Source: Methanobacteriota archaeon | Lineage (GTDB): Archaea; Halobacteriota; Methanomicrobia; Methanomicrobiales; Methanoculleaceae | NCBI GenBank assembly: GCA_030446015.1 | Contig: JASUSO010000002.1 | Coordinates: 1,925 to 65,924 of the forward strand | Direction: 5' to 3' | DNA: 64,000 nucleotides | Shown here: positions 1 to 64,000 of the stretch, in pieces | Layout of the letters: every line of letters begins with the position of its first letter | Position numbering within the stretch: position 1 is the first letter of the stretch | The notes under the pieces: generated by a model | What the model saw: only the letters and a program-made list of their open reading frames with translations | What the model was told of the DNA's origin: nothing | Databases searched by the model: none | Made by a program: the position numbers and the translations under genes

Positions 1-388
1 GTCGCTCCGCCCGGCGGAACGCGTCCAGGAACGGGCCGGGCTCGGTGATCAGGTGATCCGAGGGGAGGACAGCGACCGTGTCCGGCCCGTCCCGGGTGAT
101 CTCGCGGGCGCCGTAGTAGATCGCCGGCAGGGTGTTCTTGCCCACCGGCTCCACCAGGACACGGCAGTCGCACCCGATGGCGGCGAGCTGGTCACGGACC
201 AGGAACCGGTGATCGGTGTTCGTGACGATGGCGATCTCCTGCGGCGAGGAGAAGAGGAGCGCTCTCTTCACGGTCTTCTGGAAGAGCGACTCGTCGTCGA
301 CAAGCGGGATGAACTGTTTTGGGTAGTGTTCCCTTGAGAGCGGGAAAAGGCGGGTGCCGCTCCCGCCTGCAAGTATGAGCGTCTTCAT
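1..388 (-). CDS. manC: Mannose-1-phosphate guanylyltransferase (nucleotidyltransferase), 5' part; runs off the window edge
   Basis: Manual translation from the ATG at 388: MKTLILAGGSGTRLFPLSREHYPKQF...EPVGKNTLPAI...VLPSDHLI. These are typical GMPP motifs. Not in the ORF track because it has no stop in the window. Confidence 0.88.
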   Translation of the reverse strand, partial: MKTLILAGGSGTRLFPLSREHYPKQFIPLVDDESLFQKTVKRALLFSSPQEIAIVTNTDHRFLVRDQLAAIGCDCRVLVEPVGKNTLPAIYYGAREITRDGPDTVAVLPSDHLITEPGPFLDAFRRAER

Positions 389-605
389 GGGATCGACTCC
401 GTGCCGGAGGCACTCAATTGTATACTCTATGCAGGCAGGGAGGATAAAAGCGTAAGGTTATCCCGGGGGTACGGGGGAACCGGCGAGATCGGAGCGTGAC
501 GACGGACCGGGCCATGGGTCCCCGGCCGGGTGTATCGTAAGAAGAACCGTATCGCACCTTGCGGTGTATCGCCCCCATCCCGGGGAAAAAGAGTGAACTT
601 CCCGG

Positions 606-1049
606 TCAGGTCCGGGTCATCGTCGAGTTCCCCGGGTAGAGAGCCCGGGCCTGGGGGTCGAGGTCTTCGGCCATCGCAAGAACATTCTCAGCCTCGTGGT
701 AGTTCCCGAGCCGACCAAGCACCATGCCGTATGTCACCAGGGCAAAGATGCACGATTGGTCGATCGCGAGCGCCCGCCTGCACGCAAGCGCTGCTTCCCA
801 CGGTCGGTCGAGCCGGGTGAGGATCACCGCCCGGTTGTTCCAGGCGTAGACATCATCGTTGTCGCAGACAATTGCTGCGCTGAATGCAGCGAGCGCTTCC
901 TCGTAGCGTCCCTGCCGTTCAAGCGCCACACCCATGTTGTTGAGGGCTGCCGGGTCGTACAGACCCTCCGTGGCGATGTCGCTGTACGCCCGTGACGAAT
1001 CTCTGCCATCACCCTTGCGGGGCATCTCCGGTGTAACCAATTGGGGCAT
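606..1049 (-). CDS. Small TPR-repeat protein (about 3 TPRs)
   Basis: ALNNMGVALERQGRYEEALAAF, AWNNRAVILTRLDRPWEA and LVTYGMVLGRLGNYHEAE match the TPR consensus. Confidence 0.85.
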   Translation of the reverse strand: MPQLVTPEMPRKGDGRDSSRAYSDIATEGLYDPAALNNMGVALERQGRYEEALAAFSAAIVCDNDDVYAWNNRAVILTRLDRPWEAALACRRALAIDQSCIFALVTYGMVLGRLGNYHEAENVLAMAEDLDPQARALYPGNSTMTRT

Positions 1050-1161
1050 ACGTCTGTACCTCGCCCCCTCCTACTGTGGAGTAACTAGATATAGGTTCCT
1101 GCACCTGCCGTCTCCGGGAGCAGGGCGGCCCCGGATCGATCAGCCGGGTTGCCAGGAACGG

Positions 1162-2096
1162 TTATCGGCCGCCGTCGCGGAACCACGCCACTGTCTCGCG
1201 GAGCCCCGCTTCAAGCGTGGAGCGCGGAGCAAACCCGAAGGCCTCCCTCGCCCGGGCGATCTCGGCGAGGGAGTCGCGCACGTCCCCCGGCCGCGGGGGT
1301 TCGTATATCGGCCGGTGGTGTATGCCGGTGATCTCCGCGAGAATGGACGCAAGATGGTTCAGGCTAATCCGGCTGCCCCCGGCGATGTTGAAGACGCCGG
1401 AGGCGTTGCTCTCCATCGCCAGGACGTTCCCCCGCACCACGTCGGCGACGAAGATGAAGTCCCGGGTCTGCTCTCCATCGCCGTAGATGATCGGCGGCTT
1501 ATCCCCGAGCAGGCGGGTGATGAACTTCGGGATCACCGCTGCATACTCGGAGTTCGGATCCTGTCGGGGCCCGAAGACGTTGAAGTAGCGCAGGAATACC
1601 GTCCTGACACCGTAGAGATCGGTGAAGATCTTCCCGTAATGTTCTCCCGCGAGTTTCGCGACTGCATACGGAGAGAGCGGCCTCGGCACCATTGTCTCAC
1701 ACTTGGGGAAGGTCGGGTCGTCGCCGTAAATCGCTGAGGTGGAAGCCGCAACAACCGTCGGGACGTTGCACTCCTTTGCAGCCCAGAGAACGTTCAGGGT
1801 TCCGGTCACGTTCACTTCGTTCGCCTCCAGGGGGTCTGCCACGGATCGGGGAACCGAAGCGATGGCCGCCTGGTGGAAGATGCCGTCCGCATCCGGGAAG
1901 ATCTCCATCAGGAGGTCGAGATCGGTGACGCTCCCTTCGACGAACGTCACCCGGGGATGAACCAGGAGATGATCGATATTCTCCCACCTCCCTGCGGAGA
2001 GATCGTCGACGATCACGACCTCGTGGCCGTCGTATGCCAGCCGCTCTGCGAGGTTGGACCCGATGAACCCCGCCCCCCCGTGACGATGTAACGCAT
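1162..2096 (-). pseudogene. NAD-dependent sugar epimerase/dehydratase (GalE/WbpP-like SDR), apparently frameshifted near its start
   Basis: The body has GGAGFIGS, STSAIYGD and YAVAK motifs. The natural start MRYIVT (ATG at 2096) is out of frame with the body because the run at 2073-2079 has 7 G (minus strand) where 8 are needed. Confidence 0.7.
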
Positions 2097-2378
2097 GCGG
2101 CAGGATAAGATACTCAAGTGTTATTTGAGTGTTCCCGGGGGAGAAGAAAAGAGAGATAAAGCGATAAAATGTTCTTCCGAGAAAGGAGAGAGGCATTTTG
2201 GGGAAGACACGGAAGTGAGTTCAGCAGATACATCCCTGCCCCTCGATATGAGAACCACGACAATAAACTAGTTCAGGCACCCAGGAACCGTGCCCGGCAC
2301 GCCTGCACCGGAGAATGTCATGCCGGCCAACACACATATAGCATCATACGGTTTATCCGGATCGCCCGGAGGACCCGA

Positions 2379-3293
2379 TCACTCCCCCTGTTTTCCGTTC
2401 GAGAGCGGGAAATACTGCTGATAGACGCGTTTACGCTCGTCGATGTCGGTGTGCAGGTAGATCTCGGTCGTCTTGATGGAGGAGTGCCCCAGGTTCTCCT
2501 GCACGACACGGAGGTTCTTTGACCGGCGATAGAGCTCGCTCGCATAGGAATGGCGGATTTTATGCGGCGTAATCCCGGGAGGAGCGTATTGCTTGAAGAG
2601 ATGCTGGACGGTCCGCGGGGAGATGTGGTTGCCCTGTTGACCCACAAAGAGCGGCCCCTCGATCTTGTTGCCGATGAACTGGCTTATCTCGTCGAGCGTC
2701 TCTTCGTCGATGAAAACAGTCCGTATTTTGTCTCCTTTACCCTTTACCCGTATCGTCTGCTCCTCGAAGTCGATATCCTCGATACATATCGCACAGAGTT
2801 CCGAAACACGGACGCCCGTGGCGTAAATGAGGCGGACGATCAGCCGATCGCGCTCGCTCTCGATAGTGTTGAGCAGGCGGATGACCTGGCTGTGTTTGAG
2901 GTATTTCAGTTCCTGATTCTTGATCCGGGGCCGTTCCACCCCAAGCATCGGATCGGCGACAACGGCCCCCTGCACGTAGAGATACTTGTAAAACGAAGAA
3001 AGCGTCGAGATCATCCGGTGGAGAGTCTTGGGCTTGTAATCCTGCTGTTCTGCAAGATAGGAGAAGAAATCGGTGACAAGGGCCGCAGAGACGTTGACGT
3101 TCGCATCCAGCGGAGCGCTCTCGAACATAGCGTCATCGAACGCGACTCCATCCGTATTCTGCCGTAACCAGGCGTATCGGGCGAAGCGCCGGATGGTCTG
3201 CAGGTACTTCTCGATGGTCCGGGGCGAGTAATTCCGCATCCGGAGGTAACTGCTGAAGCGATCCAGCCATTCCGAAAAACAGGCATTTTCCAT
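2379..3293 (-). CDS. xerA: Tyrosine recombinase XerA (XerC/D family)
   Basis: Catalytic set intact: TGVRVSEL (R), VKGKGDK (K), HKIRH (HxxR), LGHSS, TTEIY (Y). The start is taken at MENACF (3293); the longer ORF-track N-terminus is low-complexity. Confidence 0.9.
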   Translation of the reverse strand: MENACFSEWLDRFSSYLRMRNYSPRTIEKYLQTIRRFARYAWLRQNTDGVAFDDAMFESAPLDANVNVSAALVTDFFSYLAEQQDYKPKTLHRMISTLSSFYKYLYVQGAVVADPMLGVERPRIKNQELKYLKHSQVIRLLNTIESERDRLIVRLIYATGVRVSELCAICIEDIDFEEQTIRVKGKGDKIRTVFIDEETLDEISQFIGNKIEGPLFVGQQGNHISPRTVQHLFKQYAPPGITPHKIRHSYASELYRRSKNLRVVQENLGHSSIKTTEIYLHTDIDERKRVYQQYFPLSNGKQGE

Positions 3294-3339
3294 TGTACAA
3301 TACATTAAATAGCGGAGCATATCAAAATTGCGGTAAATG

Positions 3340-4600
3340 CCTATTCCCCGCAATACATTGTACCACCACAGAACCCGGCCACCCACCCAGGAGAGATGGC
3401 CCCCACACACAACCAGGAGAACCGCCACCAGGGAAGTGACACCCAAACCAGGGGTACCCGCCGATCCCCAGATCACACACAGCCAGGCGAATGCCAGGAA
3501 ACAACAGAACCGACCCCATCGGAGACAAGCCAGCCCGGACGGCGACCCGTAGAACACTCCAAAAAACCCGAAACGCCCCCAAACATCGCAGGAACACCAG
3601 ACGCCCCAGGCACCTAAAAAAGTAGGTATCAGGTGATGCAGACTGTGTCGGAGTAGGAGGTATGGTGGGCTGCACCCCAGGTGGGGCGGGGAAGCAAACC
3701 CCACAGAATACGTCCCCGTTCAGGTATATGAACCCCTTACCGCGCGGGGAGAAAGTGAACGGCCCGGAGACAGAAGAGGCGCCACGCGACCCCCACCCCC
3801 CACCCACATATAAATGACCCCCACAGAAGAGCATAAACGCCAGATCACACCCCACGGTAACCACAACTATGGATACAAGCACGATCGAGGCCCAAAAACG
3901 CGATATGAGGCCGGCGGATCTCAATGGCCACCCACAGAACGTCAGGCCACCGTGATCCCGGAAAGAGAGGTTGAATAACCATCAGAACGCAAGGGAGCAG
4001 CGTTTGGCACGGACCAGACCTCGAGTAAACGCCAGATTGCCCCGATCCCCGCTGAAGAGATGTTGCCCCACCCACCAAACTGCACTTCGTCGTAATCGGC
4101 GCAATGTGCCCTTCGCACGGCTTTCGCCACCCACTTCAATCAAACCCACACCAAGTACGGGCCGCGACGCTCCGCAGAAGTGGAATCTGGACCTTGTTGA
4201 GCGCAAATCGCGAAGAACACGATCACTCATTCCTCCACCTTAGAGCAAGACGTTGAACACACAGATGCGAACGCCAAGACCGGGAAGACCGAAAATCTTC
4301 GATGGGAGCGCAATTTCCCGGAGCAACGCCCGGCCCACCGCAATCAAAACACCCCCAAAGCCCGGCCACAGCCCAGACATCAACCATCACCGACCCCCGG
4401 AGCCATTATTGTGCCCCAAATAGGACTACATCGCGCCCTGAGGCCCCGATCACCGCCTCGCACCCCGATCCAGAGAGGCAAGTATAAACCATATGATGCT
4501 ATATGATAATCGAGGCAATCGTGACGCCGGCAGCACCCGCACAGCCACCCAATCCCGGCGACGCATCCGGCCTCTTTTGAACCGCCGCCGCATAACCAGC
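3340..4600. other. Long non-coding, C/A-rich, T-depleted intergenic region
   Basis: No credible protein ORF. Only 12 T in 260 nt at 3361-3620. CCACAGAA recurs at 3366, 3701, 3821 and 3932. Confidence 0.6.
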
Positions 4601-4637
4601 CTTATTGAAATAGCAACACCAACAAGAGGTAGGTAAA

Positions 4638-5207
4638 ATGGAAGAACCTGACAGCATCAAAGACCCAAACAAGTATCAGAAATTCAAGAAGGTAGACGGC
4701 GCCACCTACCAGCGGGTCAACCAGTTCCTGCGCAAACACACCCACATCACCGCCCGCGAGTGGGCCATAGCGCGCCTCTGCGCTGACTTCAAGACCACCA
4801 GCGGCTCGGAGATGACGTTCATCGGTGAGAACCTCCCCGAGCTCTGCCCGTTCATGGTCGACACCTACTCCCCGCAGGCGGTCAACCAGGCCAGGAGTTC
4901 GTTCAAGAAGAAGGTGAAGAAAGCCGGGGCCACATTCTTTTACGGGGCGATGTGCGGTTTTTTCACCGCGGAGGAACTCGACGAGATCCTCTTTGAGGCA
5001 AGCGAGGTCGCCCGGTTCCTGCTGGAGGTGGAAGGGACGAGCCTGAACCTCGACGACGAGATAGACGTCGAGGACCGGATCACCGAGGTGATGCGGGGCG
5101 TGGCCGAGGCGGCTTCGGTCATCCTGAAGGCCCGGCCCGGCCAGGAAGGCGAGACCCAGGAAACAGAGGAGCCAGAAGTACAGAACCAAGGAGAGGAAGA
5201 AGAATGA
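4638..5207 (+). CDS. Conserved archaeal hypothetical protein (DUF5806-like) with an acidic tail
   Basis: HITAREWAIARLCADF and ELDEILFEASEVARFLLEVEG motifs recalled from this family. SD-like GAGGTAGG upstream. Confidence 0.7.
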   Translation: MEEPDSIKDPNKYQKFKKVDGATYQRVNQFLRKHTHITAREWAIARLCADFKTTSGSEMTFIGENLPELCPFMVDTYSPQAVNQARSSFKKKVKKAGATFFYGAMCGFFTAEELDEILFEASEVARFLLEVEGTSLNLDDEIDVEDRITEVMRGVAEAASVILKARPGQEGETQETEEPEVQNQGEEEE

Positions 5208-5959
5208 AGATCATACAGATCGTCGGCCGCTCGAACGCCGGAAAGACAACGTTCATAAGGAACCTGATCAGTGCGCTTTCCGCGCACGGAGCCGTCGGAG
5301 CGATCAAACACCTCGGACACCACGGCTTTTCGCTCGAGCCCGGAAAGGACACCACCTTGTATTATGAATCGCATGCTGCTATATCCGGCGGTGTCGACGA
5401 GGAGAAGTCAGTCATCACCAGGCGCGAGAACGATCTCAACACCACTCTGGATATCCTCTGTAACGCCGGGGTCGAGTACGCCATACTCGAGGGATTCAAG
5501 TCCAGACCATTCCCGAGGGTCGTGATCGGCGACCTCGAGAGCGAGAACGTCGTGCTCCGCAACCCTTCGGTCGAAGAGGTGATCGCCGCACTCGACCGGT
5601 TCGAGGACTACTACACCGTCGAGGGGCTGGTCAGGGAACTGAAACGCGAGTACGGCGTCTCTCACGCCGGAGCGATCCTCACGTTCAACGGGATCGTCAG
5701 GGAATGGTCGGGAGACGACCGGACTGAATACATGGACTTTGACGAGACCGTCGACGCCGTGGCGGAGAGCATCCAGAAAGAGATGGAAGCCGTCCCGGGG
5801 ATCATCGGCGCACGGTTCTACCACCGCAAAGGGCGACTCTATGCCGGAGAAGATATAACATATCTTGCAATACTTGCAGAACACCGACAGGAGGCGTTCG
5901 CCGCCGCTGCAAACGCCATCGACAGACTGAAGCGGGAATTACACAACGTGGAGAAGTGA
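5204..5959 (+). CDS. mobB: MobB-MoaE fusion (molybdopterin-guanine dinucleotide biosynthesis B plus molybdopterin synthase large subunit)
   Basis: N-terminal P-loop GRSNAGKTT with IKH; C-terminal GAILTFNGIVRE...HRKG...IDRLK MoaE motif. Confidence 0.85.
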   Translation: MKIIQIVGRSNAGKTTFIRNLISALSAHGAVGAIKHLGHHGFSLEPGKDTTLYYESHAAISGGVDEEKSVITRRENDLNTTLDILCNAGVEYAILEGFKSRPFPRVVIGDLESENVVLRNPSVEEVIAALDRFEDYYTVEGLVRELKREYGVSHAGAILTFNGIVREWSGDDRTEYMDFDETVDAVAESIQKEMEAVPGIIGARFYHRKGRLYAGEDITYLAILAEHRQEAFAAAANAIDRLKRELHNVEK

Positions 5960-5963
5960 CGGG

Positions 5964-7319
5964 ATGCGAAACGGAAAACAGATGTTTGGAACGAACGGCG
6001 TGCGGGGCGTGATCGGGGAGACGATGACGCCCGCCCTCGTCCTCAAGGTAGGTGCAGCGCTTGGATCGATGAGGAAAGGCACCATCGCGGTCGGCAGAGA
6101 CACACGGACGTCCGGCGAAGCGCTGGCCCATGCCCTCAAAGCCGGGCTCCTGATGACCGGGTGCGACGTGGTGGACATGGGTGTCCTCCCCACCCCGGCG
6201 CTGCAGTACATCATCAAGACCAACAAGTTTGCCGGCGGCGCGATGATCACCGCGTCCCACAACCCGCCCGAGTACAACGGCGTCAAGATCATCGAGGCCG
6301 ACGGCACCGAGATGTCCGATGAGGAGATCATCCAACTCGAAGGCCGGTACTTCGCTGAGGAGTTCGATGTGGCCGACTGGGACGGCGTCGGCAGCGAGAG
6401 CGCCGCACCCGACCGGCTGGAGGAGTACATCGAGGCCGTCGTGAACCACTTCCCGGAAGGCATCGGCAAGGGCATGACCGTCGTCGTCGACCCCGGATCC
6501 GGGCCCGCGGCGCTCACGACCCCGATCATCCTCTCCAGGATGGGGTGCCGGGTCCATACCATCAACGGCAGGCTCGACGGCACCTTCCCGGGCCGGATGC
6601 CTGAGCCGACCCCCGAAGGACTGCAGCCCCTTTCGGAGATGGTGCTCGCCACGGGCGCCGACTTCGGGGTGGCGCACGACGGCGACGCAGACCGGGCGGT
6701 CTTCGTCGATACCAAAGGACGCTATATAGAAGAGAACTACGAGTTCGGTCTCATCGAGGACTATGTCTGCGCAAGAAACAGCGGCGGGCTCGTCGTCACC
6801 CCGGTCGCCACCTCCCGGCTGATACAGGATATCGCAACGAAGCACGGCTGCACCGTCGACTACACCCCCGTCGGGAGCATCTATGTCGCAAGAAGGATGA
6901 TCGAACTGATCAGCGAAGGCAAGAAGGTCTCGTTCGGCGGTGAAGGAAACGGCGGGCTGATATATCCCGACCACCAGTTCTGCCGGGACGGTGGCATGAC
7001 CGCCGCCATGATGGTCGCGGTGCTCGCAAGCCACAAGGGCAGGAAACTCTCGGACATCGTCGACGAACTCCCTGCATACCACCTGGTCAAGGAGAAATAC
7101 CATACCGCCGACCCGGCAGGGCTGGTCCGTACCGTCGAAGAGGCGTTCGCGGGAGAGACGATCGAGAAGATCGACGGCATCAAGATCGTCAGGGAGAATG
7201 TCTGGGCGCTGGTGCGGGCATCGGGCACGGAGCCGATGATCAGGATCATGATCGAGGCAAAGGACCCGGCCGTCGCGGACGCCATGTACAAGGAGATAAT
7301 GGCGGCGACGGCTCGTTAG
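5964..7319 (+). CDS. glmM: Phosphoglucosamine mutase / phosphohexomutase
   Basis: MFGTNGVRG, ITASHNPPEYNG, DGDADR, GGEGNGG and RASGTEP motifs. Confidence 0.9.
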   Translation: MRNGKQMFGTNGVRGVIGETMTPALVLKVGAALGSMRKGTIAVGRDTRTSGEALAHALKAGLLMTGCDVVDMGVLPTPALQYIIKTNKFAGGAMITASHNPPEYNGVKIIEADGTEMSDEEIIQLEGRYFAEEFDVADWDGVGSESAAPDRLEEYIEAVVNHFPEGIGKGMTVVVDPGSGPAALTTPIILSRMGCRVHTINGRLDGTFPGRMPEPTPEGLQPLSEMVLATGADFGVAHDGDADRAVFVDTKGRYIEENYEFGLIEDYVCARNSGGLVVTPVATSRLIQDIATKHGCTVDYTPVGSIYVARRMIELISEGKKVSFGGEGNGGLIYPDHQFCRDGGMTAAMMVAVLASHKGRKLSDIVDELPAYHLVKEKYHTADPAGLVRTVEEAFAGETIEKIDGIKIVRENVWALVRASGTEPMIRIMIEAKDPAVADAMYKEIMAATAR

Positions 7320-7569
7320 AGCCGGGAGCGACCCCGGGCACCCACATCCATCGGCGGGGGACAGACCCCCACCCCTCCACCCGCGGGATCACCCCCCCGC
7401 CACAGTCCCGTACCCGGTGCACGGGATGACTGCTATCATCCACCGTCTCCCTGTAATTTTAGGGGAACTCTCCAAATTCATTGAAAAGCATTCTTGTGGG
7501 AGGGGGGCAATCTATATATCCGATAATGGACATGCATGATGCAGAACCCACGGGAGAGCGCTGATCAAA

Positions 7570-10500
7570 ATGGATGGAAAGGTACAGATAAAACAGAAGA
7601 TCAACTCCGCTATCTCTTCTGGCGATCTGCGTGAGCTTGAAAAGGTGGTTTCGGACATATCAGAGACCCAGACGAGGAAGGAGAAGCGATCGCTCTACGA
7701 GCAGATGAACGCCGCCCTGGTCGAAGCGGCGTTCAGCGAAGGCCAGCCTGAACTCTTGAGCCAGCTCGTTGAACCGACCAGAGAAGAGATATTCGAACTC
7801 GCAAAACGTGCCGCCGCCATCTATAGCGAGAAGAAGGACGAAGCGTGGTTTGCGGCGATATTCACCCTGGTCGACAAACTCGACCGCAAGAGCCATCAAT
7901 CAGATATCCTCGCCCGGATCTCCCGTGATCTCGTCGAGGCCGGGGTTGAATCCGGCGACATCCACTATATCGAAAAAGCTGGAGAGGCATTCAATAAGAT
8001 CAGCATCCGCAAATACCGTTCGGCCATCCTCTCCGAGATCATCCCGCTTTTCATCCGGTTCGGGCAGAAGCATCAGAACGTCGAGATCATGCAGCAAGCC
8101 CTCCAGATGCTCCCCGAGATCGGCGACATATCGCGGCAGTCGCAACTCCACGCCGACGTGGCCCGTGCGATTGCCGGCTCCGGCATTGAGGCCGGGGATA
8201 TCGACCTTGTGATCCGGGGGCTCAGAAGTGCCACCGAGATCAACCAGAAGATCCGGCGCACCAACTCGATCGCCGACATCGTGGACGCCACCTGGAAATC
8301 CTCGCTGAAGAAAGAGATCTCCGACATCGAACAGATCCTCGACGCTCTCCCGGATCTCCCCGAAGAGCGGCGCACGGAAGTCCTCGCGATCCTGACCGAG
8401 CAGCTCCTTGACCGCCAGCGGGACAGGAAGCAGGTATACACCAGACTGCTCAGGATCGACGACGAAAAACCGTGGGCCGGCCAGACCCTCGTCCTCGAAC
8501 TCTTAAAGAAGGCCGAGCGGAGCGGGGAGCGCTGGTACCTTGAGAAGGCTTTCGAGTTCAACGCCCGGGGCGCGGGAGAAGGTCAGCTTCCCATCGAGGA
8601 GATCGTCCTCTCCGGGATCGCTGTCGTCGAGAAGAGCGGCAACCCGACCGTCCTCCTCGACATCACGCCGCTGATCGACGAGACCTGCGACGCCGCGAAA
8701 GCGGCCCAGCTCTACCGGCAGATCACCGACGCGCTCTCCCGCATGGGCGACTTCTATTACGCAATCGAGGTCATGAAGAAGGCCAGCAGCAGTGCACAGA
8801 GGATCAACGCCCAGTTTTTCGACACCAGTGTCCGCCTGATCAAGGAGGGTGTCCGGCGCGACGAGATCGGGCTCGTCCGTGAGAACATCCTCGCCACACT
8901 GGATATCGAGATCGCCGATTCGCTGGTTCACCAGGCGGTGACCGACTTCTGCAAGGAGTACGACTTCGATGAGGTCGTCAGGCACGTACCGGCCATCAAG
9001 GAACTCGCGGGCTCGCACCGCGCACAGGACACCCTGCTTCTCGAGTGCAACAGCATCCTGATCGAGCGGGGATTCGTCCGCCAGAAAGAGCCGTCGGCTC
9101 TCGTAGATCTCGTGAGCCAGATCGGGGAACAGGGTCTCCGCGAACAGGCCATCTCGACCATCGCCGTCGAGATGGCGCGGGTCGGCGTCGCCCGGAAAGA
9201 CCGGGACCTCCTCCGGCACGCGACCGGACTCACCTGTGAGATCGTGGATCAGCGGGCCCGGGCAGAGGCGATGGGGGGTATCGTCGACCAGGCTGCCGTG
9301 CTCGCCGTTGAGGACGGCGACCTCGACCTGCTCCACGGGATGCGGGTCCTCTCCACGTCTCTCCTGGAGCGGGACTACTGCCTCTTTGCGATGGGCAAGG
9401 TCGTCCACGGCCTGATCATGTACGGGATCGAACAGCTCTCGCTCCAGGCGCTGGACGAGGCGGGCCAGATCCTCTCCCAGATCGCCGACCCGGCCCTGCA
9501 ACGGCAGCTGGCCGATCCCCTCATCGAGGGCTACGTCCGGGTCGGGAGCCTGCAGGTGGCGGACCAGCTCTCCCGGGGGAAGGCGCAGGTCTTCGACGGC
9601 ATGATGGAACCGTTCGAGATCGCGCTCGACCTCCTCAAGGCCAGCACCCCAAACGAGGAGATATCGATCAAGATAGCAAGTTACGTCGATATCATGCTCG
9701 AGTACACGCAGGCTTACGCGAGCCCGATCTTTGCTGCGCCCATGTCGCTCTTCTCCCTGGAGATCAGCGGCGAATACGAGCGGACCGCCATGATCCAGCG
9801 GGTCCTCACGTTCTTCACCGATTACACGAAGGAGTTCGACTCGGCCGACCCCTATGAGGTGACGGCGTACCTGCTCGAAGGGATCGAAGGAGGGGCAGCG
9901 GCGCGGCCGGTGCTCGAACTGATGTATCGGCTCTTCGAGCACACCAGCGACACCTATGCACGCTACACCGGGATGTACCGGATCGTGAGCGCCTACTCGG
10001 CCCTCGAAGATGTTGAGCGGGCCGAGGCGATCATCCGGAGGCTCCACGAGACCATCGGCGACCTCTCCGATCCGGCCGTCCGCGCCATCATGCTCTCCGA
10101 CCTTGCCGGACTCATGGCCGGGATCGATCACGATGCGGCCAGGGAGTACCTCGCCGAGGCGCAGAAGACACTTGATGCCATACGGAGCGAGCGGGAGGCA
10201 TTCATCAGGAAGAACCTGATCTACGCCGCGCGAAGTCTCTGCGCCGTAAACCGGCAGGAGAAGGACGTCGAGTGGGCGATGGAGCAGGTCGGCAAGATCG
10301 ATGACCCGGTCGAGTACGTGGACGCTCTGGCGGCGGTCTTCGATATGGTCAGCGAACCCGCACAGAGGAAAGATATCCTCTCGTCGATGTGCCATACCGT
10401 CGTGAACATCCCCTTCCCCTACGTCCGGCTCTCGATGCTCTTTGACGTAGCACAGTTCGCCGAGACATACGGCGACGAAGAGGAGATCGAGGAACTGTTA

Positions 10501-11136
10501 AACGGCATGGAGCAGACCGCCGGCTACGTCCAGATCCCGTTCATCACCGCCATGACGCAGCAGCGGATGGCCCAGATGCTCTTCTCGTTCTACCGGGCAA
10601 GCGGGAAGCCCGCCGCCCGGGAGCGTGCGACCGATATCGTCTCCGCCATCGAGGACGACAGGATCCGGTATAACCTGACGGTCCAGCTCGAGCAGACCAT
10701 GCCCCCGTCCTGGAAGAACACAGTCTACGCCAAGATCCTCAACTGCCGGGACAAGATCCGGAACGGCGAGTACACCACCAAAGACATGGTCGCGCTCGAT
10801 AGAGCGATCCGTGCGGCACCCGACAGGGCGAAGCGGGCGGCCTACTACACGGAGCTCTACCTCATCGCCCGGGGCGCAGGACAGCAGGAGGTTGCGGACA
10901 GGATGCTGCTCTGCGCGCTCGAAGAGGCCCGGATCATCAGGCCGCTCTCGCGGCGGGCGTTCGTGCTCGGCGATATGGCGTGCCGTATCTACGCGGAGCG
11001 GTACGAAGACCGTTCAAGGGAGATCCTCGATCTGGCGGTGAGCGAGGCGCTCAACATCCGCGACTCGACGATCCGGGACGAGGTCTACGACGAACTGGAT
11101 ATGTCCATACGAATCATTCAGGAGCACTGGCTGTGA
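7570..11136 (+). CDS. Large (1188 aa) alpha-helical repeat protein of unknown function
   Basis: Long ORF with core codon style and a recurring I-x-D/x-x-x-x-R-x-x-x-L-x-x-I/L-A unit. No TM segment or catalytic motif seen. Confidence 0.8.
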   Translation: MDGKVQIKQKINSAISSGDLRELEKVVSDISETQTRKEKRSLYEQMNAALVEAAFSEGQPELLSQLVEPTREEIFELAKRAAAIYSEKKDEAWFAAIFTLVDKLDRKSHQSDILARISRDLVEAGVESGDIHYIEKAGEAFNKISIRKYRSAILSEIIPLFIRFGQKHQNVEIMQQALQMLPEIGDISRQSQLHADVARAIAGSGIEAGDIDLVIRGLRSATEINQKIRRTNSIADIVDATWKSSLKKEISDIEQILDALPDLPEERRTEVLAILTEQLLDRQRDRKQVYTRLLRIDDEKPWAGQTLVLELLKKAERSGERWYLEKAFEFNARGAGEGQLPIEEIVLSGIAVVEKSGNPTVLLDITPLIDETCDAAKAAQLYRQITDALSRMGDFYYAIEVMKKASSSAQRINAQFFDTSVRLIKEGVRRDEIGLVRENILATLDIEIADSLVHQAVTDFCKEYDFDEVVRHVPAIKELAGSHRAQDTLLLECNSILIERGFVRQKEPSALVDLVSQIGEQGLREQAISTIAVEMARVGVARKDRDLLRHATGLTCEIVDQRARAEAMGGIVDQAAVLAVEDGDLDLLHGMRVLSTSLLERDYCLFAMGKVVHGLIMYGIEQLSLQALDEAGQILSQIADPALQRQLADPLIEGYVRVGSLQVADQLSRGKAQVFDGMMEPFEIALDLLKASTPNEEISIKIASYVDIMLEYTQAYASPIFAAPMSLFSLEISGEYERTAMIQRVLTFFTDYTKEFDSADPYEVTAYLLEGIEGGAAARPVLELMYRLFEHTSDTYARYTGMYRIVSAYSALEDVERAEAIIRRLHETIGDLSDPAVRAIMLSDLAGLMAGIDHDAAREYLAEAQKTLDAIRSEREAFIRKNLIYAARSLCAVNRQEKDVEWAMEQVGKIDDPVEYVDALAAVFDMVSEPAQRKDILSSMCHTVVNIPFPYVRLSMLFDVAQFAETYGDEEEIEELLNGMEQTAGYVQIPFITAMTQQRMAQMLFSFYRASGKPAARERATDIVSAIEDDRIRYNLTVQLEQTMPPSWKNTVYAKILNCRDKIRNGEYTTKDMVALDRAIRAAPDRAKRAAYYTELYLIARGAGQQEVADRMLLCALEEARIIRPLSRRAFVLGDMACRIYAERYEDRSREILDLAVSEALNIRDSTIRDEVYDELDMSIRIIQEHWL

Positions 11137-11420
11137 AAACGATCGAGATCCGGGTCTCGGGCAGGGTGCAGGGCGTCGGGTTCCGCGCATGTATCAAGAG
11201 GATCGCCACCAACCTCGGCGTCGGCGGCGAGGCGATGAATCTTCCCGACGGGAGGGTGCTGATCACCGCAACCGCCGACCCGGTCATCCTCGATAAGTTC
11301 GTCTCCATGCTGTACGGGTGTCCCCGGGTCGTCATCAGGGATCTCGTCCAGCAGGAGATCCCTCTTGCCGCCTATCCCGAGTTCACCATCCAGCGGGGCA
11401 ACTACCAGTACAGCACATGA
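11133..11420 (+). CDS. acyP: Acylphosphatase
   Basis: GTG start overlaps the upstream stop (GTGA). Signatures SGRVQGVGFR and MNLPDGRV. Confidence 0.85.
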   Translation: MKTIEIRVSGRVQGVGFRACIKRIATNLGVGGEAMNLPDGRVLITATADPVILDKFVSMLYGCPRVVIRDLVQQEIPLAAYPEFTIQRGNYQYST

Positions 11421-12337
11421 AACTCGGCGTTTGAAAGGAGCGCATCCAGCACGATGCGCACCTGCGCGTCGATACGGTTCTGGTCGATGGAGTCGCGGAG
11501 TGCCGCACTCAACCGGGCGGAGAGATCGCTGCCCAGATAACACCGCTTTTCACCGCATTCGTAATCCGCGCTTGTGATCTCTTCACGGGCAAACCGGATG
11601 ACGACGCGATCCACCATCGAGGCTTTCTGCGGTTCGATGAGGTCGTGGATGAAACTCCCCGCCCCTTCATGAAGCATGCCGAGGTCGGGATTGAGGTCCG
11701 CCCCGATCACCGAGACGCAGCAGTTGCCATACAGCATCGCGTACCCGAACGAAAACATCGCGTTGACCGGGTCGAGGTATGGGCGGCTTGTCCTGCGGCG
11801 GAACCCAAGTTCCGGCGGGAGGGTGCGGGAGAGGATCTCGTAGTACATATCAGCGGTCAGGCGGGAGAGACGGCGCAGGTTCTCCATCGTGACCGAGACC
11901 GAGAGTTCTTCCCGGGCCTGGTGGAGGAAGTCGAGTTCTCCGGCGTAGAAGATGTCGTGCCCGGTGTGGTCGTAGAGTTCCTCGAGGAGGAGGAGCCTCG
12001 ACTGGAGGGCGGCCCGCGCGAGCGGCTGAGCGAACCGGTGGGGGCCGGCACGCTCCTGGGCGAGGCGCACCGACCCGTCCGGCCGGTAGCCATAAGGATA
12101 GAGGTGGCCGACGGGCGTGCCGTCGATATCGAAGATAGTGATGGCAGCGCCGGCTTTGAGGAGGTTCGTCACCGCCGAGGTGTGCAGGGTATGCCCGCCG
12201 ACGACCAGGAGGTGCTTCACCGACTGTATGGGATAGCGCTGGATATCGCTCCCGCGCGCGATGATGAGCTCATGGGTCGTCGCCTTGATGTGTCCCCCGT
12301 AGCCGAAGACGGGGAGCCAGGGTTCCGTCGCTGCCAT
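11402..12337 (-). CDS. cas1: Stand-alone Cas1-family protein (Cas1-solo), probably catalytically impaired
   Basis: Cas1 N-terminal beta domain (LLVVGGHTLHTSAVTNLLKAG...DGTPVG), DPVNAMFSFGYAML, LGMLH and HDLIEP motifs. No cas2 or array nearby. Confidence 0.85.
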   Translation of the reverse strand: MAATEPWLPVFGYGGHIKATTHELIIARGSDIQRYPIQSVKHLLVVGGHTLHTSAVTNLLKAGAAITIFDIDGTPVGHLYPYGYRPDGSVRLAQERAGPHRFAQPLARAALQSRLLLLEELYDHTGHDIFYAGELDFLHQAREELSVSVTMENLRRLSRLTADMYYEILSRTLPPELGFRRRTSRPYLDPVNAMFSFGYAMLYGNCCVSVIGADLNPDLGMLHEGAGSFIHDLIEPQKASMVDRVVIRFAREEITSADYECGEKRCYLGSDLSARLSAALRDSIDQNRIDAQVRIVLDALLSNAEFHVLYW

Positions 12338-12697
12338 CTGATCGCTCCAGAAATGAGTATTGGGCTGCTTTTAGTGATTAATGCATCGAATCTCCCGGAT
12401 ACAGGGAGTACACACTATCGGGGTACGGGGAGCGGAGCGGCCGGCGGGCCGGCTGTGCCGCCGCCTCACGACGCGGATATCTGAAGGGGACGCTCCGGAG
12501 GCGCCCCGGGGAGAAAGGCCATGACCGCCCGGGAAAGAGGGTGTCACGGCGTGACATGCCACGCATTGACAAACCTTTTCCGCATCGCCCGCTCATATAA
12601 CGGTAAAGTATGCCCGGCGGCCTGCCGGAGCAGCATCGCCGAAAGCACCATAGCCCGATATCGGGCATATAACCGGCGAAAAAAACGATGGGATACC

Positions 12698-13987
12698 ATG
12701 TTCTGGAATAGAGAGATGGAGACGATCCGGCCAGACGAACTCGCAGATCTGCAACTGAAACGGCTGAAATGGTCGCTGGCCCAGGCACAGAAAGTAGGGC
12801 TCTACCAGAGAAAGTTAAAAGAAGCGGGCGTCTCGCCTGACGATATCAAGACGCTCGACGACGTGGAGAAACTCCCCTTCACCTACAAAAAGGAGCTCCA
12901 GGCCGGCTACCCGTTCGGCCTCTTCGCGGTTCCCTTGAAAAAGATCGTCCGGATCCACACCACCTCAGGCACGACGGGCAAACCGACCGTCGTCGGCTAC
13001 ACCCGGCAGGATCTGGAGAACTGGTCGGAGCTGATCGCGCGGAACATGACGATGATCGGCCTTGGAGAGGACGACGTCTTTCAGAACGCCGTCAACTACG
13101 GCCTCTTCACCGGGGGGCTCGGGTTCCACTACGGCGCCGAGAAGATCGGGATGACCGTGATCCCGAGCGCGACCGGGAACACCCGCCGCCAGATCGAGAT
13201 GATCGAGGACTTCGGGGTGACCGCCATCCACTGCACGCCAAGTTACGCCCTCCACCTCGCCGAGGTGGCCGAGTCGATGGGAAAGACGCTCGATTCTCTC
13301 CGGATCGGAATATTTGGGGCCGAACCCTGGTCGGAGAGCATGCGCAGCGAACTCGAACGGCGTCTCGGGGTGAAGGCCTACGACAGCTACGGGCTCTCGG
13401 AGATGTACGGTCCCGGCGTGGCGTTCGAGTGCCCGGAGAGAGACGGACTTCACATCTGGCACGACTGCTACCTCGTCGAGATCATCGACCCGGAGACCGG
13501 CGAGCGGCTCGCTCCCGGGGAGCGCGGCGAACTCGTCATCACGCCGCTCGTCAAAGAGGCCCTGCCGCTCATCCGCTACCGGACCGGCGACGTGACCCGG
13601 CTGATGGATGAGGAGTGCGCCTGCGGGCGCGGGCAGAAGATCGCGCGGATCACGGGCCGGAGCGACGATATGCTGGTCATCCGGGGTATCAACGTCTTCC
13701 CGTCCCAGATCGAGCATGTGCTGCGGGCCCTCCCGGAGGTCGGGGAGCAGTTCATCGTATATATTGATCGCGTCAAACATCTGGATGAGATGACTATCGA
13801 AGTAGAGATGAGCAAGGCAGGGTTCTCCGGCGAACTGCGGGACCTTGCCCGCATGCAGAAGAAGATCTCCGACGCACTCCACAATACGCTCGGCCTCCGG
13901 ACGGCAGTGACACTGGTGGAGCCGGGATCGCTCCCCCGGTTCGAGGGGAAGGCGAAACGGGTCATCGACCGGCGGGGGGCGATCTGA
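12698..13987 (+). CDS. paaK: Phenylacetate-CoA ligase family protein, copy 1
   Basis: TTSGTTGKP, GAEPWSE, YGLSE, RYRTGD and GRSDDM motifs. Start at MFWNRE. Confidence 0.88.
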   Translation: MFWNREMETIRPDELADLQLKRLKWSLAQAQKVGLYQRKLKEAGVSPDDIKTLDDVEKLPFTYKKELQAGYPFGLFAVPLKKIVRIHTTSGTTGKPTVVGYTRQDLENWSELIARNMTMIGLGEDDVFQNAVNYGLFTGGLGFHYGAEKIGMTVIPSATGNTRRQIEMIEDFGVTAIHCTPSYALHLAEVAESMGKTLDSLRIGIFGAEPWSESMRSELERRLGVKAYDSYGLSEMYGPGVAFECPERDGLHIWHDCYLVEIIDPETGERLAPGERGELVITPLVKEALPLIRYRTGDVTRLMDEECACGRGQKIARITGRSDDMLVIRGINVFPSQIEHVLRALPEVGEQFIVYIDRVKHLDEMTIEVEMSKAGFSGELRDLARMQKKISDALHNTLGLRTAVTLVEPGSLPRFEGKAKRVIDRRGAI

Positions 13988-15288
13988 TGGCGCCGTGGAA
14001 CCCGCGGACGGAAGAGATGCCGCTCGACGAACTGAAGCGGCTCCAGTTCAAACTCCTGAAATCCCTGGTGTACCGGCTCTACAGTTTCAACGACTTCTAC
14101 CGGCGCCGGATGAAGGAGCATCAGGTCCATCCCGACGACATCAAGACACTTGAGGATGTGGCGAAACTCCCGTTCATGTACAAGAGCGACCTGCGGGACG
14201 GTTACCCGGACAAGATCTTCACCGCCGAACAGAACGAACTGGTCAGGTACCACGTCTCCTCCGGGACGACCGGAAAACCGACGGTCGTCGGGTACACGGA
14301 ACGCGATATCCAGAACTGGAGCGAGTCGCTCGCGCGGGCGTTCTCCTCCTGCGGTCTCGGGCGGGGCGACGTCATCCAGGTGAGTTACGGCTACGGCCTC
14401 TTCACCGGCGGCCTCGGCGCCCACTACGGCGCCGAACGGGTCGGCGCGACCGTCCTTCCGACGAGCGTCGGGAACACCGAGCGGCAGATCGAACTGATGC
14501 AGGATCTCCGCGTCACCGCCATCGCCTGCACCCCCTCCTACCTCCTTCACATCGGCGAGGTGGCGGAGAAGATGGGCGTCTCGATCAAGAACGACACCGA
14601 CCTTCGCATGGGCATCCTCGGCGCCGAACCCTGGTCGGAACAGATGCGGACCAGGATCGAGGACTGGCTCGGGATCCGCGCCTACGACATCTACGGGACG
14701 AGCGAACTCTCCGGGCCGATGTTCACCGAGTGCACCGAGCAGAAGGGGATCCACATCTGGGGCGACCTCGCCCTCGTCGAGATCATCGACCCCGCGACCG
14801 GCGAGGTGCTCGGGCCCGGGGAACAGGGCGAACTGACGATCACCATGCTGCAGAAAGAGGCGCTCCCCATGGTCCGGTACCGGATAGGCGACCTTACCGC
14901 CGTCGAGGACGGGGTCTGCCCCTGCGGGCGGACACATCCGCGCATCGGCCGGATCCGCGGGAGGGTGGACGACATGCTGATCATCCGGGGCATCAACGTC
15001 TTCCCGTCACAGGTGGAGCACGCGCTCCTCGAGATCCCCGGGGTCGGCAAGCATTTCCAGATCGTCGTCGACCGCAAGGGTGCGCTCGATTCCATGCTCG
15101 TCCGGGTGGAGGTGAGCGAGGAGGTGTTCTCCGACAAGATCACCGAACTGATGGTGATCAAGAAGACGGTGGAGCACCGCCTGCGGAGCTCGCTGAACGT
15201 GAGCGTGGACGTCGAACTGGTCGAACCGGGTACTCTACCGCGGTTTGAAGGCAAATCGAAGAAAGTTGTCGATAGGAGGTCGTTATAA
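13987..15288 (+). CDS. paaK: Phenylacetate-CoA ligase family protein, copy 2
   Basis: SSGTTGKP, GAEPWSE, RYRIGD and GRVDDM motifs. Start overlaps the stop of copy 1. Confidence 0.88.
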   Translation: MAPWNPRTEEMPLDELKRLQFKLLKSLVYRLYSFNDFYRRRMKEHQVHPDDIKTLEDVAKLPFMYKSDLRDGYPDKIFTAEQNELVRYHVSSGTTGKPTVVGYTERDIQNWSESLARAFSSCGLGRGDVIQVSYGYGLFTGGLGAHYGAERVGATVLPTSVGNTERQIELMQDLRVTAIACTPSYLLHIGEVAEKMGVSIKNDTDLRMGILGAEPWSEQMRTRIEDWLGIRAYDIYGTSELSGPMFTECTEQKGIHIWGDLALVEIIDPATGEVLGPGEQGELTITMLQKEALPMVRYRIGDLTAVEDGVCPCGRTHPRIGRIRGRVDDMLIIRGINVFPSQVEHALLEIPGVGKHFQIVVDRKGALDSMLVRVEVSEEVFSDKITELMVIKKTVEHRLRSSLNVSVDVELVEPGTLPRFEGKSKKVVDRRSL

Positions 15289-15719
15289 TGGAAGATTCGT
15301 ATATCGTCAAACAGATCTCGATCTTTTCGGAGAACCGCCCGGGGCGCCTCGCGGCCGTCGCCGGAGCGTTGCGGGATGCAGGGATCAATATCTTTGCGTT
15401 CAGTATCGCCGAGGCAAACGGGTTCGGGGTCGTCCGCGCGCTCGTCGACCGACCGGAGGACGCATACCGGACGCTGACCGATCTCGGGTTCCGCGTCTCG
15501 TTCACCGACGTCATCGGCGTGAAGATGCGCGACGAGCCCGGCGGCCTCTCGGATATCGCGTCGATCCTCGGGGACGCCGGGATCAATATCGAGTATGCAT
15601 ACGCCTACTCGGGAAAAGACGCGGCTGTCCTGATCCTGCGCGTGGATCAGGTCGAGGACGCCGTCCGGCAGATCCTCGCCCGCGGCGGGGAACTCCTCAA
15701 GGCATCGTTATTCAGATAA
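15288..15719 (+). CDS. Tandem ACT-domain protein
   Basis: ISIFSENRPGRLA...GINI and DEPGGL...GINIEYAY (two ACT repeats). Confidence 0.88.
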   Translation: MEDSYIVKQISIFSENRPGRLAAVAGALRDAGINIFAFSIAEANGFGVVRALVDRPEDAYRTLTDLGFRVSFTDVIGVKMRDEPGGLSDIASILGDAGINIEYAYAYSGKDAAVLILRVDQVEDAVRQILARGGELLKASLFR

Positions 15720-15900
15720 CTCACGCAGGAGCCCGGGGCGCTCCCGGGCTCTCTGCCCAGCCCTTGCAGAACAGGTGGACCCTGCCCGCAACGCGCCGGA
15801 TAGATAAACGGATGTAGGGTCCAGTTCTACGGCGGCGGCCGTTGAGGTGCTCTCCTTCCCGGGCTCGATGGCGATCCCGAGAGAACCATGCCGCACCCGA

Positions 15901-17190
15901 TCAGCGCCGTTTCTCCCATTTCAGGAGTTCTGAGACCTCCGAGAGCGTCCGACCGCGCCGGATCTCCTCGCGGATCCGCTCCTCGTTCTTCCTGACCTCC
16001 ATGGCTCTGCGTGCGACCTCGTAGGCGCGCTCCCGGGGGACCACCACGACCCCGCTCTCGTCGGCGACGATCCAGTCGCCCGGCCGCACCTCCTGCCCGC
16101 AACAGACGATCTCGGCGTTGATCTCCCCAAGACCCTTCGGATCGCCGGCGTTCGGGACGGTCGCCGTGGCAAAGACCGGGAACCCCATCTCCCGGATGTC
16201 GTCCACATCCCGCACCGCCCCGTCGATCACGATGCCCGCGATCCCCCGGTTCTTCGCGGAGTGGGTGGCGAGTTCGCCCCAGGGAGCGACGTCCGTCCTT
16301 CCCTCGTTTCTGATGACGAGGATATCCCCCGGAGCGGCGACGTCGATCGCCTCGACAGGTTTTGCCCAGTCGCCGGCGAGGGTCCGGACGGTCACCGCCC
16401 GGCCGACCGCCTTCACCCTGCCGCAGATGGAGACGATCCCCGCCATCGCGCCCTTCCGGTGCATGGCATCGGTGACGTTTGGTGCTGAGACGGCTTCGAA
16501 GAGGCGGCGGATGGCGGCGTCCGGGCTCTCCTCCTCACGTGGCCGGATCTCGGGCCGGTCGATGGCCTCCCTGATCCGCCGCGCCGCCCCGGTCACGTCG
16601 GCGGCCTTGACGATGTTTCCGCCCACGATGACGACCGAGGCGCCGGCGGCGACCGCCTCGGATGCGGTCTGTGCATCGAGGCCGCCCGCAACGGCGATGG
16701 GCGTGCCCACCTCCCCGGCAAGGCGGCGGAGGAGGTCGAGCGACGACCTGCCGATCATCTGCTGGTCGATGCCGACATGGGCGTTGATGTAGTCGACGCC
16801 GAGTGCGGCGAGTTCCCGCGACCGGGCGACGGGGTCGGCGACGTTGATGAGGTCGGCCATCAGCCGGACGCCGTACCTGCGGGCGGAGCGCACCGCCTCG
16901 ACGATCACGGCATCGTCGGCATCGGCGAGGATGCAGACGACGCTGGCGCCGGACTTTGCCGCCATCTCCACCTCGACGGCGCCGGTATCGGCGATCTTCA
17001 TGTCCGCGACGATCTCATGACCGGGAAAACGCTCCCGGAGCGTCCGTACAGCCTGCATCCCCTCGCTCTTGATCAGGGGTGTCCCGACCTCAATCCAGTC
17101 CGCACCGCCGCGGACCGCCTCATCTGCGATCTCAACCGCGCGATCGAGCTCGAGGAGATCGAGCGCCACCTGGAGAGTGGGTGTTGCCAT
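15901..17190 (-). CDS. hxlA: 3-hexulose-6-phosphate synthase fused to an RraA/HMG-aldolase-like domain
   Basis: [15 protein letters not shown] and ADMKIAD (HPS); APWGELA, IDGAVRD and ADESGVV (RraA-like). Confidence 0.85.
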
Positions 17191-17292
17191 GCAGTACAGT
17201 ATGGCAAGAGTTCTATTTATCTGGTGCCGGGGCGGGGAAACCTATATCCCGTGAGATGCCGGAGGTGGGCGGCGGCACGGATGTGATGATGG

Positions 17293-18258
17293 ATGGTCGA
17301 GATCGGCTATAAACTGGCATGCGAGGAGCACGCCCCCTCGGAACTCGTCTGCAGCGCCCGCCAGGCGGAAGATGCAGGGTTTGCGTTTGCCATGATATCG
17401 GATCACTACCATCCCTGGACGAGCAGGCAGGGGCAGAGCCCGTTCGTCTGGGGTGTCATCGGCGGCATAGCGCAGGTTACGGCGGATCTCCGGATGGTGA
17501 CGGGCGTCACCTGCCCGACGATGCGGATTCACCCCGGCATCATCGCCCAGGCCGCCGCGACCGCCGCCATGATGATGCCGGGGCGGTTTGCCCTTGGCCT
17601 CGGTTCTGGAGAGAACCTCAACGAGCACATCTTCGGCGATCCCTGGCCGGCGGCGCCGGTCAGGATCGAGATGCTCGAGGAGGCGGTGGAGGTGATCCGG
17701 TTGCTCTGGAAGGGCGGGATGCAGGATTACTACGGTGCCTTCTACACCCTCGAGAACGCGCAGATCTTCTCGCTCCCGGATGAGCTCCCCCCGATCTACA
17801 TCGCCTCAGAAGGGCCGATCAGCGCATCCATGGCCGCGCGGGTCGGCGATGGGTTCATCAACCCGGACAGCAGCGCGGAGGAGACCCTCATTGTCTTCCG
17901 CGACTCAGGAGGGGGTGATAAACCGGCATACGTCGAGATCTCGGTCTGCTGGGCAGAGACCGAGGAGGAAGGGCAGAGGACGGCCTACGAGCAGTGGCCC
18001 ATCGCAGCAAACACCGGAGAACTCAACCGGCTTCTCCCCACGCCGACACACTACGAGCAGGTGGCGAAGATGGTGACACCGGAGGACGTGGCAAAGCATG
18101 TGGTCTGCGGCCCGGACCCGGAGGCGCATATCAAGACAATCGAGGAGCGGATCAGGATGGGGTTCGACCACGTCTGCGTCCACCAGATCGGGCACCAGCA
18201 GCGGGAGTTCATGGAGTTCTATACGAAGGAGGTTCTGCCGCATTTTGGGGAGGGATAG
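17293..18258 (+). CDS. F420-dependent LLM-class oxidoreductase (Fgd/Adf-related, TIGR03557-like)
   Basis: ISDHYHPW, GVTCPTMRIHP and GSGENLNEH motifs. Confidence 0.85.
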   Translation: MVEIGYKLACEEHAPSELVCSARQAEDAGFAFAMISDHYHPWTSRQGQSPFVWGVIGGIAQVTADLRMVTGVTCPTMRIHPGIIAQAAATAAMMMPGRFALGLGSGENLNEHIFGDPWPAAPVRIEMLEEAVEVIRLLWKGGMQDYYGAFYTLENAQIFSLPDELPPIYIASEGPISASMAARVGDGFINPDSSAEETLIVFRDSGGGDKPAYVEISVCWAETEEEGQRTAYEQWPIAANTGELNRLLPTPTHYEQVAKMVTPEDVAKHVVCGPDPEAHIKTIEERIRMGFDHVCVHQIGHQQREFMEFYTKEVLPHFGEG

Positions 18259-18400
18259 CGTCACAGGATGGGTTTGGAGGCACAAGCCCGGGCGAGAGCA
18301 AGCCGCGGTAGGCGGGAAAAACCAGTGATTGTGGGTCTTGCAACGGAAAGCCTACACATGAGGAGAAAGCCCGGTGGATCGTGGGAGTATCATCATTGGA

Positions 18401-18698
18401 GGAACGACTGCCCGCAGGATCTGACGACCCACCGGGTCGGGCTTGAGAAACTCAAAGGGCTGCGGGCAGGTGTTCGAGAAGCCCAGAGGGTTTCGCTGTA
18501 TGGGGCTGACGGAGAGGGCGACGGTTCGAAGAGCGACCGGCCGAAGGTGCGAAGAGCCGGAGCTCGACCACCGTCAAGTCATTAGGCTTCGAGTGCGAGC
18601 GAAGCGAGCTTGAGCACCGTTAGGTGCGAGGTGCGATGTTCCATCAGGAACGGAGCACGAGAAGCCGTTAGGCTTCGAGGGGGAGCATCCCCCTCCCC
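18401..18698 (+). repeat. Hairpin-rich dispersed repeat, copy A (longest)
   Basis: Shares sequence blocks with 31265-31442 (reverse complement) and 25016-25168 (reverse complement). Several perfect stems, e.g. GCACC-GTTA-GGTGC, GAAGCC-GTTA-GGCTTC and GAGGGGGA-GCA-TCCCCCTC. Confidence 0.75.
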
Positions 18699-18721
18699 TC
18701 TCTCCAACCCATAACTGTGAG

Positions 18722-20264
<1,543 letters not shown>

Positions 20265-20309
20265 GCCCCGGCCTCCCGGCTCACCCATGAAGTGTTCTCA
20301 CCATTCATC

Positions 20310-20326
20310 GGAAGGAAATTTCCTTC
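20310..20326 (-). promoter_or_regulatory. NrpR-type nitrogen operator just downstream of the amt TATA box
   Basis: GGAA-GGAAAT-TTCC at 20310-20323 within the perfect palindrome GAAGGAAATTTCCTTC (20311-20326). AT-rich TATA segment at 20327-20340. Confidence 0.75.
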
Positions 20327-20409
20327 TTATAAATATAAAATTTTCTATTTGTGTGCGTGACGGAAGGACTGATGCGTCTGGAAGATACAGATCATATCTG
20401 CGTGATGCG

Positions 20410-20967
20410 ATGAGCACGATCCGGAGCCCCGAGGGCGTCCGCGAGATTTGCGCCCGTCTGCGGTCGGCAAAGACCCGGAGGGAACTCGCAAAACTACTCT
20501 ACCGTGAGGTATCCGGCTACTCGCTTTTCGACCTCCAGGAGATGCGGGCGAGGGTGGAGCGCGACCTCCGGTCCGTCCCCGCCGGATACCGGCGGCGCCT
20601 CTACCCGAGCGTGATGGAGCAGATCTTTACGACGCACCATACTCTCATCTCCACCGCCCGCCGGGGGGACCTGGAAGGCGGGGATCAGTCGCTCCCGGAA
20701 GAATATCGGGACTTCTGCGACATGGTCGAGAAGATGTGCCTCGCCGGAGACGAAAAGGAGCGGCACCTCGAACTCCTCTACTTCCTTCTTGCCGCCTTCA
20801 ACATCTTCGTCCTCGACCGCCCCGCCCACCCGGTGGGAACGCCGTTCCCCGGCGGGTTCGAGGTCGAGGCCAGGAACGGGGAATACCTCTGCCCGGTCAG
20901 GGAGAAGGCCGACGACGTCGAAAACGCCCTCTGCCCCTACTGTCCGGCAAAGCAGAGCGACGGATGA
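20410..20967 (+). CDS. UPF0305/DUF2115 family protein
   Basis: HPVGTPFPGGFEV...YLCPVREKA...ALCPYCPAKQ motif. Confidence 0.8.
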   Translation: MSTIRSPEGVREICARLRSAKTRRELAKLLYREVSGYSLFDLQEMRARVERDLRSVPAGYRRRLYPSVMEQIFTTHHTLISTARRGDLEGGDQSLPEEYRDFCDMVEKMCLAGDEKERHLELLYFLLAAFNIFVLDRPAHPVGTPFPGGFEVEARNGEYLCPVREKADDVENALCPYCPAKQSDG

Positions 20968-20999
20968 AGAAAAGGGGATAAAAAAAGAGATCTGCGACC

Positions 21000-21530
21000 C
21001 TACTCTTCTTCCTCGTAGCGCTCGAAGAACACGACTTCGTCGAGGATCTTCTTTTGCGCGATCTTGATCTCCTCAGGGTATCCTGCAGGGATGAGCGATA
21101 CGAGCGTATACTCCTCCGGGACGTTGAGGAGTTTCCGGACATCCTCGGCGTAATCCTTCTTCTCCCCCGCAACCCAGCAGGTCCCGACACCCCACGACTG
21201 GAGCGCGAGGATGAGTTGCATCGTCGCCGCACAGCAGTCTTCGAGGTAGTACTTCGCATCCCGCCTCCCGAAGACGGCGAAACAGATGGGGGCGTCGGCG
21301 ATGAACCTGCCGTTCTCGGTGAGATCGGCAATCGCACGCAGCGTATCGCGGTTCTGAACCGCCCCGAAGAGCCAGGGCTGCTCGTTTCGCGCGGTCGGGG
21401 CAAGCCGTGCGCAGTCGAGGGCGTCCTTGATGATCTTGTCCTCGATAGGAGTGTCCTTGTACTTCCGCACGCTGTGCCTGCTCCGTATCACGGTGACACC
21501 AAGATTAACCGTTCCACCAATCGGACTCAT
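21000..21530 (-). CDS. Nitroreductase family protein
   Basis: RHSVRKY, APTARNEQPW and SWGVGTCW motifs. Confidence 0.88.
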   Translation of the reverse strand: MSPIGGTVNLGVTVIRSRHSVRKYKDTPIEDKIIKDALDCARLAPTARNEQPWLFGAVQNRDTLRAIADLTENGRFIADAPICFAVFGRRDAKYYLEDCCAATMQLILALQSWGVGTCWVAGEKKDYAEDVRKLLNVPEEYTLVSLIPAGYPEEIKIAQKKILDEVVFFERYEEEE

Positions 21531-21606
21531 GCAACGATGGTGGGCACTCCAGGCCTAAATACCTTGGGGAAACAAAGGAGGGGAGGGATCCGGCAGAAAG
21601 GCCGGC

Positions 21607-22803
21607 CTAGAAGAGGCCCTGTAGCATCTCCACCATGTTCGAGAAACCTTCAGAGATGACCACGGCCGGGTCGATCCCGAGGATCGGGAAGATGAAGACG
21701 AAGTAGGCGACGGTCCCGAGCGTGCTCCCGACGTTCGCGAGAGCTGCAACCAGCACCACCCGAAAGAGCGGGATCCGCCGCATCTCCGCGAAGGTCTCCG
21801 CCTCGATGATCTGCCGGAACTCGCCGACGGCGGGCTTCCTGATCTTCGCCTCGACGATGGCGGCAAACCATCCCGCCGCAAGCAGCGGGTTGAGCGACGT
21901 CAGCCAGGAGACCGCAAACGCCGTGGCCGCAGAGAGCGGGTGTCCGCCGGCTGCAAGCGTGAATACGGCGCTCAGGACGCCGTTGATCACGACCCAGTAG
22001 ATGAGAGCGGTCAGCAGGACGTCGAGCCCTACCCCCGAGAAGGCTATCGCGGCGATCAGGAGGAGGAAGAGGACGGTGACGGCCGCCCCGATGATCTTCG
22101 CCCACGGCAACGTCTTCACCCCGGCGGTCAGGGATGAGAGCGGCGGCAGCGTCTCCGGCGCGTCCAGGTACCGCTGCACCCCCCGGATGTGTCCGGCGCC
22201 AACGACGGCGAGCACCCGCTCGTACCGGCCGGTGAGCATCAGGATCTGGTGGGCCAGGTAGGCGTCCCGTTCATCGATCAGGGCCTGGGCGCCCCGCGGG
22301 GAGAACTTGCGGAACTCCTCCATCGCGGCGCTCACGACGTCCTGATCGATGAGTTCGTCAACATCGATCTTCTGCCCCTCAACACTCACCAGCGAGTAGA
22401 TCAGGGCTCCGATGAGTTTGATCTTCTCCCAGATGCCCATCTTACCCCAGAACCGGGAGAGCGTGATCCGGATGTCGCGGTCGATGAGCGCCACGGGCTT
22501 CTGGTGCGCCTCGGCCTCCTCGATGGCGGCAAGCATCTCGGAACCGGGTTTCACGCCGGTCTCCGCCCCGATCCGCTGCTGGATGTAGGTGAGCACCCAC
22601 TGAACGAGGAGCTGGCCAAAGTTCCCGCCCTTCAGGATCTCCGCCACCGTGGGTTCGGGCACCTCCTTTGTGAGCGAGATGAACCGCCCCTGGTCGAGTT
22701 CGACGCCGACGATATCGGGCTGGAACTCCTCGATGACGGACCGAACCTCCTCGACGCTCTTCTGCGAGACGTGCGCCGTCCCGACAAGGCGGATCTCAGC
22801 CAT
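21607..22803 (-). CDS. TraB/PrgY (GumN-like) family membrane protein
   Basis: LVGTAHVS, VELDQGR, LIDRDI, LIDERD and VVGAGH motifs, followed by C-terminal TM helices. Confidence 0.88.
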   Translation of the reverse strand: MAEIRLVGTAHVSQKSVEEVRSVIEEFQPDIVGVELDQGRFISLTKEVPEPTVAEILKGGNFGQLLVQWVLTYIQQRIGAETGVKPGSEMLAAIEEAEAHQKPVALIDRDIRITLSRFWGKMGIWEKIKLIGALIYSLVSVEGQKIDVDELIDQDVVSAAMEEFRKFSPRGAQALIDERDAYLAHQILMLTGRYERVLAVVGAGHIRGVQRYLDAPETLPPLSSLTAGVKTLPWAKIIGAAVTVLFLLLIAAIAFSGVGLDVLLTALIYWVVINGVLSAVFTLAAGGHPLSAATAFAVSWLTSLNPLLAAGWFAAIVEAKIRKPAVGEFRQIIEAETFAEMRRIPLFRVVLVAALANVGSTLGTVAYFVFIFPILGIDPAVVISEGFSNMVEMLQGLF

Positions 22804-23338
22804 CGAGCACCTTCACGCCTTCGCTGTCGATCACGGCGCGTTTCCCCGCCGGCACCGCCGCTTCACGGAAGACGGCACGGATACCGGCCTCCTCCATCGT
22901 CTCGGCGGCCTGCCGCCTGCAGAGGTCGGCCGCAACATCACGCGCATCGCGGGGAGAGAGCGGCGCACCGACGCCGGGACATTCCGATACCGCGAGGTCG
23001 TCGTCCACCAGCATGAACGGATAGGTGCGGCAGATCCAGGGGCGGTGAGCGTAGATCGAGCAACGCCCGTCCCGGAGGAAGATGCAGGCATCGGCCGTCC
23101 GCTTAAGGCACCACGCAAGGGTGTACTCGGTGCCGTTCCCGGCATCGATGAAGTCGGGATAGGGCTCGGCAACCTCGGCCCAGGCCATACCGGTCGCCGC
23201 CATGACTGCCCGGATCTCGGCGGGGCTCACCAGCACGAGGTTCGAGTCCTCCGCGACCCGCCGACAGCAGGCGCCGCACTCCCTGCAACGAAATCCAATC
23301 GACCCGAGTTGAGCCGCAACGTCATCTACTCCGAGCAT
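22796..23338 (-). CDS. YkgJ-family cysteine-cluster (Fe-S/Zn) protein
   Basis: CRECGACCR...CIFL...CSIYAHRPWICRTYPF...CPG motif. Confidence 0.85.
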   Translation of the reverse strand: MLGVDDVAAQLGSIGFRCRECGACCRRVAEDSNLVLVSPAEIRAVMAATGMAWAEVAEPYPDFIDAGNGTEYTLAWCLKRTADACIFLRDGRCSIYAHRPWICRTYPFMLVDDDLAVSECPGVGAPLSPRDARDVAADLCRRQAAETMEEAGIRAVFREAAVPAGKRAVIDSEGVKVLDG

Positions 23339-23880
23339 ATCCTGTCAAAATTCTCAAAGAGAAGCCGCCCGTTGACGGTATGGCTGACCTCCGGGTGCCA
23401 CTGGATGCCGTAGAGGCGCTCATTGGGAGACGCCATCGCCTCCACGCCGCAGATCGATGATTTTGCAAGCCGGACAAACCCTTCCGGCACAACCGAGACC
23501 TCATCCGCGTGCGACGCCCATACCTGCATCCGGTCGGGGTAGCCCTGGAGGAGGGGATTCTGTTCGAGGATCTCGACCTCGACCGCACCGAACCCGCCGC
23601 TCGCACCCCGGCGGATCGCGCCCCCGCGGGCCGTCGCCATGATGTGCAGCCCAAGGCAGATGCCGAGGACGGGAAGACCGAGATCGAGGTATGCCGGAGC
23701 GACGCCGGTGCGCTCAAGGGTCGGGCCGCCGCCGAGGATAATACCCCGGCAGCCCCGGGCAACCTCGGCCGGCGGCGTCTCGTTTGAGATCATCGTAGCC
23801 TCGACATCCATGTCGCGGAGCGTCCGAAGGATCAGGTGGTTGAACTGTCCATGATTATTGACCACATAGAGTGGAAGCAT
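23326..23880 (-). CDS. guaAA: GMP synthase glutamine amidotransferase subunit A
   Basis: PVLGICLG, ASHADEV and QWHPEV (Cys-His-Glu triad). Confidence 0.9.
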   Translation of the reverse strand: MLPLYVVNNHGQFNHLILRTLRDMDVEATMISNETPPAEVARGCRGIILGGGPTLERTGVAPAYLDLGLPVLGICLGLHIMATARGGAIRRGASGGFGAVEVEILEQNPLLQGYPDRMQVWASHADEVSVVPEGFVRLAKSSICGVEAMASPNERLYGIQWHPEVSHTVNGRLLFENFDRICSE

Positions 23881-23918
23881 TGCTTATAGATAGATGTAAA
23901 AAGGTAATAGTCCTTCCC

Positions 23919-24935
23919 TCAAGCATACTTCCCGACGAAATCGAAGACTTTTCGGGAGATCTCCTCGGGCTCATGACCCATGAGGTAGGCGAGCGTCAGA
24001 GCCCCGCCGGCCCCCATCCCCTCCTTGACCTCGCCGATGCAGTAGCGTGCAAGCCCGACGTGACCGATCTCGGCGAAGTTCGGGTCGACGTAGTATGCGG
24101 CGGTGCCGACGTCGGCGACCGACCTGGCAAACCCGGCGGAGGGATCGTCCCTGACGTAGACCGTCGTCGCGAGGCGCGGCACCCGTTTTCCGAGCGCTTT
24201 CAGGACGGCCGCGACGGAGAGCATCTGGGTCCCCCCGGCGAACATGACCTCGCCGGCGTAGGCGCTCGCGATCCCTGCAGCGACCGGCATCATGGGGTCA
24301 CCCGTGGCGCGGAGGATCTCGAGGGGCTCTCGTGCGCCCGTCGCCTCGATCCGGGCGAGCGCTTCCCGGCAGACGGCATCTTTCAGCCCGATAGGGTTCT
24401 CTATAAACGCGCTGCTGACCGAGGCGTCGTAGCCGAGCGCACGCAGAACGCAGAGGGCGGTGGTCGTCCCGCCGGGGACGCACTCCCCGAGCATCAAAAA
24501 GTCGCTGTACTGTGAGAGCAGCCTCCCGACCGCTTCGCCCCGCTCGAAGAGGGCTGCCGCCTGCGGCACTGCATCCTCCTTCCTCGGGTCGCCGCCGGGG
24601 CTTCCGTAGACGTCGATGCAGGGGACGGTGGGGGTGTTGGCGAGCCCCGCGTTGATGATGACGGGGCACAGGCCGGTCAGTTCCACCATCGACCGGGTGA
24701 TGGTCGCGGGCGTCGGACAGCCGGTGGGGGTGTTCGGCCGGGCCGCGACACTCGTGATCGCGCCGGTCGTGACGAGCTCCGCGTCCAGGTTCGGGGTGAG
24801 CAGGGTCTTTTCGGGGGAAGGCCCGGCTCCGGATATGCCGGGGACGGTGGAGAGCATGGTGTTACCAAGGACGAGCGCCAGCATCGGGCGGCGGGGCCGG
24901 ATCCCGGGATCATCTGAGAGGAACGGATTGGACAT
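23919..24935 (-). CDS. cobT: Archaeal nicotinate-mononucleotide:base phosphoribosyltransferase (CobT-like)
   Basis: PTPATIT, GECVPGGTTTA, AGGTQM and VKEGMGAGG motifs; adjacent to cobZ-cobS. Confidence 0.85.
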   Translation of the reverse strand: MSNPFLSDDPGIRPRRPMLALVLGNTMLSTVPGISGAGPSPEKTLLTPNLDAELVTTGAITSVAARPNTPTGCPTPATITRSMVELTGLCPVIINAGLANTPTVPCIDVYGSPGGDPRKEDAVPQAAALFERGEAVGRLLSQYSDFLMLGECVPGGTTTALCVLRALGYDASVSSAFIENPIGLKDAVCREALARIEATGAREPLEILRATGDPMMPVAAGIASAYAGEVMFAGGTQMLSVAAVLKALGKRVPRLATTVYVRDDPSAGFARSVADVGTAAYYVDPNFAEIGHVGLARYCIGEVKEGMGAGGALTLAYLMGHEPEEISRKVFDFVGKYA

Positions 24936-25015
24936 TGTATACAGGATAGGCGCCGCGGGATAGAAGAGGTTGCTGTCGGGGCGTACGGGGGGGGGTGCGG
25001 CGGTCGAACGTGGGC

Positions 25016-25168
25016 GGGGAGGGGGAGCTCCTCCGGCCCGTCGTCACTCGCACCTGCGGTGCTCAAACTCCGCCTGCTCCTGCTGCTCGCGATGCTCGCA
25101 CCAGTCGCAACTCGAAAACGCTTCGCGTTTTCTCGAGCTCCGGCCGCTCGCACCTGACGGTGCGAGCG
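25016..25168 (-). repeat. Hairpin-rich dispersed repeat, copy C (short)
   Basis: CTCGCACCTGCGGTGCTCAA (25047-25066), CGCTCGCACC-TGAC-GGTGCGAGCG (25145-25168) and GGGGAGGGGGAGCTCCTCC (25016-25034) match blocks of copy A in reverse complement. Confidence 0.7.
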
Positions 25169-25220
25169 CCCATCGCTAACACAAACCCAAAAATACCTCC
25201 AAAAACCAACCACTTCAATA

Positions 25221-25664
25221 ATGTTCGAGATTGAGCGCAGGCTGGAAGAGAAGGGCATCGTAAGGAGAGATATCGTCGCCGCCGCGATGGAACTCTACGT
25301 CCCCCATGGGATAGGGGCGGATGAGGCCGCGCGCAGGCTTGATGCAAAGATCGGGAAGGCGCTCGAAGACCCGAACATCTCCTCGCTCCTCCTCGGCGCC
25401 CTCCTGCTCGAGGACGAACTCTACGTGAAGCGAAAAGACTCCGAGATCGCCGACGACCCGGTCTTCCTCCTCTCCGACGAGATCATAGGGATGGCCATCG
25501 CCGAGGTGATCGGCGGAACCTACGCACGGTTCGAGTTCACTCGCTACGACCAGAAGAAGCCGGGGATCCTGGCCAAACTCGGGCCGTTCCTCGACGACGC
25601 CGTCGCCGGGCTGATCGCCGGCTGCACGTCGCGCCTCTACAGCGAGTCGATGGGATCTCTGTGA
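25221..25664 (+). CDS. cobZ: Alpha-ribazole phosphatase CobZ (PgpA-like)
   Basis: DPVFLLSDEIIG...RYDQKKPGIL..LGPFLDD motif; directly upstream of cobS. Confidence 0.82.
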   Translation: MFEIERRLEEKGIVRRDIVAAAMELYVPHGIGADEAARRLDAKIGKALEDPNISSLLLGALLLEDELYVKRKDSEIADDPVFLLSDEIIGMAIAEVIGGTYARFEFTRYDQKKPGILAKLGPFLDDAVAGLIAGCTSRLYSESMGSL

Positions 25665-26371
25665 AGTCCGTCCTCGCCCTCCTGCAGTTCTGCACCTCGC
25701 TCCCGCTCGGGAAGCCGGCCGAGTTCGAGCACTTCGCCCGCCGCTCCTACCTCTACCCGCTCGCGGGCTATGTCATCGGCGGGATTGCGGCCGGTATCAC
25801 CTACTGGATGGCGTCCCCGGTGGTCGGCGCGGCCGTCGCCGTCGCCGTGGTGCTCCTCCTCTCCGGGTGCAACCACTTCGACGGGCTGCTGGACTTCGGC
25901 GACGGGCTCATGGCCCACGGGAGCCGGGAGAAGCGTGTCGCGGCCATGACCGACCGGACCACCGGGGCCGGCGCCGTTGCGGCAGGCATCATCGTCACGC
26001 TCCTCGCATTTGCCGGACTCCAGACCGCCGCGAACCTCCCGGCGACGATCCTCATCGCCGAGGTCTCGGCGAAGGTCGCGATGTCCTGGCTCACCACGCT
26101 TGGTGCGCCCTTCCGGGAAGGGATCCACTCCTACCTTCACGGGTTTGCGAAACCCTGGTTCATCGTCCCGGCCCTCCTGCTCGCGCTGCCGCTCTTCGTG
26201 CTGCCGGTGCCGAAGATGCATATCGCGCTCGCCCTCGCAGCCACGGCCGTCATCGCCGCACTGATGCTCGCCCTCTCCCGGCACCTCTTCGGCGGCGTCA
26301 ACGGCGACGTCGTCGGTGCCGCAAACGAGATCGTCCGGGCTGGGATCATCCTCCTCCTCGCCCTCCTGTAA
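25661..26371 (+). CDS. cobS: Adenosylcobinamide-GDP ribazoletransferase
   Basis: NHFDGLLDFGDG and FGGVNGDVVGA motifs; multi-TM. Confidence 0.9.
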   Translation: MKSVLALLQFCTSLPLGKPAEFEHFARRSYLYPLAGYVIGGIAAGITYWMASPVVGAAVAVAVVLLLSGCNHFDGLLDFGDGLMAHGSREKRVAAMTDRTTGAGAVAAGIIVTLLAFAGLQTAANLPATILIAEVSAKVAMSWLTTLGAPFREGIHSYLHGFAKPWFIVPALLLALPLFVLPVPKMHIALALAATAVIAALMLALSRHLFGGVNGDVVGAANEIVRAGIILLLALL

Positions 26372-26408
26372 TCACCTTTTTTATCCCGGCGCCCGCTATT
26401 ACTGTTGA

Positions 26409-27290
26409 ATGATGCAGAACCACAACCTCCACTCCCGGGGAGGGATCATCACCGAGCGGAACGCGGATTACGCGACGGTGCGGCTGCGAATCCCGGCAGG
26501 AGTTCTCTCCGCAGAACAGGTCAAGCAACTCGCAAAGATCAGTGAGAAGTACGGCGACGGCTCGATCCACCTCACCATGCGCCAGACGGTGGAGATCCCG
26601 CATGTGAGCCCCGATAACTTCGACAAACTCGCGAAAGCCCTCGAGAAGAACGGGACGCCCATCGGGGCGGAGAAGAACGAAGTCGTCAACATCATGGCCT
26701 GTCCGGGCACGGAACGGTGCAAGTACGCCAACTGCGAGACGATCGACCTTGCACGGAAGATCGACGCGCGGGTCTTCGGGAAGGAACTCCCGATACGGCT
26801 CCGCATCGCCATATCCAGCTGCACCTACATGTGCAACAGCCCGCTCTTAAACGACATCGGGATCATCGGCAGGATCCGGCCGCTGCGGGTTCCGGGCCTC
26901 TGCACCGGGTGCGGCACCTGCGCAGAATACTGCAAGCAGTGCGCCATAAAACTGAAGAACGGCGTATCGGTTCTCGACGAGAGCAAATGCGTCCAGTGCG
27001 GCATCTGCATCCACTCCTGCCCCTACCACCTCCTGAAGTCCGAGTACGCCCACTACCAGATCACGGTCGGGGGCCGGCGCGGAGCCTCTCCCGCCCCGGG
27101 GAGAGAACTCGTCACCGTCGAGACCGAAGAGGAGGTCGTCGAGGTCGTTGATCGCATCGTCTACTGGGTCTACCGGACCGCATGGAGCGGCCGGCTCCTC
27201 GCCGACCAGATGGACGAGATCGGATACGAGAGTTTTGCAGAAGGGATCCGGAAAGAGTTCGGGCCGACCGCCCCGGAAGCGGAGAAGTAG
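26409..27290 (+). CDS. Nitrite/sulfite reductase-like protein with a 2x[4Fe-4S] ferredoxin insert
   Basis: RLRIPAG, C-x5-C (CPGTERC) and C-x3-C (CTYMC) siroheme-type ligands, plus two CxxCxxCxxxC motifs. Confidence 0.85.
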   Translation: MMQNHNLHSRGGIITERNADYATVRLRIPAGVLSAEQVKQLAKISEKYGDGSIHLTMRQTVEIPHVSPDNFDKLAKALEKNGTPIGAEKNEVVNIMACPGTERCKYANCETIDLARKIDARVFGKELPIRLRIAISSCTYMCNSPLLNDIGIIGRIRPLRVPGLCTGCGTCAEYCKQCAIKLKNGVSVLDESKCVQCGICIHSCPYHLLKSEYAHYQITVGGRRGASPAPGRELVTVETEEEVVEVVDRIVYWVYRTAWSGRLLADQMDEIGYESFAEGIRKEFGPTAPEAEK

Positions 27291-27370
27291 AAGGTAGTCC
27301 GGGTAGTCAGGGATGCCGGAGGCGGCCCAAGACCGATGGCCGCCCCCGGTGAAGATCTGGTTCCGGGCGT

Positions 27371-27673
27371 TTAGCGGCCGTACATCGATCTGAACCCTTC
27401 ACCCGCATCGTCCTCGCACTCGATAGCGGTGCCGTCCCGGACAAGGGAGTTGAACATCATGGCTGCGTTGAGCAGGTTCTCATCAGGACTGCCGCTCAGC
27501 CGGACACCTGAGAGAGCCTGACGCTGCGGTGTCGGGATCGTCCTCTTGCCCACCCGGACACCGGCACAGTGCCTGCAGTAGCCACAGTACGAGTGGACCG
27601 AGACCTCGCGACCTGCGCATGCTACCTTCACCCGGTCGCTTGCACCGTCACGGTGAAACTCAAGTATCTTCAT
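27371..27673 (-). CDS. Small Cys-rich hypothetical protein
   Basis: 100 aa with CGYCRHC plus two further Cys; fills the gap between the reductase and tuf. Confidence 0.65.
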   Translation of the reverse strand: MKILEFHRDGASDRVKVACAGREVSVHSYCGYCRHCAGVRVGKRTIPTPQRQALSGVRLSGSPDENLLNAAMMFNSLVRDGTAIECEDDAGEGFRSMYGR

Positions 27674-27756
27674 GGTACGAAGAACGTAGATTTCCCGAGA
27701 ATAAGATTCTGTCGATTGGCGGGGTTTTTAGGAAAATGCGCGGTTCTGGCGCGCAT

Positions 27757-27772
27757 GGAAATGCTTTATATG
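27757..27772 (+). promoter_or_regulatory. BRE/TATA promoter for tuf-rps10
   Basis: GGAAATGC-TTTATATG about 80 nt upstream of the tuf ATG. Confidence 0.55.
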
Positions 27773-27851
27773 TAAGACGTCATATGTATAAGATACTCGC
27801 ATAAGCAGGCTGTTCGAGCTGACAGGCCTATTTGAGTGGAGGATACAAACT

Positions 27852-29129
27852 ATGGCAACTGAGAAGCCCCACATGAATTTAGCAGTTATCGGACACATCG
27901 ACCACGGGAAGTCTACTACCGTCGGTCGGTTGCTCTTTGAGACTGGTGCCGTCCCGCCCCACATCATCGAGTCGTTCAGGAAAGAGGCCGAATCCAAGGG
28001 TAAGGGCTCGTTCGAGTTCGCCTGGGTCATGGACAGCCTCAAGGAAGAGCGTGAGCGTGGTATCACCATCGATATCGCCCACAAGCGGTTCGACACGGAC
28101 AAGTTCTACTTCACCGTCGTGGACTGCCCCGGCCACCGTGACTTCGTCAAGAACATGATCACGGGCGCATCCCAGGCCGACGCCGCACTGCTGGTCGTCG
28201 CCGCACCCGACGGCGTGATGGAGCAGACCAAGGAGCACGTCTTCCTCTCCCGCACGCTCGGCATCAACCAGCTGATCATCGGCATCAACAAGATGGACGT
28301 CGTCAAGTATGACGAGAAGCGCTACAACGAGGTCAAGGAACAGCTCTCCCAGCTGCTCAAGATGGTCGGCTACAAGCCCGATGCCATCAGCTTCATCCCG
28401 ATGAGCTCGTTTAACGGCGACAACATCGCGAAGCCCAGCGCCAACACCCCCTGGTACAAGGGCCCGACGGTGCTCGACGCACTCAACGCGCTCACCGAAC
28501 CCGAGAAGCCCACGAACCTCCCCCTGCGTCTCCCCATTCAGGACGTCTACTCCATCTCCGGTATCGGAACCGTCCCCGTCGGCCGTGTCGAGACCGGTAT
28601 CATGAAGAAGGGAATGAAGGTCAGCTTCATGCCCGCGAACAGAGAGGGTGAGGTCAAGTCCATCGAGATGCACCACGAAGAGATCCCGCAGGCACTCCCC
28701 GGCGACAACGTCGGATTCAACGTCCGCGGTATCGGCAAGGGTGACATCCGCCGTGGCGACGTCTGTGGTCCCGCCGACGTGCCGCCGACCGTTGCAGAGG
28801 AGTTCATCGCACAGGTCGTCGTGCTCCACCACCCCAGCGCTCTGACCGTCGGCTACACCCCGGTCTTCCACTGCCACACCGCTCAGATCGCGTGCTCCTT
28901 CGTCGAGCTCATGAAGAAACTCGACCCGCGCACCGGCCAGGTCAAGGAAAAGAACCCCACGTTCCTCAAGACCGGCGACGCTGCAATCGTCAAGATCAGG
29001 CCCACCCAGCCCATGGTCATCGAGAAGGTCAAGGAGATCCCGCAGCTCGGCCGGTTCGCGGTCCGTGATATGGGATCCACCATTGCGGCCGGCGTGTGCA
29101 TGGACATTACGCCCAAGCAGATGAGATAA
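27852..29129 (+). CDS. tuf: Translation elongation factor EF-1 alpha
   Basis: [25 protein letters not shown] and NKMD motifs. Confidence 0.97.
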
Positions 29130-29159
29130 ATAAGGACCTATCATTTTTTGGTGGTTTAC

Positions 29160-29468
29160 ATGCAGAAGGCCAGAATACGTCTTTCCGGAACCGACTTCGA
29201 AAAAATCGAGATGGTCTGCGACCGGATCAAAGAGATAGCAGAGCGTACCGGCGTCAATCTGGCAGGTCCTATCCCGCTGCCCACGAAGAAACTCGTGGTC
29301 CCCACCAGGAAAAGCCCTGACGGCGAAGGTACCGCAACCTGGGATCGTTGGCAGATGCGCGTGCACAAGAGGCTCATCGATATCGATGCCGACGAGCGTG
29401 CGCTGCGCCAGCTGATGCGCATTCAGGTTCCAAAAGACATCGGCATTGAGATTGTGCTGGAGAGTTGA
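29160..29468 (+). CDS. rps10: 30S ribosomal protein S10
   Basis: MQKARIRL...GPIPLPTK...RKSPDGEG...HKRLIDI. Confidence 0.96.
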
Positions 29469-29480
29469 GGTGAGTGCGGC

Positions 29481-31163
29481 GTGAAGGCCGCCGTGTTCGC
29501 GGCAGGAGTCCGTGAACGACTACTCTCATTCGAGGGGCTTTTTCTCCTCATATTTCTGGCCACAATTGCCCTCCGTTTTTACTCACTGGACTTAAAGTTA
29601 TTTCACCACGACGAGGCTATTCACGCGTGGTTCTCCTACCGGCTCCTGACCGAAGGGACGTATATCTACGACCCCATGTATCACGGGCCGTTCCTCTACT
29701 ACGTAACGGCCGGGATCTTCTCGCTGCTCGGAGACTCGGATCTCGTAGGCAGGCTCTTCCCGGCGCTGCTCGGCACCCTGCTCGTCCCGCTGGTCTATCC
29801 GATCTACCGGCTCGGCTACCTCGATAAGAAGCAGGCCCTCATAGCGGCGCTCTTCCTCGCCGTATCGCCGAACATGGTCTACTTCTCGCGATTCCTCCGA
29901 AACGACATCTTTATCGCCTTCTTCACGATGGTCCTCCTCGTCGCCCTCCTCTACTACTTCGAGCGGCAGAAGATGCAGTACGCACTCATCGCCGGGGCGG
30001 CGATCGGGTTTGGGATGTCGGCGAAGGAGAACATGCCGATCATCGTCCTGATCTTCGGGGTATATCTCCTGTACCTGCTCTGGACGGGAAGAGTGCGGCT
30101 CCCGAAGCGCTGGATCCGGGACCTCGCACTCGGCGCCCTCGTCGCGATCGGGATCATGGCGGTCTTCTACTCGTCGTTCGGCGCCCATCCGGAGGTGCTC
30201 ATGGACGGGTGGCTCCGGGCCATCGAGCACTGGACCTCGATGCACCAGGCCCAGCGCCTCGGCGGGCCGCCGTACTTCTACATCCTGCTCTTCCTCCTCT
30301 ACGAGGTGCCGATCCTGATCCTCGCCGTGGTCGGGATCCTGCAGTTCGTCGATATTCCGGGCGCCATCTCCCGCTGGAGGGAGCGGCGGGCAGGAGGCGC
30401 AGGGAACCCCGGCGAAGGAGAAGAAGCAGAGACAGAGATTGCAAGGGCTCAAGAGATCGATGCCCCGTCTATCAGGAAGAGAACGGGCTTCACGAATCGG
30501 CTCCGTGAGATCCTCTCGGGCAGCGGGGAGATCCAGCAGATCGACCGGCAGAAGGAGTTCGCGAGGTTCGCCATCTTCTGGATGCTCCTCTCACTCGCGG
30601 TCTACGCCTACCTCGGCGAGAAGGTGCCGTGGCTGATCCTCCACCAGCTCCTGCCGATGATCTTCGTCGCGGTCTATATGATGACCACGAAGAAGGCGGT
30701 CATCACCGTCGCGGCAAGCGTCTTCCTGATCGTCATGACGTTCCATGTGGCGTACACTCCGGCGGACATCAACGAGCCCATCGTGCAGGTGCAGAACTCC
30801 GAAGACCTGCGGGAGGTCTTTGCGAAGATCGACGCCGCAGATAAGGTGGCGGTTGCGACCGACAATTACTGGCCGCTCCCCTGGTACTACCGCGGCGGCG
30901 ACGCCTCGAAGCTCTCCTATTACAGCCAGAAGGTGAGCGAATCGACGATATACGGGGGAGATTTCGACCTCGTTATCACGCACGACGCAGACACCTACCC
31001 GACCCTCGACGGCTACGTAAAGGAGACCTACCGGCTGAACTACTGGTTCTCCTACGAGGAGAACAAGGAGAGGCTGCTCGAGTACTACTTCCTGCGGGAC
31101 GGGAAGACGGGGAGCAGAAACATCGAGGTCTTCTCGCGGGTTCCCGCGGGGGCGGCTGGCTGA
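29481..31163 (+). CDS. GT-C-fold membrane protein (TIGR03663 / Agl23-like)
   Basis: FHHDEAIHAWFS...YDPMYHGP, SRFLRNDIF and EKVPWL motifs; many TM helices. Confidence 0.8.
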   Translation: MKAAVFAAGVRERLLSFEGLFLLIFLATIALRFYSLDLKLFHHDEAIHAWFSYRLLTEGTYIYDPMYHGPFLYYVTAGIFSLLGDSDLVGRLFPALLGTLLVPLVYPIYRLGYLDKKQALIAALFLAVSPNMVYFSRFLRNDIFIAFFTMVLLVALLYYFERQKMQYALIAGAAIGFGMSAKENMPIIVLIFGVYLLYLLWTGRVRLPKRWIRDLALGALVAIGIMAVFYSSFGAHPEVLMDGWLRAIEHWTSMHQAQRLGGPPYFYILLFLLYEVPILILAVVGILQFVDIPGAISRWRERRAGGAGNPGEGEEAETEIARAQEIDAPSIRKRTGFTNRLREILSGSGEIQQIDRQKEFARFAIFWMLLSLAVYAYLGEKVPWLILHQLLPMIFVAVYMMTTKKAVITVAASVFLIVMTFHVAYTPADINEPIVQVQNSEDLREVFAKIDAADKVAVATDNYWPLPWYYRGGDASKLSYYSQKVSESTIYGGDFDLVITHDADTYPTLDGYVKETYRLNYWFSYEENKERLLEYYFLRDGKTGSRNIEVFSRVPAGAAG

Positions 31164-31212
31164 GACCTCCTTTCCCGGTTCTGCGGCCGGGAGTGGGTTT
31201 CCTCATAGATCC

Positions 31213-31219
31213 TTTTTTT
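31213..31219 (+). terminator. Oligo-T archaeal terminator candidate after the tuf-rps10-GT-C unit
   Basis: T7 run about 50 nt after the stop at 31163. Confidence 0.45.
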
Positions 31220-31264
31220 CACAACATCTTCCGGAATTCTCAAGACCCGGATTCCCGCACTTTG

Positions 31265-31442
31265 CGGCTTCGTGCTCTCGCATCTTCGATGCTCATGTTC
31301 CGTTCCTCGTACCTGAAGTGCTCGCGTTCGCTTTCGCTCACGCCTCGCGCCTAACGGTGCTCGCGCTCACTGCGTTCGCGCCTCGGAAACCCCTTGGGAT
31401 TCTCGAACTCCTGTCCTAGCGGACAGTCGTTCCTTGCGGAAC
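31265..31442 (-). repeat. Hairpin-rich dispersed repeat, copy B
   Basis: Reverse complement matches copy A: 26/31 nt at 31386-31416 and 18/19 nt at 31344-31362, plus the GGAACGACTG and GAGCACGA(G)AAGCCG blocks. Confidence 0.75.
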
Positions 31443-31716
31443 GTTGCACTTAGCACCTGGCGATGCCCGAACTCCGTTCTTCGCGTGAGGCCGGACATCG
31501 CATATAGACGGTTTAACTCACACAGAATGGGGGCGGGAGCGAGTTCGAGCGGCTCTCCGGGTGCGGGAGGTGCAAAGAACCCGGAGGCGACGTCGAAGTT
31601 TTGAATTTGAGGTGACAATAGGCAACAGAGTCAATAGGCTTCAGGGGTGTTGGACGGCTAATTGTGCCAAGCACAGGTGCTTAAAAATGGGTGTGAAAAG
31701 AGGGGTTCGCCGGGAG

Positions 31717-32802
31717 CTATCCAAGTTCGTCCCAGCCGGTCTTCTTCCGGTATATCACGACGCCCGCGACGATAAGGACGATGACGACCACGACACCGAT
31801 GTAGAGGAGGAGGTTACCTCCAAGATTGAATCCCTCACCGATCCGCTCCCGGAGAGCATTTGCCTCGGCCAGAGCCTCGTTCGCCTTGTTCAGACCGTCT
31901 CCCGCCTTCGAACGCGCCAGCGAGTAGTTCTTGCCGTTCAGGTTGTCCTGTGCCTGGGAGTAGAACTGGACGGCGCTCTCGCGCTTGGTCATGATGGCGA
32001 TCACCTGCGGGTCGGTGCCCATTGAGCGGTTCTCGACGAAGTAGGTGATCATCCCGTCGAGGGACTCGATTGCTGCACCGGTATCGGCGACCGATTTCTC
32101 GGCCCACGCCTTATCGAGGAGCGCAACCCCCTCGTCGATATCTTTCTTCGCGGTGGCGATGTAACTCGCCGCCTGTGACGGGCCTGCCGATGCAGCACTG
32201 GTGAGCGCCTGACTCGCGGAGTTGTACTTGGCCTGGGCGGCGGAGATATCCACACCCTGTGAGGCTTTCTCGTCGAGATCAGCCTTCAGGTCTTTGAGGC
32301 GCTGCTGCTGGGCGGCAAGAGAACCCTCGACCTGGGCTGCGTTCACGACGTCACGGGTCACGGAGTGAGTGTCTTTAACGTCTTTGTCCCGCAGGTGCTC
32401 GATCTTGGTGATCAGGATCTTGCTGCTCGCGCTTGAGGGAACGACGCCGCGCAACTGGGCATCAAGTTCGATGTCGCCGTCACCGTAAGCGATCTCGAAC
32501 TCCGTCAGGACCGGGTAGTATCCGGTCTTCTTGGTGGTATAGATGGCGACCCCGTCACGATAGACTATGAAATCCCAGACAGGGTTCTGCAACCCGGTGC
32601 TGAACTCGAACGACTCATCATTGCCGCCGGAGGTGATCATATCGTAGGTGAGCACGTAACGTGCGGTCACCTGCTGACCGGGTTCGAGAGCGCCGCTTGC
32701 GGGGTCAATCTTCTCGGTCTTGACGTTGAACGCCGATGCTGCCTGCACGACACAGACCAGTGCCAGCAGGAGAATAACCCATCTGCTGATGCTTGTCTTC
32801 AT
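31717..32802 (-). CDS. Exported protein with signal peptide, coiled-coil region and C-terminal TM anchor
   Basis: MKTSISRWVILLLALVCVVQAASA signal; helical segment EGSLAAQQQRLKDLKADLDEK...; LLYIGVVVVIVLIVAGVVIY-RKKTGWDELG tail. Confidence 0.8.
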   Translation of the reverse strand: MKTSISRWVILLLALVCVVQAASAFNVKTEKIDPASGALEPGQQVTARYVLTYDMITSGGNDESFEFSTGLQNPVWDFIVYRDGVAIYTTKKTGYYPVLTEFEIAYGDGDIELDAQLRGVVPSSASSKILITKIEHLRDKDVKDTHSVTRDVVNAAQVEGSLAAQQQRLKDLKADLDEKASQGVDISAAQAKYNSASQALTSAASAGPSQAASYIATAKKDIDEGVALLDKAWAEKSVADTGAAIESLDGMITYFVENRSMGTDPQVIAIMTKRESAVQFYSQAQDNLNGKNYSLARSKAGDGLNKANEALAEANALRERIGEGFNLGGNLLLYIGVVVVIVLIVAGVVIYRKKTGWDELG

Positions 32803-32811
32803 AACGCCTCC

Positions 32812-33978
32812 TCACTCGAACAGAGGTTCTATGCCGTCGTCGAACATGGTCGAGCGCTTCTCCTTGGACTTGAGGACATCTTCCTTCGTGGACTTGGCAA
32901 TCTCAAGGAGCTCGGTGATCCGGGGAGCGTTCCCGATCGTCGCAAGAACCACCACCGCGGCGATGTAGTCGCTCTGCACCGGGTAATCACCGCCACGCAC
33001 CTCGACGCCGGCGATGTTCTCCTCCACCCAACTCTTCGACTTCTCAACACCCTTTCTGTCCATCTCCTCGGGCGGTCCCGCGAGAAGGACGAGACCTCGC
33101 TCGGCCGTAGAGTAGTCGCACGGCAGGGTGAGGCGACCGAGCATGGCACGCCGAACAAGAGCGATGATCTTCGCCGACTTGTCCTCTCCGGTCAGAACCT
33201 CCTCAGTCTTCTCCTTCTTGCGTATCAGGCCGGAGAGGAGCCCCTGGCTCTGCTTCGTGCGCGGACTGATCTTCTCGCTGATGGCGTATCCGACAGAACT
33301 GATACCGCCGCCCCGGAGAGTGTTGATGATCTCGCTCGAGTCGACGACCATCTCGCCGACGCCGCCCCTGCCGACCTCGCCTGCACGGAAGAGCACACCG
33401 AACCGGCGGACGATCTCGTCGTTCAGCCGGTTATACGCATCCTTGACGCTCTCTCCTTCATTCTTCCAGGCACTGTTATCGAAGATGAAGGTATTATCCG
33501 CCTCGTTCACCAGGGTGCTCAGGGAACGTGCTGCGTTATAGGAATAGAGACGGCCTTCCTCGGGGGCAGGCAGGATGCCGATCGCATAGACCGGTTCCCG
33601 GTAGATGCGCTTTAGGTGGCGGGCGAGCACCGGCGAACCTCCCGAGCCGGTTCCCCCGCCGAGGCCGGCGACGATGACGAAGGCGTCGATGTCGTGTGTG
33701 CCGCGCGAATCGATGGCGTTTATGATGGCATCAATCTCGTCGGCGGTCACCCGCGCACCGGTTACGTTGTCGGTCCCGACACCATGGCCTTTCACCACGG
33801 TCTGCCCGATCAGGAGCCGATCTTTCAACTCGATGTTCTTCAGTCCCATCAGGTCGGTACGCGCCGTATTTACGGCAATCCCCCTGAAATTCTGGGTCTG
33901 CATTCGTTTGTCCTGTTCGATGAACATATCGACAATTTTGCCCCCAGCTTGACCGAATCCTATGAAGAAGACCCTCAT
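32812..33978 (-). CDS. cetZ: CetZ tubulin/FtsZ-family protein
   Basis: IGFGQAGGKIVD, VKGHGVG, GLGGGTGSGG (tubulin signature), LKRIYREPVY, YNAARS and FDNSAW, all CetZ-type rather than FtsZ. Confidence 0.88.
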   Translation of the reverse strand: MRVFFIGFGQAGGKIVDMFIEQDKRMQTQNFRGIAVNTARTDLMGLKNIELKDRLLIGQTVVKGHGVGTDNVTGARVTADEIDAIINAIDSRGTHDIDAFVIVAGLGGGTGSGGSPVLARHLKRIYREPVYAIGILPAPEEGRLYSYNAARSLSTLVNEADNTFIFDNSAWKNEGESVKDAYNRLNDEIVRRFGVLFRAGEVGRGGVGEMVVDSSEIINTLRGGGISSVGYAISEKISPRTKQSQGLLSGLIRKKEKTEEVLTGEDKSAKIIALVRRAMLGRLTLPCDYSTAERGLVLLAGPPEEMDRKGVEKSKSWVEENIAGVEVRGGDYPVQSDYIAAVVVLATIGNAPRITELLEIAKSTKEDVLKSKEKRSTMFDDGIEPLFE

Positions 33979-34092
33979 TCAGCTTCACACCCTCATATTA
34001 GCTAATTAATTATATCCACGCTTATGTATAAAGACCATACATACATTATAACCCAAAAGTGTTCTTATAATTTTCAGACGTAGGGGTGAGTA

Positions 34093-35325
34093 ATGAAGAT
34101 CTGCGTTGTGGGGGGAGGTCTGTCCGGTCTGGTCTCGGCTCTCGAACTCGCCGGGACACACGAGGTAGATCTCTTCGAGCGAAAGCCCGTTCCGGGCGGC
34201 TGCCTCGGTTCGTACCGGATCGGCGATTACTGGATCGAGGAGTACTACCATCATTGTTTTGCCGGCGACACTGCTCTCCTCGATCTCTTCGATGCGCTAC
34301 AGGTGGCGGATCGGATGGTCTGGCTTCGAGGATCCACCGGCTACTACGTCGACGGAAACATCCACCCGCTCACCACCCCGCTCGAGATCCTGCGTTACCC
34401 TCATCTCACGCTCATGGAAAAGGCCCGTCTCGGGCTCCTGACCTTGCGTTCCCGGCGGCTCGACGCCTCGGCGCTTGATGGGATCACCGCGAAGGACTTC
34501 ATCCTCGAGAACCTCGGTTCCGGGGTGTACTCCTCATTCTTCGAGCCGCTCTTAAACAGCAAGTTCGGCGACCGGGCCGGCGAGGTCTCCGCCGCCTGGC
34601 TCATATCCCGCATCGCCATCCGCTCCGACCGGGGTGCTGGAGGGGAACGGCTGGGGTACCTGAAAGGGGGGTTCCGGCACTTCGTCGCGCGAATCGAGGA
34701 AGAGGCGGCGCGACGGGGCGCAACGATCCTCTCCGGCACCCCGGTCGAGGAGATCCGGCGGGAAGGCGGCGGCTGGACCGTCAACGGTCAGGCCTACGAC
34801 GCGGTCATATCGACCCTACCCCCACAGGTGACCGCAGACCTTGCCGGCCTCGACATCGCCAAGATCCCCTACCAGGGCGCCGCCTGCATGACCCTCGCAC
34901 TCGACCGGGACGTGACCGACAGGATATACTGGCTGAATATGAAGGACAGGGCCCCTTACGGTGCGGTGGTCTCGCATACCAACTTCGCCCCGCTCGAATG
35001 GTATGGCGAACATATCGTCTACCTTGCGTCCTACTTCACCGGCATGCTCCCGGAAGGGTTAGAGCAGTCGATGCTTGCCGACTTCTGCCGCCGGTTCTCC
35101 GTCGACGAGGGCGAAGTCCACTGGCACCGGCTCGCGGTCGACCCGTACGCGGGCCCGGTCTACACGACGGGGCTCCGCAACCGGCTGCCCGACTACGAAG
35201 AACACGGGCTCTTCCTCGCCGGGATGTTCAGCCCGCCGAACTACCCGGAGCGGAGCATGAACGGTTCGGTCGTTGCCGGGCAGGAAGCGGCAAAGAGAGT
35301 TCTTGCGAGGTATCCGGATGCGTGA
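34093..35325 (+). CDS. NAD(P)/FAD-dependent oxidoreductase (HemY/amine-oxidase-like)
   Basis: VVGGGLSGL Rossmann motif; YYHHCF and PERSMNGSV motifs. Confidence 0.85.
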   Translation: MKICVVGGGLSGLVSALELAGTHEVDLFERKPVPGGCLGSYRIGDYWIEEYYHHCFAGDTALLDLFDALQVADRMVWLRGSTGYYVDGNIHPLTTPLEILRYPHLTLMEKARLGLLTLRSRRLDASALDGITAKDFILENLGSGVYSSFFEPLLNSKFGDRAGEVSAAWLISRIAIRSDRGAGGERLGYLKGGFRHFVARIEEEAARRGATILSGTPVEEIRREGGGWTVNGQAYDAVISTLPPQVTADLAGLDIAKIPYQGAACMTLALDRDVTDRIYWLNMKDRAPYGAVVSHTNFAPLEWYGEHIVYLASYFTGMLPEGLEQSMLADFCRRFSVDEGEVHWHRLAVDPYAGPVYTTGLRNRLPDYEEHGLFLAGMFSPPNYPERSMNGSVVAGQEAAKRVLARYPDA

Positions 35326-36037
35326 GATCGAGGTGAGCGCCGTCCTCCCGGTCTACAACGATCTTACTGCTCTCAAGACCGCCATACCGCGGTCGCTTGA
35401 GACACTCGAGGCGATTGCTCCAGGAAGGTTCGAGCTGATCGTCGCCGAGGACGGGAGCACCGACGGGAGCACGGAGTTCGTCAGGGAGTACGAGAGAAAC
35501 GATCCCCGGGTTCGCCTGTTCCATTCCGACGAGCGGCTCGGGAGGGGGCGGGCGCTCAACCGGGCGTTTGCCGGGGCGCTTGGGTCTATTGTCTGCTACT
35601 ATGATGTGGATCTCGCAACCGACATGCGGCACCTCGCCGAACTGATCGATGCCATCCGCGACGGCAACGACATCGCAACCGGCTCCCGCCTCCTTCCCGA
35701 GAGCATCATTGTCCGGAGCGGCGGGCGGGAGATCGCAAGCCGCGGCTACAACATGCTTGTGCGGACGATCCTCAGAAGTTCGCTCTGCGATCACCAGTGC
35801 GGGTTCAAGGCGTTCCGGCGCGACCGCCTGCTCTCCTTGATCCCGTCGGTGACTGCAGATCACTGGTTCTGGGACACCGAGGTGCTGGTTCGGGCGCAGA
35901 AGAACGGTTACCGGATACGGGAGTTCCCCGTGCAATGGCGGCAGGGCGAAGGAACGACGGTACGGAGGAAAGACGTAGTTGAGATGGGATCGGCGATTCT
36001 TCGCCTCTGGTGGCGGCTCCATGTGGAAAAAAGTTAG
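35318..36037 (+). CDS. GT2 polyprenyl-phosphate glycosyltransferase (Dol-P-Glc/Man synthase-like)
   Basis: VLPVYND, EDGSTDG, DVD, GSR and DHQCGFKAF motifs. Confidence 0.88.
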   Translation: MREIEVSAVLPVYNDLTALKTAIPRSLETLEAIAPGRFELIVAEDGSTDGSTEFVREYERNDPRVRLFHSDERLGRGRALNRAFAGALGSIVCYYDVDLATDMRHLAELIDAIRDGNDIATGSRLLPESIIVRSGGREIASRGYNMLVRTILRSSLCDHQCGFKAFRRDRLLSLIPSVTADHWFWDTEVLVRAQKNGYRIREFPVQWRQGEGTTVRRKDVVEMGSAILRLWWRLHVEKS

Positions 36038-37001
36038 CGCTGTCGTCATCCCCACCCTGATCGCGGTCGGTATCGTCGCCTACATGCTCTACCGCGTATG
36101 GGACGACCTCCTGCTGACGCTCGAACATGCGGTGCTGCCGTTCCTCTTTGCCGCCGTCGGGATCTGCATCACGGCCTGGGTTCTTCGAGGATACCGGTAT
36201 CGGTTCATCCTGAAGGGGCTCGACATCAGAAAAAGCCTCTGGTTCTCGACCGCCTGCATCTTCATCTCCCAGACGGCGAACCTCATCGTCCCCGCGCGCC
36301 TCGGCGATTTCGTGCGGATGCTGATCTTAAAGCATGAGGATGACGCCACCTACTCGCAGGGGTTCTCGTCCCTCGTCGTCGAGCGCGTCTTCGATATCCT
36401 GATGGTCGCGGTGCTCGGTCTCGTCGCGCTCCCGTTCGTCCTCGCGGTCCTCGACGTACCCGACTGGTTCATCACGGTCATCATCGTCCCCCTCGCCGCA
36501 GGAGGCGTCTTCTTCGTCGTGCTTCTCCGGTCGGGCCGGATGAAGTCCGAGAACCGGATCGTCGTTGCCCTCCAGAGGATGCTCGACGAGGTGAAGCGGG
36601 CCTCCCTCAACCCCCGGGCGCTCGCCGTGCTCAGCGGGTCGTCGCTCCTGATATGGTTCGTCGACGTGCTGGTCTGCTACGCGGTCGTCCTGATGTTCCA
36701 GGCGCCGGTGCCGTTTGCCATCGTCGTCCTCGCTATCGTCATAGGCAACCTGGTCAAGGCCGTTCCGATCACCCCGGGAGGGGTGGGGACCTACGAACTT
36801 GCGCTCGCTCTGACGTTCGGGCTCGCGGGAACCCCGGCTGCAACAGCAACGCTGATAGCGGTTATCGACCACCTGATCAAGAACCTGGTCACGCTCGTCG
36901 GGGGTGTCGGGTCGATCTACTACTTCGGCGACTGGTCGATGAACCTCTTAAAGAAAGCATTCAACAGGGAGATCGAGAAGGAGGATACGTTTGGCGGTTG
37001 A
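36021..37001 (+). CDS. LPG-synthase TM-domain (UPF0104, putative flippase) membrane protein
   Basis: PARLGDFVR, ERVFD and PITPGGVGTYE motifs. Confidence 0.85.
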   Translation: MWKKVSAVVIPTLIAVGIVAYMLYRVWDDLLLTLEHAVLPFLFAAVGICITAWVLRGYRYRFILKGLDIRKSLWFSTACIFISQTANLIVPARLGDFVRMLILKHEDDATYSQGFSSLVVERVFDILMVAVLGLVALPFVLAVLDVPDWFITVIIVPLAAGGVFFVVLLRSGRMKSENRIVVALQRMLDEVKRASLNPRALAVLSGSSLLIWFVDVLVCYAVVLMFQAPVPFAIVVLAIVIGNLVKAVPITPGGVGTYELALALTFGLAGTPAATATLIAVIDHLIKNLVTLVGGVGSIYYFGDWSMNLLKKAFNREIEKEDTFGG

Positions 37002-38991
37002 GTTCGTCGTTCCCGTATTACTCTGGCTCCTCATCGTCAAGATGCTTCATCTCGCCGTCTGGCCGGCTCTCGACCGCACCCTCGGTAGCCTTGCGGCGGC
37101 GGCCGCCTACCCGACATCGATCCTCCTCTTCACGCTCGGCACATGGTACCTGGGCCTCTTGGGCCTTCCGATCGTCCTTGCCCTTCTGCCGTTTTTCGCC
37201 GCGATCGTGTATGCAGGGTCGCGCCGGTTCTTCACGCGGGAGCGCCTCAAATCCGCTCTCACCTGGGACCTCGCCTTCCTGCTCCCCTTCCTCTTCATGC
37301 TCGAGGTGCGCTGGATCAACCCGACCATCTCCTATGCCGAGAAGTTCATGGACCACGCAATCCTCGCCTCGATTATGCGGGCGCCCATCGTCCCACCGCT
37401 CGATCCCTGGTATGCGGGGGGAACGCTGGACGTCTACTACTACCTCGGCTACTGGATGGGCGGGGCGCTCGGGCTCGTATCCGGCGTGCCTTCGACGGTC
37501 GTGTTCAACCTTGTACTCCCGACGGTGCTTGGCCTCTCTGTCGTTGCGCTCTACGCTCTCGGGCACCTCCTCCTCGATCGATACCGGTGGCTCCCGGTGG
37601 TTGCGCTCTTCCTCCCGAACCCCTCGGCGATCTACCATATCCTGATCGGGGATGCCTGGTTCGACGTCCTCTGGGGGAGCACCCGGACGATCGAGAACAC
37701 CATCAACGAGTATCCCATCTTCTCGATGCTCTGGGGCGACGTGCATCCGCACGTCATGAGTTTCTTCAACCAGGGGTTCCTGCTCTTCCTCCTGGTCTTC
37801 TCCTACATGCGGTGGGAGACACTCTCCACGCGGGGGCGAACACTCCTCTGCGGGCTTGCCGCCCTCTCCCTCGGGTCGATGCCCGGGTTCAACTCCTGGG
37901 ATGTGCTGGTCTATGCCCCGGTCACGCTGGCCTTCGGCCTCCTCATATGGTGGCGCTACGGGAACCTCCGACCGGACAGCCAGAACTCCTGGATGGTACT
38001 CGCAGCGGTGCCGCCGCTTGCGATCGCGGCATACCTCCCGTTCTACCTGCAGCTCAACAGTCCCGGCGTCGCGGGAGTCGCGATCGTCCCCACGCCCTCC
38101 GCACCGGTGGAGTTTCTCCTGGTCCACGGGTTCTTCCTCGCGGTGCTGATTGCGTACTGCGCACCGGACATCCGGCAGCGCCCCTACCTCCTCCTCGCCG
38201 CGGTGCCGTTCGTGCTCGCCGGCTACCCGGCCGCGGCCATCGCCGCCGTTCCGCTGGTCTACCTCGCCGTTCGCCGCCGCTTTTCGGCCACAGACACGCT
38301 TGCCATACTCGGGCTTGCGATCGTCCTCGTCACCGAACTCATCTACCTCGTGGACAACATGGGAGAGGTCTACTTCCGGATGAACACGGTCTTCAAGTTC
38401 TACCTCCCGGCATGGTTCCTGATGGGGACGGCGAGCCTCGCCATCGTCGGAGAGTGGCTCCGGAACGCCGGGATCGATAGGCTGATCCCGGATCGGGCGG
38501 AGAAGGCGCTCCCGGTCCTGGCCGCGGCGCTGCTCATCGTCGCGCCCTTCGCGATCAACGTCGACTTCGGCTACGGGAGCCACACCCTCGACGGGGCGGC
38601 ATACCTCGAGGGGTCGAATCCCGGCGACGCGGCGGCGATCGCGTTCCTCCGGACGCTCGGGGGCGACCACGTCATCGTCGAGGCGGAGGGCGGCGACTAC
38701 ACGTACTATTCAAGGGTCTCGTCGTTCACCGGGATCCCGGCCGTCATCGGGATGCCCTTCCACGAGTACATGTGGCGGGGCAATGAAGGCCGCATCAGCG
38801 AGCGGAGCGCCGACGTACGGGCGATCTACGAACAGCCAAGCCGGACCGTCGACCTTGCGCGGACATACAACGCCACCCTGCTCTACGTAGGTCCGGCAGA
38901 GCGCGAACGCTACGCCGTCTCGATCCCGACGGATGCGCTCGAACTCATCTACGACGCGCAGGGAGTCCAGATCTACCGGATCCCTGCATAA
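36991..38991 (+). CDS. DUF2298/YYY-family GT-C-like membrane protein
   Basis: EKFMD, DPWYAGG..DVYYYLG, INEYPIFS...GDVHPH and MNTVFKFY motifs. Confidence 0.82.
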   Translation: MAVEFVVPVLLWLLIVKMLHLAVWPALDRTLGSLAAAAAYPTSILLFTLGTWYLGLLGLPIVLALLPFFAAIVYAGSRRFFTRERLKSALTWDLAFLLPFLFMLEVRWINPTISYAEKFMDHAILASIMRAPIVPPLDPWYAGGTLDVYYYLGYWMGGALGLVSGVPSTVVFNLVLPTVLGLSVVALYALGHLLLDRYRWLPVVALFLPNPSAIYHILIGDAWFDVLWGSTRTIENTINEYPIFSMLWGDVHPHVMSFFNQGFLLFLLVFSYMRWETLSTRGRTLLCGLAALSLGSMPGFNSWDVLVYAPVTLAFGLLIWWRYGNLRPDSQNSWMVLAAVPPLAIAAYLPFYLQLNSPGVAGVAIVPTPSAPVEFLLVHGFFLAVLIAYCAPDIRQRPYLLLAAVPFVLAGYPAAAIAAVPLVYLAVRRRFSATDTLAILGLAIVLVTELIYLVDNMGEVYFRMNTVFKFYLPAWFLMGTASLAIVGEWLRNAGIDRLIPDRAEKALPVLAAALLIVAPFAINVDFGYGSHTLDGAAYLEGSNPGDAAAIAFLRTLGGDHVIVEAEGGDYTYYSRVSSFTGIPAVIGMPFHEYMWRGNEGRISERSADVRAIYEQPSRTVDLARTYNATLLYVGPAERERYAVSIPTDALELIYDAQGVQIYRIPA

Positions 38992-39059
38992 ACCGTTGCG
39001 GCGGCGTCCATGCGGGCCGGCGCGAAAACAGCGGGACCCTACCCACGAAATCGTGGTAG

Positions 39060-39077
39060 ATTGACAAACCTTTATCA
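39060..39077 (+). promoter_or_regulatory. BRE/TATA promoter of the rpl7ae operon
   Basis: ATTGACAAACCTTTATCA about 100 nt upstream of the ATG. Confidence 0.55.
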
Positions 39078-39112
39078 CTCCTCTTATTGACATAATACAG
39101 CGCATTCGATCA

Positions 39113-39141
39113 GCTACGCTACTGATGAATGATGACGGAGC
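39113..39141 (+). ncRNA. Putative K-loop (box D/box C) cis-element in the rpl7ae 5' UTR
   Basis: CTGA (39122-39125), then TGA, then ATGATGA (39129-39135), closed by GCTACG/CGGAGC pairing. Confidence 0.6.
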
Positions 39142-39172
39142 AGCAGAGGGCTGCCCCCGAAAGAGGTGAGTT

Positions 39173-39541
39173 ATGGCAAAGGCATACGTAAAATTCGAGA
39201 TTCCGGAAGAGATCCAGAATAAGGCCCTTGAAGCCCTTGAGATCGCAAGAGATACCGGCAAGGTGAAGAAGGGGTCCAACGAGGCGACAAAAGCAGTCGA
39301 GCGCAACATTGCCCAGCTGGTTCTCATCGGTTCGGACGTTGAGCCAGAAGAAATTGTGATGCATCTGCCGCCGCTCTGCGACGAGAAGCAGATCCCGTTC
39401 GTCTACATCAGCAAGCAGAACGACATCGGCTCCGCGAGCGGCCTCGAGGTCGGCTCGGCAGCCGCCGCGATCGTCAAGGCCGGCAAGGCGAAGGAACTCG
39501 TCGAAGAGATCGCAAAGCAGATTGCTGCACTGAGAGCGTGA
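39173..39541 (+). CDS. rpl7ae: 50S ribosomal protein L7Ae
   Basis: [13 protein letters not shown] and [18 protein letters not shown] motifs. Confidence 0.96.
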
Positions 39542-39549
39542 GGTAGATC

Positions 39550-39759
39550 ATGGCAAACGACGGAACGCCCGCAGAAGTTATCGAGATCATCGGCATGACC
39601 GGGATGCATGGCGAAGCCCAGCAGGTCAAGTGCCGGGTTCTCGACGGCCCGAACAAGGGGCGGATCATCACCCGCAACACGGTGGGCCCGATCAGGGAGG
39701 GGGACATCCTTTCGCTGCTCGAGACCGAACGTGAAGCGAAGAAGCTCTCGAGGCGGTAA
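39550..39759 (+). CDS. rps28e: 30S ribosomal protein S28e
   Basis: [16 protein letters not shown]...[21 protein letters not shown]. Confidence 0.96.
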
Positions 39760-39761
39760 CC

Positions 39762-39953
39762 ATGGTCGACAAGTACGTCTGCAGTTTCTGCGGAGAGGTC
39801 CTGGAGCCCGGAACCGGCAAGATGTTCGTCAAGAAGGACGGGACCATCTACTACTTCTGCAGCACCAAGTGCCAGAACAACTACAGGCTCGGCCGGGTGC
39901 CGCGCCGCGTCGAGTGGACTGCGGCCGGGCGGAAAGCCCGCGGTAAAGAGTGA
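39762..39953 (+). CDS. rpl24e: 50S ribosomal protein L24e
   Basis: CSFCG...PGTGKMFV...FCSTKC...PRRVEWT. Confidence 0.96.
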
Positions 39954-39958
39954 TCGGG

Positions 39959-40408
39959 ATGGAGCGCACCTTCGTGATGATCAAGCCCGACGGCGTCCAG
40001 CGCGGACTCGTCGGGGAGATCGTCTCCCGTTTCGAGGCGAAGGGCCTCAAACTCGTCGGGGCGAAACTCGAACTCCTCCCCGAGGAGCGGGTCGTCGAGC
40101 AGTACCGCGAACACCTGGAGAAGCCCTTCTTCCCGGGCCTTAAGGCCTACATCATGAGCGGACCCTGCTTCCTGATGGCATGGGAGGGGAAGGGCGCCGT
40201 CGCGGTCGTCCGCAGGATGGTCGGCGCCACCAACCCCGCGGAAGCTGCACCGGGCTCCATCCGCGGCGACTTCGCGCTCGATATCGGGCGGAACGTGATC
40301 CACGCGTCCGATTCCCCCGAGAGCGCCGCCCGGGAACTCGGCATCCACTTCGCGGCGGGTGAACTGGTCGACTACTCCCGGATCGACGAGCCCGTCCTCT
40401 ACGAGTGA
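39959..40408 (+). CDS. ndk: Nucleoside diphosphate kinase
   Basis: [23 protein letters not shown] and NVIHASDS motifs. Confidence 0.95.
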
Positions 40409-40652
40409 GCGGTGGGACCGCCGGAGTCCGGCGGAACCGATTCTTTTTCTTGAATGATCTGTTGTGGAGCGTAGAGGGTTTACCGTACACCACCCGAGCC
40501 GCGAAAACCGCCCGCACCGGAAATAACCCGGCACAGTCGAGCCCTTCATCGGAAACATCCTTCACAAAAGAGGATTTCGAAAGCAATGGATTATCTATCC
40601 TCCCACCGAACCACAAATACTAATACCAGACCTCCCGCATACGTGAGTATAA

Positions 40653-41324
40653 ATGGCTGATCTCCTGAGTTTTGCGCTGCTGAGCTTCTCTTCGATCCTC
40701 ATCGTAGTGAACCCGCTCGCAGCCACCCTGATCTTCGTCTCCCTCACCGGCACGATGGATCAGGCGGCAAAAATCAGGGTCGCGCGTGACGCAAGCCGGT
40801 TCGCACTGGTCATCCTGCTGCTCTTCACCTTTGCGGGCGGCTGGATCCTGCAGCTCTTCGGCATCTCCATCGAGGCGTTCCGCATCGCAGGCGGGCTCCT
40901 CCTCTTCGGCATAGGCATGGACATGGTCTACGCGAAGACGTCCCGGACGAAGATGACGGCCACCGAGAAGTACGAAGGCCAGGACGCGGACGACATCGCC
41001 ATCATGCCGCTCGCGATCCCGATGATCACAGGCCCCGGCGCCATCACCTCGGCAATCGTGCTGATGAACGAGGCGATGAGCATGGATGCGGAGGTGGGCA
41101 TGAACCTCGTCGCAATCGCCGTCGTCCCGCTCGCTGCCGTTACGGCCATCGGGATCACCTACTACATGATGCAGAACGCCGACCTCATCGTCCGGCGCAT
41201 CGGCCAGCGGGAGTACCGCGCCGTCAACCGGCTGATGGGAATGCTGCTCATCGCGATCGCAGTCCAGTTCATCATCATCGGCATCAGAACCGCTTTCCCC
41301 ATACTCACCGGAGGTACTGCATGA
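40653..41324 (+). CDS. MarC family membrane protein
   Basis: VNPL, AFRIAGG and PLAIPMITGPGAI motifs. Confidence 0.88.
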   Translation: MADLLSFALLSFSSILIVVNPLAATLIFVSLTGTMDQAAKIRVARDASRFALVILLLFTFAGGWILQLFGISIEAFRIAGGLLLFGIGMDMVYAKTSRTKMTATEKYEGQDADDIAIMPLAIPMITGPGAITSAIVLMNEAMSMDAEVGMNLVAIAVVPLAAVTAIGITYYMMQNADLIVRRIGQREYRAVNRLMGMLLIAIAVQFIIIGIRTAFPILTGGTA

Positions 41325-41527
41325 CATACGACCTTACGCTTCCCGGAGCCGCCCTGGTCAGCACCTGCATCATTGCAGGCGGGATCCTGATCGCGGCGCA
41401 GATCTTCGCTGTCGATATCCCGTTCACCCCGTATATCATGGTGATGCTCGCCGTGCTCGTCGTCCTCGGCGCCGCCATGCTCATCTTCTCCTGCAGGGGT
41501 CAGGAGATAAGCCCGTCTCAGGAATGA
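41321..41527 (+). CDS. Small two-TM hypothetical protein
   Basis: Two hydrophobic helices; ATGA overlaps with both neighbours. Confidence 0.7.
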   Translation: MTYDLTLPGAALVSTCIIAGGILIAAQIFAVDIPFTPYIMVMLAVLVVLGAAMLIFSCRGQEISPSQE

Positions 41528-42321
41528 CGAGGATAACGCTTGCGCAGATCGCCAACAGCCCCGGCAGCCCTGCGGAGAGGCTCGAGGCTGCCGCCCGGAT
41601 GGCCGCCGATGCCGCGGCGGCGGGAGCATCGCTCATCTGCTTTCCCGAGCAGTTCGTGACCGGATGGTCGCCGAAGATCCCGCCGGGCTCCGGCGAACCC
41701 CTGGACGGCCCGCTCACCGCCGCGTTTGCCCGGATAGCCAGGGAGAACGGTATCGCGGTCGCGGGATCGATCGTCGAAGCGGGACCGGAGGGGCGCCCGA
41801 AGAACACCGTCGTCGTGCTCGGAAAAGACGGGGGACGCCTCGCCGCATACGCGAAGATCCACCTCTTCTCCCCCGATGGGGAGGACCGGCACTACGCCGC
41901 AGGCGACCGGATCGCCACGTTCACCGTCGACGGGACGACGTTCGGGGTTGCCGTCTGCTACGACCTGCGGTTCCCGGAACTCTTCCGGGTCTACGCCATG
42001 GCCGGCGTCGAGTGCATGCTGGTCCCGGCGGCATGGCCGTGCATCCGGCTCTCGCACTGGGAGACCCTGCTCCCCGCGCGGGCTCTCGAGAACCGGTACT
42101 ACGTGGCCGGGATCAACACGGCCGGCCGGCCGGGCGCGCCCTACTGCGGGGGGTCGCTCGCCGCCGATCCCGACGGCACCGTCATCGGCCGATGCGGGGC
42201 CGGAGAAGAGGCCGTCACCGTCGAGGTCGATCCAGCGGCGGTTCATGATGCCCGGTCCACCCTCCCTTCACTTTCAGACCGCAGAAGTGACCTTTATCAC
42301 AGACTGCTCTCTAAATTTTAG
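41524..42321 (+). CDS. Carbon-nitrogen hydrolase (nitrilase family)
   Basis: FPE, YAKIHLF and CYDLRFPE (Glu-Lys-Cys triad). Confidence 0.9.
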   Translation: MTRITLAQIANSPGSPAERLEAAARMAADAAAAGASLICFPEQFVTGWSPKIPPGSGEPLDGPLTAAFARIARENGIAVAGSIVEAGPEGRPKNTVVVLGKDGGRLAAYAKIHLFSPDGEDRHYAAGDRIATFTVDGTTFGVAVCYDLRFPELFRVYAMAGVECMLVPAAWPCIRLSHWETLLPARALENRYYVAGINTAGRPGAPYCGGSLAADPDGTVIGRCGAGEEAVTVEVDPAAVHDARSTLPSLSDRRSDLYHRLLSKF

Positions 42322-42330
42322 AGATTTCCC

Positions 42331-43074
42331 ATGCGGGGTGACCAGCATGCATCGCTCAGTCTCGCAACGACAGCGCTCCTCATCGCTCCCTGGGCCACCG
42401 TCATCGACCCGTCCGTGATCGCCGTCCTCTTCTTCGGCGTCTTCGTCGGATCGCTTGCCCCGGACGCCGACGCCGTCGATGCTGCGATATTCAACGGCAG
42501 AATTGCCGGCGCGAAAGGGAAGAGAGGGCAGGTCGTAAATGGTTTTGCCGTGATCCTCCCGATCTTCGGCTATACCATCAGGTATCTCATCTACTACCCG
42601 CTCTCCCTCGTCTTCATGCTCCTCCTCCGGAAGAGTTACCGGCACAGGCACCGCGGGCTGCTCCACTCGTTCTCAGGCGTCGCGCTGACGGCACTCGCCC
42701 TCTCCGGCTACCTGGCACTCATCCTCACATGGCTAGGGAGCTCACTCGCGCTCCTCCCGGCGTTCGGGTGCGCATTCTTTGCGGGGTGCATCCTCCACCT
42801 CGTGGAGGACACCTGCACCCCGGCCGGGGTGGCCTGGCTCTACCCCTTCTCCCGGCGGCGGGTGGCCGGCCGCATCAGGTGCCAGGGGGCCTTTGAGGTG
42901 CGTCCTGCAGCCTTCGCCGTCGTGCTCGCCGTAGCGGCGGCCGGGATGTTTATTGCGCCGTTCGTGACCGCCATCCCGGTCGAGAAACTTGGATCCCTCG
43001 CGCTCGTCGCCGCCCCCGCCCTCTGGCTGCTCTTCCTGCTCGTCTCCCGCGTTCGGCCCGAACGGCGGCGGTAA
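42331..43074 (+). CDS. Membrane metal-dependent hydrolase (YdjM-like)
   Basis: H..., GSLAPDAD, HRGLLHS and HLVEDTCTPAG motifs. Confidence 0.82.
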   Translation: MRGDQHASLSLATTALLIAPWATVIDPSVIAVLFFGVFVGSLAPDADAVDAAIFNGRIAGAKGKRGQVVNGFAVILPIFGYTIRYLIYYPLSLVFMLLLRKSYRHRHRGLLHSFSGVALTALALSGYLALILTWLGSSLALLPAFGCAFFAGCILHLVEDTCTPAGVAWLYPFSRRRVAGRIRCQGAFEVRPAAFAVVLAVAAAGMFIAPFVTAIPVEKLGSLALVAAPALWLLFLLVSRVRPERRR

Positions 43075-43133
43075 ACAGAGCGCCCCGGAACCCATAGCAT
43101 ATCTATACGTATCCGCGCGATCAACGATTCTCT

Positions 43134-44339
43134 ATGTACCGTCTCGTCTGCGTTCATTGTGGTGCAACCTACTCACCGGACCAGATCATCTATACGTGCA
43201 ACCGCTGCGGACACCTGCTGACCGTCGAATACGACCTTGACGGCATCGACGTCTCACGCGACGAATGGAACCGGCGCCCCCTCTCGGTCTGGCGCTACCG
43301 CGAACTCCTCCCGGTTCGAGGCGAACCGGTCTCCCTCCAGGAAGGAGGAACCCCGCTCTACCACCTAAAGACCATCGGCAAAGAGCTGGGTCTCCCCGAA
43401 CTCTACGCAAAACACGAAGGGATGAACCCGACCGGTTCGTTCAAGGACCGCGGCATGACCGTGGGCGTCAGCATGGCCCGCGAACTCGGGATGAAGAGCG
43501 TCGCCTGCGCGAGCACCGGGAACACCTCCGCAAGCCTGGCCGCCTACGCGGCAAAGGGCGGCATCCCCTGCGTCGTTCTCCTGCCCGCGGGGAAGGTCGC
43601 TCTCGGGAAGGTCGCCCAGGCGCTGATGCACGGCGCCCGGGTCATCTCCATCCGCGGCAACTTCGATCGGGCGCTCGAGATGGTACACGAGCTCTGCATC
43701 AGCCACGGCCTCTACCTCTTGAACTCGGTCAACCCCTATCGGCTTGAGGGACAGAAGACGATCGGGTTCGAGGCAATCGACCAGCTCGGCGGCGAGGTGC
43801 CCGACCGGATGGTCCTCCCGGTCGGAAACGCAGGGAACATCTCCGCGGTCTACAAAGGGCTTCGCGAGCTCGAGGCGCTCGGGTTCATCGACCGGCTGCC
43901 GATGATGACCGGCATCCAGGCTGCGGGGTCCGCACCCGTGGTGAAGGCAATCGAGCAGAACCTCGATGTACTGGTGCCGGAGGCCGCGCCCGAGACCATC
44001 GCGACCGCGATACGGATCGGCGCCCCGGTGAACGCGGAGAAGGCGCTCGTCGCCATACGGGAGACAGGCGGGACGGCGGCATCCGTGACCGACGAGGAGA
44101 TCCTCGCCATGCAGCGCGACCTTGCGAGGAAGGAGGGGATCGGGGTCGAACCCGCCTCGGCAGCCTCGGTCGCCGGAATACGGAAACTTGCCGAACTCGG
44201 CCTGATCGATAAGGATGAACGGATCGTCTGCGTGGTGACCGGTCATCTCCTGAAAGATCCCGAAACAGTGGTACGACAATGCGAGCCCCCCACCGAGATC
44301 GACGCGGACCTGCCCTCGCTGCTCTCTGCCTTGCGCTGA
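43134..44339 (+). CDS. thrC: Threonine synthase
   Basis: NPTGSFKDRG (PLP Lys), ASTGNTSAS and PVGNAGN motifs. Confidence 0.93.
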   Translation: MYRLVCVHCGATYSPDQIIYTCNRCGHLLTVEYDLDGIDVSRDEWNRRPLSVWRYRELLPVRGEPVSLQEGGTPLYHLKTIGKELGLPELYAKHEGMNPTGSFKDRGMTVGVSMARELGMKSVACASTGNTSASLAAYAAKGGIPCVVLLPAGKVALGKVAQALMHGARVISIRGNFDRALEMVHELCISHGLYLLNSVNPYRLEGQKTIGFEAIDQLGGEVPDRMVLPVGNAGNISAVYKGLRELEALGFIDRLPMMTGIQAAGSAPVVKAIEQNLDVLVPEAAPETIATAIRIGAPVNAEKALVAIRETGGTAASVTDEEILAMQRDLARKEGIGVEPASAASVAGIRKLAELGLIDKDERIVCVVTGHLLKDPETVVRQCEPPTEIDADLPSLLSALR

Positions 44340-44893
44340 TCCTGCTCTGCGCCCCGGCGGCGGCAGAAGAGGCCGTCGTCCGGGTGCTCCCCGACGGCAC
44401 CGCCTACGAGGCCACGATCACGGTCACGGGGAGCGAGTACACCTTCTGGACGCCGGGGATGCTCGGAGAGCGGGTTCCCCTCCAGGTCGAGGCTCTCGAG
44501 GTGCTCGGGTCCACGGGCCCGGTCGAGTACCAGGACGCGGGGAGAGGCGTCATCACCTTCCCGGAGGGGAACTACACGATCACCTTCCGGGCTCCCGTGA
44601 GGGATAACCACCTTGTCATGGCCTTCGATACGCCGTACGCCGTGACCGTCGACCTGCCCGGGGACTTCGACGTCAAAAACCCGCTCATCGGCATGGTCAG
44701 CCCCGGCGCCGAGATCTCGAGCGGCCCAAACGGAACCACAGAGATCGCCTGGGATCAGATACGCCTCGTCGAGGTCCGCTTCTACACCCCGGAGCGCGAG
44801 ATCCTGCTCACCACCTTCGGCACCATATGGATCGCGGTCGCGGTCGTCCTGATCCTCCCCTACCTCGTCTCGCGCAAGAGGGGCGGCGAATGA
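44279..44893 (+). CDS. Exported protein with a C-terminal TM (DUF5803-like)
   Basis: Signal-like LAALCLALILLCAPAAA; NPLIGMVSPG; C-terminal TM followed by basic residues. Confidence 0.7.
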   Translation: MRAPHRDRRGPALAALCLALILLCAPAAAEEAVVRVLPDGTAYEATITVTGSEYTFWTPGMLGERVPLQVEALEVLGSTGPVEYQDAGRGVITFPEGNYTITFRAPVRDNHLVMAFDTPYAVTVDLPGDFDVKNPLIGMVSPGAEISSGPNGTTEIAWDQIRLVEVRFYTPEREILLTTFGTIWIAVAVVLILPYLVSRKRGGE

Positions 44894-45465
44894 TCGAGAT
44901 CGTCGCCGCATCGTTCCTGATCGGGTTCTCCGGGGCCGCCTCGCCCGGCCCCATGACCGCCTCGGTCATTGGCCTTGGGTCGCGGCCGCCCGGCCGGTTC
45001 GTCGCGGGGCTGGTCGCGGGGCACGGGATACCCGAGGCCGCCATGGTCGCGGCCATAGCCTTCGGCGTGCGCGACATCCCGCATATCGACCTCGTCGCCC
45101 TTCTCGGCTCGGGCGTCCTGGTCGCGCTCGGTGCGCTGCAGTTCCTTCGTGCGGGAGAGGCCGTCGCCGCGACCAATGAGACGAAGACCCCGGTTGCCTT
45201 CGGGCTCGCCTGCACGCTCGGCAACCCCTACTGGTGGGTCTGGTGGCTCACGTTCGGCGTCGGGTTTCTCGCACTCCACCCGGCGTTCGTCGAGTTCTAC
45301 GTCGGGCATATCGGCGCAGATATCGTCTGGCTCGGGCTCCTTGCCGTTGCGGTCTCACGGGGAGCGAACGTTCTCGGCCCCCATTACAAAAAAGTAGTGC
45401 AGGCGAGCGGACTCGCCATGGTCCTCTTCGGGCTGTACTTTATTCTGACGATTCTTTCCGCTTGA
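44890..45465 (+). CDS. LysE family transporter
   Basis: [22 protein letters not shown] and GHIGAD motifs. Confidence 0.82.
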
Positions 45466-46363
45466 TATCGATTCCGAACCGCTCGGCGTTGGCATCGGCG
45501 ATCGCCTGAATCTGCGCGATCATGTCATCCTGACGGGTGGGCTTGAAGAGGTGGCGGAACCGCTTCTGCTTTGCGAGGTACTCCTCGACCGGCTTGCGCC
45601 GCACCTTCTTTGCCTTCTCGACCACACCGTTGACCATCTCGTAGTTCACCCAGAGACCGGTCTCGATGGCGAGCTTGCCCATGGCAAGCGTCTCGCCGGC
45701 CTCAAAGCCCCACCCCGTGCAGCAGGGGGTGTGCACCTGGATGTAGCAGGGGCCGGGGGTATTGATCGCCCGCTCGACCTTCTGGACGAAGTCGTTCGGG
45801 TAGGCGATCGAGGCGGTCGCGACGTAGGGCGCGCCGTGAGCGGCGAGGATCGCCGGCATGTCCTTCTTACGGTGGATGTTGCCGAGCGAGCATGATCCTG
45901 CCGGGCTCGTCGTGGTGCTCGCGCCGTAGGGCGTCGCACCCGACCGCTGGATGCCCGTGTTCATGTAGGCCTCGTTGTCGTAGCAGATGTAGGTGATGTC
46001 ATGGCCCCGCTCGAAGGCGCCGCTGATGCAGAGGACCCCGATATCGAACGTGGCTCCGTCACCGCAGACACAGACGACTTTTTCGCTGCGTCCCTGCCTC
46101 TTCAACGACGCCTCAATGCCCGAGGCTACCGCCGCAGCGTTCTCGAAGAGCGAGTGGATCCAGGGGACCCCCCACGCGGTCTCGGGATACGGCGTGGAGA
46201 AGACCTCCATGCACCCCGTCGAGGCCACCAGAATCGCGTTCTTACCGGTCGCCTTGAGGAGGAGACGGGCGGCAAGTGCCGGACCGCATCCTCCGCATGC
46301 ACGGTGTCCGGCCGAGAAGAGCTCGCATCCTCCTTCTGCACATCCCCCTTCTACCTCAGCCAT
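45440..46363 (-). CDS. porB: Pyruvate/2-oxoacid:ferredoxin oxidoreductase beta subunit
   Basis: [17 protein letters not shown] and [10 protein letters not shown] (TPP-binding) motifs. Confidence 0.88.
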
Positions 46364-47518
46364 TCAGAGCACCTCCGTCCGTAGTCCATAGAACATATCT
46401 CCTTCTCCCTTCTCGGCGAGATCGACGACTGCGGCGATGTCCCGCTTGCGGACGTCGCGCCCTCCGAGGGCAATGATGTAGTCGTATACGGATATGCCGG
46501 AGCCGTAGAGCGCCGCCTTCACCTCGGTGCCGACCGCCCCGCCGCTCCCAAGCGAGATGTTCTTGTCGAGCACCGCGACCGTCGAGACGCCGCTCAGGGC
46601 GGCTGCGATCTCCTGGGCCGGGAAGGGCCGGAAGGTCCGGATCTTTAAGAGCCCGACTTTCTTCCCCGCGTCACGCATCTCGTCGATGGCGTCCTTTGCG
46701 GTGCCGCAGATGGAGCCCATGGCGACGAGCGCGGTATCGGCGTCCTCGAGCCGGTAGCCCTCGACGAGCGCGGAGTAGTCTCTCCCGAACTGCTCGCCGA
46801 ACTCGCGCCCGGCCTTGATGAACGCATCTTTCGCACGCTGCTGCGCCCGGTCGACCTCGTAGCGGAACTCCATGTAGTACTCGGGCGTCGCATACATCCC
46901 GAAACTCAGCGGGTTTTCCGCGTCCAGCCGCTGGTAGGGGTTGAAGGCCGGCAGGTAGGCGTCCACCTCTTCCTGGGTGGGTATGGCGACCGGCTCGTAG
47001 GTGTGCGAGAGGATGAACCCGTCGAAGCAGACGAACGCCGGGAGGAGGATGTCGTGGTCTTCACAGACCTTGTAGGCGATCATGTGGAGATCGACAGTCT
47101 CCTGGTTGTCTTCGGCGTAGAACTGCAGCCACCCGGAGTCGCGCAGCGATATCGAGTCCTGCTGGTCGTTCCAGATCGAGAGCGGCGCACCGAGCGAGCG
47201 GTTTGCAATCGTCATCACGATCGGCTGTCGCATCCCCGCCGCGTTGAAGCAGACCTCAAACATCAGGGCAAGCCCCTGGGAGGTCGTCGCAGAATAGACC
47301 CGGGAACCCGCCGCGCTCGCACCGAGGCAGGCGGAGAGGGCTGAGAACTCGCTCTCGACCGTGATGTACTCGGCATCGATCTCGCAGTTCGCCACCATCT
47401 GGGCGAGGTCTTCGACGATGTGCGTCTGCGGCGTGATGGGATAGGCTGCGATCACCTGCGGGCGGCAGCGTTTCACGATCTCGGCCACCGCATGTGACCC
47501 TTCCATAAACTCCAGCAT
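46364..47518 (-). CDS. porA: Pyruvate/2-oxoacid:ferredoxin oxidoreductase alpha subunit
   Basis: AYPITPQT, ESEFSA and ATTSQGL motifs. Start at MLEFMEG. Confidence 0.88.
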   Translation of the reverse strand: MLEFMEGSHAVAEIVKRCRPQVIAAYPITPQTHIVEDLAQMVANCEIDAEYITVESEFSALSACLGASAAGSRVYSATTSQGLALMFEVCFNAAGMRQPIVMTIANRSLGAPLSIWNDQQDSISLRDSGWLQFYAEDNQETVDLHMIAYKVCEDHDILLPAFVCFDGFILSHTYEPVAIPTQEEVDAYLPAFNPYQRLDAENPLSFGMYATPEYYMEFRYEVDRAQQRAKDAFIKAGREFGEQFGRDYSALVEGYRLEDADTALVAMGSICGTAKDAIDEMRDAGKKVGLLKIRTFRPFPAQEIAAALSGVSTVAVLDKNISLGSGGAVGTEVKAALYGSGISVYDYIIALGGRDVRKRDIAAVVDLAEKGEGDMFYGLRTEVL

Positions 47519-47778
47519 TATTTCTCCTCCTTCTCCATCCGGATGCTCTTCTTCGGGCAGACCTCCATGCAGATGCCGCAGCCCTTGCAGTAGTCGAGGT
47601 CGGGCTCGAACGTGCCCTCCTCGGTCTCGCGGACGCACCCTTCCGGACAGACCATGGCGCACATGCCGCACCGGCTGCACGTCTCGGGATCAAAGACCGG
47701 TTTGAAGACCCGCCAGGCGCCCGTTTTGTTATCACGCGCTCTTCCCGGCGGCGCGGCGCACCCGACCCGCAGCGCCAT
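47518..47778 (-). CDS. porD: Pyruvate/2-oxoacid:ferredoxin oxidoreductase delta subunit
   Basis: TGAWRVFKP, two CxxCxxCxxxCP motifs and DYCKGCGIC. Confidence 0.9.
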   Translation of the reverse strand: MALRVGCAAPPGRARDNKTGAWRVFKPVFDPETCSRCGMCAMVCPEGCVRETEEGTFEPDLDYCKGCGICMEVCPKKSIRMEKEEK

Positions 47779-48323
47779 TATGCAGCACCCCCGATCTGGT
47801 TGTACGCGCGTTCCGCGGCCTTGATGTTCTTGTCGGCCATGCTCCCGGAGAACCGTCGGCGCAGCGCGTTCTTGAGCGGCTCAAGTCCGATCTCTCCGGT
47901 GGCCGCGGCGAACGCGCCCATCAGGGTTGTATTGGTGATGGGCACGCCGAGTTCTTCGAGCGCGATGGTGGTCGCATCGATGGTATAGACCTTCACACCC
48001 TCAGGAACACGGGAGTCGAAGTCGGGCTTCTCTGTGTTGATGATGGCGATCCCGCCCGTGCTCATACCGTTGAAGACGTCGACATCCCCGATCAGGGTCG
48101 GGTCCTGCACGATGATGTAATCGGGTTCGTAGACCTGGCTGCGCAACCGTATCTTCTCATCGCTGAACCGGACGAACGCCTGAACCGGGGCGCCCCGGCG
48201 CTCCACGCCGAAGGCCGGGAATGCCTGGGAAAAGACACCTCCCTCGAATGCAGCGTAAGCGATGAGTTCAGCGGCGGTCACGGAGCCCTGACCACCCCTG
48301 CCGTGAATGCGTAACTCTCTCAA
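47778..48323 (-). CDS. porG: Pyruvate/2-oxoacid:ferredoxin oxidoreductase gamma subunit
   Basis: HGRGGQG and FGVERRGAPV motifs; TTG start. Confidence 0.88.
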   Translation of the reverse strand: MRELRIHGRGGQGSVTAAELIAYAAFEGGVFSQAFPAFGVERRGAPVQAFVRFSDEKIRLRSQVYEPDYIIVQDPTLIGDVDVFNGMSTGGIAIINTEKPDFDSRVPEGVKVYTIDATTIALEELGVPITNTTLMGAFAAATGEIGLEPLKNALRRRFSGSMADKNIKAAERAYNQIGGAA

Positions 48324-48479
48324 ACAAAAACCCCCTTTAAATCTTAATGATTAATAATATAAATACCCGGCACTCAACTGGGCGCACCGGAACCAATGAG
48401 CAGGCCAGAGCATCTGTTGCCACGCAGAGGAGATAATTTTTGCCGGTGCCGGGAAGAAGGGAGATGCAGCTACCGCCGA

Positions 48480-49097
48480 TCACTGGACGTTTGCAAGACG
48501 GCTCTGGAGTTCCTCGGCGGTGCAGTGCCGCACCTCCATCAGGGCCGAGACGATCGCGTCCGAGAAGACCAGCGCAGCGGTCTCAAAGAGCGTCCCGAGC
48601 GGGGCGAACGACCCGGAGACCGACCGATACTGTCCGGTGAGCTGGCGGATCTCGAAGTCGCGCGGGATATCCGCATCTTTGAGCCGGTTGTTCCCGATCT
48701 CGACGATACAGTCGGCCATGCGGCCGATACGCGAGTCGGTCGTCGCGGTGACGAGACAGATCTTCCCCCCGATCTCCCGGGCGGTCTCGCACGCGTCCAC
48801 GACCGACCGGGTCTCCCCGGACCCCGAGAACGCAACGAGAACATCCTCCGGACCGAACGCGGGCGTGATCGTCTCGCCGATGACGTAACTCTCGAACCCG
48901 AGATGCATCAGCCGCTGGGCGAACGCCCGCGCGACGAGGCCGGAGCGCCCGGCCCCGGCGAGATAAATCCGCTTCGCGCTGAGGAGCTCTTCAAGAAATC
49001 GGCCGGCGCTCTGCTGATCCACCGTGCGCGCCGCTTCCTCGAGACGCGACGTCATCAGGAGCATGAGATCGGCGATACTGGGGCATTCCTGCTGCAT
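48480..49097 (-). CDS. hxlB: 6-phospho-3-hexuloisomerase (SIS domain)
   Basis: GAGRSG, SGSGET and APLGTLFE motifs. Confidence 0.88.
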   Translation of the reverse strand: MQQECPSIADLMLLMTSRLEEAARTVDQQSAGRFLEELLSAKRIYLAGAGRSGLVARAFAQRLMHLGFESYVIGETITPAFGPEDVLVAFSGSGETRSVVDACETAREIGGKICLVTATTDSRIGRMADCIVEIGNNRLKDADIPRDFEIRQLTGQYRSVSGSFAPLGTLFETAALVFSDAIVSALMEVRHCTAEELQSRLANVQ

Positions 49098-49199
49098 GGT
49101 TCCGGCCTCTTCTCAATCCAATCCACTATACTACCCGGCACCACTTAAAAGAGTACGAAACCGGAGGGGCGCTCCCCCCGCCGGTCCGCCCGGGCGGGC

Positions 49200-50072
49200 C
49201 TACCGCTCAACCGCGAGCCCGAGGATCTCGGTTGCCCCGGTGAAGACGTCGCGGGCGATCCGGGCAAGCCCCCGTGAGGCGCACCACTCGTCGTAGACGG
49301 TGACGTTGCGGGAGAGGAGTTCCTCCACCTGTGGAGCGATGGCGGGGGCCATGGTGCCGGCGAGGGCAACCTTCGCACCGGGGTTGAGGAGGAGCATCGA
49401 GGCGCACTCCATCGCGGCAAACATGGCTATCGTCTCTACGCGCAGATCGGGAGACATCGTGTTGTTCACGCCCGCCTGGAGAAAAGCGTCGTTCGCCGTC
49501 GACTCGCCCCGGTCGATCCGGCGGATGGCGTCGACGTCGAGGGCGCCGTGCCGGGTGCCGGGAGCGAAGATGCAGGCATCGAACGCTCCGGTGATACGCC
49601 CGCCGGTCACGAGGAGAGTGACGGTATTCGAGCTCGAGTCGCAGACGACGACGTCCCCCCCGAGGTCATGCACGACCTCGTACAGGATCCCGATCTTCTC
49701 GGGGCTCGTCTGGTGGGAGTAGGCCTTGAACCGCGGGTCGGTTGGAGATCCGCGGTGCAGCCCGGGGATGACGACGGCGGGAAGGCCGCTCTCTTTGATC
49801 GCGTCGTAGACCCGGGTGCCGCCGCCGATGTGCTTGCCGGCGCCCTCCCGGGAGACGACGCCGCGGTTTTCGACGTTTCGGATATCGGTTATGGCCGAGA
49901 TGCCGTCGCCCATCGAGTAGCAGACGGCAATACCCTCGATCTCGTCGAGCGGAGCGAGGCGGGCAAGATCTTCTGCCGAGAAGTCCCTGGCCTCTTCCCG
50001 GGAGATCTTGAACTCCGCATCCCCGCTTGAGAAGCGCATCGCGGTGGTGCCGTGATCGATGCCGATGAACAT
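49200..50072 (-). CDS. Methanogenesis marker protein 12 (ASKHA fold)
   Basis: MFIGIDHGTTAMRF, YSMGDG, GGGTRV and SPEK motifs. Confidence 0.82.
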   Translation of the reverse strand: MFIGIDHGTTAMRFSSGDAEFKISREEARDFSAEDLARLAPLDEIEGIAVCYSMGDGISAITDIRNVENRGVVSREGAGKHIGGGTRVYDAIKESGLPAVVIPGLHRGSPTDPRFKAYSHQTSPEKIGILYEVVHDLGGDVVVCDSSSNTVTLLVTGGRITGAFDACIFAPGTRHGALDVDAIRRIDRGESTANDAFLQAGVNNTMSPDLRVETIAMFAAMECASMLLLNPGAKVALAGTMAPAIAPQVEELLSRNVTVYDEWCASRGLARIARDVFTGATEILGLAVER

Positions 50073-50138
50073 GATATACCCCGTTGCACCCGAAAAAGGA
50101 AGTAAGTTTTTGGATCGGTTCGCCTGACGAGGCGTAAT

Positions 50139-51014
50139 TCAGGCCGTGCCGGCCCCATACCGTCTCTTTGCGTACTCGAACGCGCCGATAACGACGAGGC
50201 CGGCAATGAAGAATAGCCAGCCGCCGGCAAGCATATCCCCGGCCGCGGCACCCCTCTCCCAGAGCATCCTTGACGAACCGAGCATCAGGCCGGTGAGCAG
50301 GGCGAGCATCGCCGCGTGGTGGGCCGCGAGGAGGTACTTGAGGGCCTTCGTGAAGAGGAGGAGCCCGGCAACGCCCCCGGCAATGTAGGCCAGGATCTCA
50401 GGGAGCATGAACGACCGGAGCGCCGCAAGCATGAACTCGTACTGGTTGAGGACGAGGGTGATGTAGGCTCCCGAGATTCCGGGGAGGATCATGGCGCAGA
50501 GCGCCGCCATTCCAGTGAAGAAGAGGACCGGGAGGGAGTGGCCGAGATCGAGGTGGCCGAGGCCCCCGAGGAGGTAGCCGGCGACGGCCCCGACGGCGAG
50601 GAAGGCGACGGTGGCCGCGTTCGGAGAGCGGATCTCAAGGAATATGGCTACCGCAGAGGCGATAATGAGACCGAGGAAGAAGGAGTAGGTCTCCACCGCG
50701 TGGTTGGTGAGGAGCGAGAGGATCACTCCGGACATCAGGAGGAAGGCGGTGCCGATACCGGCCAGGAGGACGACGAGGAACGGGATGTCGATCTTCTCAA
50801 TATCCGCCCGAAGAGACCTGAAGTCCCCCTTCACGAGGTGTTTTACCATGGCAGGGTCGATGCTGCCGATGGCACCGACCAGCCGTTCGTAGATCCCGGT
50901 GATGAGGGCGATCGTCCCTCCGGAGACGCCGGGGATGATGTCGCACGCCCCCATCGCGAGACCGCGGAGATAGATCCCCGTGTACTCCCGTAGACCATCC
51001 GGACGCAGGCTCAT
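50139..51014 (-). CDS. DUF368 membrane protein (putative polyprenyl-phosphate transporter, PopT-like)
   Basis: Two repeats: IIPGVSGGTIALITGIY and ILPGISGAYI. Confidence 0.85.
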   Translation of the reverse strand: MSLRPDGLREYTGIYLRGLAMGACDIIPGVSGGTIALITGIYERLVGAIGSIDPAMVKHLVKGDFRSLRADIEKIDIPFLVVLLAGIGTAFLLMSGVILSLLTNHAVETYSFFLGLIIASAVAIFLEIRSPNAATVAFLAVGAVAGYLLGGLGHLDLGHSLPVLFFTGMAALCAMILPGISGAYITLVLNQYEFMLAALRSFMLPEILAYIAGGVAGLLLFTKALKYLLAAHHAAMLALLTGLMLGSSRMLWERGAAAGDMLAGGWLFFIAGLVVIGAFEYAKRRYGAGTA

Positions 51015-51290
51015 CGTCCGGCTCCGTTCCGGGCATCGGCCAACACGTACATCCGGCTCTGCAGGCTGACGACGGCGGAAAGCCGCCCGGGTCTCCAACA
51101 GGTGCATACCTCTCTCAATCGGACAACTCCTTGTGATTCATCATATGTCGGGGGCAACCGTGAAAAATCTGCCCCGGGCGAAGGGATCGTATCGTGGAGT
51201 GAACCGCATACGGGCATTAACTTTTCTCCGGTCCCGACTCCCCCGCTCCACCCATAAGTAAATCCTATAGCGTGAGAGGAAGATTACTCT

Positions 51291-52223
51291 ATGATGTTCT
51301 GTATCGTAACGGGCGGTGCCGGGTTCATCGGTTCGCACGTCGTCGACGCGCTGGTCGCGGCAGGAGACGACGTGCTGGTCATCGACGACTGCAGTGCGGG
51401 CACCGAGGCGAACCTCGCGCACCACGCGGCGGGCGGGAAGGTCACCATCGTCAGGCAGAACTTGCTCGACGACGGGTGGCAGGAACGATTTTTGGGCGCA
51501 GACCGGGTCTACCATCTCGCTGCCGACCCCGATGTCCGGCAGAGCGCCGTGACGCCGGACTCCCAGATCAGGAACAACATCGTTGCGACGCACCGGGTGC
51601 TCGAGGCGATGCGGGCTCACGGCGTGCCGGAACTGGTCTTCACCTCGACCTCGACCGTCTACGGCGATGCCACTGTCATCCCCACGCCGGAGACCTACAC
51701 GCCGCTCGAACCGATATCCGTCTACGGTGCGACGAAACTCGCCTGCGAGGCGCTGATATCGTCCTACTGCCACTCGTTTGAGATGACATCGTGGATCTAC
51801 CGGTTCGCAAATATCATCGGCGCGCGAAGCGGACACGGGGTCATCACCGACTTCATCAGGAAACTGCGCGAGAATCCGCAGGAACTCGAGATCCTCGGCG
51901 ACGGGAGGCAGACGAAGTCCTACCTGGAGGTCGGGGAGTGCGTCCGCGCCGTGCAGTTCGGGATCGAGCACTCCCACGACCCGGTGAACACCTTCAACAT
52001 CGGCTCCGAGGACTGGATCGACGTCGTCCGGATCGCCGATATCGTCACGGAGGAGATGGGGCTCTCCGGCGTCCGCTACCGGTTCACCGGCGGAGCACGG
52101 GGCTGGGTCGGTGACGTCCCGAAGATGCAGCTCTCGGTCGATAAACTCAAAGGTCTCGGGTGGCGGTGCGGGACAACCTCGGAAGAGAGCGTCCGGGCGG
52201 CGGTCCGCGCCATGCTCGGGTAA
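51291..52223 (+). CDS. NAD-dependent epimerase/dehydratase (UDP-glucose 4-epimerase-like)
   Basis: TGGAGFIGSH, STSTVYG and YGATK motifs. Confidence 0.88.
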   Translation: MMFCIVTGGAGFIGSHVVDALVAAGDDVLVIDDCSAGTEANLAHHAAGGKVTIVRQNLLDDGWQERFLGADRVYHLAADPDVRQSAVTPDSQIRNNIVATHRVLEAMRAHGVPELVFTSTSTVYGDATVIPTPETYTPLEPISVYGATKLACEALISSYCHSFEMTSWIYRFANIIGARSGHGVITDFIRKLRENPQELEILGDGRQTKSYLEVGECVRAVQFGIEHSHDPVNTFNIGSEDWIDVVRIADIVTEEMGLSGVRYRFTGGARGWVGDVPKMQLSVDKLKGLGWRCGTTSEESVRAAVRAMLG

Positions 52224-52279
52224 GGGCACGCCATCCCCACGGGAATTCAGGGATTACCAGGACTTGCACAAGGGTTCAG

Positions 52280-53437
52280 ATGAAGTACATCGTCATTCTC
52301 GGGGACGGCATGGCGGACGAGCCGCTTGCCGAGCTGGGGGGCAGGACGCCCCTCGAGTACGCAGAGAAACCGAATATGGATCGGATCGCCCGCGAGGGGC
52401 GGTGCGGGATGCTCCGGACGGTGCCCACAGGGTTCGAGCCGGGGAGCGACGTCGCGAACCTCTCGATCCTCGGCTACGACCCCCGCACCTCCTACACAGG
52501 GAGGGGGCCGCTCGAGGCTGCCAGCATGGGCATCGACCTCGGGGAGGGAGAGATGGCCTACCGGTGCAACCTGGTCGCGATCCGGGACGGCGTGATGGAG
52601 GACTTCAACGCCGGGCACATCTCGAGCGCCGAGGGCGCCGAACTCCTCTGCGACCTTGATGTGGCGCTCGGCGGCGATGCCCGGGTCTACCCGGGGATCA
52701 GCTACCGGAACCTGATGGTCGTCCCCGGCGCACGCGGCGCCGTCACCACCCCGCCCCACGACATCGTCGGTCAGCCGGTCACGGCGTTCCTCCCGCGCGG
52801 AGACGACGCGGAACTCCTCCTCGACTGCATGGAGCGGGCACGCGAAGTCTTTGCCGATCATCCGGTCAACCGGCGCCGCCTCGCCGAGGGAAAGACCCCG
52901 GCAACCGATATCTGGCCGTGGAGCGGCGGGAGGAGGCCGTCCATCGCACCCTTCCGCGAGAAGTACGGTCTTTCCGGGGGGGTAATCTCCGCGGTCGACC
53001 TCCTCTCCGGCATCGCCCGCCTCGCCGGGATGGAGGTGATCCACGTTCCCGGCGCCACAGGGTTCATCGACACCGACTACGAGGCGAAGGCGCGGTACGC
53101 GGTCGACGCCCTCGACCGTCTCGATTTCGTCTACATGCACGTCGAGGCCCCCGACGAGGCCGGGCACATGGGGAGCGTGGAGGAGAAGGTGCGGGCGATC
53201 GAGCGGCTCGACGAGGCGATCGGGATCGTCCTCGACCGCCCGGATACGACCGTCGCGGTCCTCCCCGACCACCCGACACCGATCCGGTGTAAGACCCACA
53301 CCGCTGACCCGGTGCCGTTCGCGGTGCTCGGGAAAGGAAGGGACGATGTTGCCGCGTTCTCCGAGCGCGAGGCGAAAGGCGGCTCGTTCGGGCTTCTGCA
53401 GGCCCCCGAGTTCCTCTCCATGCTCTTTTCGCCGTGA
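52280..53437 (+). CDS. apgM: Cofactor-independent phosphoglycerate mutase (archaeal type)
   Basis: GDGMAD, PGSDVANL, HVEAPDEAGH and PDHPTP motifs. Confidence 0.9.
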   Translation: MKYIVILGDGMADEPLAELGGRTPLEYAEKPNMDRIAREGRCGMLRTVPTGFEPGSDVANLSILGYDPRTSYTGRGPLEAASMGIDLGEGEMAYRCNLVAIRDGVMEDFNAGHISSAEGAELLCDLDVALGGDARVYPGISYRNLMVVPGARGAVTTPPHDIVGQPVTAFLPRGDDAELLLDCMERAREVFADHPVNRRRLAEGKTPATDIWPWSGGRRPSIAPFREKYGLSGGVISAVDLLSGIARLAGMEVIHVPGATGFIDTDYEAKARYAVDALDRLDFVYMHVEAPDEAGHMGSVEEKVRAIERLDEAIGIVLDRPDTTVAVLPDHPTPIRCKTHTADPVPFAVLGKGRDDVAAFSEREAKGGSFGLLQAPEFLSMLFSP

Positions 53438-53508
53438 GTCCCCCTGACTCGGGCGGATATCCCGGCACCATCTTTTTGTAGTCTCCGTACACAACGCTAC
53501 CCAAGGCT

Positions 53509-55056
53509 ATGGAACCCCTGACGGCAGACGGGATCGTCGAGAGGATACAGGAGATCGAGCAGGGCGTGGGAAGGCTCTCCCCGATGCAGAAGGTTCTCAT
53601 CGGGACCGACGGGTCGGTGACCGGCCTGCTCGAGATGGCGACCGGCCATCCGGTCACCATCACCACCCTGGTACAGGACGTCGTCGGCGCCGATACCGAG
53701 GCGGCGGCGGCACTCGATATCGAGCAGGGCGACGAGGTCAACTACCGCGTCGTTGAACTGAAAGACGGCGTAACGGGAGAGGTGCTCATCTATGCGGTCT
53801 CCTGCACCCCGCTCCGGCGGCTTGCACCGGAGTTCAGGCAGGATCTGATGCGGGCCGATATTCCCATCGGGAGGATCCTCCGCCGCCACCGGATAGAGTC
53901 GCGCCGGGAGATCACCGACGCCCGCGTCGTCCGCGCCGGCACGAAACTCGCCCGGACGTTCAACGTCCACCGGTGCGAACCGATGCTCTCGCGGAAATAC
54001 CGGATCATCCACCGCGAAGAGCCGCTGATCGCCATCGAGGAGATCTTCCCCTGCACGGCGTTCACCGACGAGATCAGGGTGCTCGTCGATGCTCCGTCCA
54101 GGATCCACATCACCCTGCTCGATATGAACGGCGCCTCGGGCAGGGTGGACGGCGGGGTCGGGGTCACCCTCGACGAGCCCGGATGCGTGCTCGACGCACG
54201 GAAAGCCACCGGGATCGAGGTTCGCGGCGGCGACGAGGAGTCGCGCAAGAGGGTTGCCGATGCGGCACGGGCGGCGAAGGAGACGCTCGGGCTTCCCGGG
54301 GGTGCGGAGATCGCCCTCCATGCCGCCGCACGGCAGCACGCGGGGCTCGGGAGCGGGACGCAGGTGGCTCTCGCCACGGCCGCCGCCCTCTGCCGGCTTT
54401 ACGAGCGGGACGTCTCCGTATGCGATCTCGCGAAGGCTGTCGGGCGCGGCGGGACGTCCGGCATCGGTACGGCGGCGTTCGAGCAGGGCGGGTTCATTCT
54501 GGACGGCGGGCACCGGTTCGGCTCTCCGGGGGGCAAGGACGATTTCCGCCCGTCGGCGGCGTCGCGGGGCGTCGCGCCCCCGCCGGTTCTCGCCCGGCAC
54601 CGGTTCCCGGAGGACTGGCGCATCCTGCTCGTCACGCCGGAGGTAAGCGCAGGGGCGCACGGGGGAAGGGAGGTGGACATCTTCCGCACCCACTGCCCGG
54701 TGCCGCTCGACGAAGTCCGCGAGGTCTGCCACGAGGTGCTCATGCGGATGATCCCGGGCATCGTCGAGCACGATCTCGACCTCTTCGGTTCGGCAATCAA
54801 CCGGACGCAGTCGCTCGGGTTCAAGAAGGTCGAGGTGGGGCTGCAGCACCCGGTCGTCTCCTCGCTCCTCGAGGCGACGGTGCAGGCCGGCGCCGCCGGA
54901 GCGGGCCTGAGCTCGTTCGGGCCGACGATCTACGCCGTCGGGGATTCCGGCATGCAGGATGTGGCCCGGGCGGCGAAGGAGGTGCTCGGCGACCGGGGAG
55001 GGTCGGTGCTCCTGACGCGGGCGAGGAACTCCGGCGCGAGCGTGCGGGCGGAGTGA
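53509..55056 (+). CDS. mptG: Fusion of a DUF98 chorismate-lyase-like domain and beta-RFAP synthase (GHMP fold)
   Basis: N-terminal TDGSVT...PIGRIL...IEEIFP; C-terminal PSRIHITL, HAGLGSGTQ, RGGTSGIG, DGGH and SSFGP motifs. Confidence 0.82.
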   Translation: MEPLTADGIVERIQEIEQGVGRLSPMQKVLIGTDGSVTGLLEMATGHPVTITTLVQDVVGADTEAAAALDIEQGDEVNYRVVELKDGVTGEVLIYAVSCTPLRRLAPEFRQDLMRADIPIGRILRRHRIESRREITDARVVRAGTKLARTFNVHRCEPMLSRKYRIIHREEPLIAIEEIFPCTAFTDEIRVLVDAPSRIHITLLDMNGASGRVDGGVGVTLDEPGCVLDARKATGIEVRGGDEESRKRVADAARAAKETLGLPGGAEIALHAAARQHAGLGSGTQVALATAAALCRLYERDVSVCDLAKAVGRGGTSGIGTAAFEQGGFILDGGHRFGSPGGKDDFRPSAASRGVAPPPVLARHRFPEDWRILLVTPEVSAGAHGGREVDIFRTHCPVPLDEVREVCHEVLMRMIPGIVEHDLDLFGSAINRTQSLGFKKVEVGLQHPVVSSLLEATVQAGAAGAGLSSFGPTIYAVGDSGMQDVARAAKEVLGDRGGSVLLTRARNSGASVRAE

Positions 55057-55197
55057 CGGGCGGCAGAGCCGCATCTGAAAGGAGCGGGGCGAAAACTCGG
55101 CCCAAATTGCGGCAACGGGCCGCGATCCGGCACCAATTTCCCCGGATCCAGCCCTCTTTAGAAATATTTTAATACTTGCACATTATCTCCGGCATGG

Positions 55198-56304
55198 ATG
55201 CCCTCACGCGCCGGGGATGCCGGGGACCGGCCGGCCTCTGGAGATCCCAAGACCAGCCGCACCGGTTCGGGGTATGCCCGCGAGTACCCGGTCGAGGGCG
55301 AGACGGCGCTGCCGGCTGTCTCGGTCGTCATCCCCCTCTATAACAAAGGCCCCTACATCGCCCGCGCCTTATACTCGGTCCTCAGCCAGACCTTCCAGGA
55401 CTTTGAGGTGATTGTGGTGGACGGCTCCACCGACAACGGGACGGAAGTTGTCAAGGGACTCGACGATCCCCGGATCCGGCTGCTCCGAGAGGTAAGCCGG
55501 GGGGTGTCGGCGGCGCGAAATCAGGGGATCGCGGAGGCCCGGGGTGAACTGGTTGCATTTCTGGACGCGGACGACGAATGGACGCCGCGGCATCTTGGAG
55601 CCCTGGTGAGACTGCAAGAGAAGTATCCACACGCAGGAGCATACGGGACGGCATACCTCTTGAAAGAGAATGAGTCGACGAACCGGGCGCCGTCATACAG
55701 TCCCGCCATACCCCCGGAGCCGTGGGAAGGGCTGCTCCCCAACTACTTCAGCGACGCCATCTCCGGCAGCCCGCCACTCTTGACATCGATCGTTGCCGTC
55801 CCGAGGTGCATCCTGAACGAGATGGGCGGGTTCGACACCAGCGCATGGTACGGAGAAGACGTGGACCTGTGGGGACGGATTGCCCTGAAGTATCCTGTCG
55901 CGTTCACCCGGGACGGTATGGGTATCTACCATACGGAAGCAGCGAATAGAGCCTGCAACAGAAGAGAGCCGATCCGGGAGCATGCCTTCGTAGCCTCTGC
56001 TCGAAATGCGTTGCAGGCGGGAGAGGTGCCGCCGGAGTTGACCGCGAGCGTTCTCGAGTTCGTCGCATCCAGGCAGATCCAGATCGCATGCCGCAACCTC
56101 GAAGCAGGCAGGCCCGACCTCGCGAGGAGCAATCTGAAGGGCTGCAGAACCCGGCGTCTCCGGAGATCCAGGTACCTGGCCCTGTTCAGGGCATACACTC
56201 CTTCCATGATATATCCTGCGTTGAGCAACTGGAGATCGAAGATAAAGGGCATCCCGGCAAGGAAGCCGGGGGTTGACACTCAGGATCGCGGTGCCCCCAG
56301 GTGA
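55198..56304 (+). CDS. GT2 family glycosyltransferase
   Basis: [24 protein letters not shown] and GEDVDLW motifs. Confidence 0.85.
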
Positions 56305-56846
56305 TCGGGACGCTGCATGACGGCGTTATGGGCATTCAGGGGTATTTTTACGGATTGGCCTTCAGGAGCCGCTCCCACAAGCCACCGGATACAGCGAAGA
56401 GCAGACATGTTCGTCCCCCGGCTTTACGCCTCAGGCCAACCCAAGACTTGCCGCATTCTAGCCTGTATACGTAAAATGGCATCCTTTTCCGCTAGTCCCA
56501 TGGCTCTTCGAAAAACGGCGGATGCAATTGCCCGGGCCCATGTGGAACACCATCACCGCAGTTCTGGAACGAGGGCAGTCGTGCGGAAAGGGACCGGCAG
56601 GTGTTGTATGTGCTCCGACCGTTCGACGCCGCTCAGGTTGAGGGACCATCACCATGACCCGGCACCCCTTTGCCGTGAAAGCAGGTGGAAGAAGGATTGG
56701 AGCCGTCATCCAGGCATGATAGAGCGAGCCGATTGCGCCGACGAAGGCAGTGTCCGCGGAGGAGGACGATCTCCCGATCCGGCGGCACTACTCTTCACCG
56801 GCCGTCCTCAGGGTCCATAATCCCCGTCATCGCATCCCGGAGGGCA

Positions 56847-57947
56847 CTAACCCCCCCGATACGCCCGGATAATCTCGCGCGCTATCGCATCCCAGGACAG
56901 CTCACCCCTCATCTTATCATACGCATTCTGGCCCATCCGGTCAAGGAGTTGAGGGTTCTGGAGCAGGCTAATTATTGCCTCCGCCAGAAGGCCCGAGTCT
57001 TTTGGAGGAACAATTATACCGGTTTTACCGTTATCAACCACCTCAGGAATACTCCCGACGTCCGTCACAACAACAGGCTTCTTAAAAGCATACGCAATCG
57101 GTATAATTCCCGACTGGGATGCATCCACATACGGGAGGACAACGAACGCTGCTCTCTGGAAAAAACCGGCAACTTCCTCGTCAGGGATAAACCGGTTATG
57201 GATCTCATAGTGATCCTGATCAGCGAGAAGGCTGGTGTACTCAGAAAGATCCCCACTGCCCGCAATAACCACTTTTACATCGGGGATTACAGAAACAATC
57301 CTGGGAACAGCTTCAATAAGATAAGATAGCCCTTTGTAATATTGTATTGAACCAAAAAACAGAATGGACTTCTCGACTGTTACGTAGTCTTCTCCCCATT
57401 GAGCATAGTACGAATAGTCCCCATGTTTTATAACCCGGATTTTATGGTCGGGATATCCCTGGGATTTCAACGATTCTTTCTGCTGATTGCCGTGAACAAA
57501 TATCGCATCCGCAGTCCGTCTCGTCATTAGCCTGCAGATTCGGAAATTCAATCGCTTTAAGACCCTTTCTCCGGCGTGGAAAGCCGGATCATGTTCGGTG
57601 ACAAACCGCGGGCAACTTCCACTCCACTTGCATAAGTAGAACAACGCACCGACGATAGAATCTTCAAATGTAGCATGAATCGCATCGGGTTTTTCCTTCA
57701 AAATAATCTCAAGGATGCGACGATACATGAGTGGGTTAACCATATTTAAGAGCATCCGCGGATACGATGGAGCCATGGGTAACCTGACGACCTTTACAGC
57801 AGCATCGGGGAAATGCGATTCGGTATAGAGGTAATCCCCTAAGAGAACGGTAACCTCGTTACCTTCTTTCGCCAGCGCGTTCGCAAGTTGTGCATTATAC
57901 AACTGCGTCCCCCCGAGTCCGGTTAAGTGAACGAGAACAACCTTCAT
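56847..57947 (-). CDS. GT4 family glycosyltransferase (lower GC)
   Basis: FFGSIQYYKGL, PYVDASQSG and KPVVVTDVG motifs. Confidence 0.88.
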   Translation of the reverse strand: MKVVLVHLTGLGGTQLYNAQLANALAKEGNEVTVLLGDYLYTESHFPDAAVKVVRLPMAPSYPRMLLNMVNPLMYRRILEIILKEKPDAIHATFEDSIVGALFYLCKWSGSCPRFVTEHDPAFHAGERVLKRLNFRICRLMTRRTADAIFVHGNQQKESLKSQGYPDHKIRVIKHGDYSYYAQWGEDYVTVEKSILFFGSIQYYKGLSYLIEAVPRIVSVIPDVKVVIAGSGDLSEYTSLLADQDHYEIHNRFIPDEEVAGFFQRAAFVVLPYVDASQSGIIPIAYAFKKPVVVTDVGSIPEVVDNGKTGIIVPPKDSGLLAEAIISLLQNPQLLDRMGQNAYDKMRGELSWDAIAREIIRAYRGG

Positions 57948-58560
57948 GCATGTACCAGACCATTTTGCACTTCGGATCGCGCAATGATCTCAAGGTTTTT
58001 CGAAAGAGTCGACCATCGGTAACTACTTTCAACAATTTTCCTGCCACTACGGCCCATTTCCTTACGGAGATCCGGATTCTGGCACAATAAAAGCATCATC
58101 CTGGAATAATCCTCTGGAGTTGAGACAAATAGGACGTTATTCCCGAATATCTCCCGTATTGTATCAATGTACGTCGAGATAACCGGCACCTCACACGCAA
58201 AATATTCGAATAATTTCAGGGGAAGCGAGTTATTCGACACGTTGTCCGGCTTGAATGGAACTATTCCCACATCCATACACGATATATACTCAGGCACCTG
58301 TGAGTACGGAATTGCCCCGGTAAAGACAATATTTTCCAGCACCCCAATTTCTTTTGCCATCTTGACGGCATCCTCATATCCCACTCCCCCGCCCACAATA
58401 AGCAGTTTAATGTTCATTGCCGCTGCCAAGCGTTTGATAGCAATGAAAAGCGGCCGGAAATCCAGCCACTCCCTGAGGACGCCCACATGGCCGACAACAA
58501 AACAGTTCTCAAGGCCATACCTCGACCTGATATGGTCACATGGGCGGGGAGAAAACACTG
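57944..58560 (-). pseudogene. 5'-truncated GT4 glycosyltransferase (C-terminal domain only)
   Basis: C-terminal GT4 motifs (FTGAIPY, PLKLFEYFACEVPVIST) are present. Upstream of about 58560 the frame gives non-GT sequence and the N-terminal domain is missing. Confidence 0.7.
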
Positions 58561-59089
58561 GACGATGCCGACCGCTCACTCCGAGTAGAGCTGTCCTGCG
58601 CCTTCGCGGAAAAAACCCCACTATCGGCCTGATGAATATTCGAGGAGAGAAGAGTCGTTGCGGCATCAGTCCCCTGCTTCATCACCGATCAGTGGGGGTA
58701 ACTCTCATCATCTGCCGCCCGGCGATCCAGGTACATACTCGGTGCATAAGCAGTTAATGGTTCGGCATCATGAGCTCCACCGTTACCGGGGCCCGCACCA
58801 TGCCTCGCCGGGATTCCGGAGTTCCCGGGAAGCCGTATGTGTCGAGATAAGCATGCCGGGAGGCACGAACAGGGCAAAATATATATTGTCGCATCGCCTG
58901 TCTGGAACTCATCGTATCGGGGAGGGAAGGCAGTATTCACGATTACCCGTCCATGGCAGTTTCTCTCGCAGACGCCGGCAGGGTTCCATTGCTCCGGCTC
59001 GAGGGGAGGGGGGCCTTCAGATCGGCGATGAAGACCCGATCCGGGCCAGGATCTCCCGCCCCGAGCAAAGATTCTACAGGAGGAGAGGT

Positions 59090-60157
59090 GTGACATCGGT
59101 GCGGCTGCGAGCGGTCGGAGACGTGCTGCTCTGGATCAAGAACGGCAAGAGACCATTCGCCCTGGTCCAGCACGAACTTCGGCAGAAGGACCTGCTCTTC
59201 GGGAATCTGGAGACGGTGCTCTCCGAGAGCGGAACCGAGAGGAAGAAACGCTGGGTCAATACAACACCCCCGGCGGCGGGGGATTACCTCAAAGAGGCCG
59301 GGTTCGACATCCTCAGCGTGGCAAACAACCACACGCTCGATATGGGCCGGGAGGGATTTGAGAAGACACTCGAAGAGCTTGAAACCCGCGGCATCGCCTA
59401 CGTCGGAGGAGGAAGGGGCGATGAACGGCTCCCGGGGCTGATCGTCGAACGCAACGGGATCAGGTTCGGGTTCCTCGCATACACGACCGGGAGGTTCCGG
59501 CCGCCGCCGGGCGTCACCGTTGCCAAACTGAAGAAGAAGAACGTCATCGAAGACATCCGGGCGCTAAAGGAGCAGACCGATCACGTCGTCGTCTCCCTGC
59601 ACTGGGGGATCGAGAACACCTACTACCCCTCACCCGACCAGGTCCGGCTCGCCCACAACCTCATCGATGCGGGGGCGACCTTGATCCTCGGGCACCACTC
59701 GCACACCATCCAGGGAGTGGAGCGCTACAACGACGGCCTGATCGCGTATTCGCTCGGGAACTTCCAGTTCGACACCGAGATCTTCAAGGAGAAGGTCAAC
59801 AGTTCCATGATCCTCTCGGTGGACTTCGACCGGGACGGCATCCGCGACTACACGACCATTCCCTGTGTCATCAACAGCGACTTCCAGCCCGAGGTGGCGG
59901 AGGGGCGGACCAGGGAACTGGTGGAGCGCTGGATAGCAAGGTGCTCCGAGCGGGTGCGCAACGGGAACGTCACCAGAAAATGGTGGTTTGAGCAGATCGG
60001 CGAGGACTACCTGCTCTACAACCTGGAGAGTTACCGCTACCGGATCCGGCAGCACGGGATTGCACCCTTGATCGAGTGCGGGATCTGGCTGTTTACGCCG
60101 TTCTGCCTGAACTGCTACGCAGGTGTGATCCGGAAGCGGTTGAGACACGGAACATAG
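59090..60157 (+). CDS. CapA/PgsA-family metallophosphoesterase
   Basis: AVGD, GNLE, ANNHTLD, SLHWG, GHHSH and YSLGNF motifs. GTG start after AGGAGAG. Confidence 0.85.
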   Translation: MTSVRLRAVGDVLLWIKNGKRPFALVQHELRQKDLLFGNLETVLSESGTERKKRWVNTTPPAAGDYLKEAGFDILSVANNHTLDMGREGFEKTLEELETRGIAYVGGGRGDERLPGLIVERNGIRFGFLAYTTGRFRPPPGVTVAKLKKKNVIEDIRALKEQTDHVVVSLHWGIENTYYPSPDQVRLAHNLIDAGATLILGHHSHTIQGVERYNDGLIAYSLGNFQFDTEIFKEKVNSSMILSVDFDRDGIRDYTTIPCVINSDFQPEVAEGRTRELVERWIARCSERVRNGNVTRKWWFEQIGEDYLLYNLESYRYRIRQHGIAPLIECGIWLFTPFCLNCYAGVIRKRLRHGT

Positions 60158-60167
60158 GAGAATGTGA

Positions 60168-61403
60168 ATGAAGATATTACAGGTGACCCCGTTCTTCAAA
60201 CCGCTCTGGGAGTCAGGCGGGGTGGCGCGGGTCGCATACGACATCTCCCGGCACCTGCACGAGAACGGGCACGAGATCACCGTCTACACGACGAACTGGA
60301 GCCTCTACCCGAACGACCTGCCGACGAACCGCGTCGTCCCCGTCGATGGGATGAACGTCTACTACTTTGAGAACTTACGAAGGTACGCTCGCGGGGCGGC
60401 CCTGCCGGTGATGCCCTACCGGATGCCCGCGGTCGCGAAGCGGGAGCTCGCCGGGTTCGACCTCGTCCACATCCACGACCACCGCACCATGCTCACCGTC
60501 ATCGCCTCGCATTACGCGAGGAAGTACGGCGTGCCCTACGTGCTCCAGGCGCACGGGGCGCTCCCGCAGGATACGGGGGCAACACGGATGAAGCGGCTCT
60601 TCGACCGGTTCTGGTCGGATAAAGTGATCCTCGGCGCTGCGGGGGTTATCGCGCTCAACGAGACGGAGGCGGAGCGCTACCGGGAACTCGGTGTCGCCGA
60701 CGAGAAGATCGCGATCGTCCCGAACGGCATCGACCTCGCCGAGTACCCCTCCCTCCCCGACCGCGGCAGGTTCCGTGCGGCATGGGGGATCGATGATGCC
60801 GCGAAGGTCGTGCTCTACCTCGGGAGGCTCGACCCGACGAAGGGGATCGATCTCTTAATCCGCTCGTTCGCCGTGGTCGCGCGGGAGTTCGACGATGCCG
60901 TCCTGGTGCTCGTCGGCGGGGATATGGGCCACAACGAGGAGTTCAGGCAGCGGGTCGGGTCGCTCGGTCTCGACGACCGGGTGATCTTCACGGGGTTCGT
61001 GAGCAAGGAGGAGAAGGTAGCCGCGTACACCGACGCCGACGTCTTCGTGACGCCGAGCTTCACCGGGTTCCCCGTCACATTCCTCGAAGCGTGCCTCTGC
61101 GGGGCGCCCATCGTGACGACGGGCAAGGGAGATCTGCTCGGGTGGATCGACAATGTCGTCGGGTTCAACACCGAATATACGCCTGAGGCGCTTGCCGACG
61201 CCATCGGGCGCCTGCTTGCCGACGATGCGCTGCGGGCGAGGTTCAGTGAGCAGGCGAGGGAACTCGTCCGGACCAGGTACAACTGGAAGGCAATCGTCAG
61301 CGATATCGAGACGTTTTATTCGAAGGTTGCCGGGAGCGCGGGAGGAGGCACTCCGGTGGTAATCTCAAAAGAGGCGGCCCCGAAGACTCCGGATACCTTT
61401 TGA
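60168..61403 (+). CDS. GT4 family glycosyltransferase
   Basis: SGGVAR, VPNGID, LGRLDPTKG and FTGFV motifs. Confidence 0.88.
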   Translation: MKILQVTPFFKPLWESGGVARVAYDISRHLHENGHEITVYTTNWSLYPNDLPTNRVVPVDGMNVYYFENLRRYARGAALPVMPYRMPAVAKRELAGFDLVHIHDHRTMLTVIASHYARKYGVPYVLQAHGALPQDTGATRMKRLFDRFWSDKVILGAAGVIALNETEAERYRELGVADEKIAIVPNGIDLAEYPSLPDRGRFRAAWGIDDAAKVVLYLGRLDPTKGIDLLIRSFAVVAREFDDAVLVLVGGDMGHNEEFRQRVGSLGLDDRVIFTGFVSKEEKVAAYTDADVFVTPSFTGFPVTFLEACLCGAPIVTTGKGDLLGWIDNVVGFNTEYTPEALADAIGRLLADDALRARFSEQARELVRTRYNWKAIVSDIETFYSKVAGSAGGGTPVVISKEAAPKTPDTF

Positions 61404-61517
61404 TCTTTGGGTTCTTCGCGTGAGCCGCAGATACGAACAATCCGGAGAGGATTAACCCTTAACAAAACGAAAAAAAGATTGGGGACGGGCCAGTCTGGCC
61501 CGATAGTATCAACCGAT

Positions 61518-62975
61518 TTACGCGCCGGGCGACGTGACCTTCATGCCGTCCGTCTGGACGTTCGATCCGCCCTCGACCAGGAACGCCTTCTCGGAAGCGG
61601 AGGTAATCTCGCCGGTGTACTGGACGTTCTGGTTGTTCTTCGCCCAGACGAGCGTCTCGACCCGGTCGCCGGAGGCGTGGATGTCGACTTCGGCGTTGCT
61701 GAACTGGCCGTTCGTGCCGCCGAGGCTTGCACCCTTGCCGTCGATCCCTGCCGGGTTCACGAGCTCGAAGTTCCTGATCTCGATGTTGCTCGCGAGGTCG
61801 ACCTGGAGGCCGTAGCCGTGCGAGTCGATGCTCGTGCAGTTTTCAAGCACCAGGGCGGGGTCGGTCGAGCGGCTCGGGATGCTGTAGTAGCCGGCCGGCT
61901 TACGGTAGGTGTAGTCGGTCTTCCCGGCGCCGGTGTCCTTCTCGACACAGTTGTAGAGCTTGCCGCCGTTGGTCGCGTAGAACCCATACAGCGAGTTGCC
62001 TTCCGCAACGCAGTCGATGAACGTCACGTCGGCGTTCGGGGCGTAGTAGCCGCACCCGAAGTAGTGGGTCGACATGTCGCTCTGCTTGTAGGGCACGGTC
62101 GGGTAGGGCTTAACCCCGTTGTTCTTGCTCGTGCAGTTCTCGAGGACGGCGTTCGTCACCTTCGGGTCGAACTCGAAGTGGAACCCGGACTCGAGGTTGC
62201 CTTCCGCATAGCAGTCCTTCACGTAGAGGCCGTCAATGTCGTTTAACTCCGCAAAGTCGAACCCGGTGATCCAGGGGTTGAACACACCCGTGCTCCCGCA
62301 GTTGATCGCCTGGCAGTTCTCGTAGCGGACGTCCTTGATGACCTTGTTCGACGATCCCCAGGCGTTGTGGAGGAACCCGTAGGTGCCGGTGTCCACGGCC
62401 TTGCAGTTGACGAACTCGACGTCCTCGAGGGTCGGGGCATAGACCGCCGGGTCGTGGATCAGGAGGAAGACCGCCTGGATGCTCGCGTCAGCGGTTCCCG
62501 TGATGTTGTGGATCTTCGCGTGGCTTGCCCGGACGGTCAGCACACCGAGCCACTTGACGCCGCTGCTGTAGCCGCTGCCCTCGACGTGGAATCCGTCAAG
62601 AGTCACGTACTCCTGGTCGACGTTGATACGTCCGTCGCCGGTGAAGACGAGGTTCGTTGCATCCGGACCCTGCCCGGAGAGCGTCGTGCCTGCCAGCGGC
62701 GCGATGACGCCGGCGCAGTTGAACGTACCGTCCGTAAGGACTACGGTACCGCCGTCGGGCAGCGCGGCGAGCGCCGCCTGGATCTCGGCCTGGTCGTCGA
62801 CTCCATCACAGACGTAGTCTGCCTGGTTCTTCGACAGTTCGGTGCTATCGCTTGCAGCCACGGTGAGCGTGGCGGGACTTGCAGACTCGGCTGCACTTAC
62901 TGGAGCGAGTGCTGCAACAAAGCAGCACACCAGTAGTGCTGCACCCAGTCTCAGTATATTCTGCCTGTCTATCAT
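61518..62975 (-). CDS. Secreted right-handed parallel beta-helix (pectin-lyase-like) protein
   Basis: Signal peptide; DYVCDGVDDQAEIQAALAALP.GGTV.L..G.F N-terminal motif; repeated (V/L)x(F/L)xNCxAxxN units. Confidence 0.82.
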   Translation of the reverse strand: MIDRQNILRLGAALLVCCFVAALAPVSAAESASPATLTVAASDSTELSKNQADYVCDGVDDQAEIQAALAALPDGGTVVLTDGTFNCAGVIAPLAGTTLSGQGPDATNLVFTGDGRINVDQEYVTLDGFHVEGSGYSSGVKWLGVLTVRASHAKIHNITGTADASIQAVFLLIHDPAVYAPTLEDVEFVNCKAVDTGTYGFLHNAWGSSNKVIKDVRYENCQAINCGSTGVFNPWITGFDFAELNDIDGLYVKDCYAEGNLESGFHFEFDPKVTNAVLENCTSKNNGVKPYPTVPYKQSDMSTHYFGCGYYAPNADVTFIDCVAEGNSLYGFYATNGGKLYNCVEKDTGAGKTDYTYRKPAGYYSIPSRSTDPALVLENCTSIDSHGYGLQVDLASNIEIRNFELVNPAGIDGKGASLGGTNGQFSNAEVDIHASGDRVETLVWAKNNQNVQYTGEITSASEKAFLVEGGSNVQTDGMKVTSPGA

Positions 62976-63520
62976 GCCATTCAGCCTCTCTGTGAGGTAT
63001 CACTACCGTCTTTCAATCGCAATATAAATATTTTATTGTAAAAATAAAATTAATCTGAGGGATTAATTGACGATATGGGCTACAGAGATGCGATCTGTTC
63101 TGGTGCTACTCCGTCATACCGGATATCGGTTCCTGCAGAAAGGTCTTATATGATCAGTTTGAGTAAAACCGAAGACTACAAATACTCGCGCTTCCCGTCG
63201 GTCATTCGGCCGGAGGGGCCATCCCCGAAACGCTTTCAGCCGGGATGAATGGAGATTCGATTTCGTGCGCCGGCACGGCATGGACACCCCGGCCCTCGCT
63301 ACAGGGCGATGCCGCGAAATGGCGCGAATTACAGGCCGCTTGCACGCATAGGGAATCGTTGCGGCCGAATGCAGCAGGAAGACAACGTGGATACGCCCGG
63401 AGGAAAACGATCGCCGGAGCGGGCGACGCCGGGATTACGCACGCCCCGGAGGGGTGCATCCGCCAAATAACGCCCCACGGCACAATCTCTATATAGGGCA
63501 TCCTCATAGAGAGAGCCCCT

Positions 63521-64000
63521 ATGCGAGTGGCGTGCCTGACCTTCTGGTTCTACGACTACACCATCCAGATGGCAAACGAACTTGCCCGGCATACCGATGT
63601 GCTGCTGCTGCTCCCCGACTACAGGTCGGAGGAGTACGTGGAGAGCATCGACCCGGCGGTGAACGTCCACATCTTCGGCTACTCCCGGCACGCCGGGCGA
63701 CTCAGTCCGTCGTGCTACCCGATGCTCAAAGAGATCGTCGCCGCAATCGACGACTTCGCTCCCGATGTCGTCCACTTCCAGGTGAACAACCCCATGCTCT
63801 GCCCGCTCCTCCCGATGCTCCGGAAGTACCCGCTGGTGGCGACGTTCCACGACATCGAACCCCACCCCGGCGAAGACCGCCTCTTTGACGTAGGCTCGCT
63901 GCTCTACCGGCTCACCCTCTTCGTCTCGAGGGTCATGCCGGACCGGATCTTCGTCCACGGAAAGGCCCTCCGCGACACCCTGGTGAAGGACTACCGCGTC
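63521..64000 (+). CDS. GT4 family glycosyltransferase, 5' part; runs off the window edge
   Basis: Manual translation: MRVACLTFWFYDYTIQMANELA...PDVVHFQ...ATFHDIEPHPGE...DRIFVHG. Not in the ORF track because it has no stop in the window. Confidence 0.8.
   Translation, partial: MRVACLTFWFYDYTIQMANELARHTDVLLLLPDYRSEEYVESIDPAVNVHIFGYSRHAGRLSPSCYPMLKEIVAAIDDFAPDVVHFQVNNPMLCPLLPMLRKYPLVATFHDIEPHPGEDRLFDVGSLLYRLTLFVSRVMPDRIFVHGKALRDTLVKDYRV

Follow-up and report, generated by a model that had tools for sequence, protein, structure and literature searches.

The 64,000-nucleotide stretch of a Methanoculleus genome analysed here (the window) contains, at positions 7570-11136 of the forward strand, an intact open reading frame for 1188 amino acids that runs from an ATG start to a TGA stop. 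Its product, a 134-kDa all-helical repeat protein referred to below as the solenoid, represents a real, previously undescribed family with a known kind of fold, the helical-repeat solenoid. A literature search found no paper on this family, which has neither a Pfam nor an NCBIfam model. The protein is most likely a dispensable cytoplasmic scaffold that is co-expressed with the acylphosphatase (AcyP) encoded by the next gene. The coordinates of the gene, its repeat blocks and its neighbours are given in Table 1.

Table 1. Positions in the window of the solenoid gene, its repeat blocks and flanking features.
Feature	Coordinates	Strand	Basis or properties
Upstream region of the solenoid gene	7470..7569	+	Conserved; putative promoter
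Helical-repeat (TPR-like solenoid) protein, all-alpha	7570..11136	+	1188 aa, 134 kDa, pI 4.9
N-terminal repeat block, residues 74-263	7789..8358	+	AF2 helix boundaries, internal homology, unit consensus
Central repeat block, residues 518-660	9121..9549	+	Homologous to the N-terminal block
C-terminal repeat block, residues 798-1028	9961..10653	+	Profile self-comparison
Last repeat block, residues 1086-1188	10825..11133	+	Profile self-comparison
Acylphosphatase (AcyP), 95 aa	11133..11420	+	Pfam PF00708, E 3.4e-15
Cas1-solo group 1 gene	11402..12337	-	Pfam PF01867, E 1.7e-49

The initial annotation of this DNA had proposed a TPR/HEAT-like alpha-solenoid, and the AlphaFold2 (AF2) model agrees with this proposal: it is made of stacked helical hairpins (pLDDT 89.1, 66 helices, 81% helical) and contains no other fold element. 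The structural matches are solely generic solenoids (TPR, HEAT, PPR, VPS35 and designed repeats), the named neighbours being IFT139/TTC21B, Ski3, Ctr9, VPS35, OGT-TPR, Ton1535 and designed repeats, and all of them have Z-scores of at most 12.2, which is the noise range for helical repeats. The accompanying claim that the protein has no recognisable catalytic domain also holds, as sequence searches of Pfam, NCBIfam and the PDB returned no catalytic family and the model consists of hairpins only. Moreover, the solenoid has no significant match in Pfam, NCBIfam or PADLOC, and the PADLOC defence-system profiles (E <= 0.01) gave no family for either the solenoid or AcyP. The protein is probably cytoplasmic, as had been suggested from the lack of a signal peptide and transmembrane segments: its N-terminus is polar, and no transmembrane segment was detected in the Kyte-Doolittle profile, in which the maximum over 19-residue windows is 1.23.

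The recurring unit of about 40 residues that had been noticed in the sequence is real. All ten motifs listed previously are present, at residues 144, 184, 224, 518, 558, 638, 832, 947, 1027 and 1163; their spacing within blocks is 40, 40, 40, 80 and 80 residues, and each of them begins a diverged unit of ~40 aa. An HMM of the 40-aa unit, constructed from five units, recovered just those five, and no domain above 5 bits was obtained in 100 shuffles. Because this HMM finds its own training units alone, it is unfit for counting repeats, and profile-profile self-comparison of the family alignment was used instead; the same behaviour implies that the repeat signal at the sequence level is concentrated in blocks and is uneven over the ~30 hairpins. 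In the self-comparison, residues 144-223 match residues 601-659 (E 2e-6), 524-590 (E 6e-6) and 74-138 (E 3e-5), residues 832-911 match 947-1028 (E 2e-8), and residues 1086-1165 match 798-871 (E 7e-5). The 40-aa unit of the N-terminal block is composed of a 22-residue helix, a helix of 12-13 residues and a loop beginning I-x-D/x, and the conserved starts of these units read RKYRS, SKRS and QKIRR. Residues 521-600 of the central block rank with the best-conserved stretches in the family, whose most conserved segment, IIRPLSRR...GD (residues 1121-1140), is located in the last block. The C-terminal block is the region where sub-threshold matches to TPR_12, TPR_19 or ARM_TT21 are found in some homologues.

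If the basic helix starts lined a groove for reading a polyanionic ligand, the solenoid would be a helical-repeat protein that binds RNA or another nucleic acid, like PPR or PUF proteins, a reading that we consider unlikely. The conserved Lys/Arg clusters are indeed positioned at unit starts, on successive long helices; the N-terminal half (residues 67-465) aligns best to PPR proteins, both designed and mitoribosomal, and to Rmd9, Aep and THA8 (Z 8.2-12.0), and the family profile weakly matches designed PPR sequences (E 3e-4). However, the long PPR alignments have rmsd values of 14-20 A and Z-scores lower than those that unrelated helical repeats are expected to give, and the protein as a whole is acidic, with a net charge that does not exceed +3 in any 40-residue window. 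In addition, there is no Pfam match to PPR, PUF or other RNA-binding families, and, with a period of 40 aa (helices of 22 and 13 residues) instead of 35, the solenoid does not qualify as a PPR protein.

The family alignment comprises 21 sequences over 1194 columns, with 32-87% identity to the query, and full-length relatives extend to 23% identity with an alignment that is almost gap-free. Full-length members are mostly 1185-1195 aa long (overall 1171-1223 aa). No fused or longer forms were found among proteins of 2080-5000 aa, and a search of representatives without length restriction returned, apart from family members and fragments, just four TPR proteins, which are unrelated. For a repeat protein, a length that stays nearly constant across such divergent sequences is unusual; it suggests a rigid scaffold carrying numerous specific sites. 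Together with the almost gap-free alignment, it argues that each repeat keeps its own identity, which points to a fixed architecture, probably with position-specific binding sites, and not to a generic, expandable repeat array. The dN/dS values of 0.12-0.17 indicate that the gene is under purifying selection.

Phyletic profiling, one of the checks suggested in the initial annotation, found the solenoid only in Methanomicrobiales, where it is present as a single copy per genome in 107 of 201 genomes; it was absent from all of the ~334 genomes analysed outside this order. The solenoid probably originated at or near the base of the Methanomicrobiales; it has been lost repeatedly, with at least three loss clades. 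Solenoid-negative loci show a clean absence of the gene between PGM and AcyP, one genome contains a frameshifted remnant, and the genus Methanocalculus includes genomes with the gene and genomes without it (a 4/8 polymorphism). When a solenoid-negative and a solenoid-positive genome of the same genus were compared to locate deletion boundaries, the intergenic DNA of the PGM-AcyP spacer was unalignable, at a genic identity of ~73%. An open reading frame of ~1290 aa near AcyP in one solenoid-negative family was considered as a divergent homologue and rejected (hhalign probability 0.1%); it encodes an intein-containing DP2, the large subunit of DNA polymerase D (Pfam E 1e-153). The solenoid is most likely an accessory, dispensable protein.

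The claim that the solenoid gene is translationally coupled to the acylphosphatase gene is borne out by their arrangement. The GTG start of AcyP at position 11133 overlaps the TGA stop of the solenoid (11134-11136) by 4 nt (GTGA), and a 4-nt stop/start overlap of this type (RTGA) is shared by 9 of 11 diverse lineages of the order, belonging to five families. It should be noted that compact archaeal operons often contain stop/start overlaps, regardless of function. AcyP belongs to a Methanomicrobiales-specific paralogue group, and its phosphate loop (GRVQGVGFR) and catalytic-type Asn are intact. No systematic sequence difference is visible between the AcyP orthologues of solenoid-positive and solenoid-negative genomes, and this likeness argues that AcyP is independent of the solenoid. 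Upstream of the operon, the ~100 nt preceding the solenoid ATG are nearly invariant in eight loci of the Methanoculleus family, including one whose protein is 74% identical. They contain a TATA-like element (CTATATAT, about 7512-7519), a 5-bp inverted repeat (TGCAT-G-ATGCA) and a Shine-Dalgarno-like GGGAG. Judging from its sequence, this region is the putative solenoid promoter.

With moderate confidence, we propose that the protein is a non-enzymatic cytoplasmic alpha-solenoid that serves as a protein-binding platform, is produced together with AcyP and has an accessory function in Methanomicrobiales. Its helical hairpins, ~33 in number and in many cases diverged TPR-like units of 40 aa, would stack as a long superhelix, and this superhelix would most likely be the protein-binding platform. 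The solenoid and AcyP genes would be co-transcribed from the conserved promoter region of the solenoid and be translationally coupled, so that both proteins would be made together, and the solenoid may tether or regulate AcyP, or share the pathway in which AcyP acts. The scaffold role, like any physical link between the solenoid and the acylphosphatase, is what we infer here.

The gene following AcyP encodes the sole Cas1 of the source genome, a Cas1-solo protein of group 1; it is convergent with AcyP, and the 3' ends of the two genes overlap by 19 nt. Cas1-solo group 1 of Methanomicrobiales is an already published group (Makarova et al. 2013; Krupovic et al. 2014, PMC4046053). The published locus has the same taxonomic restriction as the solenoid, both apparently being vertically inherited; as far as the available text of these papers goes, neither the solenoid nor the acylphosphatase is mentioned as a neighbour. 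The solenoid might be the adaptor subunit of a domesticated, Methanomicrobiales-specific module in which a dedicated acylphosphatase works jointly with a catalytically impaired Cas1-solo protein of group 1; the module could serve, for instance, in transactions of DNA or chromatin under the control of acyl-phosphate or phospho-signalling. If real, it would offer a first way into the function of Cas1-solo group 1, and a reduced form of the module would operate in lineages from which the solenoid has been lost. The three genes are adjacent in all solenoid-positive genomes examined, from five families, the 3' ends of AcyP and Cas1 overlap, and the solenoid and Cas1-solo group 1 (PMC4046053) were found only in this order, to which the AcyP paralogue group is specific. 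We nevertheless regard this module as quite improbable, as strict co-occurrence of the three genes is not observed: Cas1-solo is found in 196 of the 201 Methanomicrobiales genomes, against 107 for the solenoid, and hence only about half of the genomes bearing Cas1-solo carry the solenoid. In the roughly half of the Methanomicrobiales that lack the solenoid, AcyP and Cas1-solo are still paired and unchanged, and this conservation after deletion of the solenoid implies that the latter is not an obligatory partner of either. Besides, the convergent orientation of Cas1 means that it is not co-transcribed with the other two genes, and the entire region is a conserved housekeeping block (DUF5806-MoaE-PGM-...-PaaK) that is syntenic throughout the order, which makes gene neighbourhood weak evidence.

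It is very unlikely that the irregular regions 243-520 or 660-800 harbor an all-alpha enzyme or ligand-binding toroid (for example a hydrolase, lyase or cyclase of the alpha/alpha-toroid type): helix lengths are less regular in these regions, residues H483, D707, E731, R738, R744 and Y762 are invariant and polar, and the C-terminal part weakly matches an alpha/alpha toroid (Z 8.2-10.1), but this toroid is a designed repeat protein, no natural enzyme fold is present among the best 50 matches of three structure searches, and the sequence searches gave no catalytic family.

The value of describing this putative scaffold is modest. Definition of the family, whose members are large, well conserved and lineage-defining, would improve the annotation of Methanomicrobiales genomes, which are of importance in biogas reactors and wetlands. 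Furthermore, the presence of the gene in about half of the order, and its variable presence even within Methanocalculus, offers a natural comparison by which the contribution of the solenoid to the AcyP/Cas1-solo locus can be assessed.

The solenoid was compared with several types of known helical repeats. Two of its best matches are artificial proteins: the designed repeat DHR14 (PDB 5h7c/5cwh) is the best PDB sequence-profile match (E 2e-9, residues 6-214 of the solenoid), and the designed C6HR1_4r (PDB 8gaa) is the one that fits best in structure (Z 12.2, rmsd 4.2 A over 181 residues). Because both are idealised two-helix repeats, this likeness reflects repeat regularity, and neither ancestry nor function. 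Among natural structures, the C-terminal third of the solenoid (residues 760-1182) is matched best by PDB 3zpj, the superhelical repeat protein Ton1535 of the archaeon Thermococcus onnurineus, whose PDB entry title names no function. The alignment covers ~300 residues at 14% identity (Z 11.4/10.5); however, Ton1535 is 356 aa long versus 1188 aa, the rmsd is 18.6 A, the Z-scores are within repeat noise and no sequence homology was detected. As for HEAT/ARM repeats, the solenoid has a sub-threshold match to ARM_ECM29_C (E 0.035), and CAND1, mTOR, importin and PP2A-A are among its generic structural matches (Z <= 9.6). The period is compatible with that of Sel1-like repeats (36-44 aa), but there is no Sel1 match in Pfam, and no Sel1-named entry is present among the matches listed in the three structure searches.

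With regard to TPR proteins, the AF2 model has the defining arrangement of tandem antiparallel helix pairs stacked as a superhelix, and the top Foldseek matches (E 1e-8 to 1e-6) are TPR-like alpha-solenoids, a class that includes long scaffolds such as Ski3, Ctr9 and TTC21B/IFT139; TM-scores are 0.1-0.2. No Pfam TPR family (e.g. TPR_12, PF13424) matches the query at E <= 1, and the best TPR score of a homologue (28.4 bits) stays below the gathering cut-off of 30.1. Canonical TPR units consist of 34 aa with helices of equal length, whereas the solenoid unit of 40 aa pairs helices of ~22 and 12-13 residues; repeats of the TPR_12 type, as in STAND NTPases and kinesin light chain, are ~42 aa long. 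Six of the 21 homologues have sub-threshold matches to TPR_12, TPR_19 or ARM_TT21 (E <= 0.01), a TIR-STAND-TPR_12 protein matches residues 113-224 of the solenoid, and, in terms of ESM features, the nearest clusters outside its own family carry TPR_12.

The solenoid gene encodes an acidic product (134 kDa and pI 4.9, as computed from the sequence) that has no significant match in Pfam, NCBIfam or PADLOC, and its nearest named relatives, in Methanoculleus sp. MH98A and FWC-SCC3, are 93% identical, which places the window in a Methanoculleus genome. The initial annotation had described a protein without TM segments in which a unit of about 40 aa recurs, and both points hold: no membrane-spanning segment was detected (the best 19-residue Kyte-Doolittle mean is 1.23) and the N-terminus is polar, and all ten quoted motifs are present, at residues 144, 184, 224, 518, 558, 638, 832, 947, 1027 and 1163, spaced inside blocks by exact multiples of 40 residues. 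Profile-profile self-comparison of the family alignment shows real internal homology, with residues 832-911 matching 947-1028 (E 2e-8), residues 144-223 matching 601-659 (2e-6), 524-590 (6e-6) and 74-138 (3e-5), and residues 1086-1165 matching 798-871 (7e-5). The consensus of the unit is roughly I-x-D-x-x-x-R-S-x-A-L-x-x-I-I ... G-D-x-D-L-L. The remaining hairpins were not picked up by the repeat-unit HMM, and the repeats are old and diverged, with sequence signal left in four blocks only.

Features discussed in the text and their coordinates
Feature	Position	Strand	Remarks
XerA-like tyrosine recombinase gene	2379-3704	-	441 aa
MobB-MoaE fusion gene	5204-5959	+	molybdenum cofactor genes
Region 5' of solenoid gene	7470-7569		~100 nt; TATA-like box CTATATAT, short palindrome TGCAT-G-ATGCA
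Solenoid ORF	7570-11136	+	unbroken, 1188 codons, ATG start, TGA stop
Acylphosphatase gene (AcyP)	11133-11420	+	95 aa
AcyP/Cas1-solo 3' overlap	11402-11420		19 nt, convergent genes
Cas1-solo group 1 gene	11402-12337	-	
Further acylphosphatase-domain genes, same genome (G000)	C100:17372-17608; C37:14158-14403		
Locus with first PaaK-like ligase gene, Methanoregula-type genome G083	G083:C1 (L037) ~2745-5193		ligase gene split by ~1.1-kb insertion and frame changes

An AlphaFold2 model built on the 21-sequence alignment has a mean pLDDT of 89.1 and a pTM of 0.49, a lower value that is expected because the solenoid is elongated. It contains 66 helices, making up 81% of the chain, and in its regular blocks helices of ~22 and 12-13 residues alternate with a period of 40 residues. 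Foldseek, a second look with VIA-align, and a Foldseek-independent VIA-align search over 48,161 chains all returned alpha-solenoids only (TTC21B/IFT139, Ski3, Ctr9, mTOR, CAND1, VPS35, OGT-TPR, LGN, Ton1535 (3zpj), PPR proteins and designed repeat proteins), with TM-scores of 0.1-0.2 and Z ≤12.2, a range that is also reached by unrelated helical repeats. Designed helical repeat proteins came top in a profile search of PDB sequences (DHR14, E 2e-9), the ESM-feature neighbours beyond the family's own clusters carry TPR_12, and 6 of the 21 homologues show sub-threshold TPR_12, TPR_19 or ARM_TT21 matches around residues 800-890. The predicted fold class, a TPR-like alpha-solenoid without a catalytic domain, is therefore well supported, and the observation and structural reading of the initial annotation were correct; the data do not support placing the protein in any curated repeat family. 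The conserved basic residues at the unit starts and noise-level structural matches would be consistent with a PPR-like protein that binds RNA; however, the solenoid is acidic overall, and we consider this function unlikely.

When 1.84 billion representative sequences were searched exhaustively with HMMER, 91 proteins were recovered: about 20 relatives of full length (1171-1223 aa), with identities as low as 23%, plus fragments belonging to the family and four TPR proteins unrelated to it. No longer or fused forms were found, and the alignment of 21 sequences has 1194 columns for the 1188 residues of the solenoid, a constancy of length that is unusual among repeat proteins. Within Methanoculleus, a dN/dS of 0.12-0.17 indicates purifying selection. 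The gene is single-copy in whole genomes and occurs in 107 of 201 Methanomicrobiales genomes (by family: f1 32/32, f4 7/7, f5 11/11, f2 52/105, f3 4/24 and f6 0/21), and in none of ~334 genomes from other families of the phylum. Among the named carriers are Methanoculleus, Methanofollis liminatans (Metli_1477), M. tationis, Methanocalculus chunghsingensis, and Methanoregula and Methanoregulaceae MAGs; the copies in all of these are annotated as hypothetical or as a generic 'TPR repeat protein'.

The gene order is DUF5806, MobB/MoaE, a phosphoglucomutase-type mutase, the solenoid and AcyP, followed by the convergent Cas1, two PaaK-like ligases and two more ORFs, and it is conserved in ten genomes of five families. 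At the MobB-MoaE position, several Methanoregula-type genomes align with the MobB-like half only. In several families the conserved synteny block also includes the recombinase gene, whose product is therefore probably the chromosomal Xer recombinase rather than the integrase of a mobile element. The proposed coupling of the solenoid with AcyP is borne out by a 4-nt stop/start overlap (RTGA) in 9 of 11 lineages; the other two have gaps of 2 nt and, in Methanocalculus, the most divergent, 57 nt. The region upstream of the solenoid gene is nearly invariant across Methanoculleus-family genomes, exceeding the coding sequence, and this conservation, the TATA-like box and the palindrome suggest that the gene has its own promoter; the region may combine a promoter with a site for regulator binding, or form a structured leader.

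The neighbouring Cas1, the sole Cas1 of this genome, belongs to Cas1-solo group 1, which published accounts describe as exclusive to Methanomicrobiales, vertically inherited and lacking the full active site (PMC4046053; PMC9939771). Cas1-solo occurs in 196 of the 201 Methanomicrobiales genomes, and AcyP and Cas1 remain paired at every one of the 20 loci examined, including those of family f6, where all upstream genes differ. Three f6 loci (L024-L026) have nearby a DNA polymerase D large-subunit gene with an intein-like insertion (Intein_splicing/Hint matches, ~residues 925-1000). In five genomes that lack the solenoid, AcyP and Cas1 come directly after the mutase, separated from it by 140-390 nt that hold no solenoid remnant. 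On the Cas1+AcyP tree, genomes without the solenoid are distributed over at least three separate clades, one within the genus Methanocalculus, and the simplest history is a single origin near the base of Methanomicrobiales, followed by repeated loss. In G083 all that is left of the solenoid gene is its C-terminal third, with a frameshift; the upstream mutase block is absent, and in this small genome (1.9 Mb) the locus seems to be undergoing decay or rearrangement. The solenoid is thus optional, being absent from about half of the order, unlike its neighbours AcyP and Cas1-solo. A role as part of a Cas1-solo module would accord with the adjacency of the genes, but their phyletic patterns do not match, which weakens this reading; we consider it unlikely.

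AcyP orthologues form a distinct group in Methanomicrobiales (E ≤1e-22 inside versus 3e-18 or weaker outside), retain the phosphate-binding loop and Asn, and show no systematic difference between solenoid-positive and -negative genomes. Since the genome has two more acylphosphatase-domain genes, one within a 741-aa frame (HypF-like) and one small and stand-alone, the solenoid-adjacent AcyP, whose Pfam score is the lowest of the three, is a paralogue. The results fit a dispensable scaffold that would bind proteins in a position-specific way and be co-expressed with this acylphosphatase paralogue, where we infer both the scaffold role and any contact with AcyP. A hidden all-alpha enzyme is unsupported and very improbable. 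The solenoid represents a new family, so far unmodelled, within the well-known class of TPR-like alpha-solenoids.

What the first reader, a model, noticed from the sequence alone, without database searches (positions are those of the whole stretch)
11402..12337. Orphan Cas1 with the first catalytic Glu replaced and no CRISPR or casposon context
At the helix where Cas1 carries the metal-binding Glu (E. coli E141; consensus LRGxEGxAAxxY) this protein reads LRRLSRLTADMYY. The His (LGMLH) and the D/E motif (HDLIEP) are retained. There is no cas2, array, family B polymerase or terminal inverted repeat in 64 kb, and the codon style is native. This fits my recollection of the described Methanomicrobiales Cas1-solo group, whose function is unknown. 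It suggests a domesticated, non-integrase Cas1, for example for DNA binding, repair or regulation.
Basis: partly seen in the sequence, partly recalled or inferred. Interest (0 to 1): 0.65.

Follow-up and report, generated by a model that had tools for sequence, protein, structure and literature searches.

The report
Known inactive stand-alone Cas1 (Cas1-solo)
This gene is an ordinary member of the already published "Cas1-solo group 1", a stand-alone relative of the CRISPR integrase Cas1 that nearly all Methanomicrobiales methanogens inherit vertically, that lacks an intact active site, and whose function is still unknown.

Summary
Window 11402-12337 (-) encodes an intact 311-aa Cas1-fold protein (Pfam 1.7e-49; AlphaFold pLDDT 92.6). 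The catalytic Glu is replaced by Ser158, and His223, Asp232 and Glu235 are kept. The Methanoculleus assembly has no second cas1, no cas2, cas3 or cas4, and no CRISPR array. Its only PolB is on another contig, and there are no terminal inverted repeats.

It is not new. It belongs to Cas1-solo group 1 (Makarova 2013; Krupovic 2014), and the published alignment shows the same ENLRRLSRLT.DMYYE motif in M. marisnigri.

Measured here:
- Orthologues occur in 148 of 151 Methanomicrobiales genomes (33 of 33 genera) and in none outside the order.
- They form one clade (100/100) that follows host families.
- dN/dS is 0.16.
- Across the family the Glu position is variable and almost never Glu, and the His is kept in only about half, so the old metal site is not what selection maintains.

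Context leads:
- An acylphosphatase gene lies tail-to-tail with it in 124 of 148 genomes.
- An order-specific 1188-aa protein was adjacent in all 28 genomes where it was found.
- A rare promoter-proximal motif, CGATGnnTTAAT, is conserved upstream.

Most likely it is an exapted, non-integrase Cas1-fold binding protein. The function remains inferred.

The parts
11402..12337 (-). cas1-solo (group 1) coding sequence, 311 aa, intact
   Evidence: ORF list. Pfam PF01867 E 1.7e-49. AF2 pLDDT 92.6 and Foldseek top hits are Cas1 and casposase, TM up to 0.84.
11864..11866 (-). Codon of Ser158, at the position of the catalytic Glu (E. coli E141)
   Evidence: Alignments to 7cr6 and 4n06. Canonical proteins have E 20/20; 48 non-redundant family members have none, H26 S8 Y5 F3 Q3. 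Codon checked.
11669..11671 (-). Codon of His223 (E. coli H208 equivalent). Kept here, but only in 26 of 48 family members.
11633..11644 (-). D232-L-I-E235 (E. coli D218/D221 equivalents). D232 is invariant in the family; position 235 is acidic in 43 of 48.
11870..11875 (-). R155-R156, Arg pair just before the former Glu. R156 is family-invariant and replaces the canonical Gly (G in 19 of 20 canonical Cas1). R155 is R in 45 of 48 members, against M15/R3/L2 in canonical Cas1.
12377..12388 (-). Promoter-proximal motif CGATGCATTAAT, 51 nt before the ATG, likely part of the gene's own BRE/TATA region. A GGAG lies 6 nt before the ATG.
   Evidence: The last ~60 nt before the ATG are conserved among 8 Methanoculleus species. 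The motif is present 47-71 nt upstream in 89 of 110 distinct upstream regions across the order, against about 1% of control windows. It occurs only 3 times in the 2.1-Mb genome.
11133..11420 (+). Acylphosphatase gene (95 aa), convergent with cas1-solo. The 3' ends overlap by 19 bp. GTG start overlaps the TGA stop of the upstream gene (GTGA).
   Evidence: Pfam PF00708 E 3.4e-15. NCBIfam acylphosphatase models. Sequence. Convergent within 600 bp of the cas1-solo 3' end in 124 of 148 genomes, 31 of 33 genera, and in 79 of 80 named loci.
7570..11136 (+). 1188-aa protein without any family match, specific to the order. It was next to acylphosphatase/cas1-solo in every genome where it was detected.
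   Evidence: No Pfam, NCBIfam or PADLOC hit. Found in 28 of 301 phylum genomes, all within the order; in each it lies 272-386 bp from cas1-solo (coordinates).

Best explanation
The gene is a member of Cas1-solo group 1, a Cas1 homologue fixed in the common ancestor of Methanomicrobiales and inherited vertically since as a near-core chromosomal gene with its own promoter.

It keeps the complete two-domain Cas1 fold but not the Cas1 metal site. The Glu is gone (Ser here, variable elsewhere). The His is dispensable across the family. The two glycines flanking the Glu have become an invariant Arg156 and a mostly basic residue 159. I therefore read it as an exapted, non-integrase Cas1-fold protein that works by binding, not by cutting or joining DNA.

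Shown here: identity, distribution, vertical descent, purifying selection, loss of the catalytic set, independence from CRISPR and casposons.

Inferred, about 35-40% likely: it binds nucleic acid, probably an ssDNA 3' end or branched DNA, in the old substrate channel. That channel's arginines and polar residues (R155, R182, N192, Y199, K238, Q94, Y165) are retained or reinforced. It probably binds as a Cas1-type dimer. A role in a complex with the products of the neighbouring acylphosphatase and 1188-aa genes is the main alternative.
For: Identity:
- Pfam and NCBIfam Cas1 hits.
- AF2 pLDDT 92.6 and Foldseek matches to Cas1 and casposase.
- The published group-1 alignment contains the M. marisnigri orthologue with the same motif.

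Distribution and descent:
- 148 of 151 genomes and 33 of 33 genera in the order, with no stops.
- Outside the order the best hit is 26% identical at E 1e-23.
- All 80 best named loci among 185,579 species are Methanomicrobiales.
- The clade has 100/100 support, and host families f1, f3, f4 and f6 are monophyletic within it.

Selection:
- dN/dS is 0.16 over 25 Methanoculleus sequences, equal to the neighbouring acylphosphatase at 0.155.

Dead site:
- Column 158 has no E in 48 non-redundant members, and E in 1 of 161 in the full set.
- Column 223 is H in 26 of 48.
- The four-residue combinations include FHDE, HNDD and YHDE.

Kept channel residues and new invariant arginines.

No CRISPR or casposon parts.

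Own conserved promoter element.
Against: - No experiment exists on any member, and nothing here measures binding.
- The protein has net charge -7 and pI 6.0. The family median pI is 6.2 against 8.8 for canonical Cas1, which is not what a general DNA binder looks like.
- Family-specific invariant polar residues (H49, E134, E167, D232, D243, R114, R156, R171, R265) could form a new catalytic or ligand site.
Confidence: 0.85

Rival explanations
1. Protein-protein module. Cas1-solo is a non-catalytic subunit of an order-specific complex with the acylphosphatase and, where present, the 1188-aa helical protein encoded beside it. Its ligand would be protein or a phosphorylated small molecule, not DNA.
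For: - Acylphosphatase is convergent and usually overlapping (median gap 9 bp) in 124 of 148 genomes, 31 of 33 genera, and in 79 of 80 named loci.
- The 1188-aa gene is also restricted to the order. It lies 272-386 bp from cas1-solo in all 28 genomes where it was detected.
- The pair persists in family f4 after the big gene is gone.
- Genus g17 lost the adjacency. It has the most divergent Cas1-solo and has lost the otherwise conserved R155, D163 and K238.
- The acidic pI of Cas1-solo against pI 9.1 for the acylphosphatase.
Against: - The genes are convergent, so they are not co-transcribed.
- Overlapping 3' ends leave almost no neutral breakpoint, so the pair may persist without a functional link.
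- The acylphosphatase keeps its catalytic Arg and Asn motifs and looks like an ordinary enzyme.
- The big gene was not detected in about 40% of the order's genomes that keep cas1-solo.
- No fusions were seen among 120 listed homologues.
Confidence: 0.2
2. It is still an enzyme. The Cas1 fold has acquired a remodelled active site, for example built from invariant E134, E167, D232, D243 and H49 with R156, and catalyses a different reaction on nucleic acid or another phosphate ester.
For: - Many family-specific invariant charged residues that canonical Cas1 lacks.
- Strong purifying selection.
- D232 and D243 are invariant.
Against: - By helical periodicity, E167, D163 and R156 face away from the old site. 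This is inference, not measured.
- D232 and D243 are also invariant in canonical Cas1, so they may be structural.
- No constant set of metal ligands survives across the family at columns 158 and 223.
Confidence: 0.12
3. Decoy or inhibitor. A dead Cas1 that heterodimerises with incoming casposases or CRISPR Cas1 and poisons integration, like truncated or dead transposases that repress transposition.
For: - It keeps the whole Cas1 fold, including the N-terminal dimerisation domain, which is unusually conserved here (W7, G12, G14, L24, L43, G47, H49).
- Casposons occur in Methanomicrobia.
Against: - It is present in essentially every genome of the order, whether or not another Cas1 is there.
- With this query, about two thirds of the genomes show no second Cas1-like match.
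- Identity to canonical Cas1 is only 21-30%, so shared interfaces are doubtful.
- A core gene with a housekeeping-like dN/dS is unusual for a counter-MGE factor.
Confidence: 0.04
4. Remnant. An orphaned cas1 left by a decayed CRISPR-Cas locus or casposon, on its way to becoming a pseudogene.
For: No cas2, array, PolB or TIRs nearby, and one catalytic residue lost.
Against: - Intact in 148 of 151 genomes with no internal stops.
- dN/dS 0.16.
- Conserved synteny and promoter element across the order.
- Native codon usage.
- Monophyletic and congruent with host families.
Confidence: 0.01

Closest known systems
Cas1-solo group 1 (Makarova, Wolf & Koonin 2013, Biochem Soc Trans 41:1392; Krupovic et al. 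2014, BMC Biol 12:36, PMC4046053)
   Same: It is a stand-alone Cas1 homologue found only in Methanomicrobiales, with no sign of HGT, an incomplete catalytic tetrad and no CRISPR or PolB context. The M. marisnigri and M. bourgensis members of the published alignment share the query's motif and are 79-85% identical relatives.
   Different: Nothing differs in kind; this is a new species-level member. Added here: frequency (148 of 151 genomes), dN/dS, per-column statistics, the acylphosphatase and 1188-aa neighbourhood, and the upstream motif.
CRISPR adaptation integrase Cas1 (e.g. 4n06 A. fulgidus, 7cr6 Synechocystis I-D, E. coli YgbT)
   Same: Same two-domain fold (TM up to 0.84). Shares Q94, Y165, R182, N192, Y199, D232, E/D235 and D243.
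   Different: It has no Glu at the E141 position. The flanking glycines are replaced by Arg or Lys. There is no cas2, array or leader. It has an acidic pI and sits on a long separate branch.
Casposases (Cas1-solo group 2; 6opm M. mazei casposase)
   Same: Cas1 fold without CRISPR (Foldseek E 7e-17 to 6opm).
   Different: Casposases keep all four catalytic residues, sit in PolB-containing elements with TIRs and TSDs, and are patchily distributed. None of this holds here.

Membership tests
Cas1 superfamily (PF01867 / TIGR00287) | Profile match above the curated cut-off | tested here: met
   168.9 bits against 22.3; 135.1 bits against 71.7.
Cas1 superfamily (PF01867 / TIGR00287) | N-terminal beta-sandwich plus C-terminal alpha-helical domain | tested here: met
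   AF2 pLDDT 92.6, strands 7-79 and helices 88-302. Foldseek to 4n06, 7cr6, 6opm and 7mi9, TM 0.6-0.84.
Cas1 superfamily (PF01867 / TIGR00287) | Catalytic tetrad E-H-D-D/E | tested here: not met
   The query has S158, H223, D232, E235.
CRISPR-Cas adaptation module Cas1 | cas2 partner gene | tested here: not met
   No PF09827 match in the whole assembly; the controls rang.
CRISPR-Cas adaptation module Cas1 | CRISPR array, or other cas genes, in the genome | tested here: not met
   No array in the window or the assembly. No Cas3 or Cas4 above cut-off. Caveat: the assembly is 90% complete.
Casposase (Cas1-solo group 2) | Family B DNA polymerase in the same element | tested here: not met
   The only PolB is on contig C83; the window is on C7.
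Casposase (Cas1-solo group 2) | Terminal inverted repeats or target-site duplication | tested here: not met
   Only short, imperfect inverted repeats inside coding sequence. The flanks are syntenic housekeeping genes across the order.
Casposase (Cas1-solo group 2) | All four catalytic residues conserved | tested here: not met
Casposase (Cas1-solo group 2) | Patchy, mobile distribution | tested here: not met
   148 of 151 genomes. The tree follows host families.
Cas1-solo group 1 | Restricted to Methanomicrobiales | tested here: met
   Inside the order E <= 6e-49; outside the order the best E is 1e-23 at 26% identity. All 80 named best loci are Methanomicrobiales.
Cas1-solo group 1 | Vertical inheritance, no HGT | tested here: met
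   Clade support 100/100. Families f1, f3, f4 and f6 are monophyletic; f2 and f5 are unresolved, not contradicted. Synteny is conserved.
Cas1-solo group 1 | Incomplete catalytic set | tested here: met
.
Cas1-solo group 1 | Groups with the published members | tested here: met
   The published M. marisnigri JR1 and M. bourgensis MS2 rows carry the same motifs. The M. bourgensis protein P0015 is 79% identical.

The most novel reading that the evidence does not exclude
Cas1-solo is one part of an undescribed three-gene unit specific to Methanomicrobiales. The unit consists of the 1188-aa helical scaffold, an acylphosphatase translationally coupled to it, and the dead Cas1 encoded tail-to-tail with the acylphosphatase. 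cas1-solo is driven from a rare conserved promoter element (CGATGnnTTAAT). In this reading the Cas1 fold has been exapted as a binding subunit for a cellular process unrelated to CRISPR. The small ferredoxin-fold acylphosphatase might occupy a Cas2-like partner position.
Probability: 0.15. Interest if true: 0.6.

Novelty: already known. Interest (0 to 1): 0.27.

Why it matters
The family is a clean natural case of a CRISPR or transposon integrase fold being domesticated into a core cellular gene of a whole archaeal order. It has gone without a function for more than a decade. This particular locus adds no new kind of thing.

- the gene is near-universal and under housekeeping-level constraint;
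- the old metal site is not what is conserved;
- there is a defined set of new invariant residues to mutate;
- there are two candidate partners (acylphosphatase and the 1188-aa protein);
- there is a conserved promoter element.

Tried and rejected
1. Regulon idea. CGATGNNTTAAT occurs only 3 times in the genome. One copy lies about 48 nt upstream of an Exo_endo_phos nuclease gene that follows a RecQ/HRDC-like ORF, and it is conserved there in 9 Methanoculleus genomes.
   - That gene is accessory: 9 of 14 Methanoculleus genomes and 0 of 67 others.
   - A pattern search in 14 genomes gave 35 hits against 12 for the reversed control.
   - The 27 hits not upstream of cas1-solo or the nuclease gene were examined. 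They lie mostly inside coding sequence and share no orthologous downstream gene.
   - So there is no order-wide regulon.
2. CRISPR arrays. Three spaced-repeat candidates in the assembly are tandem units with identical 'spacers' (the Methanoculleus mosaic repeat), not arrays.
3. Defence context. PADLOC gives only Cas1 models for the gene and nothing for either neighbour.
4. Rfam. No family reaches threshold in the window.
5. A His/His/Asp/Glu replacement metal site (H158 plus H223). It is present in only 26 of 161 sequences, and F, Y, A or S at position 158 are more common in the rest, so I rejected it as a family feature.
7. Makarova 2013 (PMC5898231) is not held. Its content is cited through Krupovic 2014 and Smaruj 2023.
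8. Model coordinates are not exposed, so the spatial clustering of invariant residues could not be measured.

Full report
OBSERVATION. Window 11402-12337 on the minus strand is an intact 311-codon ORF. It matches Pfam Cas_Cas1 over residues 10-279 (E 1.7e-49) and TIGR00287. In HMMER alignments to solved structures, the query's 'LRRLSRLTADMYY' lies against 'vRGiEGlAAreYF' of Synechocystis Cas1 (7cr6) and 'LGIEGKASKHYW' of A. fulgidus Cas1 (4n06). The metal-binding Glu therefore corresponds to Ser158. 'LGMLHE' and 'HDLIEP' carry the His and the two acidic residues (codons verified). Against 20 canonical Cas1 proteins taken from genomes of the same phylum, the four columns are E 20/20, H 20/20, D 20/20 and E/D 20/20.

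ABSENCE OF CRISPR OR CASPOSON CONTEXT.
- The assembly (2.10 Mb, 105 contigs, 90% complete) contains only this Cas1 match.
- It has no Cas2, and no Cas3-core or Cas4 above cut-off.
- The window has no array.
- Three spaced-repeat candidates elsewhere are tandem units with identical 'spacers'.
- The single family B polymerase is on contig C83, while the window is on C7.
- Inverted repeats around the gene are short, imperfect and coding.
- The neighbours are housekeeping genes: MobB/MoaE, phosphoglucomutase, a 1188-aa protein, acylphosphatase, two PaaK-type ligases, an ACT protein, Fae/Hps and Mer.
- GC3 and RSCU match those neighbours.

WHAT IT IS. The closest proteins are annotated Cas1 of Methanoculleus (91% to M. 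chikugoensis), and the best named loci are Methanoculleus sp. MH98A, M. sediminis and M. chikugoensis. Krupovic et al. 2014 describe 'Cas1-solo group 1' as exclusive to Methanomicrobiales, without evidence of HGT, and with no member having the full set E141/H208/D218/D221. Their supplementary alignment lists M. marisnigri JR1 and M. bourgensis MS2 with 'ENLRRLSRLTTDMYYEILSR', which is the query's motif. A 2023 review repeats this and reports no function. Further literature searches found no functional study. The locus is therefore a new species-level member of a known group.

DISTRIBUTION AND DESCENT.
- A six-frame search of 151 Methanomicrobiales species genomes finds an intact orthologue in 148. 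That is 120 of 122 high-quality genomes and 33 of 33 genera, at 35-92% identity with no internal stops.
- In 301 genomes of the phylum, every hit outside the order is a distant canonical Cas1 (best E 1e-23, 26% identity). That compares with E <= 6e-49 for all listed best-per-genome matches inside the order, including one truncated at a contig end.
- A pattern-plus-tblastn scan of 185,579 species genomes returns only Methanomicrobiales among the best 80 loci.
- In an ML tree, the solo proteins form one clade (100/100) on a long branch away from canonical Cas1. Host families f1, f3, f4 and f6 are each monophyletic within it.
- With this query, about two thirds of the genomes show no second Cas1-like match, so the gene does not depend on a resident CRISPR system.

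SELECTION AND ACTIVE SITE.
- Pairwise Nei-Gojobori dN/dS over 25 Methanoculleus sequences has a median of 0.16, the same as the adjacent acylphosphatase at 0.155.
- In 48 members filtered to under 75% identity, the Glu column is H26/S8/Y5/F3/Q3, and the His column is H in only 26.
- Over all 161 sequences, the four-residue combinations include SHDE, FHDE, HHDE, HNDD and YHDE. Glu at column 158 appears once, together with Ser and Asn at columns 223 and 235.
- D232 and D243 are invariant, but they are also invariant in canonical Cas1.
- Selection therefore does not maintain the metal site. Keeping His223 in Methanoculleus is a lineage trait.
- What the family does conserve and canonical Cas1 does not: W7, H49, R114, G133-E134, R156 (canonical Gly in 19 of 20), M164, E167, R171 and R265. 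Residue 155 is mostly Arg and residue 159 mostly Arg or Lys.
- General Cas1 residues that, from my recollection of the E. coli and casposase structures, line the substrate channel are kept: Q94, Y165, R182, N192, Y199 and K238.

STRUCTURE. AlphaFold2 with a 66-sequence alignment gives pLDDT 92.6 and pTM 0.89, with the usual N-terminal beta domain and C-terminal helical domain. Foldseek against the PDB returns Cas1 and casposase chains only (E down to 6e-19, TM up to 0.84). Coordinates are not exposed, so I could not measure where the invariant residues cluster. By helical periodicity on helix 151-170, R155 shares the face of residue 158, while R156, D163, E167 and R171 form a stripe on the opposite face. 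This is inference.

CONTEXT.
- The acylphosphatase gene (Pfam 3.4e-15) ends 19 bp inside the 3' end of cas1-solo on the other strand.
- Combining the coordinates of two order-wide searches, an acylphosphatase gene lies convergent within 600 bp of the cas1-solo 3' end in 124 of 148 genomes (median gap 9 bp), in 31 of 33 genera. The exceptions are genus g17 (0 of 21), the single g22 genome and two fragmented assemblies. It is also there in 79 of 80 named loci.
- The acylphosphatase keeps its catalytic Arg and Asn motifs.
- The 1188-aa gene upstream overlaps the acylphosphatase start (GTGA) and has no Pfam, NCBIfam or PADLOC match. It was found only inside the order (28 of 301 phylum genomes), and in all 28 it sits 272-386 bp from cas1-solo.
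- In family f4 the large gene is absent, but the acylphosphatase/cas1-solo pair remains.
- g17 lost the adjacency. It has the longest branches and has lost R155, D163 and K238.
- These facts suggest a link, but convergent genes are not co-transcribed, and overlapping ends leave no neutral breakpoint.

PROMOTER ELEMENT.
- The last ~60 nt before the ATG are conserved among Methanoculleus species whose remaining intergenic sequence does not align.
- The core, CGATGnnTT[A/C/T]AT, is found 47-71 nt before the first codon in 89 of 110 distinct upstream regions across the order, against about 1% of control windows. The stricter form CGATGNNTTAAT occurs only three times in this genome.
- I tested whether it marks a regulon. 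It also precedes an accessory Exo_endo_phos gene in Methanoculleus. In 14 genomes of other lineages, the 27 remaining hits examined are mostly intragenic and share no orthologous downstream gene.
- It is best read as the gene's own unusual core promoter or operator.

MECHANISM. The supported part (confidence about 0.85) is that this is an exapted Cas1-fold protein that no longer acts as a metal-dependent integrase or nuclease and serves a CRISPR-independent cellular role. For what it does, I favour ligand binding in the old substrate channel, most likely an ssDNA 3' end or branched DNA bound by a Cas1-type dimer (about 35-40%). The channel residues are kept and extra arginines have been added next to the former Glu. 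Against this, the family is much less basic than canonical Cas1 (median pI 6.2 against 8.8; net charge -7 here).

Rivals:
- a protein-protein role with the acylphosphatase and the 1188-aa protein (about 20%);
- a remodelled enzyme (about 12%);
- a dominant-negative decoy for casposases or Cas1 (about 4%);
- a decaying remnant (about 1%, contradicted).

VERDICT. The thing is already known (Cas1-solo group 1), so interest is modest. The neighbourhood statistics, the per-column picture of the degenerate site, the list of new invariant residues and the promoter element are incremental additions that could guide experiments. Earlier notes of this scan on other genomes reached the same identification. 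One had already proposed the link to the 1188-aa protein and the acylphosphatase, which I quantified here but could not prove.

Noticed in passing
window 12377-12388 (-), and upstream of cas1-solo in loci L003-L051 and L073-L152: A rare motif CGATGnnTT[A/C/T]AT sits 47-71 nt before the cas1-solo start in 89 of 110 distinct upstream regions across the order. The stricter form CGATGNNTTAAT occurs only 3 times in the 2.1-Mb genome. It is probably an unusual core promoter or operator.
   Followed up: yes
own genome G000:C102:1483-2466 (-) (locus L159): A 322-328-aa Exo_endo_phos (PF03372) gene directly follows a 785-aa ORF with a RecQ/HRDC-like C-terminus. It carries the same CTCGATGnnTTAATGA motif about 48 nt upstream, and the motif is conserved in all 9 Methanoculleus genomes that have the gene. 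The gene is accessory (9 of 14 Methanoculleus, none elsewhere in the order).
   Followed up: partly
window 7570-11136 (+): A 1188-aa protein with no Pfam, NCBIfam or PADLOC match. It was found only in Methanomicrobiales (28 of 301 phylum genomes, down to 23% identity). In every one of those genomes it lies directly upstream of the acylphosphatase that abuts cas1-solo. Its stop overlaps the acylphosphatase GTG start (GTGA).
   Followed up: partly
window 11402-11420: cas1-solo and the acylphosphatase gene overlap by 19 bp at their 3' ends on opposite strands. Similar overlaps or gaps of a few bases are the rule across the order (median gap 9 bp), so the two C-termini are encoded on shared DNA.
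   Followed up: partly
window about 12540-12612 (cas1-solo / paaK1 intergenic): A second conserved block, 'GGGCATACTTTACCGTTATATGAGCGGGCGGTGCGGAAAAGGTTTGTCAATGCGTGGCATG', is followed by the palindrome GTCACGCCGTGAC. The block is shared by 6 of 8 Methanoculleus species (the palindrome is mismatched in some). It is probably the paaK operon promoter or operator.
   Followed up: no
own genome C50:23903-23995, C53:8121-8244, C93:1-141: Tandem copies (period about 47-53 nt) of a hairpin-rich unit of the type 'GTCGCCTTTCGCACCTGACGGTGCTCATGCTCC...', two of the three at contig ends. They are not CRISPR because the 'spacers' are identical. They match the Methanoculleus mosaic repeat noted earlier in this scan.
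   Followed up: partly
loci L047, L048, L050 (genus g17) and L046 (g22): In these lineages cas1-solo has left the acylphosphatase neighbourhood. It evolves faster, and in g17 it has lost the otherwise near-invariant R155, D163 and K238. The g22 protein has Glu at the catalytic column but Ser and Asn at the His and second-acid columns.
   Followed up: partly
loci L184, L186, L187, L188 (genome G003): Four identical copies of a sequence containing 'GATTTCTCCGATGGTTTAATGAGGAGTTTT', each inside an opposite-strand open frame of 419-500 aa (possibly cut at the locus ends), dispersed over the chromosome. This is probably an IS or other repeated element.
   Followed up: no

Follow-up and report, generated by a model that had tools for sequence, protein, structure and literature searches.

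The element at about 18364-18704 on the plus strand of the window, by which we mean the whole 64,000-nt stretch of DNA that was analysed, is a solo and degenerate left half of an intergenic repeat that occurs throughout the genus Methanoculleus; its right half is missing. We read this element, copy A, as a partly decayed member of a non-coding, Methanoculleus-specific mosaic repeat that resembles REP/BIME elements and acts, or merely persists, at the level of DNA, and we put the probability of this reading at roughly 0.6. A DNA-level repeat is favoured over an RNA gene because of the loop rules of its hairpins, the symmetry of its two strands and the lack of a sense-strand bias. The original prediction had placed a modular, hairpin-rich and dispersed family member at 18401-18698 and had left it as either a structured RNA or a REP/MITE-like element. 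These coordinates lie inside the element and cover part of it, and of the two options the REP/MITE-like one is the better, whereas a novel structured RNA gene is not upheld. Copy A occupies a gap of 463 nt between convergent genes, and the stop codon of the P-II gene lies 18 nt beyond its tail. Its parts and neighbours, and two more decayed members in the window, are the following (T1 and T2 denote the two types of end found in the family).

17293..18258, plus strand: luciferase-like oxidoreductase gene, left neighbour of copy A.
18364..18388, plus strand: degenerate T2-type end AGAAAGCCCGGTGGATCGTGGGAGT (family consensus AAAgCCCgGTACAGTGGACCGTGGGGnT, from 69 T2 ends and flank alignments).
18389..18402, plus strand: decayed inverted-repeat box ATCATCA, then TTGGAGG (consensus TATCGCCA, then TTGGGGG, the first G-run of the quadruplex motif).
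18401..18498, plus strand: expanded module m3, GGAACGA and the stem CTGCCCGCAG/CTGCGGGCAG, then GAGAAGCCC-AGA-GGGTTTC (from folds, family alignment and covariation).
18502..18516, plus strand: B box GGGGCTGACGGAGAG, G-runs 2-3 of the rPQS motif with the CTGAC central loop, one mismatch.
18517..18592, plus strand: run of decayed hairpin modules GGTTCGAAGAGCGACC, GGCCGAAGG, GACCACCGTCAAGTC and ATTAGGCTTCGAG.
18593..18630, plus strand: module m1, GTGCGA-GC-GAA-GC-GAGC and TTGA-GCACC-GTTA-GGTGC-GAG, with a GCGAAGC mini-hairpin.
18631..18679, plus strand: module m2, GCGA-TGTTCC-ATCA-GGAACG-GAGC and ACGA-GAAGCC-GTTA-GGCTTC-GAG.
18679..18704, plus strand: hairpin GGGGG-AGCAT-CCCCC, C-tract and tail CCCCTCCCCTCTCTC (consensus CCCCTCCCCTGTCTC); the C3TC3 tract of rPQS and the end of the left half.
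18722..19069, minus strand: P-II gene, right neighbour of copy A, adjoined on the same strand by an ammonium-transporter (Amt) gene.
24978-25175, minus strand: third locus, a more decayed member; a G-rich stretch, then modules CTCGCACCTGCGGTGCTC, CTCGAAAACGCTTCGCGTTTTCTCGAG and CTCGCACCTGACGGTGCGAG, forward on the minus strand.
About 31252-31470, minus strand: copy B, a more decayed member; box ATCGCCA (31464-31458), then decayed modules.

The ordered blocks that were predicted to be common to copies A and B were all found again. The blocks GGAACGACTG(C/T)CC and GAGCACGA(G)AAGCCG occur in both copies, in the 31-nt block at 18464-18494 as many as 26 of 31 positions agree with 31386-31416 read in reverse complement, and the block GAGCACCGTTAGG(T/C)GCGAG is present at 18612-18630 and 31362-31344; an independent repeat search returned this last pair as the longest inverted match in the window (42 nt, 81%). 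The change from CTGCCC/GGGCAG in copy A to CTGTCC/GGACAG in copy B is real, and the stem of copy A is actually 10 bp long, with CTGCCCGCAG (18408-18417) pairing to CTGCGGGCAG (18460-18469). Within this m3 stem are nested the two extra hairpins CGACCC-ACC-GGGTCG (18425-18439) and TTGAG-AAA-CTCAA (18443-18455), on which RNA and DNA folding agree, where copy B has a GCTA loop. The modules of copy B include m3 (CTGTCC-GCTA-GGACAG) and a GCGAAAGC mini-hairpin, while its G-quadruplex core and tail are absent; copies A and B and the third locus are all without most of the core. Copies A and B each read forward downstream of a co-oriented gene. The third locus sits in a divergent gap (23919..24935, minus strand, and 25221..25664, plus strand) immediately upstream of a gene start, and is one of a minority of family copies in promoter-side DNA. 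Two open reading frames were listed across copy A, 18268..18585 (plus strand, 105 aa) and 18574..18861 (minus strand, 95 aa). As indels of 36, 45 and 49 nt, together with inversions, set members of the family apart, we dismiss both as shadow frames of the G/C-rich repeat, which would be false gene calls.

A separate repeat of about 122 nt, unrelated to the family, leaves a fragment, CTCACGCGAAG, at about 31493-31483 on the minus strand of the window. It is present outside the window at C67:20338-20459 of the same genome (G000; ..TCTCACGCGAAGAGCGCGAAGCCGCGAAG..CTTCGCGGCTTCGCGTGAG.., with a long hairpin), and two more contigs (C14, C50) as well as at least five further genomes of Methanoculleus carry copies with 94-97% identity. 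Since its copies are far more uniform than those of the hairpin-repeat family, their sequences suggest a recently active element.

The architecture of the family is best seen in full units of about 175-200 nt, the minimal complete ones measuring about 175-182 nt from end to end. From the left, an end (T1 or T2) is followed by TATCGCCA, the G-quadruplex motif, a G/C hairpin, TGTCTC and a spacer of about 15 nt; the right part continues with CCTGTAACCCCCACCCC, a second G/C hairpin, GCAGTGCGTGGCGATA and the second end. The box forms a nearly invariant inverted pair of 8-9 bp, TATCGCCA/TGGCGATA. The T1 end has the consensus cccNNNcACGGmTTTCCannGGaT. The left core reads TGGGGG(A/T)GGGGCTGACGGGGAG, a hairpin GGGGG-loop-CCCCC and TCCCCTGTCTC before the variable spacer, whereas the right core reads CCTGTAACCCCCACCCCGCCCG, a small hairpin in one of two versions (GGCC-TYC-GGCC or GCGC-TTC-GCGC), CCTCCTC, a hairpin CCCCGCCCC-loop-GGGGCGGGG and GCAGTGCGTGGCGATA. 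The ends are conserved over about 25-35 nt and conservation falls off beyond them. The absence of terminal inverted repeats, noted in the original prediction, is true of copy A taken by itself, but conserved ends and an inverted box do exist in the family. The core hardly varies among 16 copies taken from various loci and species, and its predicted fold is therefore beyond the reach of covariation, the GGCC/GCGC hairpin excepted. Copies are 85-95% alike and mosaic rather than near-identical.

The two ends combine in several ways. Among 44 complete units the pair T2/T1 is found in 29, T1..T1 in 13 and T2..T2 in two; copy A has one end only. End-to-end spans do not exceed 683 nt, except for two that are probably separate elements, and A-rich stretches lie upstream of T2 ends. 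Halves can also be found singly or back to back, with 108 solo and 150 paired half anchors counted. The top strand of the left half, and the bottom strand of the right half, is the G-rich one and carries the forward modules; modules located outside the boxes face outward, and the folding strand of each half runs 5'->3' inward from the outer end. The halves thus fold on opposite strands, so that the whole unit would not be present in its folding sense in any one transcript, whereas transcripts entering from either side would carry the folding strand.

The variable part of the family consists of small hairpin modules of the form CGA-stem-G(N)NA loop-stem-GAG, so that a tandem G.A/A.G step and a C-G pair lengthen the stem. 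Arrays of such modules, usually ending in GAG, slot in at fixed junctions, which are end/box, box/B box, GGGGAG/first hairpin and CCTCCTC/second hairpin. Inserts between GGGGAG and the first hairpin were present in 29 of 75 distinct units (21 of these 29 end in GAG), and inserts between CCTCCTC and the second hairpin in 24 of 51. The recurrence of the modules is far above chance: searches with nhmmer gave 22, 22 and 53 matches in this genome for three module types, and the pattern GAGCACC-G(N)NA-GGTGCGA occurred 75 times against none for the reversed control. The predicted modular and dispersed nature of the family, with further copies across the genome, is thereby borne out. Copies of m1 with 93-94% identity lie on the contigs C27, C11, C75, C102 and C66. 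Hairpin density is 25 per kb in the repeats and about 5.5 per kb elsewhere, and G..A loops account for 46% of loops in the repeats and for 13% elsewhere. The loops are mostly GNA triloops (GAA 66, GCA 30, GTA 20, GGA 12); the remainder are mainly GNNA tetraloops, and among roughly 95 such tetraloops only about 10 are GNRA. Judged by their sequences, both the loops and the CGA..GAG flanks would contain sheared G.A pairs. Modules are also arrayed in tandem, with repeat periods of 37, 46 and 94 nt. Such arrays of the GCACC hairpin module were noted at contig ends of G044 (C1, C2, C5, C6, C7) and at G019:C1:124244-126046, with periods of 45-46 nt (up to eight units at one contig end) and of 94 nt; G019 carries 87 module hairpins but only two core right ends. 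The tandem GCACC arrays indicate that modules can behave as minisatellites independently of the G-rich core.

Covariation had been proposed from two copies and is corroborated by 40 distinct copies of m3. Pairing was observed in 96.3% of cells, compared to 84.5% after shuffling and 29-41% when the partner columns were slid, and 69 cells with double changes were counted where 23.9 were expected; none of 500 shuffles reached the observed values. Five pairs of the apical stem alternate among G-C, C-G, U-A and A-U, and RNAalifold added an outer GAAC/GTTY helix beyond the G.A/A.G step. On the forward strand G-U pairs (33 cells) are far more frequent than A-C (4 cells), which indicates that the strand as written is the folding one, an asymmetry that rests on the m3 alignment, as the count over all hairpins gave only two cases.

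Elements of the family are abundant in the host genome and confined to its genus. A library-based BLAST search of this assembly (105 contigs, 2.10 Mb) recovered 126 repeat regions with a total of 18.1 kb, of which 52 are situated at contig ends (about a quarter of the 210 contig ends), so that the true repeat content must be higher. Repeats of this kind spawn spurious open reading frames and break assemblies. By gene calls that are crude in this assembly (an ORF and GC3 heuristic), 93% of the repeat bases are non-coding. The repeats lie in 29 convergent, 26 tandem and 10 divergent gaps against a background of 244, 806 and 282, 15% of the copies being between divergent genes, and the family is enriched at the 3' ends of genes. 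The right-end 16-mer was found in 45 of 48 Methanoculleus genomes with 0-43 copies per genome, some species having 0-2 and others 31-43 (none for the reversed control), and was absent from seven genomes of five other genera of the same family. With one genome per species, the conserved 23-mer ATCGCCACGCACTGCCCSCSCCC occurs in at least 116 stretches, and among the matches listed all belong to Methanoculleus or to MAGs labelled Methanomicrobiales or Methanobacteriota. The hairpin pattern GAGCACC-G(N)NA-GGTGCGA reaches 133 per genome in other species and is sporadic in three other genera of the order. A replichore strand bias of the module hairpin was considered and rejected, as both strands are intermixed in the complete genome G003.

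Comparison of orthologous sites showed both empty and filled states for copy A. In five species the site is empty, with a gap of 31-66 nt. Other species carry a full unit whose left end is T2 and whose right end is T1, with the core in either orientation between the TATCGCCA boxes, one way in G027 and G006 and the other way in G018 and G037; the whole unit is inverted in G020, and G040 has several units. The locus L165 of G034, orthologous to 18259-18721 of the window, holds a coreless relic in which T2 and T1 are joined as GTGGACC|GTGGCGAT, and the 5-nt microhomology CGTGG at this joint fits a deletion of the whole core. The states follow the clades in a tree of the flanking genes, and so they are fixed lineage differences and not assembly noise. 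A second locus, on contig C67 of this genome, is empty in at least four species, and an inversion of about 420 nt that includes the unit separates two species groups. The empty C67 site of G007 (L237) carries ACGTGCATGGG at the very position of the inserted block in related species; this resembles the outer part of a T1 end (CCGTGCATGGGG) and, judged by its sequence, may represent either a footprint or a favoured target.

Whole modules of 36, 45 and 49 nt, each bordered by GAG on either side, distinguish orthologous units from one another, the 49-nt module m2 being present or absent between the orthologous elements C67 and L009; the predicted gain and loss of whole helices is thus seen directly. 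Orthologous units also swap the GGCC and GCGC versions of the small hairpin while their flanks are nearly identical. Together, module indels and version swaps fit patchy gene conversion among copies better than stepwise compensatory mutation. As more distant species have empty sites, one old insertion followed by rearrangement would explain each locus. In a comparison of core with flanks for signs of purifying selection, confined to five orthologous pairs, the identity of the core was similar to or slightly higher than that of the flanks.

No autonomous partner with the same ends was found in end-to-end spans, viral contigs or among Y1, TnpB and RT genes. Direct repeats of 6-9 nt around 44 units were no commoner than in mismatched pairs of flanks, and in view of this lack of a target-site duplication of at least 6 nt transposition is not shown. 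No gene lies inside the end-to-end spans in about 1 Mb of element-rich Methanoculleus DNA. Partner genes of the kinds named in the original prediction are not present in this genome, which has no TnpB Zn-ribbon or RT gene and only a sub-threshold match of 20 bits to PF01797 (RAYT/Y1). PF01797 passes the cut-off in 10 of 41 genomes of the genus and is absent from G003 and G032, both complete and rich in the repeat; the distribution of Y1 does not follow that of the repeat, and Y1 was rejected as its partner. A viral origin was considered as well and rejected. The right-end 23-mer had no match in IMG/VR viral contigs, and of 53 matches to the module pattern the one inspected falls within coding sequence on an unrelated contig (about 53 kb) and is uninformative.

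In the outward direction the T1 end (ATCCAnTGGAAAgCCGTG..GGGG) resembles an Orc1/Cdc6 origin recognition box (ORB), defined as the dyad TCCAnTGGAAA, 1 nt and AAGGGGT, and was considered as one. This was rejected, as only three T1-type ends contain the dyad and the G-string at that spacing is missing from all of them. The full motif TCCAnTGGAAAnnAAGGGGT is carried by five ORB-type sites, four near orc1/cdc6 on C57 and one on C1. A likely replication origin, outside the window, lies at C57:22281-23202 upstream of orc1/cdc6 (C57:20997..22280, minus strand), where two ORBs, GTTCCAYTGGAAAYRAAGGGGT, flank an AT-rich stretch; of the other ORB-type sites, two are near C57:19000-19200, and the one at C1:8088 is close to a second Cdc6_C match.

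According to the DNA-level reading, it is while the DNA is transiently single-stranded that the hairpins and the quadruplex/hairpin switch would form. Diversity presumably arises by recombination or gene conversion among copies, by slippage of module arrays and by inversion between inverted repeats, and spread would require an agent acting in trans, or recombination. A barrier or insulator between convergent genes is a candidate, and unproven, role for the host; if the elements are such barriers, they bear on how transcription ends in GC-rich archaea. A bolder version, which we consider distinctly unlikely, sees the units not as passive junk but as genus-wide, rearranging non-B-DNA cassettes. 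In these a recombinase, of the host or another, would recognise the near-invariant boxes TATCGCCA/GCAGTGCGTGGCGATA and flip the core with its quadruplex in place, and modules would be gained or lost at GAG junctions via single-stranded intermediates. The family would then be a RAYT-independent archaeal counterpart of REP/BIME and could serve between convergent genes as a barrier that stops transcription or replication from both sides. Should enzymes drive the inversions or the changes of modules, these would point to an unknown archaeal system of recombination or mobilisation.

Against the DNA-level reading it must be said that the covariation and the G.T wobbles of the forward strand fit a folded RNA equally well. 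The elements might act as RNA in cis, with read-through transcripts from either flank meeting the hairpin-forming, G-rich strand, and so serve as two-way stabilisers of 3' ends, terminators or roadblocks. The inward 5'->3' course of the folding strand in each half agrees with this, as do the excess of G-U over A-C, the forward placement of copies A and B downstream of co-oriented genes, the RNA fold of copy A (z-score -5.1) and the enrichment in convergent gaps, both in our counts and in published ones (PMC8044849). The outer flanking gene is co-oriented with the folding strand in 162 of 227 halves (162 against 65), and with the folding strand equal to the sense strand of the adjacent gene in 71% of halves there is room for a role in 3' UTRs. 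Yet in tandem contexts solo halves do not favour the sense strand (13 co-oriented, 10 anti-oriented), the rPQS motif is equally frequent in sense and antisense (PMC8044849), the loops are mostly GNA/GNYA and not GNRA or UNCG, no T-run of the archaeal termination type lies inside the element, and divergent gaps hold their share of the copies. We regard a cis-acting RNA as unlikely, though it is the main rival. Independently transcribed genes for small structured RNAs are very improbable. Covariation, strongly negative folding z-scores and the A-rich stretches upstream of T2 ends speak for them, but Rfam had no match at the gathering score over the window (only sub-threshold chance matches at the E-value threshold), there is no conserved TATA-like box at a fixed distance and conservation does not extend past the ends, the two halves have opposite folding strands, and the core inverts in place without loss. 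Nor do a copy number of 0-43 per genome, three members in the window that are without most of the core, and hairpin loops of the DNA mini-hairpin type suit such genes.

The MITE part of the prediction needs a similar caution. A classical MITE would be a deletion derivative of a DDE-type IS, moved in trans by a transposase that recognises the T1 and T2 ends. The conserved ends, arranged as an inverted T1..T1 pair in 13 of the 44 complete units, would suit it, and so would presence or absence at orthologous sites between species, the wide variation in copy number and the breaks of assemblies at the repeats. We nevertheless give it little chance, as no target-site duplication of at least 6 nt was above chance, the commonest arrangement is T2..T1 and not an inverted pair, no gene-carrying unit appeared in about 1 Mb of element-rich DNA, the copies are mosaic with 85-95% likeness, and solo halves are common. 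The Correia element and the MITEs of Sulfolobus share with our family a small size, the absence of coding sequence, intergenic positions, conserved ends and polymorphic presence. They differ from it in that it has no detected target-site duplication or cognate IS, its ends are not a simple inverted pair and its internal modules are variable.

The REP-like reading remains the preferred one, and here the likeness is closer. REP/BIME elements of enterobacteria and REPINs are extragenic imperfect palindromes in alternating orientation that form mosaics with other conserved boxes. They number tens to hundreds per genome and are found at gene 3' ends and between convergent genes, also as inverted doublets. 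Extragenic location, mosaic structure, alternating palindromes, a copy number in that range, inverted doublets and enrichment at 3' ends and in convergent gaps are shared by the present family. In contrast, it has no cognate RAYT/Y1 (PF01797 is missing here and in 30 of 40 further genomes of the genus, repeat-rich complete ones included), its host is an archaeon, it carries a G-quadruplex core, and its hairpins are much shorter (4-7 bp) and obey the loop rules of DNA mini-hairpins.

The family had been left without a name in the original prediction, but its G-rich core has one, being the same sequence as the rPQS of Methanomicrobiaceae, a G-rich core with a C-tract published in 2021 (Front Microbiol 2021;12:647851; PMC8044849). 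The rPQS (recurrent potential G-quadruplex sequences) have four G-runs; the first loop is 1 nt long, the central one 3-5 nt (CTGAC in Methanoculleus) and the last a single A, and in Methanoculleus a C3TC3 tract comes next (PMC8044849). The family consensus TGGGGGAGGGGCTGACGGGGAGGGGG follows this four-run rule, whereas the motif is broken in copy A: of it only GGGGCTGACGG is left, with GGAGG as run 1, GGAGAGGG as run 3, and 163 nt of modules between run 3 and run 4. The C-rich tract directly 3' of the motif, which in rPQS is complementary to the last G-runs, is present in copy A (GGGGGAGCATCCCCCTCCCC at 18679-18698), and copy A, between convergent genes, shares the intergenic, multi-copy and tail-to-tail character of rPQS. 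All rPQS are intergenic, about 50% tail-to-tail, 39% head-to-tail and 11% head-to-head, with sense and antisense equal and no strand preference (PMC8044849); this split matches the 29, 26 and 10 gaps counted here. Related variants with the central loops GCA and ACC form a quadruplex, hairpin or triplex in vitro, and a similar G-rich/C-rich repeat exists in E. coli (PMC8044849). The published description covers only the G/C core of about 40 nt, without the ends, the inverted box TATCGCCA, the second half, the modules, their indels and the in-place inversions. Within the literature searched, modules, ends and in-place inversions appear to be undescribed.

The modules find their closest parallel in DNA mini-hairpins. 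GCGNAGC and GCGNNAGC are exceptionally stable as DNA, and GTTA is tolerated (PMC13037366). The RNA r(GCGAAAGC) melts at 39 C compared to 76.5 C for the DNA form (PMC13037366), and for d(GNA) loops the closing pair has a strong influence on stability (PMC3201870). The loops of the modules are likewise G(N)NA closed by C-G, with GTTA common, and the literal GCGAAGC is present in copy A (18597-18603), as is GCGAAAGC in copy B. Known mini-hairpins are single sites at phage or plasmid origins and in promoters, whereas those of our family, predicted from sequence, form dispersed and covarying arrays. Bacterial dispersed structured repeats (REP, BIME, REPIN, Correia) have been studied in depth, archaeal ones hardly at all, and the present family joins a G-quadruplex/hairpin switch validated in vitro with arrays that follow the rule of stable DNA mini-hairpins and with boxes that bound inverted cores.
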